7,819 nt of DNA from Naegleria gruberi (lineage: Eukaryota): NCBI GenBank assembly GCA_000004985.1, contig GG739101.1, one strand, 5' to 3'. The notes beneath the pieces were generated by a model, which saw nothing but the letters and a program-made list of their open reading frames with translations, did no database searches and was not told where the DNA came from. Below are positions 1 through 7,819 of this stretch, one piece after another. Both the position numbers and the translations under genes were made by a program. How positions within the stretch are numbered: the stretch's first letter is position 1; the number at the start of each line of letters is the position of its first letter.

Positions 1-10
1 TATGTTATGT

Positions 11-1039
11 CTAGTACACCATGCCTTTGCTGCAGCTATAATATCTTTGTACAGAGCCGAACTTGTAAGTCTTATTATTAATGTGGGATTCTACAAGCCA
101 AATCAACCAGGAATTGTAGGTGTCAGGATTGACATGAACGCCATCAATTCTTTTAGTAAACGGATCGAATGATTCAGATTTACAATAGCCTAAATAATTT
201 ATAATACCACTTTCAGGAGAGAGTAAGGTTTTTTCAGAGAGAGCAATATGATACTTCACCTCCTTCCAGATCTTGGCTATGGCCTGTGCCTTCTCTTGTC
301 CTTGGAGTGTAGACAGGGTCTTGCTATGACTCTCCATCATTTCATCGTATTGTTTTCTCTTTGGTCCAGCAGGAATATTTCCAGTGGCTTCTCTGAGTTT
401 CCAATTCTTTGTTAGAGCCTCTATATCAATGATTGGTTGAGAATTAAGTTTAAGCAACATATCCTTAGAATTATTTTGGATGATTTCTAATTGATAACAA
501 AGTCTTTCCTTCATGGATTGATTAATAGGAGCATTCTTACAACTATCAATAAGAGAATTCAATTGTGTCAACATGATGATGATACATTCTACATTGTGTT
601 CTTCCATGAAAGGATTGGTCATTATTGGAGGATGGAAGCCTTGATTGAATAGTGCTGGAGGAGGTTGATTGAATGATGGATAGCAGTGTTGGAAGGAATT
701 GTTTGGTTGTTGAAGGCCTTGATTGAAATTAAGAGATGGAGTTTGATTGAGTGAAGGATAGTTGGATTGATAACTCAAATATTGATACATGGTATTTGCT
801 TGTTGCAAAAGAGAGTTCAGATCAGATGATTGAACAAGGTTATCAAAGCCTTGGTTGGCTGGTTGAGGTTGGTTGGTAGGTGGATTGAGTTGATCATTGA
901 GGTTGTGTTCTACTAGTGGTAGGGTGTTAGCCTGTTGCAAGTCTAGGTTTGAGCAGCCTAACAAGTCTAAGAATGAGTGCACATCAGATACCTCTTCAGT
1001 GGTGGCAAAGATGTCAACTTTGCCTTCTTCATATTCCAT
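11..1039 (-). CDS. Q/N-rich hypothetical protein (342 aa from the first ATG), possibly a transcription regulator; function not recognised
   Basis: The ORF track gives 11..1120, but its first codon at 1118-1120 is a GTG. The first ATG is at 1037-1039 (MEYEEGKVDIF...), sits in an A/T-rich context, and is taken as the start. The stop is TAG at 11-13. The N-terminus is acidic. The middle is Q/N/P-rich low complexity with recurring FNQG-like motifs (ANQGF, NFNQGL, SFNQPP, LFNQGF). The C-terminal ~150 aa (NWKLREATGNIPAGPKRKQYDEMMESH...SWLIWLVESHINNKTYKFGSVQRYY) are globular and non-repetitive. No homeodomain WFxNxR, zinc-cluster or canonical HMG PxNAF motif was found. Confidence 0.6.
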   Translation of the reverse strand: MEYEEGKVDIFATTEEVSDVHSFLDLLGCSNLDLQQANTLPLVEHNLNDQLNPPTNQPQPANQGFDNLVQSSDLNSLLQQANTMYQYLSYQSNYPSLNQTPSLNFNQGLQQPNNSFQHCYPSFNQPPPALFNQGFHPPIMTNPFMEEHNVECIIIMLTQLNSLIDSCKNAPINQSMKERLCYQLEIIQNNSKDMLLKLNSQPIIDIEALTKNWKLREATGNIPAGPKRKQYDEMMESHSKTLSTLQGQEKAQAIAKIWKEVKYHIALSEKTLLSPESGIINYLGYCKSESFDPFTKRIDGVHVNPDTYNSWLIWLVESHINNKTYKFGSVQRYYSCSKGMVY

Positions 1040-1319
1040 GATGATAACAATTTTAATTTTTTTGATTTCAATAAGGTACAAGTGTGTGATTTTCATGATC
1101 TTTTTAAACTCATTCAACACTACAATCTACACGCACCTAAAGCAACGATTTGGAAAACTAAAACTCTTTTGGTTGACAGGTTTTTTTTATCCAAACCATC
1201 CTACCCAGCATTCTTATTTAGTCCAAATAACACCCACCAAAGCCCACCAAAGCCTCTCACGCAATGTTTAGATGATTATTATCTAAAAATAAAAAAACAA
1301 ATTTAATTTTATTAAAAAA
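1040..1319. promoter_or_regulatory. Divergent (bidirectional) promoter region between the minus-strand gene (11..1039) and the plus-strand gene (starts 1320)
   Basis: The 280-bp spacer between two head-to-head ATGs is very AT-rich. It has an A-tract (ctaaaaataaaaaaacaaat, ~1283-1302) just upstream of the plus-strand ATG and a yeast-like AAAAAAATGG start context. It also contains a T9 run (around 1179-1192) and the tandem repeat at 1234..1253. Confidence 0.45.
1234..1253. repeat. Perfect tandem direct repeat (CCACCAAAGC)x2 within the divergent promoter, embedded in aacaCCCACCAAAGCCCACCAAAGCCtctc
   Basis: Read directly: 1234-1243 equals 1244-1253. The run aACACCCACcaaag is a C-rich island in otherwise AT-rich DNA and partly resembles Rap1-type ACACCCA cores. 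The 9-mer CACCAAAGC also occurs once more on the minus strand, at plus coordinates 4470-4478. Confidence 0.6.
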
Positions 1320-2780
1320 ATGGCCACATATGAAGAACAATTCTTGCCAAATAATGATGATTTGGTTTTAAAGAAACTAGCTTCCGACTTGTTCATCTAC
1401 ATTTCTGAAGATGTTTTAGAATTACGAAAGATTAATCCAAATATTGTATTTCTTATTGATTGGAACTCAATAATGTCTCTTCCCAAAAATTTAAAGTGGA
1501 TAGCTAGAGGACAAGAATTAGGAGCCCAAGAAAATGTTATTCTTTACATGAAATTCTCTAATAGAATTAAATATTTATGTAGAGATTTACCTGCTTGCCT
1601 ATGCAAAGAACCATATAGCAAAAAAGTATTTAATGAATTTAAAAGGATGATTCTTCATATCAAACATAATTCATCATCAATACAAGCTAATGGACGTANN
1701 NNNNNNNNNNNNNNNNNNNNNNNNNNNNNNNNNNNNNNNNNNNNNNNNNNNNNNNNNNNNNNNNNNNNNNNNNNNNNNNNNNNNNNNNNNNNNNNNNNNN
1801 NNNNNNNNNNNNNNNNNNNNNNNNNNNNNNNNNNNNNNNNNNNNNNNNNNNNNNNNNNNNNNNNNNNNNNNNNNNNNNNNNNNNNNNNNNNNNNNNNNNN
1901 NNNNNNNNNNNNNNNNNNNNNNNNNNNNNNNNNNNNNNNNNNNNNNNNNNNNNNNNNNNNNNNNNNNNNNNNNNNNNNNNNNNNNNNNNNNNNNNNNNNN
2001 NNNNNNNNNNNNNNNNNNNNNNNNNNNNNNNNNNNNNNNNNNNNNNNNNNNNNNNNNNNNNNNNNNNNNNNNNNNNNNNNNNNNNNNNNNNNNNNNNNNN
2101 NNNNNNNNNNNNNNNNNNNNNNNNNNNNNNNNNNNNNNNNNNNNNNNNNNNNNNNNNNNNNNNNNNNNNNNNNNNNNNNNNNNNNNNNNNNNNNNNNNNN
2201 NNNNNNNNNNNNNNNNNNNNNNNNNNNNNNNNNNNNNNNNNNNNNNNNNNNNNNNNNNNNNNNNNNNNNNNNNNNNNNNNNNNNNNNNNNNNNNNNNNNN
2301 NNNNNNNNNNNNNNNNNNNNNNNNNNNNNNNNNNNNNNNNNNNNNNNNNNNNNNNNNNNNNNNNNNNNNNNNNNNNNNNNNNNNNNNNNNNNNNNNNNNN
2401 NNNNNNNNNNNNNNNNNNNNNNNNNNNNNNNNNNNNNNNNNNNNNNNNNNNNNNNNNNNNNNNNNNNNNNNNNNNNNNNNNNNNNNNNNNNNNNNNNNNN
2501 NNNNNNNNNNNNNNNNNNNNNNNNNNNNNNNNNNNNNNNNNNNNNNNNNNNNNNNNNNNNNNNNNNNNNNNNNNNNNNNNNNNNNNNNNNNNNNNNNNNN
2601 NNNNNNNNNNNNNNNNNNNNNNNNNNNNNNNNNNNNNNNNNNNNNNNNNNNNNNNNNNNNNNNNNNNNNNNNNNNNNNNNNNNNNNNNNNNNNNNNNNNN
2701 NNNNNNNNNNNNNNNNNNNNNNNNNNNNNNNNNNNNNNNNNNNNNNNNNNNNNNNNNNNNNNNNNNNNNNNNGTTCTTGA
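1320..2780 (+). CDS. Hypothetical protein; only the N-terminal 126 aa are visible (MATYEEQFLPNNDDLVLKKLASDLF...IQANGR), then an N-run; the 3' end is inferred through the masked block
   Basis: The ATG at 1320 lies in the aaaaaaATGg context. The clean ORF 1320-1698 has no stops and protein-like composition. It is divergent from the gene at 11..1039. The frame runs into Ns at 1699. If the 1074-nt N-run is the true length (358 codons), the same frame ends at TGA 2778-2780. The alternative frame ends at TAA 2791-2793 (VLDAVN*). The end coordinate is therefore uncertain. Confidence 0.4.
   Translation: MATYEEQFLPNNDDLVLKKLASDLFIYISEDVLELRKINPNIVFLIDWNSIMSLPKNLKWIARGQELGAQENVILYMKFSNRIKYLCRDLPACLCKEPYSKKVFNEFKRMILHIKHNSSSIQANGRXXXXXXXXXXXXXXXXXXXXXXXXXXXXXXXXXXXXXXXXXXXXXXXXXXXXXXXXXXXXXXXXXXXXXXXXXXXXXXXXXXXXXXXXXXXXXXXXXXXXXXXXXXXXXXXXXXXXXXXXXXXXXXXXXXXXXXXXXXXXXXXXXXXXXXXXXXXXXXXXXXXXXXXXXXXXXXXXXXXXXXXXXXXXXXXXXXXXXXXXXXXXXXXXXXXXXXXXXXXXXXXXXXXXXXXXXXXXXXXXXXXXXXXXXXXXXXXXXXXXXXXXXXXXXXXXXXXXXXXXXXXXXXXXXXXXXXXXXXXXXXXXXXXXXXXXXXXXXXXXXXXXXXXXXXXXXXXXXXXXXXXXXXXXXXXXXXXXXXXS
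1699..2772. other. Run of 1074 N (assembly gap or masked sequence)
   Basis: Counted directly from the sequence. The length is not a round number and is a multiple of 3 (358 codons). The run lies inside the plus-strand ORF that starts at 1320. Confidence 0.95.
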
Positions 2781-3139
2781 TGCAGTTAATTAACAATAGA
2801 CTTTAAAAAGATTGGATCAGAATCAGCTGTTGCCAAAGCAGGACATTCAAATCAAAGAGAAGGAGTATTAGTAATTTGAACAGTGAAAGAGGTAGTAATT
2901 CTCCAATCTATCAGATAGCTTGAACTATATTAATTCTTGAGGTTGGTGTGTAGGTGTTACAACATTTGCAATCAAGAAGAACCAACTGGAACACTATTAG
3001 GATAACTTGTCAAATAACCACTATCGGCACTATCAACATCAGCAATTAATGTACCAAGATTGACACTAACAAGTATTTCTCTTCTGAGCAGGAGTAGAGT
3101 ATTATTGGATTTGTAAAAGTGCCACCAACTGTTCATGCT

Positions 3140-4679
3140 ATACATCAAGTTGAATCTTCCCTCCATGATTTGGTGAGGGAGAACCTTCTCTCTTCCATAT
3201 TGTTCAATAATAGACGTGCGATATTAAACCAACAGCAAGTCATCAACATGATATTCTTATTTGAACCAAATCTTGTTGATGCATCAACATTACCTCAATT
3301 TGTTGAGCATTAGCTACTGCATCCTTAACAAGAATCCATGGTTTAACTTCATCAAATAATTGATTACACTTCTTTAAAATCTTTGTGGCTGCAAGATTGG
3401 CAAATCTCACTTCACATCTTTCTTCATAGGCATTTCTAACTTGTTCTTGTAAATCATTGAGTAATTCAATAAGTTCTTGAGTAGTTTGATTTGGATTTTG
3501 TTCGGCATTAGGGCAATCAAATTGAAGATTTCTGTATTGAATTTCTCCCTCTTCAGCATGGAATTTCTTATTAAAAGCTCTGGTCAATAAATTTCCGAAA
3601 ATATCAGCCAATTCATTCAATAACAGGAAATCTAACGATACTGAAACTACTATCATTACTGAGTACAGCTTCACTCAATAAATAGTAACGTAACAAGTCA
3701 TGTTCAACACTAGTTTGATTCAACAAATCATATGGTGATACAACATTGCCTAAACACTTGGACATTTTGACATCATTGACAAGCCAATATGAGTGAACAA
3801 GAGCCATCAAAAGCAGGCCAGTAAATACCATGGAATTTGAGAATGTCTTTTCCAATAATTTGGACAGTTGGTGGCCAATTGAGTGATTCATTAGCGAGAG
3901 TGGAACCAGCAGTAAGATAATTTGTCAAAGCATCAAGCCAAACATAAATTGTATGTTCCGAATCATCTAGAACTGGAACCAAATAAGTAGAATCATCAAT
4001 ATCAGAATCAGTTGCCAAACTAATGGCCTCAATAATGATTGAACATTAGCACCAGAGTAACTGAAATATCAGCAGCCTTGGTTGTTGTATGAATTTGTCA
4101 AGGCCTTTGTAGAGCTATCCAAACCATCTGTCAATATAATAGTACACACACTACTTCCAGTAAAATTTGAAGAAGCAAAATTAAGATCTTTGACAACTCC
4201 AGATGCAACTATAGAACAATCAATATCTGTGACAGAGATAGATGGTGGCAGATAATTTTACCTACTATAATTCCAACTTCATCACAAATTTCTTTCTCAA
4301 TGCAGTAATATCAGTTGTTGACCAATTGATATTTCACCATAGTTATATCAGAAAAGTTCCCATCAGAAGGAATCTTTGATTAATTGATTGCTTGTATCCT
4401 AGATCATTTCTAGATATTCCTTTATCCAAAGGGGGTGGTCTTTTGTTTGGGTGGTGGTTGTTGGTCTTTGCTTTGGTGCGGGACTAGCATACAAAAGTGA
4501 CCACTCTTCAAACCATAAACCATAATTAAACTTGTTCAAATGAAGATGAGTCGACCAGTTCTTCTTCAACAATATCAAAAAGTAGTATCTTGACCACCAG
4601 CACAACTAACATAGAAAGCACCAAGTTCTTCAGCATCCAACAAATACTTGGCAGTACAGATTTCTGGCTTTAGTGTCAT
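3140..4679 (-). pseudogene. Methionyl-tRNA synthetase pseudogene of the bacterial/mitochondrial (MSM1-like) type, with multiple frameshifts, an in-frame stop and an internal insertion
   Basis: Class-I aaRS KMSKS motif, with flanking residues, as [23 protein letters not shown] at about 3745-3770 (minus strand). MetRS-specific [16 protein letters not shown] and [17 protein letters not shown] at about 3850-3950. Anticodon-domain start FLLLNELADIFGNLLTRAF at about 3560-3620. More N-terminal remnants match MetRS CP-domain motifs: FIQQP at about 4080-4100, and ...N*YYCIEKEICDE (GxIYxGxYEGWYCxxCE-like) with a TGA at 4311-4313 (minus sense) where Gly is expected. These pieces lie in three different frames (ORF-track fragments 3243..3674, 3613..3891, 3773..4018 overlap). 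At least two joins are explained by single-base indels. No intact HIGH motif is recoverable upstream. Boundaries are approximate. Confidence 0.6.
4441..4480. repeat. TG-rich (TG1-3-like) low-complexity tract ttttgtttgggtggtggttgttggtctttgctttggtgcg inside the MetRS pseudogene
   Basis: Read directly. On the minus strand it is CA-rich and would encode a PAPKQRPTTTTQTKDHP segment with no counterpart in MetRS, so it looks like an insertion or expansion. It contains CACCAAAGC (minus) at 4470-4478. Confidence 0.5.
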
Positions 4680-5107
4680 AACTCCTGACAGTTTCTTTTT
4701 TAATGGTCGACAAAATTCAATTAGTTAGTGTACAACATCTTATCAGTGGCAAGATTCAATCCACAGTTATCCTTCTTGGATGGAAGTGGGATTGGGAGAG
4801 TTTGACAGAGTAATCCACAATGAAGCTCTAATCAAACAAATAATTTAAATCATTCATCTATCATAATAGAAAATCACTCACACTGATCTAATTACATTAA
4901 TTCGAGTCAGTCAAGATGGTGTTTGGGTTCACGTTGATAGTACTAGATACAAGAACAAATATTCAATATTTGGAAGTGGATGAACATAATATTATTGTTA
5001 TTGGAGAAGTAGAGAAGGAGGAAAGTACTAATAATAAGTTATGATGGCTCATCCAAAAACACCAATAACAAATAATGGCAACAAAACGTTAGTAAACAAG
5101 GTAGTAC

Positions 5108-5125
5108 TATTCGTTGAAACGAATA
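5108..5125. repeat. Perfect hairpin / inverted repeat TATTCGTtgaaACGAATA (7-8 bp stem) at the edge of a ~110-bp GC-enriched island (about 5125-5235)
   Basis: Read directly: tattcgtt at 5108-5115 is the reverse complement of aacgaata at 5118-5125. The island that follows (ccagccttgtgtatgtggttgaaacaaacaccacaggcagagcaatgtccaatacccatg...gcacatcctggggc) is markedly more GC-rich than its flanks. It lies 3' of the large minus-strand ORF, which stops at 5301. Confidence 0.6.
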
Positions 5126-5241
5126 CGTAACCAGCCTTGTGTATGTGGTTGAAACAAACACCACAGGCAGAGCAATGTCCAATACCCATGTAAAATACCA
5201 GTACATCGCAGCACATCCTGGGGCAAAATTCTCAACCGATA

Positions 5242-5251
5242 TTTTTTTTTT
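5242..5251. repeat. T10 homopolymer (A10 on the minus strand) about 50 nt downstream of the stop of the 5301..7819 ORF
   Basis: Read directly. It sits in the AT-rich block 5236-5300 (atttaatattaaatttattatgtaataaaa) between the stop codon and the GC island. It is plausibly part of the 3' UTR / polyadenylation region of the minus-strand gene. Confidence 0.5.
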
Positions 5252-5300
5252 CGTGATTTTATTTAATATTAAATTTATTATGTAATAAAACATGATTGTC

Positions 5301-7819
5301 TTACATGTCTTCCATAATGTTAATGGCCATATCAAAAGCTTGAGTAGCAGCCTCATTATTATACGAAATAATATTTCCAGTTGAATTATTTCCGGATGGA
5401 TTGTATTGACTTAAAACAGTAATTGCAATATGATTATTGCAATTATTGTTGCAAGGAGTGGATTCAGGGTTAGAGTGAATCAATTCTTCAGAAGATACTA
5501 AGGAACATGGTGGGTATGGTTGTTTCAAAAAGTTAATATATGATTGTGTTCTCCTTTCAACAAAATGAAATTTCATATCGAAATAGTTGCACAGCATTAA
5601 CTTTTTCAATCTCGGTATCAAAAACTGAATTAACATTTGATCTTTAAATCCAGGAAACATTCGATCAAGATATGATTCTTTACCGCCATTATGAGAAGTA
5701 TGAGACATAAATTCCTTATCATCAATATGAGCACTTTCAAAACCTTGAGTTTCGTATGGCTTGATAGTTTTGTAAAATTTCAATAAATCTGGCACATGAT
5801 GAAATAAAATGTGTAAATACCAACTTTTTGGTTTCGTTGTGTATACAGTACAATACAGCTTCTCCATTTTACCCAAAAGAATGGATAATCTTTCTTGTTG
5901 ATTCTCATTTAAAGGTTGGGAAATATCAAGCAGATTTGAAATACTACGAAATAATATCAGAAGGGTGTATTGACTACCACAAATATGACCTCTTAAGCAT
6001 TTAAGGTTTTTAAATACGGATTTAACCATATTTCCAGTAAGATAGCACCTGTACATCACCCCTTTTTTGGTTTTGAGTTCACGAAGAGTGAATCTTTCCA
6101 TGTGTTCCATTTTTTTCAAAATGCTAATAACCTTTCTGTTACTACTTAATAACATTATGGAATCAATTAGTAGTCTTTCAACAACTCTCTCTTTCATATG
6201 TAATAGACAAATTATTACTTTGGAGGGAGGAATTGAAAGTATACATCCTAATTCTGTTGCTAATCTAAGTTGATGACGTCTGTCACAAATGGTTGAAAGT
6301 GTCATACAGTAAGGACACATTTGTTTGAAAAGTAATCTACTGATTTTCATTAAGGAAAGTAAATCAGTAGTAACCCAAAAATCAACTTGATAAACAACTC
6401 CATCTACTTCAACACCCTGCTCTCGCATCGTTTCAATCATGAACTTTATCCCATCAGATATTGAACGAAGCTTTTCTTCGCCACCTCTCCATCCAGCAAT
6501 TGGAAAAACATTTTCTCTTGATTTTGGATTTCCAAATGCTTTTGAATTAATTAATTGTAAAGCAAATGTCACCAATCCATCAGCCCCATCAAGATTTAAA
6601 AGATAAATGAATTTCTTTTTAAGAAGATCCAAATCTTCCTTCAAAATATAATCAGAGAGGTGTTTGTCTGCCTTAATTAACTTTACCCACCTTACATGGT
6701 ATCGAATTGTCTCTTTTACCATATGTAAAATATTTACCAAAACCATATTTTCCTCTAAACTCACTCTAATATCAAAGTCTTCAATGGTTTTGATGTTTAA
6801 AATGGAATTTGCCTTACTCAATGTAGATTTACAAACAGTGCCACATTTAGAAATTTGTGTAAAACTTCCATAATTTACGTCAGACATTTTAGACTCTAAT
6901 TTTGCATACGAATCCTTGATCATCTCCTTGGTCAAATAAAAGTCATTATTCCTTGGTTTTTTAGAAGATGATTCTACACCCGCTTCATGTCTTTCACCAT
7001 TCTTCTCAACCTCTCTCTCCTCCAATAGTTTATCATATGCTTCCTCTTCATCATTCACATCCACCCAATCATTGTCATTATCTTCAATACCATTGTCTTG
7101 ACTTTGATTGCCAATTAATTCATCTCTTTTTCGTTTCAATTGCTCATTAGAAGGTGTTTCATCATTCTCATCTTGTAACAATTCACTTTCTTTTGAATGT
7201 GTATTTTCTTGTGTTTGTACTGTTGGAGTTGATTTTGTTGAATTGATTCTTTCAATTGCAACACCATTATTGAACTCTGTAAAATCATCTGCACTATCTG
7301 ATACATCTGACACTTCCATACCAGCATTCACACTTCTGACAATTAATGGCCTTTCCTTTTCAGACTTGGTGGAATACATAGTTACGTACGGGTCTAGCTG
7401 ATGTAAAGGTTCTTTTAGGGTGGTTTGTTTGATTCTTGATAAAAGAACTTCCTTTAATGGAAAATTATTGAAAATGGAAATGAATTGGTCCTCAAAACAA
7501 TTCATAAAAAAATGTAAAAAACTTTCAAAATTCAAATAACCATGATTGAACAACAACAACTCAAACCCAAATAAAAGTTTACCCAATGAACTTTTCGAGG
7601 AACTTTTTGCTTTGACATTGTTTACAATATTAGAAATATTTTTTTGATGGTTGCTGTTAATAACTGATTTACCACAAGTAACCAAATTACATCCTTTTAC
7701 TGAACTATGTGCCATAAATTTGGCACAAGATTTGATGATTTGTTCATTTTCCAATCCAAAATGATATTTAACATCAAAAATAGCTGCATGATTACCAATA
7801 GTGCCAGTAGTTGTAATGA
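5301..7819 (-). CDS. Large hypothetical protein (more than 839 aa, 5' end outside the window) with a DDE/RNase-H-fold transposase-like core (MULE/hAT/Transib-like); a possible DNA-transposon transposase or a domesticated derivative
   Basis: The open frame runs uninterrupted from the window edge at 7819 to TAA at 5301-5303. The ORF-track Met at 7754 is a TTG, and the frame is open upstream of it. Central block: FIYLLNLDGADGLVTFALQLINSKAFGNPKSRENVFPIAGWRGGEEKLRSISDGIKFMIETM...VVYQVDFWVTTDLLSLMKISRLLFKQMCPYCMTLSTICDRRH. This reads as hhxxDGxxx (first Asp strand), then FP-hAhhW, then an acidic helix, then hhhTTD (second Asp), then CxxC about 18 aa later. That spacing is characteristic of MULE/hAT/RAG1-Transib-type transposases. 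Further Cys/His clusters (KCLRGHICGSQY, CNNNCNNH) are consistent with zinc-binding modules. An acidic low-complexity linker (DENDETPSNEQ...NDNDWVDVNDEEE) lies N-terminal of the core. The superfamily assignment is by motif pattern only. Confidence 0.5.
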   Translation of the reverse strand, partial: ITTTGTIGNHAAIFDVKYHFGLENEQIIKSCAKFMAHSSVKGCNLVTCGKSVINSNHQKNISNIVNNVKAKSSSKSSLGKLLFGFELLLFNHGYLNFESFLHFFMNCFEDQFISIFNNFPLKEVLLSRIKQTTLKEPLHQLDPYVTMYSTKSEKERPLIVRSVNAGMEVSDVSDSADDFTEFNNGVAIERINSTKSTPTVQTQENTHSKESELLQDENDETPSNEQLKRKRDELIGNQSQDNGIEDNDNDWVDVNDEEEAYDKLLEEREVEKNGERHEAGVESSSKKPRNNDFYLTKEMIKDSYAKLESKMSDVNYGSFTQISKCGTVCKSTLSKANSILNIKTIEDFDIRVSLEENMVLVNILHMVKETIRYHVRWVKLIKADKHLSDYILKEDLDLLKKKFIYLLNLDGADGLVTFALQLINSKAFGNPKSRENVFPIAGWRGGEEKLRSISDGIKFMIETMREQGVEVDGVVYQVDFWVTTDLLSLMKISRLLFKQMCPYCMTLSTICDRRHQLRLATELGCILSIPPSKVIICLLHMKERVVERLLIDSIMLLSSNRKVISILKKMEHMERFTLRELKTKKGVMYRCYLTGNMVKSVFKNLKCLRGHICGSQYTLLILFRSISNLLDISQPLNENQQERLSILLGKMEKLYCTVYTTKPKSWYLHILFHHVPDLLKFYKTIKPYETQGFESAHIDDKEFMSHTSHNGGKESYLDRMFPGFKDQMLIQFLIPRLKKLMLCNYFDMKFHFVERRTQSYINFLKQPYPPCSLVSSEELIHSNPESTPCNNNCNNHIAITVLSQYNPSGNNSTGNIISYNNEAATQAFDMAINIMEDM

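What the first reader, a model, noticed from the sequence alone, without database searches (positions are those of the whole stretch)
3140..4679. Decayed methionyl-tRNA synthetase (MSM1-like) gene with frameshifts, a stop in a conserved motif and an insertion
All diagnostic MetRS motifs are present in the right order on the minus strand: [34 protein letters not shown] and the anticodon-domain GNLLTRA. The reading frame changes at least three or four times, for example WPAF|LMALVHSYW around 3800-3830 and SNDSSFS|LDFLLLNELAD around 3620-3640, each explicable by a 1-bp indel. A TGA at 4311-4313 (minus sense) sits where the invariant Gly of the GxIYxGxYEGWYC block should be. The HIGH region cannot be recovered. 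The two flanking long ORFs (1029 nt and more than 2500 nt) are perfectly intact in the same AT-rich, homopolymer-rich sequence, so generalised sequencing error is an unlikely explanation. The DALTNY type resembles bacterial/mitochondrial MetRS rather than cytosolic MES1-type enzymes. If this is the organism's only mitochondrial MetRS, the lineage or strain would be translation-deficient in mitochondria and hence respiratory-deficient. Otherwise it is a decaying paralogue.
Basis: partly seen in the sequence, partly recalled or inferred. Interest (0 to 1): 0.65.

Follow-up and report, generated by a model that had tools for sequence, protein, structure and literature searches.

The report
Broken partial copy of MetRS gene
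This is a dead 685-base internal piece of the Naegleria gruberi mitochondrial-type methionyl-tRNA synthetase gene, copied to a second place in the genome; the full working gene sits intact on another scaffold, so it is an ordinary pseudogene fragment with no consequence for the cell.

Summary
The window is a whole 7,819-bp scaffold of Naegleria gruberi NEG-M. MetRS homology is real, but it covers only 3978→3294 on the minus strand.

This stretch matches codons 311-548 of an intact, annotated 636-aa N. gruberi MetRS (XP_002678753.1, on a 537-kb scaffold). Of 224 aligned codons, 220 are identical.

Compared with that parent, the copy has:
- a 2-nt loss at WPAF|LMA;
- a 27-nt deletion (LGKELPETI);
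- a net 2-nt loss at RFPV|KV|NELAD;
- four substitutions, including KMSKS→KMSKC.

So there are two frameshifts and three reading frames. The first ~310 codons (HIGH, GWYC) and the last 88 codons are not found anywhere in the window.

An independent metagenome contig, 99.6% identical to the window, carries the same lesions at the same bases. They are therefore not sequencing errors.

Verdict: a young, truncated, non-functional duplicate. It is not a decayed full-length gene and not the organism's only mitochondrial MetRS. How the copy arose is unresolved, because the parent's DNA could not be retrieved. Interest is low.

The parts
3809..3978 (-). MetRS fragment, segment A (first frame). It corresponds to parent P0128 codons 311-366 ([56 protein letters not shown]). 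Codons 314-366 are 53/53 identical to the parent.
3808..3808 (-). Lesion 1. The codon for L367 is reduced to a single G after a run of four T (GCT TTT G ATG GCT). This is a 2-nt loss and the first frameshift.
   Evidence: The same bases are present in L002.
3622..3807 (-). MetRS fragment, segment B (second frame). It reads MAL then [23 protein letters not shown]...SSFSIVRFPV, corresponding to P0128 codons 368-438. It contains lesion 2, an in-frame 27-nt deletion of codons 370-378 (LGKELPETI) at about 3801-3799. It also carries the substitutions S394C (3756-3754, KMSKS to KMSKC), G409S (3711-3709) and M433I (3639-3637).
3618..3621 (-). Lesion 3. The six bases for K439-V440 are replaced by four (A TTG). 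This is a net 2-nt loss and the second frameshift.
   Evidence: The same bases are present in L002.
3294..3617 (-). MetRS fragment, segment C (third frame). This is part of the anticodon-binding domain, P0128 codons 441-548 (NELADIFGNLLTRA...AVANAQQIE). It is 107/108 identical to the parent; the one change is A486T at 3482-3480.
3243..3293 (-). Read-through tail after homology ends (VMLMHQQDLVQIRISC, then a stop). It begins GTAATG, which the public gene model used as a splice donor. It is unrelated to the parent's continuation ELMFLVAETLRN.
3979..5300 (-). Upstream spacer with no detectable MetRS or other protein-family signal on either strand.
5301..7754 (-). Neighbouring gene: the C-terminal 817 codons of a 950-codon orphan ORF. 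The public model P0121 fuses it to MetRS segment C through a supposed intron of about 1.7 kb.
1320..2780 (+). Neighbouring gene that runs through the scaffold gap (N run 1699-2772). Contig L002 shows it is a 505-aa Tet-like 2OG-Fe(II) dioxygenase paralogue.

Best explanation
Window 3978→3294 (minus strand) is a non-functional partial duplicate of the Naegleria gruberi nuclear gene for the bacterial/mitochondrial-type methionyl-tRNA synthetase (parent XP_002678753.1, 636 aa, on a different 537-kb scaffold).

Only an internal stretch of about 714 nt (codons 311-548) was copied, or only that stretch survives. It covers the second half of the Rossmann fold, the KMSKS loop and part of the anticodon-binding domain. 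It lies between an orphan 950-codon ORF and a Tet-like dioxygenase gene.

Since then it has drifted without selection. It has lost 2 nt, 27 nt and 2 nt, which gives two frameshifts, and it has gained four amino-acid changes. Two of these hit residues invariant across Heterolobosea, including the last Ser of KMSKS.

It has no HIGH motif, no start codon for the catalytic part and no complete anticodon domain, so it cannot make a MetRS. The intact parent supplies the enzyme.

Shown: the homology limits, the lesions, their presence in independent data, and the intact parent and its orthologues. Inferred: neutral decay, and a DNA-level (not retroposed) origin. The copying mechanism itself is unknown.
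For: 1. Source. The 817-aa ORF is 100% identical to a N. gruberi predicted protein whose longest contig is 7,819 bp.
2. Parent. An exhaustive search with segment C found a 122-aa protein at 99% identity and a 641-aa protein (N. fowleri MetRS) at 68%. The 90%-identity cluster of the 122-aa hit contains XP_002678753.1, 'methionyl-tRNA synthetase [N. gruberi NEG-M]', 636 aa, on a 536,960-bp contig.
3. Codon comparison with the parent: codons 314-366 are 53/53 identical, 367-370 are 4/4, 379-438 are 57/60, and 441-548 are 107/108. Codons 370-378 are deleted. There is a 2-nt deficit at L367 and another at K439-V440.
4. Parent integrity. The parent has HIGH at 83-86, KMSKS at 390-394 and an N-terminal stretch of about 55 residues without acidic residues.
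5. Orthologues: 73% identical in N. fowleri, 71% in N. lovaniensis and 63% in Willaertia (alignment A1; hits). S394, G409 and K439, and four of the nine deleted residues, are invariant among them.
6. Independent data. ENA metagenome contig L002 is 99.6% identical to window 2773-7819 (14 mismatches and two 3-nt indels over a 5,050-nt alignment). It has the same gene order, the same three frames and identical bases at all three lesions and both homology ends.
7. Continuing drift. The copy differs between the two sources mostly by coding changes. L002 lost the S392 codon of KMSKS and has F431L. The window has G409S where L002 keeps the parental G.
8. Missing parts. No N-terminal or C-terminal MetRS sequence is found anywhere in the window.
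Against: - The parent's DNA could not be retrieved. DNA-level identity, synonymous divergence, exact breakpoints and whether parental non-coding sequence was co-copied are therefore untested.
- Transcription was not tested.
- Lesions are unevenly spread. Six of the seven differences from the parent, and all three L002-specific changes, fall in the catalytic part. Only one falls in the 108-codon anticodon part (binomial P 0.09 and 0.02, with a post hoc partition). This could hint at residual constraint on that ORF.
- The ratio of indels to substitutions is high for simple drift. Some of the deletions may date from the copying event itself.
Confidence: 0.9

Rival explanations
1. An old full-length MetRS duplicate whose flanks have decayed beyond recognition, and whose central 0.7 kb was recently overwritten by gene conversion from the intact parent.
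For: Identity falls abruptly from 53/53 (codons 314-366) to 3/18 (codons 293-310). By eye, the same frame upstream shows a faint spacing-conserved pattern (LYKGL..P..LL..EAISLA against LLKWL..P..LL..EDLSVS). One weak match to parent residues 553-579 lies about 690 nt downstream, in the part of L002 that fills the window's gap (tblastn E 0.42; frameshift-tolerant score 43 against a shuffle maximum of 41).
Against: The upstream similarity is not significant: 31 of 100 shuffles reach the real score with the true parent, and HMM and Pfam searches find nothing. The downstream match contains a stop codon and lies antisense to an intact 505-codon gene. A converted tract would not be expected to carry three indels already.
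Confidence: 0.05
2. The fragment was picked up and moved by a mobile element, as in Pack-MULE or Helitron gene-fragment capture. The Tet-like dioxygenase and the orphan 950-aa ORF would be the element's own genes. This concerns the mode of origin and is compatible with the main explanation.
For: The fragment is internal, short (0.7 kb) and sits between a Tet-like dioxygenase paralogue (E 1e-12 to PDB 5cg8/4lt5) and a large orphan ORF. In fungi, TET/JBP genes are often carried by DNA transposons (PMC12730594).
Against: No terminal inverted repeats or target-site duplications were found in the window or in the 8.5-kb contig L002. The large ORF has no transposase match in Pfam or the PDB, and no paralogue in the protein database. 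Its structure prediction was unusable (pLDDT 36.8). The cited paper does not report such elements in Naegleria.
Confidence: 0.1
3. The anticodon-domain ORF has been recruited as an expressed piece, either as the 3' exon of a chimeric gene with the upstream orphan ORF (as in the public gene model) or as a small stand-alone protein.
For: The public model P0121 joins the 817-codon ORF to segment C through a GTAAGA donor and a CAG acceptor (and the sequence). Segment C is an uninterrupted ORF that is 107/108 identical to the parent and shows no differences between the window and L002. The catalytic part carries nearly all the lesions.
Against: The model needs an intron of about 1.7 kb and a last exon (IIII, then stop) on the far side of the scaffold gap, which looks like a prediction artefact. 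No transcript evidence is available. Zero differences in 336 nt is expected at 0.3% divergence. The lesion skew is weak and its partition is post hoc.
Confidence: 0.04
4. A functional MetRS gene that only looks broken because of base-calling or assembly errors on a small, low-coverage scaffold.
For: The scaffold is small and contains a gap. Lesion 1 lies in a T homopolymer.
Against: All three lesions, both homology ends and the gene order are base-for-base identical in an independently sequenced and assembled contig that differs elsewhere by 14 mismatches and two 3-nt indels. Even with the frames repaired, about 310 N-terminal codons (including HIGH), 9 internal codons and 88 C-terminal codons are missing.
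Confidence: 0.01

Closest known systems
N. gruberi methionyl-tRNA synthetase XP_002678753.1 / EFC46009.1 (UniProt D2VAU2), the parent gene
   Same: 220 of 224 aligned codons are identical over parent residues 314-548. Motif order is the same ([26 protein letters not shown]-, NELADIFGNLL).
   Different: The parent is 636 aa and intact, with a presequence, HIGH, KMSKS and a full anticodon domain, on a 537-kb scaffold. The window copy lacks codons 1-310 and 549-636, has two frameshifts and a 9-codon deletion, reads KMSKC, and sits among unrelated genes.
Duplicated (non-processed) pseudogene fragments, that is, partial gene duplicates, as catalogued in many eukaryotic genomes
   Same: High identity to an intact same-genome parent, truncation at both ends, frameshifting indels, substitutions at conserved residues, and polymorphic coding changes between strains.
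   Different: Nothing material. The copying mechanism and the DNA breakpoints are undetermined here.
Yeast MSM1 / animal MARS2 mitochondrial MetRS
   Same: Same bacterial/mitochondrial-type class I MetRS family (PF09334). The best named non-heterolobosean hits are animal mitochondrial MetRS at 37-44% identity.
   Different: Those are complete, functional enzymes. The window holds only an inactive internal piece, and the orthologue of MSM1/MARS2 in this organism is the separate intact gene.

Membership tests
Functional class I methionyl-tRNA synthetase (PF09334 catalytic core plus anticodon-binding domain) | HIGH signature and the first half of the Rossmann fold | tested here: not met
   No match to MetRS residues 1-310 anywhere in the window. 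This held for tblastn, Pfam, filter-free HMM searches of six frames, and frameshift-tolerant alignment against shuffled controls.
Functional class I methionyl-tRNA synthetase (PF09334 catalytic core plus anticodon-binding domain) | Intact KMSKS loop | tested here: not met
   The window reads KMSKC, where Ser394 is invariant in five heterolobosean orthologues. L002 reads KM-KC.
Functional class I methionyl-tRNA synthetase (PF09334 catalytic core plus anticodon-binding domain) | A single uninterrupted reading frame (or properly spliced exons) | tested here: not met
   There are three frames joined by 2-nt deficits, with only 1 and 4 bases left at the two junctions. That leaves no room for introns.
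Functional class I methionyl-tRNA synthetase (PF09334 catalytic core plus anticodon-binding domain) | Complete anticodon-binding domain | tested here: not met
   Homology stops at parent residue 548 of 636. Residues 549-636 are not detectable downstream (36 of 100 shuffles reach the real score). The Pfam Anticodon_3 match has E 0.015, below the curated cut-off.
Duplicated (non-processed) pseudogene fragment | Close similarity to an intact parent gene in the same genome at a different locus | tested here: met
   About 98% protein identity to XP_002678753.1, which is on a 537-kb scaffold. The window's flanking genes are unrelated to MetRS.
Duplicated (non-processed) pseudogene fragment | Disabling lesions that are real rather than sequencing artefacts | tested here: met
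   The lesions are identical in the independent contig L002.
Duplicated (non-processed) pseudogene fragment | Evolution without purifying selection | tested here: inconclusive
   Two of four substitutions, and two L002-specific changes, hit invariant residues; 56% of columns are invariant. This fits neutrality, but the counts are tiny and synonymous changes cannot be counted without the parent's DNA.
Duplicated (non-processed) pseudogene fragment | No expression or translation | not testable with these tools
   No transcript or proteome data were available.
Processed (retroposed) pseudogene | 3' end of the mRNA with a poly(A) tract, and flanking target-site duplications | tested here: not met
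   The copy ends 88 codons before the parental stop. The longest A run downstream is 3 nt. No flanking direct repeats were found.
Transposon-captured gene fragment (transduplication) | Element termini (TIRs/TSDs), a recognisable transposase, and multiple copies | tested here: inconclusive
   No TIRs or TSDs. No transposase domain or paralogues for the 950-aa ORF. Genome-wide copy number could not be tested.

The most novel reading that the evidence does not exclude
The uninterrupted anticodon-binding-domain ORF (3620→3243) is not junk. It has been recruited, either as the 3' exon of a chimeric gene with the upstream orphan 950-codon ORF (as the public model P0121 proposes) or as a small tRNA-binding protein. 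In either case it would sit in a Tet-dioxygenase-associated, possibly mobile, locus.
Probability: 0.04. Interest if true: 0.45.

Novelty: new member of a known kind. Interest (0 to 1): 0.1.

Why it matters
It matters little biologically. Partial-duplicate pseudogenes are common, and this one leaves the organism's mitochondrial translation untouched.

The practical value is corrective:
1. It removes a false lead, namely a possible respiratory-deficient lineage.
2. It shows that the public N. gruberi 'predicted protein' on this scaffold is a chimeric gene model that fuses an orphan ORF to a MetRS relic.
3. It shows that the scaffold gap hides most of a Tet-like dioxygenase paralogue, which an independent metagenome contig resolves.

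Tried and rejected
- Alternative genetic codes, tiny introns or programmed frameshifting as explanations for the frame changes. Rejected: the junctions leave only 1 and 4 bases, comparison with the parent shows plain 2-nt deficits, and the flanking ORFs read through in the standard code.
- A 38-nt intron after QQIE (GTAATG...AAG) leading to a continued C-terminal exon. It looked plausible against distant homologues. Rejected once the true parent sequence was available, because there is no significant similarity to residues 549-636.
- Giant-virus origin of the MetRS piece. There was no relative in the viral contig collection, and the parent turned out to be a conserved heterolobosean gene.
- The first homologue search listed only proteins of 446 aa or shorter and at most 55% identical (the few above 50% covered only about half the query). 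It listed no Naegleria protein, which wrongly suggested there was no close parent. The exhaustive representative search with segment C plus the cluster look-up found it.
- Retrieving the parent's DNA. The exact-product look-up failed. A degenerate DNA pattern scan of metagenomes found nothing. The related-loci scan gave only relatives of 47% identity or less.
- Characterising the neighbouring 817/950-aa ORF. There was no significant match in Pfam (one chance-level COXG hit at E 0.042, below the cut-off) and none in the PDB. AlphaFold gave pLDDT 36.8, so no fold search was run.
- Literature searches for Naegleria MetRS, for the ENA project PRJEB11402, and for Naegleria KDZ/TET transposons gave nothing bearing on this locus.
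- Searches for tRNA genes, Rfam families and repeats in the window found nothing relevant.

Full report
**Source of the window.** The 817-codon ORF at 5301-7754 (minus strand) is 100% identical to a Naegleria gruberi 'predicted protein' (P0121) whose longest contig is 7,819 bp, exactly the window length. The window is therefore a whole small scaffold of the N. gruberi NEG-M assembly. The N run at 1699-2772 is a scaffold gap.

- Pfam PF09334 (class I MetRS) matches ORF 3773-4018 (E 4.8e-15, profile positions 230-304) and ORF 3613-3891 (E 1.8e-10, positions 316-371). ORF 3243-3674 gives a sub-threshold Anticodon_3 match.
- I built an HMM from 120 homologues and ran it without filters. It matches three different minus-strand frames at E 3e-34, 7e-21 and 1.5e-17, covering profile positions 169-229, 242-293 and 302-414 of 500.

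- Pfam at E<=10 finds nothing in the three frames of 3960-4760.
- An HMM built for the MetRS N-terminus finds only the known [17 protein letters not shown] piece.
- A frameshift-tolerant protein-to-DNA alignment of window 4046-5300 against an N-terminal consensus and two distant homologues scores no better than shuffled DNA: 7, 23 and 11 of 60 shuffles reach the real score.
- A minus-sense TGA does exist at 4313-4311, but the 'GxIYxGxYEGWYC' context around it is a chance-level match.

**The parent gene.** The first homologue search gave nothing above 55% identity (39-44% for hits spanning most of the query) and no Naegleria protein. It listed only proteins of 446 aa or shorter, which suggests that full-length enzymes were not among the candidates.
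- An exhaustive search with the anticodon-domain piece (window 3626-3246) found a 122-aa protein at 99% identity and a 641-aa protein at 68%.
- Cluster look-up identifies the 641-aa protein as N. fowleri MetRS. It also shows that the 122-aa protein shares its 90% cluster with XP_002678753.1, 'methionyl-tRNA synthetase [Naegleria gruberi strain NEG-M]', 636 aa, on a 536,960-bp contig.
- That protein (P0128) has a basic, acid-free N-terminal extension, HIGH at 83-86 and KMSKS at 390-394.
- It has full-length orthologues in N. fowleri (73% identical in alignment A1), N. lovaniensis (71%) and Willaertia magna (63%).

**Anatomy against the parent.**

| Parent codons | Window (minus strand) | Result |
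|---|---|---|
| 293-310 | 4030→3977 | 3/18 identical (chance level) |
| 311-312 (VP) | 3976→3971 | identical; marks where homology begins (segment A starts at 3978) |
| 314-366 | 3967→3809 | 53/53 identical |
| L367 | 3808 | codon reduced to one G after a T run (2-nt loss, frameshift 1) |
| 368-370 (MAL) | 3807→3799 | identical |
| 370-378 (LGKELPETI) | about 3801-3799 | absent (27-nt in-frame deletion) |
| 379-438 | 3801→3622 | 57/60 identical (S394C, making KMSKC; G409S; M433I) |
| K439-V440 | 3621→3618 | 6 nt replaced by 'A TTG' (net 2-nt loss, frameshift 2) |
| 441-548 | 3617→3294 | 107/108 identical (A486T) |

- After QQIE (residue 548) the window reads VMLMHQQDLVQIRISC and then a stop. 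The parent continues ELMFLVAETLRN.
- With the true parent as query, neither residues 1-305 (against 5300→4000; 31 of 100 shuffles reach the real score) nor residues 552-636 (against 3293→2773; 36 of 100) are detectable.
- So the feature is a 685-nt internal fragment equal to codons 311-548. It has two frameshifts in three frames, one 9-codon deletion and four substitutions. It has no insertion.
- S394, G409 and K439, and four of the nine deleted residues, are invariant in the five heterolobosean enzymes.

**Sequencing error is excluded.** The 122-aa protein is encoded on an ENA metagenome contig, L002 (8,524 bp; ERZ929261, run ERR1078381).
- L002 aligns to window 7819-2773 at 99.6% identity (14 mismatches and two 3-nt indels) and to window 1698-1118 at 99.7%. 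It extends 1.6 kb beyond the scaffold end and fills the gap.
- tblastn with the parent gives the same three frames in L002.
- The bases at lesions 1-3 and at both homology boundaries are identical in the two assemblies.
- The differences inside the fragment are mostly coding. L002 has lost the S392 codon (KM-KC) and has F431L. The window has G409S where L002 keeps the parental G. One further change is synonymous.
- The relic therefore pre-dates the split of the two sources and is still accumulating damaging changes.

**Interpretation.** This is a truncated duplicate pseudogene fragment, and the intact parent gene lies elsewhere in the genome. The important correction is that most of the gene was never here, or was lost wholesale, rather than having decayed in place.

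A retroposed origin is unlikely. The copy stops 88 codons short of the parental stop, and there is no A run longer than 3 nt downstream.

Transposon-mediated capture is possible but unsupported. There are no TIRs or TSDs in the window or L002, and the large neighbouring ORF has no transposase signature. Its AlphaFold model is unusable (pLDDT 36.8).

An 'old copy plus gene conversion' history cannot be excluded without the parent's DNA. I could not obtain that DNA. The flanking similarity that this history predicts is not significant.

**A weak loose end.** Nearly all lesions fall in the catalytic part, and the 108-codon anticodon part has only one conservative change (P 0.09 to 0.02, with a partition chosen after the fact). 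Together with the public model that splices this ORF onto the upstream gene, this leaves a small chance of exaptation. The model needs an intron of about 1.7 kb and a last exon beyond the scaffold gap, so it is more likely a prediction artefact.

**Surroundings.**
- Downstream of the fragment (in its minus-strand sense) the convergently oriented gene starting at 1320 (+) runs through the gap. In L002 it is a 505-aa protein that matches the Naegleria Tet-like dioxygenase structures 5cg8 and 4lt5 at E 1e-12, with the HxD...H...R pattern visible in the sequence.
- The 817-codon ORF is the C-terminal part of a 950-codon orphan ORF.
- The remaining spacer DNA (3979-5300 and 2773-3293) has no protein-family signal on either strand.
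- The window has no tRNA genes and no Rfam matches.

**Verdict.** This is an ordinary, young, partial-duplicate pseudogene of the mitochondrial-type MetRS gene. It is a new instance of a well-known kind of feature, of low interest, and useful mainly for correcting the annotation.

Noticed in passing
window 1320-2780 (+), including the N gap 1699-2772; L002 6797-8314 (-): The ORF that runs into the scaffold gap is a 505-aa Tet-like 2OG-Fe(II) dioxygenase paralogue. phmmer gives E 1e-12 to the Naegleria Tet-like dioxygenase structures 5cg8/4lt5, and the HxD, distal H and R are present. Most of it is hidden by the gap in the public scaffold, and the independent contig L002 recovers it.
   Followed up: partly
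window 5301-7819 (-); L002 1264-4116 (+): The 817-codon ORF is the C-terminal part of a 950-codon ORF that runs past the scaffold end. It is an orphan: it has no homologue other than itself in the word-indexed search of the 5.8-billion-protein database, no credible Pfam match (one chance-level hit at E 0.042) and no PDB match. Its AlphaFold model is unusable (pLDDT 36.8). It lies next to a Tet-like gene, so a transposase role is conceivable but untested.
   Followed up: partly
window about 5302→3572, 3294 and about 1282 (minus strand): The public N. gruberi protein P0121 (791 aa) is a chimeric gene model. It joins the orphan ORF, through a supposed intron of about 1.7 kb, to the MetRS anticodon-domain relic. 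It then uses the GTAATG after QQIE as a donor to reach an 'IIII-stop' exon beyond the scaffold gap.
   Followed up: yes
L002 (ENA ERZ929261, run ERR1078381, project PRJEB11402), 8,524 bp: A contig labelled as metagenome is 99.6% identical to this N. gruberi scaffold. It extends the scaffold by 1.6 kb and closes its gap with 1,291 nt, where the scaffold has 1,074 N. So a close N. gruberi strain is present in that sample. No paper citing the project was found.
   Followed up: partly
window 3290-3282 and 3249-3241 (minus strand): There is an exact 9-nt direct repeat, ATGTTGATG, 41 nt apart, immediately after MetRS homology ends. The two flanking stretches are otherwise dissimilar. It may be microhomology left by the rearrangement, or it may be chance.
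   Followed up: no
L002 6825-6905 (+), inside the window's N gap: There is a weak match to parent MetRS residues 553-579: 41% identity with one internal stop, tblastn E 0.42, and a frameshift-tolerant score of 43 against a shuffle maximum of 41. It lies about 690 nt downstream of the fragment and antisense to the Tet-like gene. It is probably chance, but it could be a remnant of the missing C-terminal part.
   Followed up: partly
window 11-1048 (-): A 345-codon Gln/Asn-rich ORF has no Pfam match. It was not investigated further.
   Followed up: no
L001 (Logan SRR22388222 contig, 4,135 bp): The MetRS hit with the highest identity among those spanning most of the query in the first search (P0002, 44%) comes from an unidentified eukaryote. 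There the gene is split into two called ORFs (120 aa and 387 aa), probably by an intron. It is unrelated to the Naegleria locus.
   Followed up: no

What the first reader, a model, noticed from the sequence alone, without database searches (positions are those of the whole stretch)
5301..7819. Intact DDE-transposase-like gene of more than 839 aa (MULE/hAT/Transib-type core) next to the decayed synthetase gene: active transposon or domesticated transposase?
The central domain matches the RNase-H-fold transposase layout described in the feature entry. The ORF is long and uninterrupted in a genome region where the neighbouring gene has decayed. That points either to a recently active DNA transposon or to a host-maintained (domesticated) transposase. 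Budding yeasts are known to have domesticated exactly such enzymes: the MULE-derived alpha3 and the hAT-derived Kat1 drive mating-type switching in Kluyveromyces lactis. A transposase-like gene in a compact yeast locus is therefore worth checking for a host function. No terminal inverted repeats can be assessed because the 5' end lies outside the window. The 3' flank (5040-5300) contains a hairpin and a GC island that could be a transposon terminus.
Basis: inference. Interest (0 to 1): 0.7.

Follow-up and report, generated by a model that had tools for sequence, protein, structure and literature searches.

The report
RAG1/Transib-like transposase gene in Naegleria
The long open reading frame is real and encodes a cut-and-paste DNA transposase of the same type as Transib transposases and the vertebrate RAG1 recombinase, but the DNA is from the amoeboflagellate Naegleria gruberi, not a yeast, and the gene looks like one copy of a diverged transposon family, not a proven host-adopted gene.

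Summary
On the minus strand, 5301-7817 is open for 838 sense codons plus the stop and runs off the window end (P of no stop about 3e-32). A methionyl-tRNA synthetase gene broken across three frames lies next to it.

The window is a complete 7,819-bp scaffold of Naegleria gruberi, so the yeast analogies do not apply.

The protein has no Pfam hit. An exhaustive HMMER search found 48 relatives, among them at least four other N. gruberi loci and two Willaertia magna proteins.

The family conserves D410, D485 and E694. It also conserves C501-x2-C504 and H669-x4-H674, the signature of the CACTA/Mirage/Chapaev/Transib ("CMCT") clade.

The N-terminus (about 120 aa or more) lies beyond the scaffold end. 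No terminal inverted repeats or target-site duplications could be defined, and the 3' flank is unremarkable.

A transposon-borne gene is more likely than a domesticated one: the paralogs are diverged and often fragmented, and one sublineage has two near-identical copies. This is not settled.

The parts
5301..7819 (-). Open reading frame of the RAG1/Transib-like transposase: 838 sense codons (5304-7817) plus stop TAA at 5301-5303. It is open to the scaffold end, so the N-terminus is missing.
   Evidence: 100% identical to NCBI 'predicted protein [Naegleria gruberi]' P0001 over the shared part.
7380..7763 (-). Conserved N-terminal region (ORF residues 19-146), upstream of the annotated start Met147 (7377-7379). 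It is coding, so the annotated start is an artefact of the contig end.
   Evidence: BLASTP to the N. gruberi paralog P0003: residues 19-452 align collinearly with P0003 123-512 (34% identity, E 7e-69). P0003 has about 122 more N-terminal residues. P0006 shares the LGxLLFGxELxLxNHG block.
6933..7379 (-). Acidic, low-complexity linker (residues 147-295). D+E is 20-28% of residues.
   Evidence: composition. The only Pfam match is a weak, non-significant PRCC hit.
6618..6932 (-). Pre-core helical region (residues 296-400), conserved in close relatives.
   Evidence: Predicted helices (low confidence).
5658..6617 (-). Catalytic core (residues 401-720): RNase-H-like DDE domain with an inserted zinc-binding module, RAG1/Transib type.
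6588..6590 (-). Codon of D410 (LNLD-GADG), the proposed first catalytic Asp.
   Evidence: Conserved in at least 90% of the family. It sits at the end of predicted strand 1 (low confidence). Equivalence to RAG1 D600 is inferred, not shown by a significant alignment.
6363..6365 (-). Codon of D485 (VTTD-LL), the second catalytic Asp.
   Evidence: Invariant in the family. Aligned to the RAG1 YD(708)EK Asp in HMMER sub-alignments and in hhalign.
6306..6317 (-). C501-P-Y-C504, the C(2)C zinc-ligand motif.
   Evidence: C501 is invariant and C504 is at least 90% conserved. Aligned to RAG1 C727-T-L-C730.
6198..6209 (-). C537-L-L-H540 motif, followed by K-E-R.
   Evidence: H540 is invariant; C537, L539 and R544 are at least 90% conserved. 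Role unknown. hhalign places H540 on the His of the RAG1 'ALHC'.
5796..5813 (-). H669-x4-H674, the H(4)H zinc-ligand motif (WYLHILFHHVP).
   Evidence: Both His residues are invariant. Aligned to RAG1 H937-KTLA-H942-VPE with high posterior probability.
5736..5738 (-). Codon of E694 (QGFE-S), the catalytic Glu.
   Evidence: Invariant. Aligned to the second Glu of RAG1 SEGNES (E962). The His-to-Glu spacing is 20 residues in both proteins.
5304..5657 (-). C-terminal tail (residues 721-838) containing a C-x3-C-x2-H motif at 5430-5453. The ORF ends at its own stop.
   Evidence: The same motif occurs in relatives P0050 (CRGDCIKH) and P0009 (CDGNCKHH). Relatives end at a similar distance after it.

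Best explanation
The ORF encodes the transposase of a cut-and-paste DNA transposon of the RAG1/Transib-like (CMCT-clade) type. It belongs to a diverged multi-copy family in Naegleria gruberi and its relative Willaertia.

Shown here: an intact reading frame; family-wide conservation of D410, D485 and E694, of C501-x2-C504 and of H669-x4-H674; and significant, specific profile and fold similarity to RAG1, RAG1L and the Helicoverpa zea Transib transposase.

Inferred from the biochemistry of RAG1 and HzTransib: the three acidic residues sit on an RNase-H-like fold and bind two Mg2+ ions. The Cys and His pairs hold a structural zinc that bridges the inserted helical module. The enzyme nicks at the transposon ends, makes hairpins on the flanking DNA, releases a blunt-ended element and inserts it elsewhere with a short target-site duplication.

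This copy keeps every conserved catalytic and zinc ligand, so it could still be active. Its N-terminus and both element ends are outside, or unrecognised in, this scaffold.

The exact lineage within the clade (true Transib, or a separate branch nearer CACTA/Mirage/Chapaev) is not resolved.
For: Organism and ORF.

Family: 48 representatives at E<1e-3 out of 1.84 billion. They include N. gruberi P0003+P0002, P0013 and P0025/P0053, and Willaertia magna P0004 and P0008.

Conserved residues: D186, C202, H241, Y368, H370, H375 and E395 of the core are invariant, and D111, C205 and C238 are at least 90% conserved. These are ORF residues D485, C501, H540, Y667, H669, H674, E694, D410, C504 and C537.

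Profile versus all PDB sequences: the top 16-17 hits are all RAG1, RAG1L or HzTransib. With the 20-sequence profile the best E is 7e-6. With the 49-sequence profile RAG1 scores 1.3e-8, RAG1L 4.2e-7 and HzTransib 5.9e-7 over profile positions 199-522. The next unrelated hit has E>0.5.

Pfam: RAG1 (PF12940) is the only recurring family among relatives (8 of 49, all weak). There are no MULE, hAT, Transposase_21, Plavaka or KDZ hits.

Transposon-like behaviour of the family:
- several diverged paralogs in one genome;
- two proteins at least 90% identical on different N. gruberi scaffolds;
- many fragmentary or frameshifted members;
- two 99.6% identical copies of a distant member in one metagenome;
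- Ulp1-protease and Zn2Cys6 fusions in some members;
- this copy sits on a small unplaced scaffold beside a pseudogene.
Against: The query itself has no Pfam hit. The RAG1 Pfam hits of relatives are all below the gathering score (at most 23.4 bits against 25) and cover only the H..H..E motif.

The N-terminal half of the core alone gives no significant PDB hit, so the D410=D600 equivalence is inferred.

The structure model is poor (mean pLDDT 49.9; only core residues about 235-385 are confident). The geometry of the triad could not be checked.

The PDB contains no CACTA, Mirage, Chapaev or Plavaka transposase, so PDB hits cannot separate Transib from the rest of the CMCT clade.

No TIRs or TSDs were found. 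No second near-identical copy of this particular gene is on record: its 90% cluster comes from one contig. That is also what a domesticated gene would show.
Confidence: 0.72

Rival explanations
1. Domesticated transposase. It would be a host gene derived from a RAG1/Transib-like transposon and kept by selection in Heterolobosea for a cellular function such as programmed DNA cleavage or DNA binding. It would no longer be flanked by transposon ends.
For: The frame is long and intact while the adjacent gene has decayed. All catalytic and zinc ligands are kept although the nearest relatives are only 34-54% identical, which indicates long-term constraint. No near-identical second copy of this gene is on record. 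No TIRs were found.
Against: At least four other diverged loci exist in the same genome, and one pair is at least 90% identical. Many relatives are fragments or frameshifted. This copy lies on a 7.8-kb unplaced scaffold next to a pseudogene. Constraint on catalytic residues is equally expected for an autonomous element that spreads by its own activity. Synteny and dN/dS could not be tested.
Confidence: 0.2
2. It is a CMCT-clade transposase but not a Transib. It would belong to, or branch beside, CACTA/EnSpm, Mirage, Chapaev, Plavaka, ESTA or Lanisha, and resemble RAG1/Transib only through the shared clade signature.
For: All these lineages share the C(2)C and H(3-4)H motifs (PMC12730594). ESTA was also first linked to RAG1 only through HHpred (same paper). 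Single-sequence HMMER over 1.84 billion proteins reached no canonical Transib or RAG1. Ulp1 protease fusions, seen in two relatives, are known from my own knowledge in CACTA and MULE elements.
Against: No member hits Pfam Transposase_21 (CACTA) or Plavaka even at E<10, whereas 8 of 49 touch the RAG1 model. HzTransib aligns over about 320 profile positions. The His-to-Glu spacing is identical to RAG1.
Confidence: 0.3
3. It is a MULE-, hAT- or KDZ-type transposase.
Against: No Pfam hit to MULE, hAT or KDZ models in the query or in 48 relatives. No such protein appears among the profile-versus-PDB hits, although Hermes is in the PDB. hAT, MULE, P and Kolobok share a C/DxxH signature, not C(2)C plus H(4)H (PMC9587614). 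The Hermes and P hits score clearly below RAG1/Transib and reflect the common RNase-H fold.
Confidence: 0.02
4. It is a chance ORF, an assembly artefact or a contaminant, not a Naegleria gene.
For: The scaffold is small and unplaced, contains a 1,074-bp N gap, and carries a chimeric gene model.
Against: P(no stop) is about 3e-32. GC falls from codon position 1 to position 3 (0.39, 0.31, 0.26). Homologs at E down to 1e-66 include paralogs on 382-kb and 502-kb N. gruberi scaffolds and proteins of Willaertia magna.
Confidence: 0.01

Closest known systems
Transib transposases (for example Helicoverpa zea HzTransib, PDB 6PQN/6PQR)
   Different: Sequence identity is only about 13-15%. No above-threshold Pfam RAG1/Transib hit. 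The protein is longer (more than 960 aa inferred) with an acidic linker, an unrelated N-terminal region and a C-x3-C-x2-H tail. The D-to-D spacing is 75 residues, shorter than the 108 in RAG1. The defining TIRs (CACNNTG-like) and 5-bp TSDs could not be examined. The host is a heterolobosean, a group not listed among Transib hosts in PMC9435367.
RAG1 / RAG1-like (vertebrate V(D)J recombinase, amphioxus ProtoRAG BbRAG1L)
   Different: No RAG2-like (kelch/PHD) gene in the window. No RING or nonamer-binding domain was detected. It is not a vertebrate-type domesticated recombinase and has multiple diverged paralogs.
CACTA/EnSpm, Mirage, Chapaev, Plavaka, ESTA and Lanisha (the other CMCT-clade transposons)
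   Same: [quoted passage not shown] Some relatives carry a Ulp1 protease domain.
   Different: No hit to Pfam Transposase_21 or Plavaka in any of the 49 sequences. Termini and TSD length are unknown here.
Kluyveromyces lactis alpha3 (MULE-derived) and Kat1 (hAT-derived) domesticated transposases
   Same: Only in the general sense that all are DDE transposase-derived proteins.
   Different: Different superfamilies and a different organism (Naegleria, not yeast). There is no evidence here of a host function.

Membership tests
RAG1/Transib-like transposases (CMCT clade signature) | Three conserved acidic residues (D, D, E) in the order and context of an RNase-H-like core | tested here: met
   D485 and E694 are invariant and D410 is at least 90% conserved across 20 full-core relatives. 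The predicted strand-strand-strand-helix-strand order places D410 at the end of strand 1 and D485 after strand 4 (low confidence).
RAG1/Transib-like transposases (CMCT clade signature) | [quoted passage not shown] | tested here: met
   C501-x2-C504 and H669-x4-H674 are conserved family-wide. The signature is defined in PMC12730594.
RAG1/Transib-like transposases (CMCT clade signature) | Significant sequence-profile similarity to RAG1/Transib and to nothing else | tested here: met
   Profile versus PDB: RAG1 1.3e-8, RAG1L 4.2e-7, HzTransib 5.9e-7. The next unrelated hit has E>0.5.
RAG1/Transib-like transposases (CMCT clade signature) | Match to Pfam RAG1 (PF12940) above its gathering score | tested here: not met
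   No hit for the query. The best relative scores 23.4 bits against a cut-off of 25, and only on the H..H..E motif.
RAG1/Transib-like transposases (CMCT clade signature) | RAG1/Transib fold with the triad and zinc site in catalytic geometry | tested here: inconclusive
Transib superfamily in the strict sense | Terminal inverted repeats with a CACNNTG-like heptamer, and 5-bp target-site duplications | not testable with these tools
   The 5' end lies beyond the scaffold. No second copy of this element's DNA was available. The 3' flank shows no distinctive structure. Relatives' contigs gave no convincing TIR/TSD.
RAG-like (RAGL) transposons | Adjacent RAG2-like gene (kelch propeller, with or without a PHD finger) | tested here: not met
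   The other ORFs in the window are a MetRS remnant and two ORFs with no Pfam hit; none is kelch-like. The upstream side lies outside the window.
CACTA/EnSpm (CMC) | Transposase_21 (PF02992) domain | tested here: not met
   No hit in the query or in 48 relatives at E up to 10.
MULE / hAT / KDZ | Pfam MULE (PF10551), hAT dimerisation or BED, or KDZ domains; C/DxxH signature | tested here: not met
   No such Pfam hits. The signature present here is C(2)C plus H(4)H.
Domesticated transposase | Single copy, no TIRs, conserved synteny, purifying selection across species | tested here: inconclusive
   Several diverged paralogs exist in N. gruberi, which argues against a single copy at the family level. 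This particular gene has no near-identical copy on record. Synteny, TIRs and dN/dS could not be tested.

The most novel reading that the evidence does not exclude
The Naegleria/Willaertia proteins and their unnamed environmental relatives may form a previously undescribed, deep-branching lineage of RAG1/Transib-like transposases in Heterolobosea. This would extend the RAG1-type catalytic core (DDE plus a C2H2 zinc module with RAG1-identical His-to-Glu spacing) to Discoba. It would give an outgroup for dating the origin of the Transib/RAG1 core within the CMCT clade. A bolder form of this reading is that the intact copy has been taken over by the host for programmed DNA cleavage.
Probability: 0.3. 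Interest if true: 0.55.

Novelty: new member of a known kind. Interest (0 to 1): 0.35.

Why it matters
RAG1, the enzyme that assembles vertebrate antibody genes, came from a Transib-like transposon. How old and how widespread that enzyme type is remains debated. PMC9435367 reports bacterial, fungal, plant, ctenophore and metazoan Transibs and a pelagophyte RAG-like element, with no Naegleria entry in its supplements.

An intact, unannotated RAG1/Transib-like transposase family in Naegleria and Willaertia adds a distant eukaryotic branch. It also turns several 'predicted proteins' into recognisable transposase genes and flags a chimeric gene model.

In practice this is mainly an annotation and classification result. 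Nothing here shows a new mechanism or a host function.

Tried and rejected
1. Direct Pfam and PDB sequence searches with the single protein and with three sub-segments gave nothing.

2. The word-indexed homolog search found only the protein itself.

3. The structure prediction from a 4-sequence alignment was poor (pLDDT 49.9). The AFDB fold library was not available.

4. A profile of only the N-terminal half of the core gave no significant PDB hit.

5. Attempts to find relatives with DNA context:
- Scans of metagenome, viral and prokaryote-genome contigs found nothing. The first attempt failed because the alignment lacked conserved blocks.
- The N. gruberi paralog P0002 is not in the contig index.

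6. TIR/TSD hunting:
- The window has only chance-level inverted repeats.
- On the relative's contig L001, a 13-nt CACAACACCCTTA/TAAAGGTGTTGTG pair flanks the ORF, but it has no TSD and is at the chance level for its length.
- L003 has nothing convincing.
- The L004/L005 pair shows a 99.6% repeat, but one boundary is cut by the contig end.

7. The 3' flank 5040-5300 as a terminus or hairpin: folding is no better than shuffles (z -0.06), and there is no Rfam or tRNA hit.

8. Literature searches for Transib or CMC elements in Naegleria or Heterolobosea found no report.

9. MULE, hAT and KDZ readings and the yeast mating-type analogy were rejected.
Full report
**Observation.** On the minus strand, 5301-7817 reads as 838 sense codons followed by TAA at 5301-5303. 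There is no stop upstream before the window ends. That frame has one stop, the terminal one; the other five frames have 36-97. With the local base composition, the chance of 839 stop-free codons is about 3e-32. GC falls from codon position 1 to position 3 (0.39, 0.31, 0.26), as expected for coding DNA in an AT-rich genome.

The neighbouring 'decayed synthetase' is also real. Minus-strand fragments at 3773-4018 and 3613-3891 hit the class I MetRS catalytic domain (E 5e-15 and 2e-10). Fragment 3243-3674 weakly hits the MetRS anticodon-binding domain. The three fragments lie in three different frames.

**Origin.** The translated ORF is 100% identical to an NCBI 'predicted protein [Naegleria gruberi]' whose only contig is 7,819 bp long. 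The window is therefore a whole small scaffold of the N. gruberi assembly, not yeast DNA. It contains a 1,074-bp N gap at 1699-2772.

The public gene model (P0001, 791 aa) starts at Met147 (7377-7379). At ...NIMED it splices across about 1.7 kb into the MetRS remnant. Both ends of that model look wrong.
- The N. gruberi paralog P0003 aligns collinearly with ORF residues 19-452, including 128 residues upstream of Met147. P0003 also has about 122 further N-terminal residues. The real protein therefore starts beyond the scaffold end and is probably longer than 960 aa.
- Close relatives end a similar distance after a shared C-x3-C-x2-H tail motif. The in-frame TAA at 5301-5303 is therefore the natural stop.

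**Relatives.** The protein and three sub-segments hit no Pfam family and no PDB sequence. An exhaustive phmmer search of 1.84 billion cluster representatives found 48 proteins at E<1e-3, of which 16 are below 1e-10.

The named ones are N. gruberi and Willaertia magna proteins:
- P0003 and P0002 on one 502-kb scaffold. They match ORF residues 19-452 and 500-695 and are probably one split gene.
- P0013 on a 7.6-kb scaffold.
- P0025 and P0053, at least 90% identical to each other, on 34-kb and 382-kb scaffolds.
- Willaertia P0004 and P0008.

The rest are unnamed metagenome or read-archive assemblies. Several of their 90%-identity clusters have 10-33 members. Many members are fragments. One close relative (L002, about 40-46% identical) is frameshifted between the second Asp and the CxxC motif. 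Some members carry a C-terminal Ulp1 protease or a fungal Zn2Cys6 domain.

**Conserved residues.** In an alignment of 20 full cores, D485, C501, H540, Y667, H669, H674 and E694 are invariant. D410, C504, C537, R544 and others are at least 90% conserved (numbering). This gives D...D...C-x2-C...C-x2-H...H-x4-H...E.

[quoted passage not shown] **Link to RAG1/Transib by sequence.** A profile of the 20 cores, searched against all PDB sequences, hit only RAG1 and RAG1L chains significantly (best E 7e-6). With the 49-sequence alignment the hits were:
- RAG1, E 1.3e-8;
- amphioxus RAG1L, E 4.2e-7;
- the Helicoverpa zea Transib transposase, E 5.9e-7, as one stretch covering profile positions 199-522;
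- the next unrelated protein, E>0.5.

The confident part of the RAG1 alignment runs from a helical region through Y-x-H-x4-H-VP-...-G-x-E. From my knowledge of mouse RAG1 numbering, it puts H669/H674 on H937/H942 and E694 on E962. The His-to-Glu distance is the same 20 residues in both.

Weaker sub-alignments in the same outputs put D485 on the YD(708)EK Asp and C501/C504 on C727/C730. The typed segments agree with the real sequences printed.

The first Asp is not aligned significantly. The N-terminal half of the core on its own finds nothing in the PDB, and hhalign slips by one strand there. D410=D600 therefore remains an inference. It rests on conservation, the D-G-x-x-G/D context and the predicted position at the end of strand 1.

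**Pfam on relatives.** RAG1 (PF12940) is the only family that recurs among the 49 sequences (8 members). All of these hits are below the gathering score and cover only the H..H..E motif. No member hits MULE, hAT, Transposase_21 (CACTA), Plavaka or KDZ models, even at E up to 10.

**Structure.** Only four sequences could be submitted, so the AlphaFold model is poor: mean pLDDT 49.9, with only core residues about 235-385 confident. Its secondary-structure order in the N-terminal half (three strands, a long helix, a strand pair, a helix) fits an RNase-H-like fold, with D410 after strand 1 and D485 after strand 4. This is low-confidence.

**What it is and how it probably works.** The gene encodes a RAG1/Transib-like DDE transposase. 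By analogy with RAG1 and HzTransib (established biochemistry, not tested here):
- D410, D485 and E694 would bind two Mg2+ ions.
- C501, C504, H669 and H674 would hold a structural zinc.
- The enzyme would nick the element ends, form hairpins on the flanking DNA, and reinsert the blunt-ended element with a short target-site duplication.

All ligands are intact in this copy, so it may be active or only recently inactive.

**Transposon or domesticated gene.** The following points favour a transposon family:
- several diverged paralogs in one genome;
- one near-identical pair on different scaffolds;
- frequent fragments and frameshifts;
- two 99.6% identical copies of a distant member in one metagenome;
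- accessory-domain fusions;
- the position of this copy on a small unplaced scaffold beside a pseudogene.

The following points favour domestication:
- the frame is intact;
- this particular gene has no near-identical copy on record;
- no ends were recognised.

I put transposon-borne at about 0.6-0.7 and domesticated at about 0.2. The placement within the clade (true Transib or a separate CMCT branch) is open, because the PDB holds no CACTA-type structures and I had no Repbase sequences.

**Ends of the element.** The 5' end is outside the window. The 3' flank 5040-5300 contains a small imperfect hairpin, but it folds no better than shuffled sequence (z -0.06). It has no Rfam or tRNA match. Inverted repeats in the window are at chance level. 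Relatives' contigs gave no convincing TIR/TSD. Scans of metagenome, viral and prokaryote contig collections found no further relatives.

**Novelty.** In the searchable literature I found no report of Transib or RAG1-like elements in Naegleria or Heterolobosea. PMC9435367 lists Transib-like proteins in bacteria, fungi, plants, ctenophores and other metazoans, and a RAG-like element in a pelagophyte; its supplements do not mention Naegleria or Willaertia. Repbase could not be consulted.

I therefore rate this a new, unannotated member (possibly a separate lineage) of a known kind of enzyme. It is of moderate interest for the history of the RAG1/Transib core and for Naegleria genome annotation.

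Noticed in passing
window 2970-4700 (- strand): A methionyl-tRNA synthetase pseudogene. Catalytic-domain and anticodon-binding-domain fragments lie in three different reading frames, immediately downstream of the intact transposase gene on the same strand. I did not test whether it is a decayed duplicate or a host fragment captured by the transposon.
   Followed up: partly
window 5301-7379 joined to about 3243-3575 (- strand): The public gene model (P0001, 791 aa) is a chimera. It starts at an internal Met and splices the transposase C-terminus across about 1.7 kb onto the MetRS anticodon-domain remnant (...NIMED|IAFNKKFHAEEGEIQ...).
   Followed up: yes
window 1699-2772: A 1,074-bp run of N (assembly gap). 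It interrupts a plus-strand ORF that starts at 1320 (MATYEEQFLPNND...) and has no Pfam hit.
   Followed up: no
window 11-1120 (- strand): A 369-aa ORF, rich in Q, N and P in its middle part, with no Pfam hit. Its likely start is MEYEEGKVD at about 1040. Function unknown.
   Followed up: no
window 5430-5453 (- strand), ORF residues 789-796: The C-terminal tail motif C-x3-C-x2-H (CNNNCNNH) is shared with relatives P0050 (CRGDCIKH) and P0009 (CDGNCKHH). It may be an extra metal-binding tail. At the DNA level it coincides with a 21-nt near-palindrome (5410-5430 / 5435-5455).
   Followed up: partly
L004 8999-11499 and L005 1676-4173: Two contigs from one metagenome sample share a 2.5-kb segment at 99.6% identity. 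The segment carries the C-terminal module of a distant family member, which points to a recently duplicated or mobile copy in that unknown organism. The right boundary is cut off by the contig end.
   Followed up: partly
L002 about 990-1008: The closest environmental relative (about 40-46% identical) changes frame between the second catalytic Asp and the CPYC motif, so it is called as two genes. The N. gruberi paralog P0003/P0002 is split in the same general region (ORF residues 452-500). This may be pseudogenisation, or an unrecognised short intron at a shared position.
   Followed up: no
relatives P0016, P0028, P0038: P0016 (1,290 aa) carries a C-terminal Ulp1 protease domain. P0028 (1,232 aa) carries a fungal Zn2Cys6 domain. 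P0038 is a tandem triplication of the H..H..E module, which inflates its Pfam scores.
   Followed up: partly
L003 10798-11062: A 265-bp near-perfect palindrome lies about 400 bp downstream of a compact family member (8190-10396) on a 909-kb metagenomic contig. Its relation to the element is unknown.
   Followed up: no
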